Part shown: in pieces, positions 1-64,000 of the stretch
Layout: each line of letters starts with the position of its first letter
Numbering within the stretch: position 1 is the first letter of the stretch
From: Octopus sinensis
Lineage: Eukaryota
Assembly: GCF_006345805.1 (NCBI RefSeq)
Contig: NC_043012.1
Span: 11,594,001-11,658,000 of the forward strand
Direction of reading: 5' to 3'
DNA: 64,000 nt
The notes under the pieces: generated by a model
The model's input: only the letters and a program-made list of their open reading frames with translations
Told to the model about the DNA's origin: nothing
The model's database searches: none
Program-made: the position numbers and the translations under genes

Positions 1-47
1 CATACATACATAAATACATACATACTACATATACATACATACCATAC

Positions 48-111
<64 letters not shown>

Positions 112-340
112 ATATATATATATATGTAGTATGTATTTATGTATGTATGTATGTATGTATGTTATGTATGTATGTATCTGCTTTCGGTGCGATAGGAAGG
201 CCTTTTTTTCTGTTGAGGTCTTATATGCCCCTTTATTAAACTATTTTCCTTAGTCAATGCACGGTCATCGCCATAAGATTTAAGCTTATACAATATATAT
301 GTATACATATGTATGTATATATATGTATGTAGTATGTATG

Positions 341-377
<37 letters not shown>

Positions 378-509
378 ATGTATGTATGTATATATATATA
401 TATGTGTGTATGTATATATGTATATATATTTATATGTATGCATATGTGTGTGTCTGTGAGTGTGTATGTGTAAGTATGTAATATATTTCCACGCACGTAA
501 GTATATACG

Positions 510-880
510 CGCACAAGTGTCGCAGTGATTCATGCACACACACACAACACACACACACAACACCACACACACACACACACACACACACAATACACACACA
601 CACACAATACACACACACACACACAATACACACACACACACAATACACACACACACACACACACAACACACACACACACACACACACACAATACACACAC
701 ACAATACACACACACAATACACACACACACACACACACACACAACACACACACACACAATACACACACACACACACACACACACAAAACACACACACACA
801 ATACACACACACACACACACAATACACACACACACACAATACACACACGCACAATACACACTCACACACACACACAGAGT
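510..880. repeat. Compound (CA)n / CACAATA microsatellite
   Basis: Seen directly; it is the source of many spurious ORFs. Confidence 0.95.
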
Positions 881-1118
881 GCACTAATTACAGATAAAAC
901 ATTAAAAGTTATGTATTTGTAAACATGAAGTATGAAGACTGGAAACAATAATACCGACGGACCCATTGACGTCAGTGAACCAGTAACGTACCATTCTCTG
1001 ATTATCACAACAGCCAGTTGTACGATTAAACTGTGTAAATGGCAGAAATTTACGCAATGTTATTGTTGTTGCTGTTGCTGTGGTCGTCGTCGTTGTTGCT
1101 GTTGTTGTTGTTGTTGTT

Positions 1119-1149
<31 letters not shown>

Positions 1150-1150
<1 letters not shown>

Positions 1151-1395
1151 TATTATCATTCGTTTTTTATTACGCAAGTGTATGCTAATTTAGTTAACAG
1201 GTATTTTATCTTGACGTTTGGTGATAACAAGTCTCTTCGAATCTCTAGAATCTTCCTTAGGATTCTTGTAGAATATAGGATGGTACATTTCAACAGGTTG
1301 ACAATACGAGTTTCAATTCCAATTTCTCTTACCCTTTTAGTTAGCATTTTGGGTGTTGAGCCTAGTTCACCAATTACGACTCTGCTATCATAGGG
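1150..1395 (-). mobile_element. R4/Dong-like non-LTR retrotransposon 3' end
   Basis: Reads ...LGSTPKMLTKRVREIGIETRIVNLLKCTILYSTRILRKILEI, the C-terminus of a REL-endonuclease element, followed by a (TAA/TGA)n tail. Confidence 0.65.
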
Positions 1396-1443
1396 ATTTG
1401 GAAAAATCTATATCGCAATACATACACATATATACATAAATAA

Positions 1444-1498
<55 letters not shown>

Positions 1499-1513
1499 CA
1501 TATATATATATAC

Positions 1514-1544
<31 letters not shown>

Positions 1545-1785
1545 TGTACGTATGTATGTATGTATAATATATATATATATATAATAATATATAATATATA
1601 TATACCTACATATATATACATATACATATACATATATATATACATATATATACATATATATATAGATATATGTATACATATATATACATATATAAATATT
1701 ATATATATATATATAATATATATATATATGTATGTATATATATATACATACATATAATTCTATATATATACATCTATATTCTGTT

Positions 1786-2121
1786 GTGAAGGCGCATGGC
1801 TCAGTGGTTAGAGCGTCGAGCTTACGATCGTGAGGTTGTGAGCTCGAATCCCGGACCGGGCTGCGTGTTGTGTTCTTGAGCAAGGCACTTTATTTCACGT
1901 TGCTCCAGTTCACTCAGCTGTAGAAATGAGTTGCGACGTCACTGGTGCCAAGCTGTATCGACCTTTGCCTTTCCCTTGGATAACACTGGTGGCGTGGAGA
2001 GGGGACGCTGGTATGCATGGGCGACTGCTGGTCTTCCATAAACAACCTTGCCCAGACTTGTTTCTAGGAGGGTAACTTTCTAGGTGCAATCCCATGGTCA
2101 TTCATGACCGAAGGGGGTCTT
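1786..2121 (+). mobile_element. tRNA-derived SINE (type C head) with 11-bp target-site duplication (TSD)
   Basis: A/B-box tRNA-like head. TATATTCTGTT flanks both ends (1775-1785 and 2122-2132). Confidence 0.85.
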
Positions 2122-2405
2122 TATATTCTGTTGTGTCTGGGGATAGTCATTTTCTTTTTGTGCCTTATAATTTAAACACATTCACAGTAAAATCTCCACT
2201 TATTTCTTATTTTTATTTTCCTAAATTAGTCAAGACTATTGAAAAGGATGCAACGAAAATTTTAGGAAAATAAGAATAAGGAATAAGTGGAAATTTTACC
2301 GGTGTGTTAAATTATAAGGCACAAAAAGAAAATGACACAACAGAATACGCTTCAACACACGAACTCATATAAATAATCTTACAAACCAAATCCAAAAACG
2401 AAATA
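2122..2405. mobile_element. Foldback/palindromic repeat element
   Basis: Inverted arms of about 100 bp; homologous to 24335-24645 in the opposite orientation. Confidence 0.7.
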
Positions 2406-2437
2406 TACATCTATACATATACATCTATACATATACA

Positions 2438-2513
<76 letters not shown>

Positions 2514-2562
2514 AACATGCATAGAATATTTATACATATATATTACATATATAATAATATAT

Positions 2563-2617
<55 letters not shown>

Positions 2618-2708
2618 AAGGTTTACGAAAATAACAAAAGATGAGGCAGGTGGAGTACAAACAAACAAATTTATTAGTATGGCGCTCATATATATATATA
2701 TATACATA

Positions 2709-2760
<52 letters not shown>

Positions 2761-3323
2761 TATATACGCGTGTGTGTGTATGCATATATATATGTGAGAT
2801 AATAGTTTCAGTATTAATAGTGAAAGTATTAAACTGAAAGTTTTATCTCACATTTCAATAGAGATGTTATTGTTTCACTTTTGACACGTATTACAGAAAT
2901 GGTGTAGGGGATTGCTTTGGACTCGTGTTAGGCAAGGTGTTGGAAAGGTTTTGCGCCCATAACACTAGAGGAACCCTAATTAAGGCATATGTAAATTTTG
3001 AAAGAAATTGGTTGGGTAGATCTCGAGTTTTAGTGATGCACACATAGAGACACAGACAGACACACACACATTCTGAGTTTTATATATATATATATATATA
3101 CATTGATAGAAACGGTAAGACAACAAAAGAATGAAAGAGACCTCGATATTATGTATATAGAGGAATTTACCTGCAAATATATGTGACAATTATTCGGCCC
3201 GAATTATTTATGTGGCCTGATAACAGAAGATTTGGCGGCATGATTTTCCGTCCCGACATCCGAAAATCAGTGTTTTATCATGCTACCGAATAATTGTAAC
3301 ATATTATATTTACACACACACAG

Positions 3324-3354
<31 letters not shown>

Positions 3355-3606
3355 CAGCCTGGGTTTCAAGGGCCCACAGCTTTTTAATATTCTCCCAAAG
3401 AGTCTGAGGAACTTGCACAAAGTAGATGTAGCGGTTTTTAAATCAAAGCTGGACCTCTTCCTGTCAAGAGTCCCAGATGAACCTACCTCACGGCAAGAGG
3501 TGCAAATGAGAGTAGCTGTATCAAACTCCATTCTTCACCAAGTGCCGCATATTAGACGAGGTTCGTCGTAATAACAGTGTAGCGCAAAACGGCGGTGTAT
3601 CAGCAT
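3355..3606 (+). mobile_element. CR1/L2-type LINE 3' fragment
   Basis: Reads SLGFKGPQLFNILPKSLRNLHKVDVAVFKSKLDLFLSRVPDEP, an RT C-terminus. Confidence 0.75.
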
Positions 3607-4019
3607 ATATATATATCGGTAGTTCATTGATTCTGAATTTTCTCTAGTAACTTAAATTACACAGCACAGCGATCTTCAGACGAGAACTGAAGGTTGCAGT
3701 AGGATTTCGCTCGAAACTCCACTTGCAAGCGAGAAAGTCAGTTTCCATGCACCATTTATTCAACAATGTCCATTGATCACTCCTATATCGTTTAGTTCGA
3801 TACAATCCTACATTTGAATGTGTGTGTGTATGTGTGTGCGTGTATGTGGGCCTATGTGTGTATGGCATTGTCTCTTTCTTTCTATCTATCGATGCGCCTG
3901 TGTGTCTGTGTGTATTGGGGGAGTATATATACGTGAATGGACAGCAACACATCTGACCCGAGTATTTATAGTACTACATATTTTTATATATAATATATGT
4001 AATATATAATAAATAAATA

Positions 4020-4252
4020 AATGCGCCCTTTTAAAGCCTAGCCAGGCCCGGTTTCCTGGCGTATGTGTTCCCCAACTGGACGGGACGCCAGTCCATCGCA
4101 GAGTTACTCACTTTTGCCAGCTGAGTGGACTAGAGCAACGTGAAATGAAGTGTTTTGCTCAAGAACACAACGCGTCGCCCGGTCCAGGAATCGAAACCAC
4201 AATCTTACGATCATGATGCTGATACCCTAACCACTAAGCCACGCGCCTCCAC
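4020..4252 (-). mobile_element. tRNA-derived SINE (type C)
   Basis: Reverse complement of the gtggaggcgcgtggcttagtggttaggg head; similar to 7628-7860. Confidence 0.8.
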
Positions 4253-4739
4253 ATATGTAGTATATAGTACTATATATATGATATATACGTATATATGTTA
4301 CCAACGGAGTAAATAACATGAAATACGTAAACAAACGAGGGTAAAACGAGTGAAATACGTAAACAACGAGATAAAAAATGGAAAACAGGACAAGTAAACA
4401 AAGATATATATAATTTATTATTTATTATATATCATTTAATTGAACGCAACACATCCATTTCCAAATAAGTACGTGTGTGTGTGTGTGTGATTTTGTATGA
4501 ATATATGTATGCGTGCATATGTGTTTGAATGTATTTATATAAGAATGAATGAATATATATGGACGAATGAATGGATGCGTAGATGTATGAATGTACGTAC
4601 AGTGTGCGGCAAAAAAAACAACCTCGCAAATTAAATTCATGACTCAGTAAAATATGGGAGCCTTTTCTGCCGCATTCTACGCACACAAACGTGTACGTGT
4701 GTATGTATCCTCGTGTACGTTTCCAGTTGTAAGTATAAT

Positions 4740-5120
4740 TTTATAGTCCATGCGCAGACGGATGTTTATCATTCTTAAACAAGTGGGCGGTGCCAGAAGA
4801 ACAAGCCATAGCATGATAGGATATGGTCAATTATTTAAAAAAAAAAAACGAAATATGGTTGGGCGTATTTAATTTGAAACCCCTCCCATCAAGCTAAACC
4901 TAACATCACTTGACTCAACTGAAATTTACTCTACTACGCCCCCGTCCTTCACTAAATGCAGCGTAGTAGCAATCCTTTCATTGTTTACATCGTAGAAAAT
5001 GATGGCCATGAATGAATGAGATAATACACAGTTACTTAGCAACGAACGGACGCTATATCGCAAGAGCTGATTGGCTGAATGAGTTATCTGAACGGGTGAC
5101 ATTTTGGCGGGTACGCGCCT
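4740..5120 (+). promoter_or_regulatory. Candidate follistatin proximal promoter
   Basis: Unique, relatively CpG-rich sequence upstream of exon 1. It contains an inverted NF-Y box CTGATTGGCTG (ATTGG at 5070-5074), an RFX X-box-like GTTACTTAGCAAC (5031-5043) and GC-box-like motifs. Motif evidence only. Confidence 0.35.
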
Positions 5121-5554
5121 GTTTTTTTTTTTTTTTTTTTTTTTTTACTTAATGGTTTTGTCATCAAACGAAACAACAAACATGTTATATATATATATAT
5201 ATATATATATATTTTTTTCTTTTCTAAGAAAAGGAAACCGAAAGATTAAGGAAATAACAACAGCAACTACTACTACTACTACTACTACTACTAACTACTA
5301 CTACTACTACTACTACTACTACAGCAAGGAACTGCGAATACAAAATAAACCATTGTTGTGACAACAATAATGGCAACAAGAGCAACGACAGCAGGAGCAG
5401 CAGTAGCAGCAACAACAATAACAGCAGCAGCAGCATTTGACTAAGAGTAAAATAACTAAAAAAAAAAAAAAAACATTGAAAAGAAACCAATCAAATACGT
5501 CAGAACGTCTGAGAATTTCTAACGTCAGACACGCAACACGCTTTGGATTATTAC

Positions 5555-5608
<54 letters not shown>

Positions 5609-5693
5609 CATTGTTATTGTTGTTGTTGTTGTTGTTATGCTTCACTTGTAATTGATACATTCACTCATTAACATATAACACACACCTACCGAG

Positions 5694-5751
<58 letters not shown>

Positions 5752-6085
5752 GCATATATACATATATACACATACAAATATACATATGTTAATATGTAAG
5801 TATATATGTATATATATATATATATATATGAGTTGTAAAAGTGTTCAGTTGGTCATACACAACGTATCGTGCCAGAAGTTGTCAACATCTCAATACTTAC
5901 TTCTCAGTCGTGTGGAGAATACGTCTAACCTCAAGTCTCGGACAGAATTCGCCGTATCTTCCTTGTGAAGCATCGTTATCATTTTATATAATATTTACAT
6001 AACACACTTTTATAACAGATATTATATAAGACACAATACCACAGTGCTCGCATTCCCATATATAATATATAACACATTTGTATAT

Positions 6086-6121
<36 letters not shown>

Positions 6122-6484
6122 ATAATATAATATATATATATTATATATATATATATTCTTTTCACATTTTTCACATTATATTTTGCTAAACATTTAAACA
6201 AAGTTTCTGAAGATTTTGGGATAACGGAAAGCGAAAGGTTTGAAAAATACATTAAAAAAAAAAAAGAAAACGAAAGAAGATTAAGAGAGAAGGAGAGAGA
6301 GTGAGTGAGAGAAAGTGAGAGAGAGAGAGAGGAAAAAGGGAGATAGAGAAGATTTTTAAAAAAGGAAGAAAAGAGAAAAGAAGGAAGCAAGAAAAGACAG
6401 AAAGCAAGAAACAAAGAATTGATGAGCGAAAATACCAAAGGTCAAACGAAAACGAAACAAGATTGAATATTAAAAAAAAAAAAA

Positions 6485-6560
6485 ATGCATCGATTAGAAA
6501 ATATATTGATCGTAACTGCAATGTTTTTCAGCCATATTCTTTTGGCACCAACAGTACAAG
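6485..6560 (+). CDS. FST: Follistatin coding exon 1 (signal peptide)
   Basis: ATG at 6485 reads MHRLENILIVTAMFFSHILLAPTVQ+G and ends at a phase-1 donor CAAG|GTTAGT (6561). Joined to 29978 it gives ...VQG|GICWL, equivalent to the vertebrate cleavage site AQA|GNCWL. Confidence 0.8.
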
Positions 6561-6594
6561 GTTAGTTTACCATTTTCTTCTTTTATATTAATTT

Positions 6595-6823
6595 GTTACT
6601 CTTTTTACTCTTTTACTTGTTTCAGTCATTTGACTGTGGCCATGCTGGAGCACCGCCTTTAGTCGAGCAAATCGACCCCCAGGACTTATTCTTCGTAATT
6701 CTAGTACTTACTCTATCGTTCACTTTTGCCGAACCGCCAAGTTACAGGCACATAATCACAACAGCATCGGTTGACGAACGATGTTGAGAGGACAAATATA
6801 GACACACAAACATATACACACAC

Positions 6824-6868
<45 letters not shown>

Positions 6869-7020
6869 CGACAGGCTTCTTTCAGTTTCCGTCTACCAAA
6901 TCCACTCACAAGGCTTTGGTCTGCCCGAAGCTATAGTAGAAGACACTTGCCCAAGGTGCCACGCAGTGGGACTGAACCCGGAACCTTGTGGTTGGTAAGC
7001 ACGCTATTTACCACACAGCC
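6595..7020 (-). mobile_element. tRNA-derived SINE (type A, internal TA/CA microsatellite, GTAAAAGA tail)
   Basis: Many near-identical copies occur in the window. This one starts about 35 nt inside FST intron 1. Confidence 0.85.
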
Positions 7021-7627
7021 AATAAATTATTCATCACCATTTAGGTGTATCTAAAGGTTAGCTGTGACACACATACACAAACATTTATTTTCCAAACGTG
7101 ACTCTCACTCCTTGAGACAGTGAAATAGAAGAATAGCCTCGGCCTTGGCTAAAACTTACTGTAGTCTACGTTAATGTAACCCTAGATATATTGTGCCTGA
7201 AAAGAAAAAGATTAAATAATCGTAACCTGAACAGATTTGATCAGTCACTGGTCTTCTTGATCAGGTCTGACCGGTGGTTAAACAACAACACTATTCAATC
7301 CTTAACGAAATAAAGGACATGTTGAGTAATGTATTCCTAGATTTATTATGCCAGTCGGGTTAGGTTCATTGGTCAGCTTGACCATATCTGATTTGGGTTT
7401 AAACAACAGCAACAAACTATACAAACGCGTAGAATCTGAAGTTAATATATTTTAAGCAGGACTAAAAGTTTAGTTTTGTAAAATACTATTATTACGGTGA
7501 TATTCTATCAATGTTTTTACAATATCTTAGTGCCGTGAATTTCTCACTTCTACTCGGATGATAGTAATTTAAATCATAATATATACGGTGTAAGTACTTG
7601 AGAAATGTCCTTAATATGACTTCATTT

Positions 7628-7860
7628 GTGGAGGCGCGTGGCTTAATGGTTAGGGTGTCAGCATCATGATTGTAAGATTGTGGTTTCGATTCCTGGACTG
7701 GGCGACGTGTTGTGTTCTTGAGCAAAACATTTCATTTCACGTTGCTCCAGTCCACTCAGCTGGCAAAAATAAGTAACGCTGCGATGGGGAACTCATACGC
7801 CATAGAAACCGGGAAACAGGGCCCATGAGCCTGGCTAGGCTTTAAAAGGGCGCATTTATT
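7628..7860 (+). mobile_element. tRNA-derived SINE (type C)
   Basis: tRNA-like head; TSD-like atgacttcattt on both sides. Confidence 0.8.
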
Positions 7861-8317
7861 TTATGACTTCATTTACAGAATGGTAAAATGTCAAAATCCC
7901 AAACATCGATTTTCCAAAAGTATCTCTTTCTCCGATGAAATGAATTTCATGAAAATCATATTTTTAAATAATGGGTTCAAATTTTGGCACAGGGTCAGGA
8001 GTTTTGAGGTGGGAGGGTAAAGTATACCTCGGCAGAATCTGAACTCAGAACGTTAAGGGGGACGAAATGCAGCTAACGATTCTGCCGTCTCGCTGCCCTA
8101 ATCATTTGAACTCAGAACGCAAAGACGGATAAACTACAGCCAAGTATTTTTGTTCGACGCGCTAACGATTCTGCCAGCTTTCCGCCTTAATTATATTACA
8201 ATTTTTAGTCGTACAATTACGATTATATTCCCTGTCTAAGACTTGAATATTAATTAATAGCATACTAATAACGGGGGTAATGTATACGTGCTCTTCATAT
8301 CGACTTGATAATTGAAA

Positions 8318-8769
8318 GATTATAATGTAACACTCAGTTACCGTGATCGAATCTTAATGAAGAGATTATAATGTAACACTCAGTTACCGTGATCGAATCT
8401 TAATGAAGAGATTATAATGTAACACTCAGTTACCGTGATCGAATCTTAATGAAGAGATTATAATGTAACACTCAGTTATCGTGATCGAATCTTAATGAAG
8501 AGATTATAATGTAACACTCAGTTACCGTGATCGAATCTTAATGAAGAGATTATAATGTAACACTCAGTTACCGTGATCGAATCTTAACGAAGAGATTATA
8601 ATGTAACACTCAGTTACCGTGATCGAATCTTAATGAAGAGATTATAATGTAACACTCAGTTACCGTGATCGAATCTTAATGAAGAGATTATAATGTAACA
8701 CTCAGTTACCGTGATCGAATCTTAACGAAGAGATTATGATGTAGCACTCAGCTACCGTGATCGAATCTT
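8318..8769. repeat. 46-bp minisatellite, about 9.8 copies
   Basis: Unit GATTATAATGTAACACTCAGTTACCGTGATCGAATCTTAATGAAGA starts at 8318, 8364 ... 8732. There are no spacers. Confidence 0.95.
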
Positions 8770-9267
8770 GTTGCTTATCTTTCCAAGGGCGATAAAAATA
8801 AAGTAGCAGTCAAATACAAGAATTAATTTCGCTGAATGTTCTTTCTTTAGCTAATTATCGGCATCGAGACATCTACTAATTACTAGAAGTCTAACAACCA
8901 AAGTTTGGTAGCTATTTCAATCTCTAGTAAAAAACAGAAATAACAACCAAACCTCCCTCAATATATCCAAAAACAACCACGTTGAATAACATAGTCCTGG
9001 TTCATAGGGAAAAGCAGGATTGTTGTGGGTGATTCGGCTTTGATTGTACTTTCCTTTTCGACCAGGTTTTCATTACCTTTTTAAGAAAGTTCAGGACAGA
9101 AAAGGAGATGCTCACACTCTGTAAATTTGTTGAAAGTCGAGTAAGAGTAACGAACGTGTATGAGTGAGTGAGCCTTTGATTGACATGAGTATTGAACTTT
9201 TGTGGAATTTTCATGAATAGCGCTTAGCAACCTTCTCAGCCATGGGCGAAATTTTCTTTCTTGGAAT

Positions 9268-9541
9268 ACTCTTTTTACTCTTTACTCTTTTACTTGTTTC
9301 AGTCATTTGACTGTGGCCATGCTGGAGCACCGCCTTTAGTCGAGCAAATCGACCCCGGGACTTATTCTTTGTAAGCCCAGTACTTATTCTGTCGGTCTCT
9401 TTTGCCGAACCGCTAGGTGATGGAGACGTAAACACACCAGCATCGGTTGTCAGGCAATGCTAGGGGGACAAACACAGACACACAAACACACACACACACA
9501 CACACACACACAACACACACACACCACACACACACACACAC

Positions 9542-9593
<52 letters not shown>

Positions 9594-9760
9594 TACGACG
9601 GGCTCCTTTCAGTTTCCGTCTACCAAATCCACTCACAAGGCATTGGTCGGCCCGGGGCTATAGCAGAAGCCACCTGCCCAAGATGCCACGCAGTGGGACT
9701 GAACCCGGAACCATGTGGTTGGTTAGCAAGCTACTTACCACACAGCCACTCCTGCGCCTA
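9268..9760 (-). mobile_element. SINE type A
   Basis: Full-length copy from head to GTAAAAGA tail. Confidence 0.85.
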
Positions 9761-10173
9761 AAATTTTGTGGAATTTAAAAAAATTTTTTTACTATTATAT
9801 ACACCAGGAGCGGTTAGTCGTATTCATGCACATGGTACAATTGAATTGGGAAATCTTACAGGATTCTCTAAGTTTCCAACTCAATCACCCTCTCCGGTTT
9901 GTGGTCGCACCCTGTCTTACCTCGTTCCAACCCAATCTTTTCACACAGTTTCCAATACAGAATTTTGCTACTTCATCATGTTGCCACAATTCATGCTGAT
10001 TTTGGATATTCTTTTACAATATGGGCAATTACAGTTACTGTTATCATCATCATCATCATCATCATCATCATTATTATTATTACTGAGTGAGAGAGCAGTG
10101 CATGCCATCAAAGTGACGCAGGAGTAAAATATACGAAGCCCAGTATACCCGTCTAATAAGGGTACACCAGGAA

Positions 10174-10228
<55 letters not shown>

Positions 10229-10268
10229 TTATTATTATTATTATCATCATTATTATTATATTATTATA

Positions 10269-10306
<38 letters not shown>

Positions 10307-10313
10307 ATTATTA

Positions 10314-10362
<49 letters not shown>

Positions 10363-11058
10363 CATTATTATTATTATTATCATTATCCTCTTCTTTCAAT
10401 TTTCTTTCCGTTTCTTGCCGAGTGCCTTCCCGACACTTCGGCCCAAGAAATCCACCGGATGAAGTTTATTGAAAAGTGGGTAAAAGCTTCCTCTCTAAGG
10501 AATTGGAGAGCGTACTAGCTCTTGGTGTTCAGGGAAATCTCGGACAGTTGGATTCCTCGATTATCCCTACAGGGCACCCGGTATCAAGAGGGCTACATCT
10601 CTATCATCCTCTTCCCCGCCTTTTTTTAAAAAACCTTTGTCTATTATGTATACATCCCTTCCTTTCTATTGTATACCGTGTATACTTACACTTCCTTTTT
10701 TTCTTAATAATCATTTTGCCATTTCATTATATGTAAGCCTTCACACGTTATGTCTGTCTTTGTATTGTCCCCCTCATCCTTCGCTCTGGTGGCAAATAAA
10801 TGAAATTATTATTATTATTATTATTATTATTATTGAGTGAGAGAGCAGTTCATGCCATCAAAGTGACACTGGGGTAAAATATACGAAGCCCAATATACCC
10901 ATCATGACTACCCGTCTGATAAAGGTACACCAGGCACATGCATCACAACCATATGTGCGCGACATGGTGATCTCATATCAAGATAAACAACACATGACCT
11001 TGCAGGTGGGGCCCAGTTAGAATTTTCTTCAGGTTGAGTAGCCCATCCTGCTCAAACG

Positions 11059-11128
<70 letters not shown>

Positions 11129-11130
<2 letters not shown>

Positions 11131-11640
11131 TAGTTTTATTTTTATAGCATGCTTTCACTTCACTACCGAGCGCAGCTCTGTGTGCCTTGGGTATGTGCTG
11201 TGATTTGTTGTGATGCTCTGATGGTTATTGTATGGAAAGTGTTCTGCGTAGGATGTGTGCAGTGCCTAGTAGTGCAATTTTCTGTATGTTATATGTGTTT
11301 GTAAGTCCTGGTGTTTTTGTTATGTATTTGTCTGAATATTTTTTTATCATGCCTAATGCACCTACTATGATAGGAATTGTTTCTATTTTTAGATTCCACA
11401 TTCTGGTTACCTCTATTTCCAGGTCTTTGTATTTTGAGAGTTTCTCCATTTCTTTTAGAGACACGTTGTCATCTGCCGGTATTGATACATCAATTAGAAA
11501 GCATTTTTTTTCTTCATGGTCTCTGACAACTATATCTGGTCTGTTGGCCTTAATTTCTCTATCTGTGTGTATCGGCATATCCCAGAGTATGGTTGCTTTC
11601 TCGTTTTCTGTGACCTTTTCTTGTGTGTGCCTATACCATC
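11129..11640 (-). mobile_element. R4/Dong-like retrotransposon 3' fragment (REL endonuclease)
   Basis: Reads IHTDREIKANRPDIVVRD...CFLIDVSIP...EKLSKYKDL...IPIIVGALG...ALLGTAHILRR, flanked by (TAA)n. Confidence 0.88.
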
Positions 11641-11722
<82 letters not shown>

Positions 11723-11902
11723 TATTATTATTCATATACAGTCAACAGGTAAGACTGGTGGAAAAGTAAAGAATCTTAACATTGGGGTACAACAAGTAGC
11801 CTTAGATACCAAGAACCCTCCTATTGGTACTTTTGGGTTACAGCCAGTAACCCTAAATGCCAAGAACCTTCCTATTATTATCATTATTATTATTATTATT
11901 AC

Positions 11903-11947
<45 letters not shown>

Positions 11948-11964
11948 CATTATTATTATCAACT

Positions 11965-12960
11965 TTATTTTTCTGGGTGTGATCATGCTTCAAAAACCTT
12001 CTGGAGAACTCTTACAGTTCCAATCGATGATGATTTTTGTAGGTGTTCTATCTTTACGTTCGTTCCAACCCATTTTGAGCCACGTTGGGAGTTGGGTACT
12101 AATACCTCCAAGCGCCACAATTACTATCGTTATCACGTCTACTTTCTTCATTGCCCTCAACCTGCGTATTTCCCCCACTTCATTCCATCATAGTTGTTCA
12201 CTTTTTCTTCTTTCTCTTCAACCATGTTGTCACCAGGACATGCTCTGTCCAATTATCAGGCACGTTTATATCTTTTCTTTTCTTTTCTGTTTACCACAAC
12301 AATGTCACCAGACATTTAATCAGATGGTCACACTGAATAGTTGCATCCCACAGGATTTTGTAATCTTTATTCTCAGTAACTCCTGTGATTTAGTCATACC
12401 ACGTCTTTGATCTTTCTAGCCCATAACTTCTACAGAGCTCCTAAAGGGTCACTCTTGTCACATTGTCACGTGGTTGCACTAAAAATGTGCCACACTGTCC
12501 TACCCTTCTCACCACACATTCCGCATTTGTTACTCAATTATCAATTCTGCACTTCACATAAGTTGTCCTCAAAGCTTGTTTTTGTGCCGCGCATTTAAGT
12601 GTCTCTGTTTCTATCTTCAAGTCACTCTTCCGCATTCGTAACCATCGGCCATTTATTTATATTTGCGCTCTTATCTATGGCAAACTGACCGTATATTATC
12701 TCTACTTTCAATGACATTTTTTTCTGTGTTTTTCCTCATTAAATTTTTCTTTCTTTACACAGTTATCAGTTTTAAGTTACTGGACTTCTTCTCATCAATC
12801 CACAATGGTTCCGCGGCATTTTTTACATACGACCCTAAACTGTCTTTCTCTGATTAAATAGAATCCTGACAACTGATCAAACCTCTTCCACCCTTTTATT
12901 CTGGACAATCACAACCGATCAGTATCACTCTTGAGATAGAATGCTCCGTACAATCTTGTA
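11965..12960 (-). mobile_element. Older R4/Dong-like fragment (RT C-terminus, zinc knuckle, REL), frameshifted
   Basis: Remnants KSDTDRL..KGGRGLISCQD, CGICGEKGRTVWHI and VIVALGGI. Confidence 0.7.
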
Positions 12961-13292
12961 TGGGATTTCCAGTTGCCTAAAGAAGTCTTGAAGTTTCAAT
13001 GGGATTGGGCCCAACGCTCCGATCACCACTGGTATCACTTTTACATTACCCCCTCGCATTCCATACAGTCTTAACATTTCCAATTATTATTATTATGTTT
13101 GGCTTTTGCTTTGTGTTTGTACAAATTGACTCCAAGTCTCACCCAGAGACCTCAAGAAATAACAAGTTAGAAGTTCAAGTTATGACTAGAGCGTCATATA
13201 TTTGGTTTTGCATAGTGTTTGTTCTAGCACAAGTAAATAAAAAAAAATTATTATTATTATCATAAACACATAGAGATATTTCGGCACTACTC

Positions 13293-14330
13293 TCAGGGAT
13301 TACGAGGCGGTTTCAGGGGCAACCAAGAAAAATCAGTGGGTTTGCGGCTCGGCACCTGAAGAAGCACGCCCATGCCGTCTAACTGCGTCGTTGGGCGCTG
13401 AGCGGACCGACCGGTTGAATTGCTCGGGATCTGGTTAGGTCCGGACCTCCAGATGGACAAAAGCTGGGACGAAGTAATGAGCAGGGTAATAACTTTCACC
13501 CAGAAACGGGCCGAGAGAAAGTTATCACTGAAAGGTTGGATCGGGATGGCTAACGCGTATATCGCGTCGTGTCTAGTCCTAGCCACTGCCTGATTACGCA
13601 AGAGCGTATACTCTTCCGCTTCTTGTTGAAGGGACTCGTCCCAATGCTCAAGCGGTTTATCTGCTGTCAACACCCACTGATTGGTGGCCTGGGCATGCCG
13701 TGGTTGATGATGCGCCGACATGTGCTGAGGCTACGACTTCTCCACTGCTTCCTTGACGGTGAACGGGTGTAGTCTAGAAGACAACACTTCCTTCTCTACC
13801 CTTATTTTCGTTTTGAAGTGAAACTTGAAGTGAAAGTTGATCAGGAATTAGCCAAAGAGAAAAGTGTTTGTCTCCAGCTCCTTCAATCTCGTCCACCATA
13901 CAACCTCTTTCGCCATGGCTACCGGGCATATAAACACAGCCTTTCCTTCTCGGTTAAAGGAAGGCAACGGGGTGATCTTCACGATGAGCGTTTACTTTTC
14001 GTTTCCTGCGGAAATGACGCGTTGTATTGGTCAGGCAGCCCGTTTATTGCCAGCGCTTTCTGGATTCGAGCTTGGCATGTCATAGTTACTAATGCGTAGA
14101 CACGCGCTGCAGTTACGCCTCTGACAGATTTTCCTAGACGGTAAGTTGGTTTTTGTCTCTGTTCGTAAGACACGCTTTTTTTGCAGCTCATCTCTTTAAC
14201 AGAGCTGCAATCTTAGACACTCACAGGCTTTCTACAAGTCGGGCGACACGGACGGTGGAAGTTCTACGGTAGTAATATATAGGAATCTAGCGGTAGGTAA
14301 CAGCGATGACATGCACGGAGAAACTTCGGG
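13293..14330 (+). mobile_element. Two degenerate Tx1/L1-clade RT fragments
   Basis: First fragment: EKSVGLRLGT..PVELLGIWLGPDLQ..KLSLKG and CCQHPLIGGLGMPWLMMRRH. Second, more decayed copy: GMS*LLMRRHALQLR..FLDG..LISLTELQS. Confidence 0.7.
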
Positions 14331-14449
14331 TCGATAAAATGAAGTACCAGTCAAATAGTCGAGTCGATGATATCGAGTAAGCCCTCTCTTCAAAATTGCT
14401 GGTCTTAAGATTAAACTGGTTTTACTGTTACTATCGCTTTACTTGGCCT

Positions 14450-14905
14450 TTTACTCTTTTACTTGTTTCAGTCATTTGATTGTGGCCATGCTGGAGCACC
14501 GCCTTTAGTCGAGCAAATCGAACCCAGGAGTTATTCTTTGTAAGCCTAGTACTTATTCTATTGGACTCTTTTTCCGAACCGCTAAGTTACGGGGACGTAA
14601 AGACACCAGCATCGGTTGTCAAGCCTTGTTGGCGGCGAACTGGCAGAATCGTTAACACGACGGGAGAAATGCTTAGCGGTATTTCGTCTACCGTTACGTT
14701 ATGAGTTCAAATTCCACCGAGGTCGACTTTGCCTGTCATCCTTTCGGAGTCGATAAATTAAGTACCAGTTACGCACTGGGGTGTAATCGACTTAATCCGT
14801 TTGTCTGGCCTTGTTTGTTCCCTCTATGTTTAGCCCCTTGTGGGTAATAAAGAAATAAGATGTTGGGGGGACAAACACAAACACACACACACACACACAC
14901 ACACC
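14450..14905. mobile_element. SINE type A (-) interrupted by SINE type B (+, 14631-14858)
   Basis: The type A sequence resumes after the type B copy. Confidence 0.75.
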
Positions 14906-15137
14906 GTTGGGGCACCGTCTTGAAAAGTTTAGACAAAACAACTCGACCCTGGTAATGATTTTATAGCCTGGTACTTATTCTATCGGTCTCCTTTAGCCGA
15001 ATCACTAGGTTGCGGGGGACGTAAACAAAACGACAGGACGACAAATACAAACTCAAAGACACACAGACAGAGATAACGAGAGCTGGATAACTACACAGAA
15101 AGGCAGATAGACAAATGAACAGAGAGATACTAAATGA

Positions 15138-15186
<49 letters not shown>

Positions 15187-15197
15187 CGGACACATAT

Positions 15198-15612
15198 ACT
15201 TCTTTTACTTGTTTCAGTCATTTGACTGCGGCCATGCTGGAGCACAGCCTTTTAGTCGAGCAAATTGACTCCGGGACTTATTATTTGTAAGCCCAGTACT
15301 TATTCTCTTTTGCCGAACCGCTAAGTTGACGGGGACATAAACACACCAGCATCGATTGTCAAGCAATGCTAGGGGGGGGGGGGACAAACACAGACACACA
15401 AACATACACACACACACACATACACACACTTATATATATATATATATACAACGGGCTTCTTTGAGTTTCCGTCTACCAAATCCACTCACAAGGCTTTGGT
15501 CGGCCCGAGGCTATAGTAGAAGACACTTGCCCAAGGTGCCACTCAGTGGGACTGAACCCGTCACCATGTGGTTGGTAAGCAAGCTACTTACCACACAGCC
15601 ACTCCTGCGCCT
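15198..15612 (-). mobile_element. SINE type A
   Basis: Full-length copy. Confidence 0.85.
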
Positions 15613-15990
15613 ACATATATTTATGTATGCATGCATGCGTGTATGTTTATATGTATCTATAAATACACACTTGCATACGCTCAGAGAGGGAGAGAGAGAG
15701 AGAGAGAGAGAGGGGGGGGAGGGAGAGAGAGGGAGAGAGAGAGAGCGGGGGGGGAGAGAAAGGGATTGCAGCTGAAAGACTTTTCCTAACAACGTGCACT
15801 GAAAGACATTCATCGTAGTATCTTGTGGCGATGGATTCTTGCCCCCCAGGAGTTGATGTTTGTCTGCAGCTCGTTTATTTTTGTCTTATTTTATTTATTT
15901 ATTTTCTTTTCGGTTGACGAACTTGGGGTGAGGACGGTGATGGTGGGAAAGCTGGCCAACCTTTTCCTTTATTATATATATATATACATA

Positions 15991-16707
15991 TAGGCACAGG
16001 AGTGGCTGTGTGGTAAGTAGCTTGCTAACCAACCACATGGTTCCGGGTTCAGTCCCACTGCGTGGCATCTTGGGCAAGTGTCTTCTACTATAGCCCCGGG
16101 CCGACCAATGCCTTGTGAGTGGATTTGGTAGACGGAAACTGAAAGAAGCCCGTCGTATATATGTATATATATATATATATATATATCTATATATATATAT
16201 ATATATATACATATGTGTGTGTGTGTTTGTGTGTCTGTGTTTGTCCCCCTAGCATTGCTTGACAACCGATGGTGGTGTGTTTACGTCCCCGTAACTTAGC
16301 GGTTCGGCAAAAGATACCGATAGAATAAGTACTGGGCTTACAAAGAATAAGTCCCGGGGTCGATTTTCTCGACTAAAGGCGGTGCTCCAGCATGGCCGCA
16401 GTCAAATGACTGAAACAAGTAAAAGAGTAAAAGAGTAAAAGAGTATATATTATATATATATATATATATATACATATGTGTGTGTGTGTTTGTGTGTCTG
16501 TGTTTGTCCCCCTAGCATTGCTTGACAACCGATGGTGGTGTGTTTACGTCCCCGTAACTTAGCGGTTCGGCAAAAGATACCGATAGAATAAGTACTGGGC
16601 TTACAAAGAATAAGTCCCGGGGTCGATTTTCTCGACTAAAGGCGGTGCTCCAGCATGGCCGCAGTCAAATGACTGAAACAAGTAAAAGAGTAAAAGAGTA
16701 AAAGAGT
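15991..16707 (+). mobile_element. SINE type A with tandem duplication of its 3' half (263-bp offset)
   Basis: About 16210-16445 is repeated essentially identically at about 16473-16707. Confidence 0.85.
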
Positions 16708-17004
16708 ATATATTATATATATAATATATATATAGGGATGGTATTATTAAAATACCATCACAAGTGGTAAGCGAATTATCAGCCGTACAGGCAAATTAAT
16801 AAAATATATACATACAATATTAGATATGTACATATATACACAAGGGTACTACAAGAGTACCTATATCGCTAATGATAGAAGTCGAGAAATACTTCTGTAC
16901 CACGGAATACTCACAAATCTATTACAGACAAGACAGGAAAAAATATCAGTGAACAATAATAATGTCTTACCTCAAATGGGTCTGAACAAATAAATGCTGG
17001 TCAA

Positions 17005-17063
17005 CCTGGTACCGGTTTCGAAATTTAGCGCCAAATAGGTGCATGATTTCTCATCAGCCAAAG
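17005..17063 (-). ncRNA. Minimal type-I hammerhead ribozyme motif (Penelope-type)
   Basis: The minus strand reads cUUUGG-CUGAUGA-GAAAU...AUUUC-GAAA-CCGG-UA-CCAGG: full catalytic core, 5-bp stem II, palindromic CCGG helix III, and a pairing stem I. Confidence 0.75.
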
Positions 17064-17097
17064 TCCGCCAGCTAAATAACTACTAACATTCTCCCCC

Positions 17098-17132
<35 letters not shown>

Positions 17133-17289
17133 ATTATATATATATATATGTACACACACACATATACACAGCGGTCTTCTTTCAGTTTCCGTCTAGCAAA
17201 TTCATTCACAACGTCCCAAGGTGCCACCATGGGACTGAACCCGAAACCATATCGTTTTCACCCCTACACTTTTAGTTATTCATGCAATG

Positions 17290-17950
17290 TGCCATCATGT
17301 ACCGTGGATTGAGAAAGTGGTTGAAAATTGCTATCATAGAATATAGGAAAGAACACAACGTCATTCTAAAGTCTCTATTCGCTTTTGTTTTACTGTCAAA
17401 TAGCATTTTACGTGATATTAATGTCAGAACCCCGTTTTCCAACTCATGTTTTCCGCTACTGCGTCCTCCTTTCTGCAGCTTTAGTCTCAAGGAATTGATC
17501 ATAGACAGAAAAAAATATCAACAAACAATACATTGATTGCCTTTGAACTAGACTGAAGAATGCAATCAAGTTTCGATATCTGATCGAGACATTTCACTTC
17601 ACTACCGTCTCCTGATAAACAAGTGCCCTTCATGCCTTTTATTAATTGCACCCATGTATCAAGACTCCGTCAGAAAAGAAAATTTAGAGTTGATTCCAAG
17701 ATGGAACATTGTGCAAATCTCAACTGCGCTCATTGATTATATTTAGAGAACACAGAACAGCTTGGTCCCTTTTTGGTGGGGAGAACCCCAGTTTTTCTAG
17801 TTTTTTATGTAGATCCATGTTTGTGTAGCCATGGGCGCCTATGATAATGAGTACGAACGGGAAACAGTAATTGGGGCATAAGAGCTGTAAGTTTCCTATC
17901 AGTTCTCCATGGATATTCACATTTTTTTTACTGATTTTGACGCAAAATTC
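17290..17950 (-). mobile_element. Decayed REL-endonuclease non-LTR element
   Basis: Reads KKNVNIHGELIGNLQLLCPNYCFPFVLIIIGAHGY..LEKLGF, resembling a REL C-terminus. Confidence 0.5.
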
Positions 17951-18295
17951 ACAAAATTTAAATGCAAGCATCTCCCGTAGAATCTGATTTGCAAATTTTC
18001 TCTTCGTACATCAGCTACATCAATCTTAAAACCTTATAGGAACCTGCAGAGACCCTTGGGCACCGTTCTAACTCACCCTTTACCTATTAAATGATACATA
18101 AGAAGCGAAAACACATGTAAAAGAGAACTTACATAGACAGGCTCATACAAGCCAAAACGAAGTATTCTTCGTAGTAACGTGATTGTACATAAATAACAGT
18201 CAAATCTCCCTCAAAGTATACTGGAAATCTTAATGGTGAGAATTGGAGAAAGGAAGGGAAAGATAGGTCGATATATATATATATATTATATATAT

Positions 18296-18342
<47 letters not shown>

Positions 18343-18786
18343 CTTGGAGAAAGTGATTATTAATGGCTGTCTCCATTACTTTGACAATATTAGAAGTGAG
18401 TGTAATAGAACAAAAACTAAGGGTCAAAGAAGTTGTCTTTTGAGGAAATGGTACAAACTGTAGCGTTTTTAAGGGTGTTTGTATGTATATATACATGTCA
18501 TTACAACACCTGCCTGTGTTTGGATTGTCTTTGCTCAGGGGCCATCAGGACTCCCGCCTTCGCCGTGAACAGTATTTAATCTTCTCTCTTCGCTCCTTTG
18601 CACCGTATGGGCTCAACTCCCCTCCTCTCTTTATCTGACTCCCCTCGTCTTCTTTCTTCATCTCACACCTATTTCCCCTCTTCACTCTTACCCATTTCTC
18701 CTCTCTTGCCCTGACACTTACTTCCTCACTTCACTCCTACCCACATCCTCCCTTCGTTGTTACCCCGTCTATCCACACCCCACTCT

Positions 18787-18817
<31 letters not shown>

Positions 18818-18839
18818 ATATAATATATATCTATATATC

Positions 18840-19022
<183 letters not shown>

Positions 19023-19029
19023 GATTTAC

Positions 19030-19197
19030 AGAAAAGCAAAAGACCGAGTCAGGTATATGAACAACAAGCAGATGTATTAGTTTGACTTTCGGGAAAGTGA
19101 GAAAGTATTTTATGTTTCGAGCCTACGCTCTTCTTCAGGAACAGATGTCAGAGGAAAGTCTAAGAGTAGAGGAAGATGAAGGGAAAAAATCGCCAAC

Positions 19198-19200
<3 letters not shown>
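19030..19200 (-). mobile_element. Penelope-like terminal-repeat fragment with hammerhead-like core
   Basis: The minus strand has CUGAAGA-a-GAGC-guag-GCUC-GAAAC at about 19108-19143. A similar decayed copy lies at about 20905-21090. Confidence 0.45.
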
Positions 19201-19265
<65 letters not shown>

Positions 19266-19750
19266 AAGAGGGGGGTAAGGAGAAAGAAACGTATGCATGT
19301 ATATGCGTATACGTATATGGTGGGGGATGAGGTGGGGTAAACATGGAGACATTAATGACTCATGAAATGACATTGTAAAAAGCTTTGTGGCTTATTTGAA
19401 ACTTCATCCTTTGATTACTTTACAGTCATAATGAGTCACCAGTCTGACCAAATTAAAATAAGCAGCGAAGAGATGGGAATAGGAGACGCGCCTTTCTTAT
19501 TGTGTAACGTTGAAAATTATATTTATGCTTGTATATATGTGTGTATGTATGTATGTATGTATGTATGCATGTATGTATGTATGTATGTATGCATGTACGT
19601 GTGTATGTATTTACGTATGTATGTATATATGTATGTATGTACGTATGTATGTATGCATGCATACATACATACATGCATGCTTGTGTGTATGAACGTATGA
19701 ATGTATGTATGTATCTATTTCTCTTTCTCTCGTTCTCTGTCTGTCTGTTG

Positions 19751-19786
<36 letters not shown>

Positions 19787-19815
19787 ATATATATATAATA
19801 TATGTATATATATAT

Positions 19816-19879
<64 letters not shown>

Positions 19880-19951
19880 AAATCAAATTGCGATAAAATA
19901 AAAATAATTATAATCGCTGCTATATATATATATATGTATGTATGTATGTAT

Positions 19952-20154
19952 ATAATTGAAGCGGTAAACTCAGAAACAAAGTTTAGGTCAATCTGCAAAT
20001 TCCCAAACGGAGAACACACAGATGTTAAGTTTTAAAGATATTAAAAAAAAGACACATACATTAATACAGATAAATACAAATCTCTCTATATAAAATACGT
20101 TCTTTAAATTTATATTTTTATTTATATATGTTATGCTTTGATATATATAAATAT

Positions 20155-20208
<54 letters not shown>

Positions 20209-20333
20209 ATTTATCTGTATTAATGTATGTGTCTTTTTTTTTAATATCTTTAAAACTTTACATCTCTTTGTTCTCCGTTTGGGAATTTGCAGATTGACCT
20301 AAACTTTGTTTCTGAGTTTACCGCTTCAATTAT
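19952..20333. repeat. Inverted repeat with arms of about 130 bp around an AT-rich/(TA)n spacer
   Basis: 19952-20081 is the near-perfect reverse complement of 20203-20333. Confidence 0.9.
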
Positions 20334-20435
20334 CATTCGTCTCGGGCTCATTCCGAGCACTTCGCAGTAACAGCCCATACATCGCGAAAGAAAGGTTTAA
20401 TAGTAACATATATATGTATATATATATATATATCA

Positions 20436-20721
20436 CATGATCATACATGACCGACCAGACCATCAGATGTTGTTACACATCGCTGGTCACAATGCGTTCG
20501 CATTGTTTTAGCCTTCGAATGACGCCACCCCGCTGGCTAAGCGAGCAGGCCAACAGAAAAAGAGTGGTGAAAGAGTACAGCAGGGATCACCACTCCCTGC
20601 CGGAGCCTCGTGGAGCTTTTAGGTGTTTTCGCTCAATAAACACTCACAACACCCGGTCTGGGAATCGAAACCGCGATCCTACGACCGCGAGTCCGCTGCC
20701 CTAACCACTTGGCCATTGCGC

Positions 20722-20723
<2 letters not shown>
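20436..20723 (-). mobile_element. SINE type C with alternative 3' tail
   Basis: Same head as 29454, with a different 3' end. Confidence 0.8.
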
Positions 20724-20803
<80 letters not shown>

Positions 20804-20862
20804 ATACATATATGTACCTCGGTACATGTTTTCATAGACACAAAGCCATGCACACAGACGTG

Positions 20863-20900
<38 letters not shown>

Positions 20901-21619
20901 GTCAATTCAAATAAACAAACAATTCAGATAAACGAATAAAAAGGGACAACATGAGGACGTGCACAAGAAATGAATTAGCTTGGTGCGTGGTGAAAGGAGA
21001 GAGTTTGACGTTTCGAGAAGCATAGATCTTCGTCGGAAAGGAGAAAAGGAAAAGTCCAAAGAAGGAAAAGAAAAAAAAGTAATCGCCACCGGTGCGTGTG
21101 CAGCTGCATTGCTGAAGTGATTGGAAGTAGGTTTCTTTCAGCTTCCGTCTACCAAATCCACTCACAAGGCTTTGGCCGGCCCGAGGCTATAAGTAGAAGA
21201 CACTTGCCCAAAGTGTTATGCAGTGGGACTGAATCCGGTTGGGAAGCAAGCTTCTTACCACATAGGGGTCACGCACTTTGTTATTATGTTTCATTCAAAA
21301 TGTTTCTCCAAGAATCGAACTCTTCTCTCCGGTTTGTTTACAGTTGGCTTCAGTTACCATATCCGTCCATCCATTCATCTTGTCCACTCACTATTCCTGG
21401 GTGGGTCATGGGAGTGGATTTCTCATCCACTTCTTCTACTGGGTCCTGTCAAAAGCAACCGTCGTTACACTTACCGGCTGAGTTCCCAAGCGTCACCAAC
21501 TGAGACTACGGATATTATCGTCCTTTGTCTGCCCCTACGTCCCTTGCTGATTGGTTCGGCCTGAAGAATCTGTCTTGCCACTCTTTCTACGACACTCTAA
21601 TTATATGTCTGAGCTATGA

Positions 21620-21713
21620 ACAGCTAAGTTACGGGGACGTAGACACACCACTATCGGTTGTCAAGCGATGTTGGGGGGACAAACACAGACACACAAACAT
21701 ATTCACACATACA

Positions 21714-21787
<74 letters not shown>

Positions 21788-21945
21788 GCGACAGGCCTCT
21801 TACAGTTTCCGTCTACCAAATCCACTCACAAGGCTTTGGTCGGTCGGAGGCTATAGTAGAAGACACTTGCCCAAGGTGCCACGCAGTGGGAGTGAACCCA
21901 GAACCATGTGTTTGGTAAGCAAGCTACTTACCACACAGCCACTTC
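21620..21945 (-). mobile_element. SINE type A (partial)
   Basis: Similarity to the other copies. Confidence 0.8.
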
Positions 21946-22485
21946 TAGTAATATCTCGTTTAGTTCCCGCTTCAGAAGCCAGGGACTAGCATTAGTAGTA
22001 TCGATACTTATGTATTTGTAAAGGGATTCGATTTATGAAAATACTGAATAAGCTTTGCATCCCGTAGTTTCGTTGCTAAATTCTCAATCAACTGAGTTTC
22101 AGTTACAATTGCAATTATTTTTCTTATACATGTTTATGTAAACAAAGACAAATGATTGTTACAACAATTTTAATATTCATGAATACCTTTGTGTTTTATC
22201 GATTTCTAAAGTATACAGTTCTTTTCATTTCTCATAAATTCCAATTATCGATTTATCTTTTTTTTTTGTATGAGATTTTCTTTTCCGCAACTTTTCAGTT
22301 TCTTTTCTAAGTCCTGTGATGAAAGAACTCGGAAGGTTGGGCCTCCAGCCAGGACTTTCGCGATGCCCTTAAAGCCAGGAAGATTTCAGCACCACTTCAC
22401 GTATATATATATATATATATATATATATACAAACACATACACACATACATACACACACACACACATACATACATACATACATACA

Positions 22486-22517
<32 letters not shown>

Positions 22518-22530
22518 CACATATATACAT

Positions 22531-22614
<84 letters not shown>

Positions 22615-22764
22615 CAAATTGGAACAGTAAAAAGGGGAAAATATAGAAAGAATTCATAGTCTTTTTAGCATGAAATCTTTTTAATTTAAGGCAGCGAGTT
22701 GGCACGCCGGACAAAATAGCTAGCGGCATTTTATCCGTGTTTTTTTTTGTTTTGTTTTGTTCCT

Positions 22765-23050
22765 TCTCGAGCCATGCCTGGCTCGCGGTCTCCCGGTTTC
22801 CTTGGCGTATAGGTTCCACACCTGGACGGGTAGCCGGTCCGTCGCGGGTGAGCTGCAAGATGCAGGAGGAAAGAGTGAGAGAAAGTTGTGGCGAAAGAGT
22901 CAGCAGAAGTTCGCCATTTCCTTCTGCCGGAGCCACGTTTAGCTTAGGTGTTTCGCTCATAAACACACACATCACCCGGTCTGAGATTCGAAGCCGCGGT
23001 CCCTCGACCGCGAGTCCGCTGCTCTAACCACTAGGCCATGTGCCTCCACT
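22765..23050 (-). mobile_element. SINE type C variant
   Basis: tRNA-like head gtggaggcacatggcctagtgg on the - strand. Confidence 0.75.
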
Positions 23051-23739
23051 TATCCGTGTTTACATTCTGAGTTTAAATCCCCGCGAGGTCGACTTTGTTT
23101 TTCATACTTTCGGGGTCGATAAAACAAGTACCAGTTGAATATTGGAGTCGCTATAATTGACTTACCCATCTAAAATTGCTGGTCTTTTGGCAAAATTTGA
23201 AACCAGTAAGAAATCTTATTTTCATTTTGAAATTTGTATGACTATTTCATCATCCAAGTGCGACGAGGTGATGAAATGTTGGTTTCGTATTTTGGTACAA
23301 AGACAGCAAGTTCAGGAGAAGGGTTGGTTGATTACATTGATACTCAGGGAAGACAAACGAACGATCGCTAAGCATTTCGCCCGGCGTGCTAACATTTCTG
23401 CCAGCTCGTCGCCTTTTTAAAGAATATATATGTATTTATTCCTTTATTGCCCACAGGGAGCTAAACATTGAGGGGACAAACAAGGACAGACAAAGGGATT
23501 AAGTCGATTACATCGACCCCAGTGCGTAAATGGTACTTATTTAATCGACTCTGAAAGGATGAAGGCAAAGTCGAACTTGGTGGAATGTGAACTCAGAACG
23601 TAAAGACGGCGTGCTAACGATTCTGTTTGTTCGCCGCCTAAGAAGATGAAATATTGGTAGTTAGAGTCGTTGAAACGTCGGAAAAGAAAATGTCTTGCGA
23701 TATTTGTTCCTGATCTTTATATTCTGGACTGTTTTGGAA

Positions 23740-24122
23740 GGACTTCGTCGGTTACGACGATGAGGGTTCCGGTTGATCCGAATCAACGGAACAGCCTGCT
23801 CGTGAAATTAACGTGTAAGTGGCTGAGCACTCCACAGACACGTGCACCCATAACGTAGTTCTCGGGGATATTCAGCATGACACAGAGAGTGACAAGGCCG
23901 GCCCCTTGAAATACAGGTACATCAGAAACAGGAAGTAAGAGTGAGAGAAAGTTGTGGTGAAAGAGTACAGCAGGGATCACCACCATCCCCTGCCGGAGCC
24001 TCGTGGAGCTTTTTAGGTGTTTTCGCTCAATAAACACTCACAACGCCCGGTCTGGGAATCGAAACCGCGATCCTATGACCGCGAGTCAGCTGCCCTAACC
24101 ACTGGGCCATTGCGCCTCCACT
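23740..24122 (-). mobile_element. SINE type C
   Basis: Reverse complement of 29454-29844. Confidence 0.85.
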
Positions 24123-24334
24123 GTTCTGGACTGTAATCCCGCCGAAGTCAACTTATTTTGCTTTCTTTTGGTGACAGGGTCGATTTTTTGTCAACTAGTA
24201 TCTGTATAATCAACTATCCCCTCCTACCAAACTTCCAGGCCTTATGCATGTAATAGAAAGGAGTGACAAAAAGAAACAAAAGAAAAGAAAAAGGATTGTT
24301 ATTGGTCTGCGTATATCAGAAACTGAAAATTTGT

Positions 24335-24645
24335 CTTTCGTTTTTGGATTTGGTTTGCAAGATTCTTTATATGAGTTCGTGTGTTGAAGCATATTCTGTT
24401 GTGTCTGGAGAGAGTCATTTTCTGTTTGTGCCTTATTATGTAACACAGTCACCGGTAAAATTTCCACTTATATCTTATTTTTATTTTCCTAAAATTTTCG
24501 TTGCGTCTTGCAACTATTGGAAAGGTTGCAAGACGCAACGAAAATTTTATGAAAATAAAAATAAGAAATAAGTGAAAACTCCACCAGTGAGTGTGTTACA
24601 TTATAAGGTATAAAAAGAAAATGACTCTCCCCAGACACAACTGAA
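24335..24645. mobile_element. Foldback/palindromic element (arms of about 120 bp)
   Basis: Centre reads ...ttttcgttgcgtcttgcaac-tattggaaag-gttgcaagacgcaacgaaaa... Confidence 0.8.
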
Positions 24646-25369
24646 AATTTGTCATTTTGGGGCTGATGTAGAAAATAATTTGTGGCATTTAGTGACGGCT
24701 TTTTATGTTTTGAATTTGAATCTCGTCGAAGTGCATTTTGCATTTTACCCTTTCAGGGGCAGTGGAAAGTTCCAAGTTGAAGAAAAGTGGGGTGATAATG
24801 GGGTAGCGATTCATTTAAAAACCACAAAATAATGGGTCCATTAGGTAAAATCTTATTTGTGAAATACCGAAATACGGTTGCTTTGAATTTGCTTCGGAAA
24901 GAGGTCTATGTTTGTGATGGTTGGGGTGGGCGCACTAGGAATGTGACCCGGATGTCAAGGGGCGGCAGCCTCGAAACGTTTGGGAACCGCTGTCCCAAAT
25001 ACCAGTTCAATATTTCATCATATAAGGGCGTTGGTAGAATCGGTGGAGTATCGATTAAAACATCTGGACTTGTCGTTTATTCTCCAACCTTTTCAGAAAC
25101 GATCAATGAGATATCAACGAAATGAATTACATTTAGGGCGATTTTGCAAATATCAAAGAGCAACATTTCATCATTCATATTGTTGTTGTTCTTCTTGTAG
25201 GTAGTTGTGTTGGTGGTGGCGGCGGTAGTGGTTTCATAAAAAAGAAAATAAAATAAAAACCCAAACAAACTAGTATTTCATCATATCTTTCCAGTTTGAT
25301 GTGAGGGTGAGAAGGAAACAAAGGACCAACACCACTACTGTTACTGCAGCTACTACCACCACCACCACC

Positions 25370-25405
<36 letters not shown>

Positions 25406-25675
25406 CCCTTCACGGATGATTCTTTTCAAAATCCGCCCCACCCGTATCACTAATTCAATACACCGAATTACGTACAGTTTGTCCTTAGACACCTTTGTTG
25501 TTATTGGTGTTGCTATTGTCATTGCTACTGCTGCTATTTCAGTTCTTTCTATTGTTGCTATTCTTCTTGCTCTTGTTGCTGTAATAATGCTGCTATTTTT
25601 ACTGTTGTTATTGTTATTGGTCATGTTGACGCTTTTGCGCTTCTATTTCTAGATAGACTGGAGCGTTTCTCTTCT

Positions 25676-26090
25676 GTGGCTGTGTGGTAAGTAGGTTGCT
25701 TACCAACCACATGGGTCCGGGTTCAGTTCCACTGCGCGGCACCTTGAGCAATTTATTTCTACTATAACCTCGGGCCGACCAAAGCCTTGTGAGTGGATTT
25801 GGTAGACGGAAACTGAAAGAAGCCCGTCGTATATATGTATATATATGTTTATGTATGTATGTGTGTGTATATGTTTGTGTGTCTGTGTTTGCCCCCCTCC
25901 CAACATCGCTTGACAACCGATGCTGGTGTGTTTAAGTCACCGTAACTTAGCGGTTCGGCAAAAGAGACCGATAGAATAAGTACTGGGCTTACAAAAGAAT
26001 AAGTCCCGGGGTCGAGTTGCTCGACCAAAGGCGGTACTCCAGCATGGCCGCAGTCAAATGACTGAAACAAGTAAAAGAGTAAAAGAGTAG
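25676..26090 (+). mobile_element. SINE type A
   Basis: Tail-to-tail with 26121-26540. Confidence 0.85.
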
Positions 26091-26120
26091 ATGTAATTTT
26101 TGACGCTGAATTCGAATTTG

Positions 26121-26540
26121 TTACTCTTTACTCTTTTACTCTTTTACTTGTTTCAGTCATTTGACTGCGGCCATGCTGGAGCACCGCCTTTAGTCGAGCA
26201 AATCGACCCCAGGACTTATTCTTTGTAAGCCCAGTACTTATTCTATCGGTCTCTTTTGCCGAACCGCTAAGTGACGGGGACGTAAACACACCAGCATCGG
26301 TTGTCAAGCAATGCTAGGGGGACGAACACAGACACACAAACATATACACACACATACATATATATATACATATATACGACAGGCTTCTTTCAGTTTCTGT
26401 CTACCAAATCCACTCACAAGGCTTTGGTCGACCCGGGGCTATAGCAGAAGACACTTGCCCAAGATGCCACGCAGTGGGACTGAACCCGGAACCATGTGGT
26501 TGGTAAGCAAGCTACTTACCACACAGCCACTCCTGCGCCT
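26121..26540 (-). mobile_element. SINE type A
   Basis: Full-length copy. Confidence 0.85.
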
Positions 26541-26943
26541 GTTATTAATTTATCCCAGAAAAGTTTTTGCAAAAAATGTTACAGGTGTTCAAAGTTTGAT
26601 AGTTTTCAGAATTTTGAGCCAATCAGAAAACAGCGCGTTCGCTGCCTTTTCCATCATCGGAGGAGGAGGAGGGGGGGGGATATCGGTATGTCGAAACATT
26701 GCTAGAAATAAAACTTATGCTATCAAAATTATAATATCAATTAAAGGTAAGTAAGCACATTACACTAAATATGTAATTGCTTAGGAAAACAGGCCGGTAG
26801 ACAGACAGGCGGACAGACGAGCAGACGAGCAGATAGACAGACGTACGTCTTGTTTATTGACATTTACTCGAAAGCAGTCACTGTTAGCTGTGTTTGTTTA
26901 GCTGGCAACACTGCTACTGCTACTGCTGCTACTACTACTACTA

Positions 26944-26986
<43 letters not shown>

Positions 26987-27075
26987 GGATTACAAAAGTT
27001 TTTCGAAACAGAATTGGAAATCCACTTCGGCCTTGGCGACAGAGGCAGCAGCAGCACCAACAGTAGTAGTAGTAG

Positions 27076-27121
<46 letters not shown>

Positions 27122-27566
27122 GGTGGTGGTGGTGGTGGTGGTGGTCGATGTCGTGATGACAGCGGTGGCGGCAGTGAGGCAATGGTGGCTGTAACTTTAT
27201 ACAGATATCAATATCAGCAAAATAACGTCATTTCAATAATGTTTATATATTTACCTCCCTTTTTACATAAGTCAATCAAAGTAACCTCCCTTGCATCATG
27301 TCTTGCACATTTTAGCTTGCTTTTTTCTGCATTACTTTTTTTTTTGAGTGGGTGTACGAGATAGATTTGTTTCTTTATTAGCCACACAGGGCTGCACACA
27401 GACAGGACAAATTACAAGGTAGAGCTTTTCTTTTGGGGGTAAAAAAAAATGGGTTTGGTTTTCGATCATAAAGGATCGTAAAAGGAAAGAAAGAGGACAA
27501 AAAAGGGGAGAGGGTAAAATTTAAAAAAAAAAAGGAAAGGAAAAAAAGGGGAAAGAAAAAATTGAG

Positions 27567-27601
<35 letters not shown>

Positions 27602-27617
27602 AGATAGATAGATAGAT

Positions 27618-27659
<42 letters not shown>

Positions 27660-29453
27660 AGATAGATAGATAGATAGATAAAGAGAAGACAATCTTTACT
27701 GGTTTCTTGATCAGGAAAATAAAGTTTAATCGGCGAGGTGAAATGCCAACACAAAAAATAGTGAATTAAGTGCTTATTATTTGCATTTATTTGCTTGTTT
27801 TAAGTTTCTCATGATGTAGTTGAATGTTCCAGATACCTTCCAAATCACACCTGGCTGTCTTAAAAATCAGGCGTGGACACCTTTGATCAAGGAGGATATA
27901 TAATGAGCGCCAATGAGGGGCAAAGCAACCACCACAACATCAATAACTCAGCCGACTGACATACAGGTTATTCAATGCTTCAACCGTAGAATACGATTCA
28001 ATGACGGTGTCCAGATTTGAACTGTTGTCACCTAAAAGAACCTCCTAAAAACTCCTTCTGATTCAGTAATCTGTAATTGTTTTTGCACAGTATTAAGATT
28101 ATCAAATCACTGAATCCACTTATATATTATCTTCAACGCCGGAACACAAAATCTGTGAATCACACCTTATAATACAGTTGACGCCTCACGTGTCTTATTG
28201 AGCTGTTTCCCTCGGATAACTACAACAAACAACAAATCTAATTGGCTTAGATTTAAAGTTATTTGTGCATCACTACAATATGGCTGATGAATAAACAACT
28301 ATACCGAGTTACAACCATACAGGTTAGCCTCGTACTAATGTTAGGCAGACCTTTACTGTTGTTTGGGCTAACGATTGAACTGTTCGCTTTCATTGATAAA
28401 TATTCGCTCCCTTTATGTTTTGGTATCTTAATAAAGTGAATGAATCCTAACGAATTGCTAAATGGCAATAAAACAGTTCAGTTTAATCTCTATTTCAAGC
28501 CTTCAAAACGACCATCGAGCTTCGAATTTCACCACGAAATTAAAAAAATTATGGTTGCGAATCGTTATTTTCACTGGTCATTCTTCACTATAAATGTAGC
28601 AAAACAGTTCAGTCTAGAACTGACGAACGTTTCGTTATATTTCCGAGCCGAGTTCAATTCTCCTGAACGTAGGTCAGGTAACTGAGTAAAGCACCGTTCG
28701 TTTTTTTTTTTTCAATCTTGAATCATTACGCGAACACTCGGCCTGCACCAGTGCTCCAGTTATAGAAGAGATGCTACAAAATCAATGTTACTGTTATACG
28801 AAGTTTAAGTCCTGGAGTGTCTCTAGTCAAGAAGTTCATTTTGCAACGGCGAATATTTAGTTTGACCGCACAGCCAGTACCTTGGACAAGCATCTCTTAG
28901 CATAGCTTCTTCCAAATCTTATGTTCAAGTTGATAAATTTAATTTGTCCTCTGCTTCAGCACCTTCATTTAGCCCTTGGCCACCTTTAGCAGAATCTATC
29001 ATCCCTTCCTCCCATCAGCCCCAGGGTTGTGAGAGCTGTTCTTCTTCCTCTGGCTTACCCATAAAATAATGCTTCTGTTAGCGGGAGTTGTTTGGGTGCT
29101 TATCTACAGACCGACAGAATCACATCTTTTTGCTACTTTGCCCTAAATGAAGTAGATATCCTAATGCAGTAGATATACGATCAATCATTCCAACCATGAC
29201 GCCCTTTTCTTTTTAGAGGCATATAAGACTGCGTTATCACATACGCGCGTTCCTTACTTAAAACACTAGGGAATAATTTTGAGGTAGGTTTGGCTACCAT
29301 CTCTTGCTAATCAAACAACCATGTAGAGCTTCTTTTCGTTATATCTCTGGTTACCTCCTCACCCAATATCCTAACCATGAGAGTAAAATTCATTCTTCAA
29401 CGTACCTTAAATCTCAAAAACAGTGTATTTACGTGCCATGGTAATATGCTACT

Positions 29454-29844
29454 GTGGAGGCGCAATGGCCCAGTGGTTAGGGCAGCGGACTCGCGGTCAT
29501 AGGATCGCGGTTTCGATTCCCAGACCGGGCGTTGTGAGTGTTTATTGATCGAAAACATCTAAAAGCTCCACGAGGCTCCGGCAGGGGAGGGTGGTGATCC
29601 CTGCTGTACTCTTTCACCACAACTTTCTCTCACTCTTACTTCCTGTTTCTGTTGTACCTGTATTTCAAAGGGCCGGCCTTGTCACTCTCTGTGTCACGCT
29701 GAATATCCCCGAGAACTACGTTAAGAGAGCACGTGTCTGTGGAGTGCTCAGCCACTTACACGTTAATTTCACGAGCAGGCTGTTCCGTTGATTCGGATCA
29801 ACCGGAACCCTCATCGTCGTAACCGACGGAGTGCTTCCTTTCCT
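29454..29844 (+). mobile_element. SINE type C with 12-bp TSD
   Basis: TAATATGCTACT at 29442-29453 and 29845-29856. Confidence 0.9.
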
Positions 29845-29977
29845 TAATATGCTACTATTGTAGAATATGCAACTTCGTTAATATTCGTTTATTTATCAGG
29901 TTGTGAGTCTATTTCTCTGCCTTCATCTTTGTTTGCAGTCGATACTTGATTTTATTTTGTTTGGTTTTAAATTTTAG

Positions 29978-30175
29978 GTGGAATATGTTGGTTACATCGA
30001 ATTCGTGATGTATGTACGATAACTTACGAAATGAATATGACGAAGGATGAATGCTGTCAGCTCCAGCTGGCCTACAACCCTTTCACCTACTGGACACCCG
30101 AGAACCTCGCCTTCAGCGATATTGTACGCTACCATGCGCTTCATGGTGGGATATCAAACTGCAATAGTTGCCGCA
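29978..30175 (+). CDS. FST: Follistatin exon 2, N-terminal (TB-like) domain
   Basis: tttag| acceptor and |gtaag donor, 198 nt, phase 1-1. Reads GICWLHRIRDVCTITYEMNMTKDECCQLQLAYNPFTYWTPENLAFSDIVRYHALHGGISNCNSCR, matching the follistatin N-domain pattern (GxCWL..C..CC..W..GG..NC..C). Confidence 0.93.
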
Positions 30176-30344
30176 GTAAGTAACATTCCGTTTCGCTTCT
30201 TCATTTAGCTTTGTTAACATTTTTTAAACATTTACATAAATTTAACAATTGTATAGGCTAAATAGATCAATTAATCTATAACAAGCTGGGTGGGGGACAA
30301 ACATAGACACACAAACATATACACACACGTACATATACACATAT

Positions 30345-30597
30345 ATATGACGTGTGTCTTTCAGTTTCCGTCTACCAAATGAAGTGTTTTACTCAAGAAC
30401 ACAATATGCTGCTCGGTTCGGGAATCAAAGTGGAGGCGCAATGGCTCAGTGGTTATGGCAGCGGACTCGCGGTCGGAGGATCGCGATTTCGATTCCCAGA
30501 CCGGGCGTTGTGTGTGTTTATTGAGCGAAAACACCTAAAGCTCCACGAGGCTCCGGCAGGGGATGGTGGTGATCCCTGCTGTACTCTTTCACCACAA

Positions 30598-30628
<31 letters not shown>

Positions 30629-31250
30629 TTCCTGTTTCTGTTGTACCTGTATTTCAAAGGGCCGGCCTTGTCACTCTCTGTGTCCCTCTGAATATACCCG
30701 AGAACTACGTTAAGGGTACACGTGTCTGTGGAGTGCTCAGCCACTTACACGTTAATTTCACGAGCAGGCTGTTCCGTTGATCGGATCAACCGGAACCCTC
30801 GTCATCGGAACCGACGGAGTGCTTCCATATATGACGTGCGTCTTTCAGTTTCCGTCTACCAAATGAAGTGTTTTACTCAAGAACACAATATGCTGCTCGA
30901 TTCGGGAATCAAAGTGGAGGCGCAAGGCTCAGTGGTTATGGCAGCGGACTCGCGGTCGGAGGATTGCGATTTCGATTACCAGACCGGGCGTTGTGAGTGT
31001 TTATTGAGCGAAAACACCTAAAAGCTCCACGAGGCTCCGGCAGGGGATGGTTGGCGGACCCCCCCCCCCGCTGTACTCTTTCGCCACAACTTTCTCTCAC
31101 TCTCTCTTCCTGTTTCTTGAGTAACGCTGCAATAGACTGGCGTCCCGTCCAGCTGGGGGGAAACGCATACGCCACAGAAACCAGGAAACCGGGCACATGG
31201 GCCTGGCAAGGCTTGAAAAGGGCGACGTTTATCGTTTGTCGGGAATCAAA
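30345..31250 (+). mobile_element. Tandem pair of type C SINEs with duplicated 5' flank
   Basis: About 85 bp of flank plus the SINE head is repeated at about 30345 and 30829. The tails differ. Confidence 0.8.
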
Positions 31251-31520
31251 ATGATGATCTGCCGATCTGAAAAGAAAGGTGACTTAAAAACGTCAAATTT
31301 AGCTTGAGCATCCTGTATACATCAATCGAGGAACCTGAAATGAAATGGTTTTCTCAAGAATACCTACCATACGCGCTCGCTCAAGAATTGAACTCATGAT
31401 CTGGCGATCTGAAAAAATTATAAAAACTCGTCAAATTTAGCCTGAACACTCTGTATACACCTATCGAATCCCTTGATCGATTTCATGTAATTGTTATGTA
31501 ATATCTATTTTACATTTCAG

Positions 31521-31748
31521 CAAACTGTGAAAACGTTAACTGCGGAGCAAACAAGGTCTGTCGCATGCGAGGAGGGCAACCGCGCTGTATTTGCGCCCCG
31601 AATTGTACACTGCCATCCCGCTTCCAGAACTATCGTGGTAAACTATGTGGTTCTGACGGCAAAGAATATCGGAACCATTGCAGTCTACTGAAATATAACT
31701 GTCGACATAGAAAGTCCGTCAGCATTGCTTACTTGGGAGCGTGTCGCA
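31521..31748 (+). CDS. FST: Follistatin exon 3, FS module 1 (EGF-like + Kazal)
   Basis: ttcag| and |gtgag, 228 nt. Reads NCENVNCGANKVCRMRGGQPRCICAPNC...LCGSDGKEYRNHCSLLKYNCRHRKSVSIAYLGACR with 10 Cys. Confidence 0.95.
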
Positions 31749-31791
31749 GTGAGTTTTCTTTACCATCTTGTTTGGTTTTCGTTTGCAGATA

Positions 31792-31826
<35 letters not shown>

Positions 31827-32334
31827 TACACACACACACACAACACACACATATATATAGAATCTTTTCCTCTTCATGGGCAGTTCGATTAATTAATTTT
31901 CTTTAACTAAACACTTTGCATACTGTCAACATATTAAACACTACACCAACACTCTTATCCATCTAATTACTGCATTGTATCTTTCAGGTTTTCTGTATCG
32001 CTTTTCTTGAGTTATCTCTTTCATTGCCCCCGAACTTTTTGTAATCATACAACATCCACAGAAAAGCTTGACACCACAGACCTAATCTGCATGGGTTCCT
32101 TGAAAGAAGATCTTCAGATCGTCTTCCAGGAAGACCATGCCAACCTTATCTCTTAACATCAAAAAGTAACTCACGAACTACTCATAACAAGAAAACATTA
32201 CTACACTTCCCATCAGACATGAGTGGCTCTCTTCTCTCTCTTTCTTTTTCAATCACTCATGCGCAGACATACACACACAAAGCGACACACAGACACACTC
32301 AACTTTCATAACACACACACACACATACACACAC

Positions 32335-32366
<32 letters not shown>

Positions 32367-32424
32367 CACGCGCGCCGAGGCAGACAGCCCGACAGACAGA
32401 TAAATAAATAAATAGATAGAAAGA

Positions 32425-32461
<37 letters not shown>

Positions 32462-32517
32462 GGATGGACGGACGGACAGATAGATAGATAGATAGATTGA
32501 CAGACAGACAGACAGAC

Positions 32518-32555
<38 letters not shown>

Positions 32556-33089
32556 ACAGACTGACAGAGATGTGTGGGTGCGTCTTCGTGTGAATTTATG
32601 TCTTGGTATATACAAATATATAAAAGCCATATATATTTGGAGCACTGTCATCATTAATTCCACATTTAAATGTAATATCTGCGTCGTATGTTAGTAAAAA
32701 CTTTCGAAACCACGGATGACAAAATAATTGTTTCTTCGTTTTTTCCTTTTATTGTATCGCATTTAATTGTGTTTATAAAATATTCAAATTTTATGTTATG
32801 TTGGAACACTATCATTATTAAAGCTTTTCCATAATAAGATGCATTGTGTTGGTGGTACTATTCTATTATATTCGCCGACTGTACAATAATAAAAGCGTCA
32901 AATCGGTTACTAACTTCAATAAACTGTACTCCTACACGCAGATACGTGGTGATACAATTACCAACGCATTTTCTTGACTGTAAAAGTCGACATTAATGAT
33001 AACCAAAAGTTCATCCTCAATCCAACTATTTTATTTCACATTCTTTATTAATGCATTGTGATTATTTATCTTTTTGCTTGCTGAGTGAA

Positions 33090-34200
33090 AAGGGAAGCGC
33101 AGTGTTCGAGACCTTTGCTGGACTTCCAGAACCAGTGAGGTTGACGCCATCTTTGATCCGTTTAAACTGTTGCACGTTGACATCTTCAAGAAAGACACAA
33201 GCCGGGAGAAAATTCCAGAGGGCCAAAGTTATGGGGAGGAAAGACTGAGTATTATAGTTAACAGTGGGGTGCAACAGGTGTGAAGAGAGGGCCGTGGGTC
33301 CCAAAATGATGGAGGTACAAGATCTGCCAACTCCAAAGAACAGAGGCTGTAAAAGTGGTGATAGAAAATACAGAGAAGAGACAGTATAGCTGTATACCAG
33401 GGGCTATAATGTGTCCGTTTTAGTGTTTGAATGCTCGTGACACAAGTGGATCTTCTCTAAATGCGGTCCAAATGTCTGTGAGCGTAACAGCAGCACTATC
33501 CCAGGTGTAGGAGTAGTACTCCGTTGTGCCTCTCACTTAAACCTTGCAGAACGTCAATAGTTGCTGGGGATGGAAATATTTTCTTGCCCCGAAGTTTTGG
33601 AGATGCGATTCTAGTTATGATAAGGACGTGACCAGTATTTGGAGCGACAGTGATGGCTCTAACTGAGAGCCACTCATGTTTGATGGGAAGTGTAGAAATG
33701 TTTTCATGATATGAGTAGTTCGTGAGTTACTTTTTGATGTTAAAAGAGATAAGGTTGGCATGGTCTTCCTGGAAGACGACCTGAAGATCTTCTTTCAAGG
33801 AACCCATGCAGATTAAGTGTGTGGTGTCAAGGTTCTCTGTGGATGTTGTGTGAATACAAAAAGTTCGGGGACAATGAAAGACCATCAGATAAGTCATTGT
33901 TTTATAAAACCAAGAAAGTGGGGGACAAAAGCTATCTTTGAGAAACTATCAAATTGATAGAGAGTGGGTCAGAAAGGGCTTCGTCAATGAATGTGATAGC
34001 ACTATATGATAGGGATCTGTAAGATTCTATATGATCTAATTTTTTCCCTAGTTACTGACTGAATAATTATAATTCCGGACTGCTCACCTTAGTTTTGTTG
34101 TTAATCATAGAAAATTTCCTCGGTCATTGCCCTTGCATAGTAATGTGGGGCTAGAGTCCTTGCAACTAATTTGATCACGGTACAGTTTCGATGTCTGATT
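33090..34200 (-). mobile_element. Decayed LINE RT fragment (CR1/L2/Jockey-like)
   Basis: Remnants EYYSYTWDSAA and SFLPITLALWNFLPACVF..NVQQFKR. Confidence 0.6.
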
Positions 34201-34305
34201 GAGCAAATTCTTTTGGCTCGCTCCTTTTGCATTTCTCTGTCATTGAAGCAGTTAATTACATAACTATATCAGTATAGCTTCGGTAATATAACTGTCTCAT
34301 TCCAA

Positions 34306-34893
34306 AAGGCGGCGAGCTGGCAGAATCGTTAGCACGCCGGGCGAAATGCGTAGCCGTATTTCATCTGCCGCTACGTTGTGAGTTCAAATTCCGCCGAGGT
34401 CGATTTTGCCTTTCATCCTTTCGGAGTCGATTAAATAAGTACCAGTTACGCACTGGGGTCGATGCAATCGACTTAATCCGTTTGTCTGTCCTTATTTGTC
34501 CTCTCTGTGTTTAGCCCCTTGTGGTGAGTAAAGAAATAGAAATAGGCATTTCGTCTGCCGCTACGTTCTGAGTTCAAATTCCGCCGAGGTCAACTTTGCC
34601 TTTCATCCTTTTGGGGTCGATTAAATAAGTACCAGTTACGCACTGGGGTCGATATAATTGACTTAATCCGTTTGTCTGTCTTTGTTTGTCCTCTCTGTGT
34701 TTAGCCCCTTGTGGGTAGTAAAGAAATAGGTATTTCGTCTGCCGCTACGTTCTGAGTTCAAATTCCGCCGAGGTCGACTTTGCCTTTCATCCTTTCGGGG
34801 TCGATAAATTAAGTATCAGTTGCGTACTGGAGTCGATATAATCGACTGGCCCCCTCCCCCAAAATTTCGGGCCTTGTGCCTAGAGTAGAAAAG
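34306..34893 (+). mobile_element. SINE type B, tandem trimer (Meta-SINE-like core)
   Basis: aaggcggcgagctggcaga head; the core gcctttcatcctttcggggtcgataaattaagtaccag occurs three times. Confidence 0.85.
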
Positions 34894-34955
34894 AATATAA
34901 CAGTCACGTTCTAATCCATTTTCATTATTGTTTATTTATTTATTTTCTGTTTTAG

Positions 34956-35180
34956 ATTCATGCCAAGGTGTCAGCTGCTACAGCACCAGAAAGCGGTGTA
35001 TCGAGGATCGCACGACATTACCTCACTGTGTCTATTGTAACCAACGCTGCAGTCCAAACCAAATACGACGTTATCTCTGCGACGAAAACGGCAATACGCA
35101 CAACAGCTTCTGTCATCTCATATCAACAGCTTGCCAACAAGGACGCAGTATCAGATTAGCATACCATGGACGGTGTCGAG
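34956..35180 (+). CDS. FST: Follistatin exon 4, FS module 2
   Basis: tttag| and |gtaac, 225 nt. Reads SCQGVSCYSTRKRCIEDRTTLPHCVYCNQRCSPNQIRRYLCDENGNTHNSFCHLISTACQQGRSIRLAYHGRCR with 10 Cys. Confidence 0.95.
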
Positions 35181-35436
35181 GTAACAGGTTTACATTTTTT
35201 CTCAGTTTCTTTCTTTTATTTTTTTTTTCAGTATATTGATGAATCTACAATACTATCTAAAAAAAATAAATAAAATGCTTTCTAATCAATACTTAAACCA
35301 GATGTGAAGACGAATCCAATAAGTCAACTGGTAACAGTTTAAATTTCCATTACCCTATTTATAGCTATTTCTCGTTTCATTAATCAGTTAAAAAATGTTT
35401 TCCTGCCTTTTGAAGTTTACTTTACACAACTCAGTA

Positions 35437-35854
35437 CCTATTTCTTTACTACCCACAAGAGGCTAAACACAGAGGGGACAAACAAGAACAGACATAGGTA
35501 TTAAGTCGATTAGATCGACCCCAGTGCGTAACTGGTACTTAATTTATCGACCCTGAAAGGATGAAAGGCAAAGTCGACCTCGGCGAAATTTGAACTCAGA
35601 ACGTAACGGCAGACGAAATACCTATTTCTTTACTACCCACAGGGGGCTAAACATAGAGGGGACAAACAAGGCCAGACATAGGTATTAAGTCGATTAAATC
35701 GACCACAGTGCGTAACTGGTACTTAATTTATCGACCCTGAAAAGATGAAAGACAAAGTCGACCTCGGCGGAATTTGAACTCAGAACGTAACGGCAGACGA
35801 AATACCGCTAAGCATTTCGCCCGGCGTGCTAACGTTTCTGCCAGCTCGCCGCCC
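35437..35854 (-). mobile_element. SINE type B dimer
   Basis: Reverse complement of the type B unit twice; TSD ttacacaactYagta. Confidence 0.85.
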
Positions 35855-36166
35855 TTACACAACTTAGTATCTTTCGATAACATCGACACTGAATAAAACA
35901 ACATTTCCCCTTTTAACAAAGATCCCATGTTTTGAAAGAGAAATGATTTGATTGTTACACCTTTCCCAAAGGCATTAAGGATGTAACTAAAGTTAAATTA
36001 ATCGAACGTCTTGTTTGAAACCGTATTGCTGACTCGGCTTGCTGAGAGCTTATTTCTTGTTATACAATACACGACACTTTACTCTCCTCCATAGTTGTCC
36101 TTGACAGAGCTTAGACTCAGAACGTGGATGTTCAAAATTAAATCTTGTAAATAATTTAATTCATTT

Positions 36167-36555
36167 AAGGCGGCGAGCTGGCAGAAACGTTAGCACGCCG
36201 GGCGAAATTCGTAGCCGTATTTCGTCTGCCGCTACGTTCTGAGTTCAAATTCCGCCGAGGTCGACTTTGCCTTTCATCCTTTCGGGGTCGATAAATTAAG
36301 TACCAGTTACGCACTGGGGTCGATGTAATTGACTTAATCCGTTTGTCTGTCCTCGTTTGTCTTCTCTGTGTTTAGCCCCTTGTGGGTAATAAAGAAATAG
36401 GTATTTCGTCTGTCTTTACGTTCTGAGTTCAAATTTCGCCGAGATCAACTTTGCCTTTCATCCTTTCGGCGTCGATAAATTAAATACTGGGGTCGATCTA
36501 ATCGACTGGCCACCTCCCCGCCAAAATTTCGGGCCTTGTGCCTAGAGTAGAAAAG
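36167..36555 (+). mobile_element. SINE type B dimer
   Basis: TSD aataatttaattcatt on both sides. Confidence 0.85.
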
Positions 36556-36716
36556 AATAATTTAATTCATTAGCCTATTAATTCTGCGACTATGCAGGCA
36601 TATTAAGTAACAACAATCGCATTTCTCTTTTATAGTTCTGATGAATTATTAGCAAAGAAATCAATGATTTATTGCCGTATGTTTTTGTCTTATTTCAAAC
36701 TTTATCTCATTTATAG

Positions 36717-36944
36717 AAAATGCCAATTGTAGTAACATTGTTTGTCCGTCTGGCAAGACGTGTCTAACCGATCCAAGAAATGGCCGCCCTGTGTGCTACG
36801 CTTGCAACCGCCATTGTGAGCATGTGCCAAGTGTTAGAGTGTGTGGCACAAACAACCGCACTTATGAGAACTACTGCGATCTCAGCGCCAGTGCTTGCAA
36901 ACAGGGAATTTATATTAAAGCTGTACATGCAGGGAGCTGCAAAT
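36717..36944 (+). CDS. FST: Follistatin exon 5, FS module 3
   Basis: tatag| and |gtaagt, 228 nt. Reads NANCSNIVCPSGKTCLTDPRNGRPVCYACNRHCEHVPSVRVCGTNNRTYENYCDLSASACKQGIYIKAVHAGSCK with 10 Cys. Confidence 0.95.
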
Positions 36945-37399
36945 GTAAGTTGTATTTTTTTTTTCGGAACATTACTTTTTGTTATTATTCTTTCCTTTTA
37001 TTTCTTGAAACACAAGTTGACAATATGTGGAAATGAGACAAGAGGTGTTTAGGAGATAAAAAAAGTTGTTTAATGAACCCGAATGTGGTAATCCAGTAAT
37101 AATGTTGTGTCATTCTTCAGTATCCTACTAAGTTGAAAACAACTCTGAAAATTAATGATAACTAGCTTAAAAACCGTGCCCCGTACGGACTTTTAAGCTA
37201 GCTCCTACGAAGGGCTAATTGCGCCTGTGGCTCAAACTAAGGGAGCAATAATAAAGCATTTATTGGTACCCTACTAATATGGTATTATTCTAAATTCAGT
37301 TTAAATGAAAAATTTGTAAATTCACAAATGCTTGGAGTTCCCTTAAAATTTGAATTTTCAACTGTTAGCGCATAACAAATCCTCATCCAAACCTGATCC

Positions 37400-38180
37400 T
37401 AATGCAAGATGTTCAAGAACTAAATGAAGGGCAGATTCCAGGGTCATCCTGATTCCCAAAAGGTATAAAATATGTCTATGTAGAGTAAACTGTAGACTGA
37501 GATACAGGAGTTCCAGACGGACGGAGAGACAAAATTTCGCGTTTATCATTATAGAAATAATAAAAATATCGCAAAACACCACAAATTAACAATTGTCAGT
37601 GAGCGAGTAGATCGTCTCCAATCATATATTTCAGAAAGAATATTGCAATTCTTTTCATTTTGATATTAAACCCATTATCATTCCTACTAAAAAAAAATCA
37701 AATGGCTAGAAATGGCTAGGGTCTGCAACAGCTAGAAATCTTAATGGAACCCATTATTTTTGTGTGTTCGACCTGAAGAGTTATGCTAAAAATGTTATCA
37801 ATGTCAAAAAACAGCTGGAGTTAATAACAAAATTTTCAGCTGACATAGGAATGCAATTTAGCTAAAAGAAATGCATATATTTGGTGAAAGTGGAAAATCA
37901 GTACTCCAAACCCAAATCCCTGCACCAACAGCTTCACCCTCACTCCTGTTGCACACAAAAAAATGCTTCAAATATCGAGGCATTAGGGAAAACATATACG
38001 AAGGTGCTGAAATATAGTGACCCGAGAATATTATAACAGATTTTGAAAAATATGGCAGTAGGACAATAAGACAATATCTCGCAATACGTTTGCAGAACCA
38101 GTGTTGATTCCAGCATTCGAGATTCTTGACTGATCTGAAGAGAGAATCCACTCCTTCATTATCGACGGCGTTGAACACCC
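37400..38180 (+). mobile_element. Decayed R4/Dong-like RT fragment
   Basis: Reads THYFCVFDLKSYAKN..KKQLELITKFSADIGMQF..KKC, resembling THLxFxDDLKLYA..FSxDIGMxFGxxKC. Confidence 0.6.
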
Positions 38181-38392
38181 ATAATGCATGCGCTAATACA
38201 TATGTACATACATAATGCATACATATATGTACATACATATATGCATGCATACATATTTATATACAAACGTAAATGTATGTATGTATATATATATATACAT
38301 ACATGCACACACACACGTACATACATACACACACACGTAAATACTTACAAATACTTACATACACGCATACGTACACACTATCACAGATATAT

Positions 38393-38731
38393 CACTATAT
38401 ATAAACGGCCAAATGTCTGTGCGTGTATCCTTCATACAAATCCACAATTGTTTGGTTAGAGGGCTCGCACTTTCTATGATCATTCAAAACTGCCCAAGGA
38501 TGGTCATGCACATCTTTACATTTCCCCAGTCACCCCACAAGGCCATTAAAAAATCAATAGAAGTGACTGTTTTGTGAATTTTCTATCCAAAACCCAATCA
38601 AAATACCCAAAACTTGACACGCCAATTGAATGCCAGCTAGCTGTATGTGATTGGTCGGAGATTTGGACAGTACTCGCGTGTATGTGCGCACGCACCCAGC
38701 TGTATATGCATGCACTAGCACTAGTGCTAGT
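38393..38731 (+). mobile_element. Possible non-autonomous Helitron/Helentron-like element
   Basis: Starts ctatatataaa..tgtctgtg and ends ...gtgctagt; judged on terminal structure only. Confidence 0.35.
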
Positions 38732-38797
38732 TACTAAATAAAATATTTCTTCTTTTTCTTACTTGAATACTATTTCCTTTTATTTTAATATTTCCAG

Positions 38798-38868
38798 CTT
38801 CGAACGATACACAGAGTTTGGAAAATCACAATAATTATTCATCAGCATCAACGACAGCAAATCCATAA
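38798..38868 (+). CDS. FST: Follistatin probable terminal coding exon (C-terminal tail)
   Basis: Long pyrimidine tract ending tttccag|. The phase-1 join reads SSNDTQSLENHNNYSSASTTANP-stop. Total CDS is 1026 nt (341 aa), close to vertebrate follistatin length. Confidence 0.65.
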
Positions 38869-39189
38869 ATTAAATTCTGTATTGCCAAGAGACAGACAAA
38901 GCAGAGTCAGTGCACCATGTTGTAACCAGTGAAGAGGTTGATTGATATTTGGAAATTAAGGAAGAATGAAAACGAAAACAAGGACAACCAATAGAAAAAA
39001 AAATGAACGAAGAACTTTGTCGATGCGTTCACGTTACAAACGGACAGAAATGGTTAGATACTGACGAGTTTTGGATGGCAACTGAAAACTGCTAATGTTT
39101 AAGAATTGGTGCGATGTGTGTATGGTTATGAGTACATGTGCATGTATGTATACGTATGTGTGTTGTATAGGTGGGCGTTTATGAATGTA

Positions 39190-39246
<57 letters not shown>

Positions 39247-39404
39247 TATATACATATACATATATATATATATACATACACACACACTAATACGCACGCA
39301 CATATATACATGCATAGATATACATTCATATGCATATATATACATTTATATATATATATATATGTATGTATATGTATGTGTAAATGTATGTGCAAATGCA
39401 TATG

Positions 39405-39450
<46 letters not shown>

Positions 39451-39495
39451 AATGTATATATATATATAAATGTAGATATATATATATACGTATAT

Positions 39496-39526
<31 letters not shown>

Positions 39527-39731
39527 CAATGTATATATGTATATGTATGTACATATGCATGTATAGATGTATATGTATGTACATATGTATGTATATATGT
39601 ATGTGTATATATACCTATATATATATATATATATATGTATATATGAATATATATACATCTATGTATATATGTATATGTATGTAAGTATATATATATTCAT
39701 ATACATACATATATATATTTAATTTATATAC

Positions 39732-39763
<32 letters not shown>

Positions 39764-39966
39764 CGACGCACTCAGACTAGGCGTATATGATCAAATAAAT
39801 ACATGACGGTATGCATGTATGTACGTATGTTTGTATGTATGTATGAGTGGAGTTGGGGTGTGTATACGCATAAATGTGTATATAAGTATGAATATACATA
39901 TAATACTATAAATTTACTATAATCAATATTCGTACGTATACACTTACTCTTATATATGCGCGCGTG

Positions 39967-40025
<59 letters not shown>

Positions 40026-40817
40026 ATGCATGTGTGTGTTTGTAAGTGTTTGTGCGTGTGCGCATGCTCATCTTCACCTGAAATACAAAAACAACTGTTT
40101 ATAATCTGAGAACTCTTTTATATCGTTTCGAAGAAATCAGCAATGAATATATAATTTTTCACCCATATTTTATTTTGCATTGAATATATATGTCTCTTAT
40201 TCTCTATTTATATACACGCAAGTGCACATTTATTGGTCGACAATGCCGGTTTTTGTAATATATAATATCATGTAACACAAAATTTTCATTTATTTATGTT
40301 TGTCTGCATTCATAAAATTATATTCCCGAGAGAATTCTTTTTTTTTCCTGATTAATACAAGAAAACAAGAGTTTAACATTTTAGCATTTATACTGACCAT
40401 TGCTACAAGAAAGAGTCAGAACTACTCTTAGCCACGTGAGAGTACTTTTCTAATGGCTGACAAAAGAGACAGGCTCCCCTACCTATGACAAGTGAGATGG
40501 AGTCATGTCAGCTCTGATTTCAGACTTAATCAATATTGATCAGTGACCCACTACTACGTTGCCGAGGATTAAAAAACCTAAGTCACCCTGTCAATCCTAT
40601 AGAGGACACCATAGGAAACATTGACCGATTTCGAAAATGCTGAAGTGAGAATTATAAATTATTAAGGTGGGCTATTCGCAGTTTAGAACCGATAGGCAAG
40701 AAGTACACTAAAGTGACAAATGATGCCAGTAAGCACCAGCATTGCTAGAAATAAGAGGCAAAACAACTCTAAGCCACGTGAGAGCACTTTTCTAACGGCT
40801 GACAAGGGAGATCAATA

Positions 40818-40853
<36 letters not shown>

Positions 40854-40856
<3 letters not shown>

Positions 40857-41135
40857 TCATCATCATCATAGTTTAACGTCCGTTCTCCATGCTAGCATGG
40901 GTTGGACGGTTCGACCGGGGATCTGGGAAGCCAGAAGGCTGCACCATGCTCCAGTCTGATCTGGCGGTGTTTCTACAGCTGGATGCCCTTCTTAACGCCA
41001 ACCACTCCGAGAGTGTAGTGGGTGCTTTTTACGTGCCACCTGCACAGGTGCCAGGCGAGGCTGGCAACGGCCACGATCGGATTGGTGTATTTTACGTGCC
41101 ACCGGCACGGAAGCCAGTCGACTGGCTTCCGTGCC
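40854..41135 (-). mobile_element. RTE-type LINE/SINE 3' end with (GAT)n tail
   Basis: The minus strand ends ...catgctagcatggagaacggacgttaaactatgatgatg. Confidence 0.6.
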
Positions 41136-41406
41136 ATATATATATATATTAAAAATATAGGATAAAACTTTTTTTTCAGAAAAAAATTTCATCAAAAGTG
41201 GCAGCATATTAAAATACCTTTAAAGGTTAAAATTATAAACAACTTACAAACAAGGGCAAAAGAAAATTATTTCTATGCCAATATGCTGAGAAATGGTCAA
41301 TTTCCACATTTCCTTGTTTATAAATTATATATATATAATGAAGTAGTGTGAAACGATCGTACCAAATTACCGTAGATATTCTTGTTGATTATTTTGAATA
41401 TATATA

Positions 41407-41462
<56 letters not shown>

Positions 41463-41804
41463 TATGTATGTACATACATACATATATATATATAATTCAG
41501 TTATAGGTTATGTTAGCTTCTTGAAGGGATGGTGCCATGCAAGGAAATATTGGTTCAGTACCTAATATTTTGGTGGGAGATTTTGAAGTTAATAAGAGTT
41601 TATTATCAGCAACAAATTGATCATTATCCCTTACATCTGTTTCAATTATACACAGGAAAGTTAATTAAATATTAAATTAATATTTTTGAGCATAATCTTT
41701 TCAGAGGGAAAAAGATATACCTCTAGATGTTATGTAAAGGTGGTACTCCAGTATGGCCGCAATCAAATGACAAAAAAAGTAAAAGAATAAAGAATATATA
41801 TATT

Positions 41805-42620
41805 ATCTGGTTTCCACCACACACACAGCACCTGAGAACATAAATTAAGTTCTTCGATACACTTGTGAAGTGATTTTTTTATGGTGAATATTTGACCTGA
41901 CTTGAATTTATATGTTGAAGCTTCTACAAAGTTGAAATAGGTCCCGCAATTAGGACAGTTGAATTTTTTGACTAGTAGTGTTGTATTTTTGCGGGGTAAT
42001 TTGGGTAATTTTTAGGGATTTGGGCTATCTTTTACTTTTAATAATTTTACGTGTTTCGAGTGCGTTTTTCGTTTGTAGGTCGTTCAGCAGAAGTGGTGTA
42101 TTCTGATGGATGATGTTGCCTGCTTCCATATTCCTTGGATTGTGTGTTGATACATATGACAAAGTTTTAAGTGTGTCAGCAGGGTTTCCTGTTTTTCGTA
42201 ATTCTTAGAAGTCTATCGTTTTTGCGACTTCTATTCCGATTTTGATTAATCTAAGCAGGTATTTTCTTTCTAGTAATATATTTTAAGTTCTTGGAGTCGT
42301 TTATCTCGGGTTTCAGGATTTGATACAAATCTTGTAAATTATTTTTCCCAAGTTAAAAGGTTTATTGATTTTAGTATGAAGAAGAAGAGCAGGTCTAACG
42401 TTTCGGTGTAACCGTCTTCGTCGAAGAGGAAGAGAGATTTTATTGAGGATAGTTCTGGGTGAATAGACTATGAGTAAAGAAAGAGGTGGGGCAACAATGA
42501 AGAATAAAGGAAGATGAGGTGAGGAAAGGTAAAATATGAAAAATTTAACAGAATTAGTGGCAGATTTGAAGAATATTGAGGTGAGGATGCAAAACAAAAA
42601 AAAGAAAAGATAAAGCATGC
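41805..42620 (-). mobile_element. Penelope-like element fragment
   Basis: Reads RDKRLQELK..YVSTHNPRN..IIKSKR*PKSLK..CPNCG..SKNLIYVLRC (RT thumb into GIY-YIG). Confidence 0.7.
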
Positions 42621-43309
42621 ACATCACTTGTTTCCTCTGATTCTACAGTATCTCTTTAGAATCCTGTCTATGGTTAAACCATTATAATTATACAGTACCA
42701 TACTACATAAATCCACTTGGCCTTATGTGTTTCCATTTATCATTAAATCACTGGAAATACCATTATCTTCATGCTCCAAATCTGCAAGTCAAACTATTTT
42801 ACGAACAATATACCATTGCTATCATATGCATTAAATATCACTTCAACTCTTCTCTTCATGTGTTAATGCCACCTTCAAATAAATTCATAATTGTTGCTAC
42901 AAATGTAAATGAACATTATCTTTATATTCATATTTGTATTCAGCCATTTTTGAAAAACATTATCACTATTACCATTTTTGAAGATAAAACATTTTGGTCC
43001 AATCTAAAGAATTTTTATCGATTATCATTAATAATATATTCATGTTCAATACTGAAAGTATCTTCATATAAAATATACTTTTTTGCTCGGTTGGTTAGTG
43101 TTGTTTCTTTCTTTAAAAAAAAACCGTTCGCTGTATCTGACTATTTTTCATTTAAAGACTATATATATTTCTATTTATATCCACCACATACAACACATAC
43201 ACACGCACACACGTACATACACACTCACAGATGCGCTCATATATGCATGTGTGTGTGTAAACGTATATATTAAAAAAAAAGGTAAAATTTCTTTCTGGAA
43301 TCATGCTGA

Positions 43310-43538
43310 CCCATAAGGGGTCGGTTTCCCGGTTTCACGGCGTATATATTCCCCCCACTCCTGGTCGGGACGCCAGACCGTCACAGGATTACTCGCTTGT
43401 GCCAGCTGAGTGGACTGGAGCAACGTGAAATGAAGTGTTTTGTTCAAGAACACAATGCCTTGCCCGGTCCAAGAATCGAAACCACAATCTTACGATCATG
43501 AGTCCAACATCCTAACTACTAAACCACGCGCCTCCACA
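43310..43538 (-). mobile_element. SINE type C variant
   Basis: Similarity to 4020-4252, with a different tail. Confidence 0.75.
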
Positions 43539-44204
43539 TATCTATATATTGAACCAGCATGGTCACAGCCAGAGGGCTAGAATGCATAAAGGAATAAAGG
43601 AATATGTATATATATATAAACGACGGAGGCATTATTAATACTGAATGGCAATCTTTATATCCTATTTAAAGTGGTTGTGTTATTAGAACGCCGTAATACT
43701 ACGGTATTCGTTTGAGAGGGTCTCTCATATAGACGTGCGGTGCTAAGAGCCAAAACATGTCGTAGAAGACGATGTATGTATGTTTGTATGTATGTATGTA
43801 CGTATCAATAAATCGAAGAAAGTCAGAAACATTTGATTTCGAAACAACTAAATCCGCAATAACAACAAATATCACAGTCACTACATATATGCATACACAC
43901 ACACATACATACATACATACATACATACATACATACATACATACAACATACACACACATACATACATACATGCATACATACATACATACATACATACATA
44001 CATACATACATAATACATACATACATGCATACATGCATACATACATTCATTCATACGTACATACATACATACATACACACATACATACATACATACATAC
44101 ATACATACTTACATACATATATACATACATACATAAATACATGCATACATACATAAATACTTACATTCATGCATATATGCATACAGACATACGAGAATTC
44201 ATGC

Positions 44205-45420
44205 AAGAGAAATGAGCAACACCCAATTACCATTTCTTGACATAATGGTAATTAAAAACAACAGCACAAACACAACTGGTATCTATTACAAAAGCACAGA
44301 TACACACCAGTATCGAAATTTCAAATCATGTCACCCAACACACACAAAACGCAACATCCCGTACTGTCTAGCCAGGAAAATTTGTACTATAATAGATTAT
44401 TCAAATACCAGAAACACACGACATATAGAACTTAAACGATTTCTGCTCAAGCAAAATTACCCTATTTTATTTATAGAAAATAGCATACAACGAGCAAAAG
44501 AGATGCCTGTAGAACAACTTTAAGCAACACGAAAAACACGAACCCGCCAAAGAAACACAATATCATTCTTAGTAATACACAATCCACATCAGCAAAACAT
44601 TTTTAACATCACCAAAACAGATTTGCCAATCATGAAATAAAGTGAAAAGCATAGCTAATCAAAAAGCAACCTGAAGAAACTATTAAGAAAGGCAAAATTC
44701 AAAATGAACGAACGAGATAACACATTCACAGTATCCAAGTGATAACAGACGTGAGACGTGTCAATACATGCATAGAGAGATAGAACAAATAGCCATTAGA
44801 ACAAAAAATGGACAGATATTCGCCAATACAAATATGATATGCAAAAGCAGAAATTTGATCTATTGCATTAAATGCCCGAATTATGAGGAATTATATATAG
44901 GTGAGACAGGGAATGCATTATCGGAACGCTAACGAGTCCACAGACAACAAATCCGGAACACCAACGTTTGCCAATTCCATTGAGCGAACATATAGAGGCA
45001 TGTGGTCAGAAAATGTTTCTAATTTTTCTTTTCCACAAACTACATGACAGAAATGAGATTAGCAGAAATATAAAGAAAAACGGTTTATTAAAATGCTCAA
45101 ACCTGTTCGGAACGGAAATGACTGCAATAAAATAACAACCAGTTAATGATGTGGATGAATAAATACAAACAAGTTACAGAATATCGGAACACCAGGAAAA
45201 CCGTGATGTTTAAGAGTAAGCGGATTGATCAAAAAGGTATTCGAAAAATTCAGCTGGTTGGAGCGTTCTAAGGGGTACTAAAGTTATCAAGGACTCAACT
45301 GTCAGTTAAACACGTTTGAAATCTGATGAGTATACCATGTATGAAAGTGCTAATTTTGTTAAAACACCATAAAAAAAAACGTGAAAACCAGACTATGTTG
45401 TAATCTTTATTCAACTGATA
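44205..45420 (+). mobile_element. Penelope-like element (RT C-terminus, GIY-YIG, terminal repeat), decayed
   Basis: Reads LPFLDIMV..YYKSTDTHQY.NFKSCHPTHTKRNIPYCLAR and CKSRNLIYCIKCP..YIGETG..RVHRQQI. Confidence 0.85.
45317..45358 (+). ncRNA. Degenerate minimal hammerhead motif downstream of a Penelope ORF
   Basis: UGAAAU-CUGAUGA-GUAUA-cca-UGUAU-GAAA-GUGC-UA-AUUUUG. Departures from the ideal look like C>T decay. Confidence 0.55.
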
Positions 45421-46173
45421 TACTATTCCAAACACATTCACACAAATTCGAAACAAAATATGTGTGCGTGTGTGTCTGTGTGTCTGTATGTCCGTGTGTC
45501 TGTGTGTATACCCAACCTCATCTCCATGCTGTTATTTACCTGGCTAAAATAGTAAACATTTCTCATTCAAATAACACTCGACCAGCTTTAAGAAAAACCA
45601 AGAGTTTGCTGGATAGTCTACACCACATAGACTATACCTGAGAAAAAGCTGAGACGGTCATGGTTGTAACGACTTTGCTCATAGGTCGACAGGTGAGCTG
45701 AGTTAATCTAGAACTGAAGAATAACAATTAACAAATATAATCTAAATTCAATTTGATTCTTTAAATTTGGTCCTCCTTTTAATCATAAGTATACAGCCAT
45801 GATGAAGCATCATATTTACACATGCGCGCATATACACACATATGCATGCGCATATATACGAACATGCATAGATGCATATATATATACGTACCCACATACA
45901 TATGTACATACATATGTATATACATACACACATGATCACAACTGCCCAACTAACGGCAACGTGAAACTATGAGTAACATTTCGAGAAGATTTTTTCAGCT
46001 TTAATAAAAGTATATACATGTATATATATTTATATACTTGTGAGTGGATTTGGTAGACGTAAACTTAAAATCCGTCACAAACATATATATATTAGAAAAA
46101 ATAAGGTACTCAGAAATCTGGATGGTTGTACATTTACAGATTTTTATTAATATGTCACGTTTTTAAAAATCTT

Positions 46174-46215
46174 ATATTAGCGCTTGCATCTACTCTAGTA
46201 GATTCTTCAGATTCT
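46174..46215 (-). ncRNA. Degenerate minimal hammerhead motif
   Basis: CUGAAGA-AUCUAC-uaga-GUAGAU-GCAA-GCGC-UA. Stem II is a perfect 6 bp, but GAAA is mutated to GCAA. Confidence 0.5.
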
Positions 46216-46236
46216 TCATCATGGCTCGTGTATATA

Positions 46237-46286
<50 letters not shown>

Positions 46287-46384
46287 TATACACATATATA
46301 TATATACATATATATATACATATATATATACACATATATATATATACACATATATATATACATATATATTACATATATATATAC

Positions 46385-46465
<81 letters not shown>

Positions 46466-46807
46466 GTGTGTGTGTATTTATTTATGTATGTATATATGTA
46501 TGCATGTATGTTTAATGTAATCACTAACACACGCGCATAGAAAGTTGAAACGTAAACGAAACCATGATGTAATGGTAAACTGATGTGGTAGGTTTCTTTA
46601 TTTGCATTAATTGGGGAACATAGAAACGCATTGTATAATGAAAACGTGTGCCTGTAATTTTGATAACAGAAATTAATAAAACATGAAGACGGTTACGAAA
46701 CAGCTGTAATCACATGCAGGTCATGTAGAAAAATATATTTATTTTCAACTTTCATACCGCCTGACTTTATGATTGATATATGTCAAAAACTGGTAATCTG
46801 TCAATTA

Positions 46808-47106
46808 TAACGACGAGCGTTCCAGTTGATCCGTTCAACAGAACAGCCTGCTCCTGAAATTGACGTGCAAATGGCTGAGCACTCCACAGACACGTGTACC
46901 ATTAACGTAGTTCTCGGGGAGATTCAGCGTAACAAAGAATGTGACAAGGCTGGCCCTTTGAAATAAAGGTACTACTCTTTTTTGCCAGCTGAGTGGACTG
47001 GAGCAACGTGAAATAAAGTGTCTTGCTCAAGGACACAACGCGCCGCCAGGAATTGAACCTACAATCTTACGATCGTGAGCCGGTAAGCTCAACTGCTAAG
47101 CCATGT
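46808..47106 (-). mobile_element. SINE type C-related
   Basis: Shares its tail with 29454 and its head with 1786. Confidence 0.75.
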
Positions 47107-47263
47107 GTACGGGATAATGTGATCTTAAATGCTTTTGCCTGAAAAAGAAAACAGAACAAGATAGAGAGGTCCTGGCTGGAACACCTTTGGAGATCATGTG
47201 CACTTGATAAGAACTAACTTGGGGCTAAACAGTAACAGAAGCAGCAGCAGTAGCAGCAGCAGC

Positions 47264-47314
<51 letters not shown>

Positions 47315-47548
47315 TGTAGAAGTAGTAGTAGTAGTAGTAGTAGTATCAGCAACAGCAGCCGTTCAAGAATTTGGACCTGGAGATCTCCATTTCCAGCGAC
47401 TTCGAGGCCCACCTCCCAGGGGTGTCGGGCGTCAACGAAGAGCCCTCGACTACAACAAAACGACCAAAGTTTTTTTTTACAAGGTCTGGGGTCTCTTGCT
47501 CCTAAGCCCTAGACCATCACCTAATCACCCTTACCCGTCTTGTTGCTT

Positions 47549-47582
<34 letters not shown>

Positions 47583-47602
47583 GCAGCAGCAGCAACAACA
47601 AC

Positions 47603-47965
47603 GGAGGCGCAATGGCCCAATGATTAGGGCAACGGACTAGCGGTCGGAGGATCGCGGTTTCGATTCCCAGACCGGACGTTGTGTGTGTTTATTGAGCGAA
47701 AACACCTAAAGCTCCACGAGATTCCGGCAGGGGGTGGTGGCGACCCCTGTTGTACTCTTTCACTCCAACTTTCTCTCACTCTTTCTTCCTGTTTCTTGTC
47801 CCCGACTTCCTACGCAACCACTGAGCCTAGATGTGCATTCATCCATCCGTCGATGCTCTCGGTGTCGGGGGTTGACCTGCTTTCTCTTCTGCGGGTCTTA
47901 CGAATAGCAAAAAGGACCGTTTCGGATTTCTCCCACTACAGGCTAGGACGAAAACCGCTTCGCTC
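47603..47965 (+). mobile_element. SINE type C with a distinct tail, in a (CAA)n tract
   Basis: Head similarity to the other type C copies. Confidence 0.75.
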
Positions 47966-48398
47966 AACAGCAACAGCAGCAGCAACAACAAAAACAACAA
48001 CAATGTCAACAACAACTGGTGATTATGTCTGAGACTATTCGGATTTGAAGTACACAAGTCGTTGTTTGTAAATGAAACATTTATTCAGGTGTTGTTCTGC
48101 TTCCATCAAAATACAATTTCGTGTAGTAATAACAACAGTAGCAACAACAATATGGTGAGTTTGTGTGAGAAAGAAATGAAAATAAATAAAAATAAATATA
48201 ATTCCGCTCCTCTTACCGTTCCCTCGACCTCCAAACAATTTCTCTTGTGCGAATTTCGAAACAGTAAATAATGACACGGGGAATATTTAAAAAAAAATAA
48301 TTGTGCTGACGAGAGAGCCTCGAGATACAGTCGTTCGATATATTAGAAATAGCGACCAAATATCTTTTGCATCACACTCACTGTATGTGTGTGTGTGT

Positions 48399-48632
48399 CT
48401 ATTTCTTTACTACCCACAAGGGGCTAAACACAGAGAGGACAAACAAGGATAGACAAAAGGATTAAGTCGATTACATCGACCCCAGTGCGTAACTGGTGCT
48501 TAATTTTTCAACCCCGAAAGGATGAAAGGTAAAGTCGACCTCGGCGGAATTTGAACTCAAAACGCAGCAGAAGACGAAATACCACAAAGCATTTCGCCCG
48601 GCGTGCTAACGATTCTGCCAGCTCACCGCCTT
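48399..48632 (-). mobile_element. SINE type B in the AOC-like 3' region
   Basis: TSD cactcactgtatgtgtgt. Confidence 0.85.
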
Positions 48633-48832
48633 CACTCACTGTATGTGTGTATCGGTAGATATATGACAACAGAAATGTGAAGTAGGAAGTTCTTGGTATT
48701 AGACTGATGTTGATCCAAGGGCTGTTCGAGGCTTAGCTTAGAAGGAAATCACACACACATACATACACGCTTACACTCACATACATACACGCTTATACAC
48801 ACACACATACACAAAGAAAAGTGAAGTGTTTC

Positions 48833-49120
48833 TTACGCACCAAACATCAAATTAGGGTTTCTAGTTACAAGGTCATCGAATTTAGATGATTTAGGAACAC
48901 ATTGTTGTTTGTTTGACACTCCGTAACGTTGGATTTTTAGTTCCCCGTCGTCGAGCCTTTCCATACGAATCGCGTTTCTGGATCCTACGGAGGGATCTTC
49001 ATTGAAATAATTAAACGGTAGCAGAAAGAAGCTGTGATGTTCTCCGACTGTCGGTATCACCGGTAAATCCTCCATGTGTGGAATTCGGTAAGATCCAAGG
49101 GTTACCCAAACTACCAAATC
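48833..49120 (-). CDS. Copper amine oxidase homologue, terminal exon (aa 689-783)
   Basis: ttttgtag| acceptor. Reads DLVVWVTLGSYRIPHMEDLPVIPTVG...FFLLPFNYFNEDPS..., matching the AOC C-terminal DLVAWVTxGxxHIPHxEDxP and LRPYNFFDEDPS motifs. Stop at 48833-48835. Confidence 0.92.
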   Translation of the reverse strand, partial: DLVVWVTLGSYRIPHMEDLPVIPTVGEHHSFFLLPFNYFNEDPSVGSRNAIRMERLDDGELKIQRYGVSNKQQCVPKSSKFDDLVTRNPNLMFGA

Positions 49121-49417
49121 CTACAAAAGATTTTAAAAACAAGAGATATAGACATAAATGAATCTGCTAAAAGACCGAATGTAGAATGAAGGAAACGGGT
49201 TATATAATGTATGCAAGAAACTAACGATGGCTATACATATATACACACATATATATGGATATGTATAACCTATATTGTAGATACGTAAAAAGGACTCATT
49301 TAGCTATATTTCAGTAGTATATATAAAAAAATCAACAAACAAAAACATTGGGGACATTTTCTGTTCGGCTGTAACTGTGGAAATTTTAAATTAGTGAAAA
49401 GTTTAAAATTTGATGTA

Positions 49418-50054
49418 CCGTAAATCCTCGAGTATAGTCCGCCCTTGAGTATAATACGCAGGGGATTTTTAGGGGGCTGTACCTCTGAAAAAACCTAAAA
49501 CTTGTGTATAATACGCAGACTTGTCACACGCGACGGGAGTTGTACGATATAACCGCACAAGGTAGCAATAGCCGGACACTGAACAAATGCATTCAGGACG
49601 GTTTCGTCGCTCAGTACGTACCTCGAACAAGTCCGTATAACAGAATATCCGTATCTATAGAGTTTATTTCGAAACGGTAGCACCTCCTGTAGCATGCCAG
49701 GCCAAGGACATTATTATTATTATTGTATATATAACATAATGCAAACGTGTAGCTTTTTTTGTGCATTTTGTTTGCAGAAAATAAAGAAATAACAGTAATA
49801 ACGTTTAATAAATGTTGCTTATTGCAAGTTATGGATGATTCTTTTATGACTTCATTGCTTTCAGGCTTAGCTTAAGGTAGTTTCGCGCCCGACATCACAA
49901 AATGCATCTGAATAAACATTGCCGGACAGCAAATAGAGACTCGGACATTGCTTCGAAAATAATTTTCATTTTTAACCTCGTATATAGTACGTACTAGGGA
50001 TTTTGACCCTTAAATTTTGGGAAAAAAATGTGGATTATACTCAAGGATTTACGG
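49418..50054. mobile_element. Non-autonomous Tc1/mariner-superfamily (Tc2/pogo-like) MITE
   Basis: TA|CCGTAAATCCTCGAGTATAGTCC ... GGATTATACTCAAGGATTTACGG|TA: terminal inverted repeats with a TA duplication. Confidence 0.8.
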
Positions 50055-50418
50055 TATTTATGTAATTTTCCACGCGGAATCTCAGGAGATAATTTACTTT
50101 TTCCAGAACAATTCTTTAAAAGTTACAGGGTTTTAAAGTTTGATGATTTGGAAGATGTCATTTTGTGCGTGAGAGCGCATTGTCAACTGCAACCAAATGA
50201 AATATTGACGGTATTCTGCTTTACGCACGCCATATAACATCGCATAAACTGTTTTTTCTTTTGAAATTTTCAGAAAATGTTTGCGAATTTGTATTATATA
50301 CACGGAAATTTATACGATTAAGCAAAAACGAAACAACAAAATTTTTCGAGCAGGAACGACTCTGTGGTTGCTCACACGTGACTAGCGGCTATCTTTCTTA
50401 TACACACACACACACACA

Positions 50419-50485
<67 letters not shown>

Positions 50486-50605
50486 ATACATATATATGTA
50501 CATATATATATATCAGTGCGAATGATTTTGTTAAGCGGTGTCGAGTTTTACAATTCTGTAAATAATAATAATCGTATTTTGTTTATACGCTTAAAGCTTA
50601 TAGCA

Positions 50606-50770
50606 ATCACCGTGCAAATGGCTAAGGAAAATAGTCTAATAATGCAGCATATAAGCCCTCGACAGAAAAAATAGACTTTCTCGTACGCGTGGGGGAAAGC
50701 CTACTTTTTACTGTCGAGGGATTATATGCCGCATTATTAGACTATTTTCCTTAGTCATTTGCACGGTGAT
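50606..50770. repeat. 165-bp near-perfect palindrome (MITE-like); related half-copy at about 178-293
   Basis: ATCACCGTGCAAATGGCTAAGGAAAATAGTCTAAT...ATTAGACTATTTTCCTTAGTCATTTGCACGGTGAT. Confidence 0.85.
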
Positions 50771-50787
50771 ATATATATATATATATC

Positions 50788-51165
50788 TTTTACTTTTTAC
50801 TTGTTTCGATCATTAGACTGCAGTCATGCTGGGGCATCGCATTGAAGGGTTTTGAAAGTACCTCTTCTATCAGTCCCTTTTGTTGAACCGCTAGGTTACG
50901 GGGAAGTAAACGCACCAACACCGGTTGTCAAGCGGTGGTGGAGACAAACACAGATACAAACACACACACGCACATACGCACACACACCTATATACGACGG
51001 GCTTCTTTTAGTTTCCATCTACCAAATCTACTTATAAGGCTTTGATCGGCAAGAAGCTATTGTAAAAAACAAAACAAAAAACACCTGCCCAAAGAGTCAC
51101 GCAGTAGGACTGAACCCGGAACCATGTGGTTGGGAAGCAAGCTTCTTACCACAACAGCCCCGCCT
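50788..51165 (-). mobile_element. Diverged SINE type A
   Basis: Similarity to the other copies. Confidence 0.7.
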
Positions 51166-52230
51166 GTTATACATGTACAGAGAGAGAGAGAGGGGGGAGG
51201 GAGGAGAGTGAGAGTAGAAAGAATGAATACACGTCATCAAGGATATATTTTGCAACCCAGTTGATGCATGTTGTGATATGCATATTTAATCGATCCTCTT
51301 ATTTAATCAACTAAATTGCCATAGAAAGAGATGAATTAGGCGTCATTCTGTTAGCAAAAGCGATCGAGTTCACGACAGTAAACTCTGACTGACAAATATT
51401 TCAATGACCAGTACTCATGTCAAAGGGATAATGCGATAAGTTTATCAGAAATCCTTAGAAATGATATTTAGTTTTATTTTCAGGTCAAAATAAGATTGTG
51501 ATTTATTCCGTGTTGTCCTTAGTTGCCCTCGTATAACGCACATTTCTTGAGAACTAACATATATGTTATATACTAAGATAGTTTATAAACTGACAGATAT
51601 TGTATCGATTCTTTAGTTTATTATAGTTTTATTTTACTTTATTTTTATATAATTTTATTTCCGTTACTTAAAGTCCTCTATCAACGAAAAGAATATGTTC
51701 CTTAATGGATAGTATATTTCTTAATAGATAATAATTTTCATTTATAGCCCTAATTATTTCAGCCTGTCTTCTTCGATTTACTGGGTGTACTTAATGACAT
51801 CATGGATTAAGTTACAATTACTCACACACACACTTTACTAGACAAAATACATGTTTTATGTGCTACTAATAATCTCTTGTACTGAGAACATGCCAAACAG
51901 TTTTATAACACGTCTGACATCTCGGTACAGTCATCTGGCACAGCCCACATGGCATAACGAATTAAAAATTGAATGAAAAGACAGACGAGAAAAAGCAAAA
52001 AGGAAATATATAGAAAAAGTGGAAGGTTAAAATACCGGAAAACGAAAAAGTAATCAGAGAGAAGTAAACTTATAAAAACATTTATCTCCCTTAGACCGTA
52101 AAGTATAGGGTTGGAGAACATAGTGACTTGGAATTTATGGTACAAGTTAATCAAGTGTAGGAGGATCTTCCCAATTCTTCAATCCTTCAAGCCTTATAAT
52201 TGTATTGTAGTGTATAACTGTAGTATAGCG

Positions 52231-52329
52231 TACACTACACACATGTACACTACGCACTACACTATATCCATGTACACTACACACATGTACACTACGCACT
52301 ACACTATATCCATGTACACTACACACATG
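52231..52329. repeat. 42-bp tandem repeat, about 2.4 copies
   Basis: Unit TACACTACACACATGTACACTACGCACTACACTATATCCATG. Confidence 0.85.
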
Positions 52330-53344
52330 CTCATGCACACTGGAGGTGGTACTGCATTTATGAGGTCCTCCCATAGTAACGAGATCAATACGTTTGCGTT
52401 TTGCCTCTTATAGCTTCAGATCGATGTCTACCAGGAGAACAAGAGCAGGAGAAGGATTAGTGGAGGGTTTACGACTGAGTTACATTAAATATGATAGGAG
52501 ATAAAGAAACCAGTGGCTATGAGTGGTCTTGATTTTTAACTTCATAGTTAAGAGCAGTGGATGTTGTAGTAGTAGTAGAATAGGTTTAGAGATGACACAG
52601 ATGATCTGTAGCTTAAGTTGGGGGGATGGTGGAGCTTATGGCGATAGGGTGAGTTTTGTGTATATGAGACAGGTGTTAAGGACGTGGGGGTTGCGTTGGA
52701 AGTGGATATACGGTAAGTATCTGATGGATGTAGAGACAATGGTAGTTCGACGGCGACTGGATTTGGAGGTTGAGAAGGGATTTAAAGATATTTTGAGTGT
52801 CTTTGTGTCGATCAGGACCTTGTGGAGTGGATGATATTAATTACTGAAGAGCATTAAAAAAAAGGTAAATGGTTCTGTTCTACATTAGAAGCGTCAGAGT
52901 GAAGTTGAGAACTGAAAACAGTTGCGAATATTGAAGTAATCAAAGACAATGAGTTAAAAACGTTGGGGGAAGTGAGGTAGAGATCCACGATGGAAGAGGG
53001 CCGGCAGATTTTGAAGAACAGTCGAATCAGCGCGTGAATCTAGGAGGAATGAGGGAGATATAGTCTGAATCAAAATGACAAGTCTCGTCTCTGTTAGGCA
53101 CGTGGCAGTGAATAGTTGAAGGAAGCGAGCGTCTTGAAAAAGCACAAAAGTAACTTTCAGCATGAAGTTGGAATTTAGAATTTGAAATAGATGAAAACGA
53201 AAGATAAGAAGGTGAAAGATTGGTGTCAGCGAGGAGCAGGATGTGTTACTTGAGTGTTAGCAAGGAGTGATGTGCATCAGCCAGGTTGGCCAGAAGTCCA
53301 CGGACATGCGCACACACACACGCGCGCGCTTTTATTCATTTGTT

Positions 53345-53675
53345 CTTTTATACGTTTCAGCCCGAAGGCTGTGGACATGCTGGGGCACCGCCACTGTAAT
53401 CACCTCTTCAATGGCTAATCTTAAGTGATTAGCTTTTGGTGAAGAAGGGCGTTCGACACTGCTGCCCTCTTTTGCGTCTCCAGTTTTGATATTGGTTCAT
53501 GTGGGACCTTGAACAACAGGAGGTGAAGTTGTTTCTTGAAAACATCTACCCCCACTCCATGAAGATCCCCCAGATGTTTTGGCAAGGTATTAAATACCTG
53601 TGGGCCCTTGAATCACAAGCTGTTGACATGATCCTCACTCTAGATGGGACAACTGGGACTTTTGGAACAGTGCAT
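53345..53675 (-). mobile_element. CR1/L2-type LINE 3' end
   Basis: Reads FKGPQVFNTLPKHL..VDVFKKQLHLLLFKVPHEP; same family as 3355-3606. Confidence 0.7.
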
Positions 53676-53725
53676 CATATATACATACATATATCCATAC
53701 ATACATACATACATACATACATACA

Positions 53726-53757
<32 letters not shown>

Positions 53758-55269
53758 CGAATAACTGTATAGGGGATTGAACGTGATTCATATTTTATTG
53801 AGATTTTATTGACTGTTCAGACTAAATGTTTGCAAAGAGGAAGAAGTGTCCACGATTTGTCAAAAACCAATAATTTGGTCTCTTTAGGTAGGACAACTGA
53901 GTGTGACTGAGGGTGTGCCTCCGGAAATCCTCTCTTGGCAGAGACACCAGTTCTAGCTAATAGGGCAGTCATCCGAGGTGTTACACACGTGACTGGGCAC
54001 GCATTTTGCGATCTCTAGTAAAAAGTTTTTCCACACACAAATTCTGACAAACAGAGGTGCTTCGCCAAGGAAAGCATATAGGCAAAAAAGTAGTCGTACC
54101 TTAAAAAAAATTGCAGAACATGAAATGTACTCTTAAAAACTAAACAAACACAAAATTATCATAATAAATGGAAGAAAGGAATACTTTTCAAAAATAGCGT
54201 TATATTTGAGTTTCTTTGATTTTCTCACTATTCTATAATATTGAACACATTAAAAATCAATTTTGGAAATTATTATAAAGCTACGTAAAGATTAGGTAAG
54301 AAAACCAGAGTAACTTTGTACTTTGGCATAATTAAAATGTGATTAATGTTGAATATTGGTTTCAAATTTTTGAAACAATGCCAGCAATTTCGGGGGAGCG
54401 GGTAAGTCGATTATATCGATTCCAGTGTTCATTTAGTACTTATTTCTTCGACTCCAGAAGGATGAAAGGCAAAACTGACTTCAGTAGCTTTTGAACTCAG
54501 AACGTAAAGACGAATGAGATGTCGCAAAGCATTTTGCCCATCGTGCTAATGAGTCTGCTAACTCGCTGCCTTATCGACGTAGAATATTGGCATATTTTTG
54601 TCATAAAGATAACCATTTCTGTCTCCTCTGCTACGATACATGTTATCATTGTTGCTATTCCTGTCTTAACACAGGAAATGTTGCGTAATCTAACATTGCT
54701 GTAACGTAGCAGCCGTTCTTCTCACATCTGTTTCAACTGACCATTAAAATGGCATCCGAAAACGTTTGATTCCATAAATTATTTACAAGATTTCAAATTT
54801 CTTGGGATTTAAAAAAAAAATTTTGTAGATTAAAAAACGATGAACAAAATAAAAAGTAAAGACATTGCACAATATTCGTTCTAGATTTACAAAACTTCCG
54901 GGAAGTGACTGGGTCCTGGGACTAAACAGCAGCAATAACAAATGTAACATCAACAAGAGCAAGACAAACACTAGCGGCAGCGGCAGCAACAACAACAACA
55001 ACAAGTTATTACAAAAATAACGACAATCTAGCTTCTGCTGCCCTAACCGCTTCATCAGAACTAAAGATAAGGAAACTGAAAATAATCTTTGCGAGATATT
55101 GTCTGCAGATGGAATTGATTGGTTTCAGACGACAGTTATCAGATATATAAAACGGAAGTTAAACACAAGCGTTTTGTTGAGAAATATAAGAGAAAGAGGG
55201 AGAGAGAGAGAGAGAGAGAGAGAAGGAGTGGGTATGTTAGCCAAAGAAGGAAGAAGAGTGAGTGGAAAG

Positions 55270-55310
<41 letters not shown>

Positions 55311-55719
55311 AAGCGAGTGAGAAAGATCTGTCATAAGAATTTATGGAAGAGACAGAGTGTATGTGCGTGTGTGTATGTGTGTGTGAGTGAGTGTGTGTGA
55401 GTGTGTGTGTGTATTTGTGTTTGAGAAAGAGAAAGAGAGAGAGAGAGGTGAGAGAGAGAGAGAAACAGACAGATGCGAAAAAAGAGTACAAAAGTGAGAG
55501 AAAGAGAAAAAGAGAGAGAGAGAGAGGAATGGGGAAAGAGAAAGATCGTGTGCGTGCGTGTGTAAGCCAGAGGAGGAAAAGTGGATGGAGCGAGAGAGAG
55601 TGAGACAGACAAACAGACAGACAGAAAGTGAAAGATCTGCTGTAAAATATAACTTAAGAGAGAAGTATAGAAGAAAGAGAGGGGTGGAGAGACGATGAGA
55701 GGGAGTTAAGAGAGAAATA

Positions 55720-55955
55720 TCTATTTCTTTACTACCCACAAGGGGCTAAACACAAAGAGGACAAACAAGGAGAGACATAGGTATTAAGTCAATTACATCG
55801 ACCCCAGTGCGTATCTGGTACTTATTTAATCGACCCCGAAGGGATGAAAGACAAAGTCGACCTCGGCGGAATTTGAACTCAGAACGTAGTGGCAGACGAA
55901 ATACTGCTGCGCATTTCGCCCGGCGTGCTAACCACTCTGCCAGCTCGCCGCCTTG
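55720..55955 (-). mobile_element. SINE type B
   Basis: Full-length copy. Confidence 0.85.
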
Positions 55956-56094
55956 AAATTTTAATTAATCAAAATTTATTTAATAAAGAATGCTATATGT
56001 AATCAGTAAAACAGTAACAAATGTGGATATATTTGGGTCTGATTAGACCTCGGCTTATCTTGTAATTTACCTACAATCGAAAAAAGATGCTTAC

Positions 56095-58158
56095 CTGATC
56101 AACTATGCTCTCGTCATCATCAATATATTTCTGAAAGTCAACAAGTGGTCTCAGGCCATCATACGTTACATATTCAGAACTGCTACGAGTCTCATTGTCT
56201 TTATGGACAGTTACTGCTAATTGGTATCGACTCCAGGATCGACTTCGTTCAGTGCCGCGATCAAGGGGTAATAATTCTTTGCTCATTGAATTAATTTGGA
56301 TTCTATATGATCTAGGAATACCTTGTTCGGTTCTAAATTTGTCGTTGCTAAAGACTAAATATTTCGGTCTAGAAAAGTCAAATTTGTACGCAGCTTCCTT
56401 TTCTGTAGAAACAAGTTTTCTCCTAAATTTATTTTGATAATAATATTTTTCACCTCCCCATTTTCGGTTGTCAGTTTTATCACCTTCAATATTTAACATT
56501 TCAAATCGATTTTTGATCCCTTTGATGTCTATATCAATTCGGTAATTGAATAAATACTGGTGAATATTTCCGTGTAAGTGTTTATGGAGGTGATTACCGT
56601 AACGTTTTTCATCGCTTTTAGGGTAGGTCCCCATTATATAACCTGTGGGGATGCTACGAACTTCCACTGCCCCGTTCTGGTGGAAAACAAAGTCAAAAAT
56701 ATAATCGCGGTTGATCACAGTTGTGATTGTTCGAAAGACTAAAACATCATCCATCATTCCTGTATAGAATCTTCCAGATCGTTTTGTTGAAGAATGGTGC
56801 CGTCGCAGAGGAATCCCAGTGTTTTGTTCGAAAACACAGATTGAAAATGGGTTCTTTTCAACTATGTCTTTACTTCGTTCAGAAAAATAGTAAGTTGGGA
56901 TCATCAAAGAATGTTCTGGACAATCGGCACCTGGTATCAGACCGTTATTTGTTCTGCCGTACATAGCAAAGCTATCATAATAATTGGCAAGCATTGTTCC
57001 TGGATTTTGTCCTGAATAATGGACAGCTACTTCTTGGAGACTAAGTTCATAGATAATTCGTTCTTCCTGATAGCGTATATTAAATAATTGAGGCCCTGTA
57101 ACTGGGGATAGTCTATAGATAAATTTCCATTTCATATATTCAATTTCTGACCCAACAATCCGGTACCTTTTACCGTCTGGCTCTGTTTGGTAAACACGGC
57201 GTTGACCTGTAGTTGGAAAGGTTTCGCCTCGTAAATTTGCTGTAGAAAATAAGTTTCCATTCTTAACAGGAAATTTCCTCCGCACTTTTTTAACAGATGG
57301 ATCGTTTTGATAACGGTCAACAAATTCTGTGATAGTTTTGAACAGTTGCCCTTCGTACCAAATTGCCTTTATTGAGAAATCCGTCGGATTGTTCCCTGTT
57401 AAATCCAATAAAATATTCATGTCCAAAGGGTAGAGAGAAGAATATTCCATCTGATAGGAAAGCATGATCCACTTCAGTCTTTCTTCGGTTCTGGTAATGG
57501 TAGAAGAAACAGGTGTTGCCAAATAGAATGTCAGGCATCGGGCTCCACAGTTTAACAAAGAAGAACCGTAACTTTCTCTCATTATTCTACCCAAATCTCG
57601 TTCTAATATATAAATAAATCGGTCGTTTTCAACGAGCCACTCTGTCTCGCTAGCAGGTCTAAAAGAAAATGGGACTGTTGTTTGTAAGGTATGCTGTGTC
57701 GGCTCAGGTAGGGGACCAACATTATACTCTTCAACAACAGGTTTTCTTTTGTCTCCACGAAAGATAACAACTTTAGCGTTTCTTTGCGGCTGTCCAGCCC
57801 TACCTTCTAAATAAGCAACAACTTCAGATTTCTTGGGTAACATTAATTCGATATTATTCACGTAACTAACATTAATACTGTTGACTTTCTCTGGATGCAC
57901 GATATTTAAATCGGACTGGTTTTTAACGTAATCGAATACTGAACGTATTTCTTTGGGTGATAAATCCGCAAATATTACAGGTTTCTCTGGATTAGCGATT
58001 ATATAACTGGCAAGACCTTCGTTACACACTTCAGCACGTAATCGCTTTAACTCGATCACTGACAGAATTGAAAATGTCACAAAGCCTACAATTAGGCCAA
58101 GTGTGAAAACAAAGAACACAGAACCGCATAGTTTCCAATTACATTCTTTTTCCGTCAT
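56095..58158 (-). CDS. Copper amine oxidase (AOC/VAP-1-like) homologue, large coding exon (aa 1-688); probable pseudoenzyme
   Basis: An acceptor ttttcag| directly precedes the ATG; the donor is CAG|GTAAGC, phase 0. There is an N-terminal TM anchor and AOC motifs (FADLSPKEI, VGPLP, GPQLFNIRYQEERIIYELSLQE, CVFEQNTGIPLRRH, WSRYQLAVT). The active-site motif reads NRDY instead of NYDY, and HQY instead of HxH. Confidence 0.93.
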
Positions 58159-58729
58159 CTGAAAAACAAAACAAAAAAAAAAACGTTATTCAAGAATATA
58201 GTGTGGAATTGAGTTGATAGTATATCATAAATTCATAGAATATAGGGGATAACCGATTTAATCCCGACTTGGACAAGATTTGAACTCCGAAATAGAAGAA
58301 ACTAAATACATAGAGATATACGCATGCTCAAATGAAGACATATACAATAGAAATACAAAATGGCTGACGGTTAGTAAGGAGAGACACACAAATAAGAAAG
58401 AAGAAAGCAAAGGACCACTGATGCGGTCACAGGAGTGTGACGAAAGAACTCTTGCCGAAATAAGATTAAGATTAATGCAAAAAATAAATAATGCTGAAGC
58501 AAAGTAACACACCAAATATATAGTGCGTGTGTTTTTATTGGCTAAACTGTCAAAATAACCATTCCTAAATACAACAATAAACTAAATACTGTTTAGCATT
58601 TAATCACTTTCTGTCATTTGGCTGCGTCTTTCACATTAAATATTGTAATTTATTCCCTTTGTAATTTATGCAATCACTAAGCCGTGCACCTCCTGTCTGT
58701 CTGTCAATCTATCTCTACACTTCTTCCAT

Positions 58730-59185
58730 TGATGTGCTTGGATTCCGTTGGTGAGGAAGCTTTAATTATGTTGGTCAAAAATGTCAACAGTAGATGACTT
58801 CATCCTCACAGCGACACTGGTTCCCATCCAAGTGTTTTTTCATGTTGGGGAACAGATGATAGTCAGTTGCGGACGAATCAGGAGAATAGGGTCGGTGTTC
58901 AACACAGTTATGCACAGCAACCATTGAAACTAATGGTTTGTATGCTGGAGCATTGTCCTGACGAAACAAGATCCCTTTCGTTCGTTTTTCTTGGAGTTTG
59001 GTCTTGATAGCCTTTCGTAAATGCCTCTGCAAGTTAGTATAGTACTCTCCATTGAAGGCGTGACCTTTTTAGAGATAGGCAATAAACACAATGCCTTTTG
59101 CACCCCACAAATCACCTTCCCTGCAGATGAAATGACCTTGGAGTTCTTTGGAGTAGGTGAGGAGGGGCGTTTCCACTTCATGGAG
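58730..59185 (-). mobile_element. Mariner transposase fragment (pseudogene)
   Basis: Reads WKRPSSPTPK..SAGKV, ILFRQDNAPAY and HRPYSPDSSATDYHLFPNMKKHL; frameshifted. Confidence 0.85.
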
Positions 59186-59189
59186 GTGT

Positions 59190-59750
59190 TTGAAATTGAT
59201 TAGAGGGAGGTGAATAGAGAGGGAGTGAGATGCTGACAGGTTAGTATCCAATAGAGTGGAGTAATATTAACTGCTTTTGGTTGAAGAGGAGAAATGAAAG
59301 AAGGGAAAGAATACCACTTGTGAGGGTGGGGAAGCTATAAAGGAGGTGGGATATAGTGGGTTAGATGAATTTTCAAAGGTAACAATGAGTAGGAATAGCT
59401 TAATGAGAAGGATGATATTAGTTGAGATCTAAGTTGCTTGGCTGACCTTGTCGTACCTCAAGGTTAATTTTAATTAAGGATACTTATAGATATGGGATTA
59501 TATAAATTTAATAAAATGGGCAAATGATGAGTAGAACCTGTGTTTACATGAAAGTATTATATTTGAGAATCTTTTAAGTTAGAGGAGTTGTGGTGTCGAA
59601 GGATGGTTAGCGATTCTCTTAAACATAATTCACACATACCGATGTCTGCATTGTATGGGGAAGCTTCATTTACGATGGTCCAGGATAGGGTATAGGGAAC
59701 ATTTTCAGATTTGAGGTTGTGTATATAAGAACTTTTTTCTCCATCCAAAA
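59190..59750 (-). mobile_element. Penelope-like GIY-YIG C-terminus plus 3' repeat
   Basis: Reads SSYIHNLKSENVPYTLSWTIVNEASPYN..MCELCLRESLTIL. Confidence 0.7.
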
Positions 59751-59952
59751 TCTAAATTATCTACCTCCATAGCAACTTGTATGCATCATGAAAATAAGCG
59801 GGTGAGTAATTAAAAACATAACTGTATAATGTAATATGATGTACTACAGGACGTCAATTGTACGTAAATAGCCCATCTGAAATTTTATTACAATTAATTT
59901 TATGAATATTCATACTGTTTTACATACAGTGCCTTTAGTTTAAGTGACTTAC

Positions 59953-60100
59953 CCAGAAGAGAAGAGCGCCTGTGAACTTATTTTTAGACGGACGGTGTCC
60001 GAAAAGTTCATAGCAGTAACATACATAGCCTGTAGTTTTGTCGTAAGATAATTTACATATTGTGCCTAATACGTCGGCGATAAATTCGCAAGCTTCTTTT
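59953..60100 (-). other. Candidate upstream (5' UTR or N-terminal) exon of the amine oxidase-like gene
   Basis: Strong donor TGG|GTAAGT (GT at 59952-59951) in unique sequence. The large exon begins at an acceptor, so an upstream exon is required. The 5' boundary is unknown. Confidence 0.4.
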
Positions 60101-61124
60101 TTTATTCGTAAATTGGTTACTAAATTACTTAAAGATTTTATCGTCAGAATAATTACACCAGTTAACATTTTGAAAACTTTTATTCGTTGAGCAAATGCGT
60201 CATTAAACATTTATTTAAAGTTTTATTGACAGATTAAGTACGTTGTATTTCTTATCAAAGAAGGATAAATTAAAATACGAAAAATTATTGATGTGAAATG
60301 TATTCAAAATATATAGATGAAAAACAAATCGAAATTTAAATGTGTATTATAATTTGCTTGAAGCCTTGTAATATGTGCAAATGATTTAAATGTTTGAAAA
60401 AGCCTTTCAGCAATGCAAGTGGGAAATTAGGTAGGTTTTGTAAGGAGATCTTGGTAAACATAAACAAAGAGAAATATATTGTAGTACGTTACATAGATTG
60501 TTTAATGAAAATATTTCGGGAAAGATTCCCTTCTTCTAATAAAGGGTAATCAAAGATTTTCAAAATATGCATCGTTACCTGAAGGCATTCCAAGTTTATT
60601 TTTAAAACAAAATTCGAGGAAAGTGTTATTAGAGGATTATTTTAAACTAGAGAAAGAAAAACCATTCTAAAAAAAAGACAAATGAGGAGAAAGAAACTCT
60701 TAACAAATCCTGTATTTCACAAATGGTGGTATGCATTCACAATGTTTTAAATTTTTGTTCTATTAACTTCCTTTTTATATATTTGTTCCTTTTGCAATTC
60801 TTCATTGCCCCCTTTTCAAGATTTTAAAATATTTCCAGTTTGTAAGATGGATTTTTTTGTTGTATTAATCAAGTGGGATACATTCATTCTGCAGATATAA
60901 AAGCAAAACGAAGAATGTATCGACAAGTATTTGGCTTTTCAGGCGATTAACTTGTGATAAAATTACAGGCAATATAATTAAACACAATTAATTAAAAGAA
61001 ATCTTTTAAGAGCAGACACTGGACCCGATTATTTGCAACAGAGTTGACTATGATAAAGGTTTAGATGATAGTATTAAACAGTCAACCACCTAAAAAAGGA
61101 ACAAGATTCCTTCCACACAGTTTC

Positions 61125-61360
61125 TTATTTCTTTACTGCCCATAAGGGGATACACACAGAGGGGACAAACAAGGACAGACAAAGGGATTAAGTTGATTAC
61201 ATCGATCCCAGTGCGTAACTGGTACTTAATTTATCGACCCCGAAAGGATGAAAGGCAAAGTCGACCTCGGCGGAATTTGGACTCAGAACGTAACGGCAGA
61301 AGAAATACTGCTAAGCATTTTGCCCGGCGTGCTAACGTTTCTGCCAGCTCGCCACCTTAA
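61125..61360 (-). mobile_element. SINE type B
   Basis: TSD cacagtttct. Confidence 0.85.
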
Positions 61361-61611
61361 GCACAGTTTCTATCGACCCGATTGATATGCACACGGCTGT
61401 GGTAGATCCGAGGCTATGGTGGAATATACATGTCAAAGGCGTCGCGCAGTGGGATTGAATGGGAAATTCCGTAGTAATGAAACTAACATCGTAACCACAA
61501 AATCCCCTCTACAACAAGTGTGGGGCCTTAGGGAAGGTCTGATCGAGTAAACAGATAACGCAAAGTGTCTCATCCTTCAAAATCTTTTTTTAAGGTATAC
61601 TCAAAGGAGGG

Positions 61612-62118
61612 TGGAGGCGCAATGGCCCAGCGGTTAGGGCAGTGGACTCGCGGTCGTTGGATCGCGGTTTCGATTCCCAGACCGAGCATTGTGAGTGTTT
61701 ATTGAGCGAAAACACCTAAAGCTTCACGAGGCTCTTGCAGGGGTGGGGTGAACCTTGCTGTACTCTTTCACCACAACTTTCCCTCACTCTTTCTTCCTGT
61801 TTCTGTTGTACCTGTATTTCAAAGGGCCAGCCTTGTCTCACTCTGTGTCACGCCGAATCTCCCTAAAAACTACGTTAAGGGTACACGTGTCTGTGGAGTG
61901 CTCAGCCACTTGCACGTTAATAAATGAGCTGCGACGTCACTGGTGCCAAGCTGTATCAGCCTTTGCATTTCCCTAGGATAGCGTCGGTGGCGCGGAGAGG
62001 GGAGGCTGGTATGCATGGGTGATGCTGGTCTTCCAGAAAACAACCATGCCCAGACTTGTGTCTCGGGGGGTAACTTTCTAGGTGCAATCCCATGGTCATT
62101 CATGACTGAAGGGGGTCA
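61612..62118 (+). mobile_element. Chimeric SINE type C (two tails in tandem)
   Basis: The body resembles 29454 and switches at about 61920 to the tail of 1786-2121. Confidence 0.8.
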
Positions 62119-63249
62119 CAGCTCAAAGAAGGACTACTTTACGCGATGATTTTTATTTTGAGAAAAATTAAGGTTTAATCTGAGAGGGATTCCGCTGTTA
62201 ATTCTAGCTGTACAAGCAACCATGTATAGGGTGTACCGTTGGTTTGTTTAGTTTCGGTAGTGTATGAGAATTTGATAACGCTCACTGTGTCTACAGCTGC
62301 AGCCTGGTTCAGCACAATCAAAACCTCACTTGATGATGCTGAATAAATAGGGCCGTCAGTTTACAGCTGAACAGCATCAAGTGCAGACGTGAGACAGTAT
62401 TTTCAGCCCTGTTTTGGAGTGAAATGTTTGATTGTTATTTTAGTGTCACGTGTAACTGTAAATTTTTTCCCCCACTCTATCTTATCTGTTGTACATAAAC
62501 CCCACATTTTCTTGGCTATTTATAATACAGTCTGCCGTTATTTAGACATATGACATTTACAGAAACTTAGTCAGCATACTATGACTTAGTAACCATTGTA
62601 GCCCAGTGGCAAAAAGGAATTGAAGGCAACAGAAATTGGCATGCGGTCTATATTAAAACTATTAAATTGGTCATAACAGTTCCTGTTTAACAATATTAAG
62701 GAAATGATGAGGGCCGAATGAATAAGGCATCATAGCAATCATTTACAAGATGTCGTTCGAGGCAACTAGGAAACCACAGAAATAGCAACCATATTCCATT
62801 CAAAGCACACCATACTAATATAAAAAGGGAATGGCAGAGTGGACAACGTACTCCTGAATAAATTGTCAACAAATAAGATGGGATGGTTATGGGTGGCACG
62901 CTCTGATTATGTATATGCTTTATCAAAACCATCCTGGGTATTAAGAACGGTAGATCAAAAGTTTTGCAGTTCGTATTTCGATACAGTGTGTCTATACATG
63001 AGAGACTTAATTCTCAAATAGCCTAGAGCTCCTGGCTTATGGAGTATATAAAAAACAACACTAACAATAAATTCAACAATGTTAGCAGTAGTACCACTAT
63101 ACTCTTGAGTATTTTGTTAGCTTACAATACTGCTTTCCAATCCAGCTACTGGAAAATTCTAGAGTTTGTTGATGAATTGAGCGCAGTGGGAAAGTTTGAG
63201 GTCAGGCTCACAGGTTTACAGGTTTGATATAGTAACTCGAAGTACAGAG

Positions 63250-63545
63250 TGAAGGTGCGTGTTTTAGTGGTTAGATTATTCGGCCCACGATCGTAAGGTC
63301 CTGAGTTCGATATCCACTTTATTTCGCGCTGCCCCAGTCTGCTCAGTTGGCAAAAATGAGTAGTTTCTGCATTTCAAAGGGCTAGCCTTGCCACATCCTG
63401 TGTCCTGTTGAATATCCCTGAGAACTGCGTTAAGGGTACGCGTGTCTGTGGAGTACTCAGCCACTTGCACGTTAAATTCACGAACAGGCTGTTCCGTTGA
63501 TAGCATCAACTAGAACTGTCGTCGTCGTAACCGACGGAGTACCAG
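63250..63545 (+). mobile_element. SINE type C-related
   Basis: Similarity to 46808-47106. Confidence 0.7.
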
Positions 63546-64000
63546 AAATACTCACGCACAAAGTCAAGTGGGCTTGAATCTATATACAGATTCGCAAAAC
63601 CTTCATGCCGATTCTTGACTAGCTGCTGCTTCCAGCTGTTATTTATTTGTTTAATTCAGTTTCTTTTCAGCGACCACCAAAAGCGCATGCGCTGAATTAC
63701 AGAACGAATAAACTTCTACATGTGTATATGAAACGAGAACTTCACACTCGAACGCGTACTGCACGCTATGCTTCACAGATCGGTACGAATTAAATCCAAT
63801 AGCAAACCAAAGATGACGGAACTGTTACAACCTTCATTCGTCTTCACAGCTGTTGAGTTCAAATAAACTTTATCCGTTAAATCTAGCGTTAAGATCATCT
63901 AGATGGTACTTTGGGTCATTCTCAAGACTTTATAGACTTTGACCTTCCGACTATGGGTAACTTTAACCAAATTAATGTTTCTGACGGCATCGCTCTCGGA

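Follow-up and report, generated by a model that had tools for sequence, protein, structure and literature searches.

A probable membrane-anchored pseudoenzyme of the copper amine oxidase family in Octopus and Argonauta

A two-exon gene with a copper amine oxidase fold

The window analyzed here is a stretch of 64,000 nucleotides from Octopus sinensis. It contains, on the reverse strand, a frame of 783 amino acids made of two coding exons, joined across a GT-AG intron and closed by one terminal stop (Table 1). A protein database record of the same length, titled 'putative amine oxidase [copper-containing] [Octopus sinensis]', is 100% identical across the exon-1 query. Sequencing contigs bear out what a sequence-only reading of the window had described as an uninterrupted open reading frame with canonical splice sites: loose contig ends at position 56094 in three runs match positions 49090-49119 uniquely, which corresponds to the spliced junction. 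This junction is present in all three runs guessed to be RNA, which come from three studies; the argument for expression is drawn solely from it, no run being on record as RNA. Directly before the ATG lies a splice-acceptor-like tract, and contigs continue 210-245 letters further, so that an additional exon upstream of coding exon 1 is likely. The neighboring gene is one with three Kazal domains.

Table 1. Features of the amine oxidase-like gene (window positions)
Feature	Positions	Strand	Remarks
Coding exon 1	56095..58158	-	residues 1-688: anchor, D2, D3, most of D4; single contigs span the whole exon in runs X1 and X8
Predicted N-terminal membrane helix, residues 8-40	58039..58137	-	hydropathy peak 2.54 (hydropathy window starting at residue 14)
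Tyr381, conserved second-shell tyrosine, kept	57016..57018	-	invariant in 65/65 intact rows and 4/4 octopod rows
Asp395 (GAT), catalytic-base position, kept	56974..56976	-	alignment to human AOC1, invariant column
Arg484 (CGC), replaces the TPQ-precursor Tyr	56707..56709	-	Gln in Argonauta and one octopod-type record
His533 (CAC), sole copper ligand kept in Octopus	56560..56562	-	Tyr in Argonauta
Tyr535 (TAT), replaces the second copper His	56554..56556	-	His retained in Argonauta
Phase-0 GT-AG intron	49121..56094	-	simple and interspersed repeats abundant
Coding exon 2	48833..49120	-	residues 689-783 and stop; residues 1-54 of this exon align to human AOC3
Arg700 (CGA), replaces the third copper His (human AOC3 His684)	49085..49087	-	common to three Octopus species and Argonauta

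Membership in the amine oxidase family is clear. Pfam domains PF01179, PF02727 and PF09248 all score above their family cut-offs (PF01179 with 348 bits against a cut-off of 27), and the top PDB sequence match is human AOC1 (3hi7, 3mph; E 1.6e-106), with which the protein shares the D2-D3-D4 layout, the Asp base and the second-shell Tyr. Structure prediction, in which the protein was folded as a monomer only, gave a pLDDT of 91.2 and a pTM of 0.89, with human diamine oxidase AOC1 again as the closest fold (TM 0.84/0.92, rmsd 2.5); the copper amine oxidase fold is thus predicted to be intact. Six luminal cysteines and the sequons N96 and N655 are common to the octopod protein and its intact orthologues. 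Active copper amine oxidases are obligate homodimers joined through arms of D4 and have peripheral metal (Ca) sites. The invariant acidic residues D542, D544, E586 and D689, which by reference to human AOC1 may belong to such Ca sites, are kept in the octopus protein.

Human AOC1 is a secreted protein. The octopus protein differs in having a single strongly hydrophobic segment at about residues 14-32 and a short cytoplasmic tail of about 7 residues. This segment and the predicted helix fit the type II transmembrane anchor proposed from the sequence alone, and such a predicted anchor would liken the protein to human VAP-1/AOC3, a membrane-anchored AOC. Identity to VAP-1/AOC3 is about 30%, and the octopus protein falls in a molluscan branch and is not an AOC3 orthologue. 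Residues 1-55 are 84% identical between Octopus and Argonauta, versus 79% for the rest of the protein, while an intact pair shows 65% versus 82% (Fisher p 0.048). The idea that the anchor came under special constraint after the active site was lost was dropped: the active paralogue is equally flat in octopods (93% versus 93%).

Loss of the cofactor tyrosine and of two copper ligands

Copper amine oxidases are defined in PMC3382800 by a T-X-X-N-Y-D/E motif, which contains the precursor Tyr of TPQ, and by three strictly conserved His. In the octopus protein the motif reads T-V-I-N-R-D, without the precursor Tyr, and of the copper site (H-x-H plus a distal His) only His533 is left, with Tyr535 and Arg700 at the other two positions. 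Human AOC1, by comparison, has TPQ and three copper His. The register of these comparisons is secure: INRDY matches VYNYDY/VYNXDY of human diamine oxidase in a gap-free alignment, NIHQY pairs with NIHTH, and residues 1-54 of exon 2 align to residues 673-726 of the full-length human AOC3 chain 1pu4, which places Arg700 on His684, a copper ligand of VAP-1/AOC3 (PMC3548902). Alignment to human AOC1 and AOC3 therefore confirms the three replacements reported by the sequence-only reading, together with the retention of His533 and Asp395. In the absence of the Tyr and of a copper site with three His, established copper amine oxidase chemistry leaves no route to TPQ, and hence neither amine oxidation nor H2O2 output. 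The catalytic-base Asp395 and the second-shell Tyr381, on the other hand, are in place.

Against the family background these losses are sharply localized. Tyr occupies the TPQ column in 110 of 120 homologues among the matches listed. When columns invariant in 65 intact homologues are considered, 3/45 are lost, in Octopus and Argonauta alike, and all are cofactor or copper positions; because intact motifs were the criterion for choosing the comparison set, the invariance of the five active-site columns is built in. None of the 39 remaining invariant columns is lost; when each intact row was withheld in turn, it had lost 0.29 such columns on average. Residues Asp395, Tyr381, Tyr393, Asn483, Asp485 and Tyr486 are kept in all four octopod rows.

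Could the missing residues be an artifact of assembly, or be restored by RNA editing? The probability of this is, in our view, negligible. Codons 484 and 535 show no alternative letter in 4/4 runs, and spliced contigs carry the genomic codons, which refutes the idea for these two positions. The contig loose end stops at 49090, short of the Arg700 codon; Arg is also found there in the O. vulgaris, O. bimaculoides and Argonauta records. All three residues are identical in three Octopus species, and neither the contigs nor the related Octopus records yielded support for an error or for editing. Moreover, as the sequence-only reading had pointed out, A-to-I editing could not repair the site: by the codon table, A-to-G changes in CGC, TAT and CGA give neither Tyr nor His.

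A probably inactive octopod clade beside an intact Sepia-type clade

All eight octopod records examined show the dead pattern. O. vulgaris and O. bimaculoides carry all three losses, while Argonauta has Gln at 484, Tyr-x-His at the copper pair and Arg at 700; an octopod-type record with 91% identity also has Gln at 484. The NRDY/HQY/YRIPH losses are therefore shared among three Octopus species, but in Argonauta the missing member of the H-x-H pair is the first His. Similarly, of the suggestion that two new Arg side chains fill the vacated pocket, the part concerning Arg700 extends to Argonauta, whereas the part concerning position 484 does not, given the Gln found in Argonauta and in the octopod-type record.

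In Sepia-type records (n = 11) each motif position covered is canonical. Our trees, which are quick searches with SH-aLRT support only, place the dead octopod clade as sister to the intact Sepia-type clade, with SH-aLRT 100 at both nodes and a long octopod stem (0.41-0.50 versus 0.11-0.13). The Sepia pharaonis 'AOC1' CAE1290654.1 and the records grouped with it are 56-63% identical to the octopod protein in aligned parts, with the same cysteines and main sequons, but CAE1290654.1 retains NYDY, HQH and HHIPH and is predicted from these motifs to be active. Looking for short fragments from further octopods yielded 13 matches, none of them close (best 46%). Among the records found, none could be recognized by name as coming from a cirrate, Vampyroteuthis or Nautilus, which limits how precisely the loss can be dated.

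The Octopus genome contains two other AOC genes, on contig C2, with the Tyr and three His. They share 37-40% identity with the dead gene and branch elsewhere in the tree. Judging from these motifs, any octopod copper amine oxidase activity would have to stem from the two C2 paralogues.

Purifying selection on a probably inactive protein

Contigs differ from the window at 23 letters, 19 synonymous and 4 replacement (476 and 1588 sites, respectively), which gives a pN/pS of 0.063 (binomial p 2.6e-9); the case for selection draws on these 23 differences, which separate close relatives, together with protein identities. Frame length is 783 amino acids in both Octopus and Argonauta, and identity to O. 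bimaculoides reaches 96%, comparable to the 94% of the third paralogue. A decaying or weakly constrained gene, having lost its function and persisting by inertia, might be suspected from the three losses in the active site and from a rate of change above that of the active paralogue (Octopus-Argonauta identity 79% versus 93%; Octopus-Sepia 58% versus 77%). The long open frame, free of internal stops in both genera, the low pN/pS and the full retention of structural invariants already largely refute this explanation, which we regard as highly improbable. A young pseudogene would show no expression and a dN/dS near 1; here we see a spliced junction in three runs and a pN/pS of about 0.06.

Catalytic residues have thus been lost from an intact, conserved frame whose expression is indicated by splicing. 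We are highly confident that this is a real octopod pseudoenzyme, dead but maintained by selection. The pseudoenzyme interpretation of the sequence-only reading consequently holds, with splicing, purifying selection and the dead pattern in all octopod records behind it.

Possible functions of the octopod protein

As to what is being maintained, we tentatively favor a folded, non-catalytic scaffold or adhesion protein at the cell surface, with a sealed pocket, that would bind a partner as a dimer. Loss of the Tyr and the change of His700 to Arg may have occurred on the stem common to Octopus and Argonauta. Once copper binding had become irrelevant, His-to-Tyr changes would have followed independently, at 533 in Argonauta and at 535 in Octopus. 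Arg700 could replace the missing copper charge, and Arg or Gln at 484, paired with Asp395, could close the pocket and preserve the packing of the D4 core. The functional part of the protein would in that case be the outer dimer surface, by analogy with mammalian VAP-1/AOC3 and its adhesive activity independent of catalysis.

The Arg/Gln variation at 484 and the lineage-specific losses in the H-x-H pair fit pocket filling better than a new chemistry, in which Asp395, His533, Tyr535 and Arg700 would form a metal-free acid-base site or, with His529, a weak alternative metal site. Arg700 and His529 do occur in octopod rows and not in Sepia-type rows, and the octopod stem branch is long; yet a conserved catalytic set would not be expected to vary as positions 484, 533 and 535 do between Octopus and Argonauta, and His529, four residues from His533, is no known ligand position. 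We consider new chemistry very unlikely.

For adhesion, VAP-1 offers a partial precedent. An enzyme-independent adhesive mode is described in PMC6306676, and the Y471F mutant is reported still to mediate granulocyte rolling (PMC5125647). The precedent is partial because, again according to PMC6306676, Y471F substantially reduces the adhesive function. Furthermore, VAP-1 is an active enzyme whose dead forms are engineered (Y471F) or arise by splicing (VAP-1 delta3), whereas in octopods the losses are encoded in a full-length gene throughout the clade.

A splice form also bears on the possibility that the octopod protein heterodimerizes with an intact C2 AOC, lowering or localizing its activity: an inactive VAP-1 form without His684 is described as heterodimerizing with VAP-1 and cutting its surface level and activity (PMC3548902), and the Octopus genome does provide two potentially active partners. 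In the VAP-1 case, however, both partners come from one gene, while the octopus paralogues are distant in identity and in the tree; in a bacterial enzyme, the live subunit was reported to be unchanged by a dead one (PMC4497604). Such a regulatory role seems quite unlikely.

Alternatively, the channel and Asp395 may capture a biogenic amine, or a peptidyl lysine or arginine, so that the protein buffers or holds its ligand at the surface. The six pocket residues kept in the four octopod rows are in favor of such a non-catalytic binder or sensor, as is the fate of the Asp, which is mostly lost in the dead AOCs of bivalves and snails. D4 is also the best-conserved large domain between Octopus and Argonauta (83%, versus 69-72% for D2/D3), but it ranks first between intact orthologues too (87%). 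Nor is the retention of pocket residues specific, every other invariant column being kept as well. In Octopus, Arg484 would likely neutralize Asp395, and the short cytoplasmic tail gives signaling little to work with. Amine binding or sensing is, overall, unlikely. We note that the retained Asp395, Tyr381, Asn483, Asp485 and Tyr486 fit a binding pocket as well as a sealed one.

Putatively inactive amine oxidases in other invertebrates

The octopod gene is not the isolated case that the sequence-only reading implied. Dead members of the AOC family make up 19 of 142 alignable representatives, from invertebrates, and AOCs without the TPQ Tyr occur in bivalves, gastropods, one annelid and one hydrozoan. 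Full AOC frames that have lost the TPQ Tyr, copper His or both are seen in a scallop/ark clam/oyster clade and in Biomphalaria, Bulinus, Lottia, Batillaria, Sinanodonta, Owenia and Hydractinia. Where they could be placed, these proteins lie on separate branches (the bivalve clade with SH-aLRT 100, and the snail rows); most have lost the catalytic Asp, unlike the octopod proteins. Pseudoenzymes are common, and, as dead AOCs recur in invertebrates, the present case is only moderately surprising. In plants, Arabidopsis AtCuAO epsilon1 and epsilon2 are described as lacking essential active residues and as fragment copies of another gene (PMC12058724); the octopod gene differs in being full length and conserved. 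Our literature search, based on paper listings and including six accessions, found no description of the octopod gene or of other invertebrate dead AOCs; octopod AOCs may be present in the sequence tables of PMC12058724.

A broader, if unlikely, scenario is that a surface AOC lineage, still intact in cuttlefish, turned into a non-catalytic receptor in the ancestor of octopus and argonaut, in its only copy, with the channel and Asp395 holding amines or the Lys and Arg of proteins. The result would be a natural 'adhesion-only VAP-1', and dead AOCs would have arisen independently on several occasions among invertebrates, this being one of them. If true, these repeated origins would imply that the AOC fold in general has a hidden binding function.

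The separation of enzyme-dependent from enzyme-independent functions of VAP-1 is named as an open issue in PMC6306676. Here the cuttlefish enzyme, whose activity is predicted, and its octopod orthologue, dead yet under selection and about 58% identical to it, constitute a natural matched pair in which a non-catalytic function could be isolated. The named octopod records are all titled amine oxidase, an annotation that calls for correction.

The gene and its identity

An octopod-wide AOC pseudoenzyme is real and under selection. In Octopus sinensis its two coding exons are joined across a GT-AG intron into one 783-residue frame whose single stop is terminal, so the uninterrupted ORF of the sequence-only reading stands. 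Pfam identifies N2, DUF1965 and the enzyme domains of copper amine oxidases (CuAOs) in the 783-aa protein, and the protein database holds a 783-aa O. sinensis record, identical across the query and labelled putative amine oxidase. The predicted model (pLDDT 91.2, pTM 0.89, N-terminal helix at 8-40) matches human diamine oxidase (TM 0.84/0.92); its confidence derives from an alignment of active relatives and thus speaks for fold compatibility, not stability.

Features of the window
Feature	Position	Strand	Basis
Coding exon 1 of AOC-like gene	58158-56095	-	reading frame and splice site
Coding exon 2 of AOC-like gene	49120-48833	-	reading frame, one terminal stop
Three exons, one Kazal_2 domain each	31502-37033	+	domain search; tail to tail with AOC-like gene
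Broken transposase-like remnant	58738-58924	-	matches N-terminal extension of P0124, an 850-aa O. bimaculoides model
Frame fragments	44137-45132	+	seen in the window sequence

Loss of cofactor and copper residues

The active-site codons had been read correctly, as re-reading of the window sequence showed, and alignment to human AOC proteins confirmed the register. TTVINRDY matches the N-Y(TPQ)-D-Y motif of human diamine oxidase gap-free, GNIHQY pairs with its GNIHTH, and residues 1-54 of exon 2 align to human AOC3 residues 673-726, Arg700 falling on His684, a copper ligand according to the accessible part of PMC3548902. TPQ arises autocatalytically from the Tyr of T-X-X-N-Y-D/E, and copper is bound by three strictly conserved His (PMC3382800, accessible text). 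Reasoning from this family chemistry, with no Tyr and one His left, neither TPQ formation nor amine oxidation is expected of the octopus protein.

Splicing and selection

At least half of the words sampled from the exon were found in 20 of 24 listed runs (8 studies), none recorded as RNA. Four runs were aligned to 56000-58300. In three of them, from three studies (X1, X6 and X8), contigs break off at the edge of exon 1, and their overhang has a unique match at 49090-49119, in the opening stretch of exon 2; these contigs hence represent spliced molecules. The fourth spans 56210-57732 only. No aligned run carries an alternative letter at the Arg484 and Tyr535 codons, the Arg700 codon lying outside the region compared; reads restoring Tyr at 484 or His at 535, named beforehand as evidence against a pseudoenzyme, are thus absent.

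The listed letter differences number 23, of which 19 are silent and 4 alter a residue; the sites available are about 476 (synonymous) and 1588 (replacement). The resulting pN/pS, which mixes polymorphism with close-species divergence and concerns exon 1 only, is 0.063 (p 2.6e-9), or 0.05 after dropping two sites common to all runs; the dN/dS check proposed earlier, performed in this form, gives a value not near 1. Given the spliced contigs and the unchanged codons, assembly error and editing are ruled out at 484 and 535, and this ratio makes decay very unlikely. We consider it very probable that the gene is dead yet maintained.

Distribution and order of losses

Other cephalopods share the three losses only in part. 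All three recur in O. vulgaris (99%) and O. bimaculoides (96%), which, like O. sinensis, read D-R-H-Y-R at the five motif positions (Asp395, 484, 533, 535, 700). Two 91%-identical octopod records read D-Q-H-Y, exon 2 being absent from both. Argonauta hians (79%; D-Q-Y-H-R) has Arg700, but Gln at 484 and Tyr at 533, with His535 kept. The dead pattern occurs in 8/8 octopod records, whereas the Sepia-type proteins are intact: the two clusters that follow in identity (56-63% across the aligned portions; one record is from Sepia pharaonis) contain 11 records, all canonical wherever covered, six covering all five positions.

Two trees of 62 and 28 rows, hand-picked from matches and obtained by a quick search with SH-aLRT support only, both recover the octopod rows as a clade and place the Sepia-type rows as its sister (SH-aLRT 100 for each); the octopod stem measures 0.41-0.50 changes per column versus 0.11-0.13. 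In the simplest reading, Tyr loss and His700-to-Arg would have preceded the Octopus/Argonauta split, and separate His-to-Tyr changes, at 535 or at 533, would have come later. Alternatively, a duplication may have been followed by loss of the live copy; however, our genome search yielded three AOC loci only, the gene itself and two on octopus contig C2.

We found no description of the octopod gene in literature on this gene or on dead CuAOs, few subscription papers being within reach. In the accessible part of a family survey, the CuAOs of molluscs fall into a single clade, and the sole members said to be without active residues are fragment copies in plants (PMC12058724). Shell matrix proteins include a CuAO (PMC4660305, PMC8059625; accessible parts), whose role in molluscs the former states as not yet investigated.

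Retained features and possible roles

A set of 65 full-length homologues, selected for intact motifs, provided 45 invariant columns. Octopus has lost three (484, 535, 700) and Argonauta three (484, 533, 700), every one a cofactor or copper position; in three octopod proteins none of the 39 columns beyond the active-site set is lost, against a mean of 0.29 in intact rows left out by turns. At columns conserved at 85% the query retains 147/158, a loss within the intact-row range (1-21), and the six luminal cysteines and sequons N96 and N655 are as in intact orthologues. Constraint is below that on the active paralogue (Octopus-Argonauta 79% versus 93%; Octopus-Sepia 58% versus 77%). Together with the lost Tyr and His, the spliced contigs and the pN/pS, the retained columns bear out the pseudoenzyme interpretation.

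The whole amine-side pocket is retained in 4/4 octopod rows, whereas other dead AOCs have mostly lost the Asp; this counts against the role favoured below and is compatible with amine binding, which we nonetheless regard as unlikely. An inactive splice form of VAP-1 (PMC3548902, accessible part) serves as precedent for regulation through heterodimers, but such a role towards the active paralogues seems improbable: these are 37-40% identical and, in the accessible text on a bacterial enzyme, the live subunit is unaffected by the dead one (PMC4497604). We tentatively favour a non-catalytic surface dimer that would serve as a scaffold or adhesion protein. Variability at 484, 533 and 535 speaks against a conserved catalytic set of a new kind; Arg700 could supply the charge once provided by copper, and Asp395 could have Arg/Gln484 as its partner. 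Enzyme-independent adhesion has its precedent in VAP-1 (human AOC3), although the inactive mutant Y471F is weaker than wild type (PMC6306676, PMC5125647; accessible parts).

Other AOCs and neighbouring features

The first paralogue on contig C2 is canonical (NYDY, HAH, YHIPR), with intact orthologues in Argonauta and Sepia. The second keeps Tyr and three His, with Ser replacing Asn ahead of Tyr. This third octopus AOC (L003:1195-3210 (-) and L006; G000 C2 ~145.78-145.82 Mb), S-Y-D-Y instead of N-Y-D-Y, sits on a very long branch, and our search for relatives returned no decapodiform orthologue.

Of the 120 matches listed from a first search (188 found), 110 have the TPQ Tyr; nine carry a different residue there and one is gapped. 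The 150 top-scoring representatives at 50% identity, once 8 with gaps at the motif are set aside, show Tyr missing in 19/142, some of which may be pseudogenes or misaligned. A strongly supported bivalve clade of scallops, ark clam and oyster (P0072, P0080, P0083, P0081, P0086, P0116/P0256) is without the catalytic Asp and copper His, and most of its members also lack the TPQ Tyr; separate from the octopod clade in the trees, it is possibly an older pseudoenzyme family. Its scallop members read NQD, as does Argonauta. More Tyr-less AOCs (P0091, P0095, P0277, P0284, P0323, P0324, P0377) come from Bulinus, Biomphalaria, Lottia, Owenia, Sinanodonta, Batillaria and Hydractinia, the last five being those named among ten Tyr-less clusters inspected. 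Dead AOCs have thus originated more than once; what sets the octopod case apart is a sister clade that is cleanly live, together with selection that has been demonstrated.

The three-Kazal_2 gene, presumably follistatin-like, is a useful synteny marker for the AOC-like gene. Given the match to the transposase-like remnant, which we take to be mariner-like, the P0124 extension is probably a gene-prediction artefact. The frame fragments seem to us to resemble a retroelement reverse transcriptase tail and a GIY-YIG nuclease.
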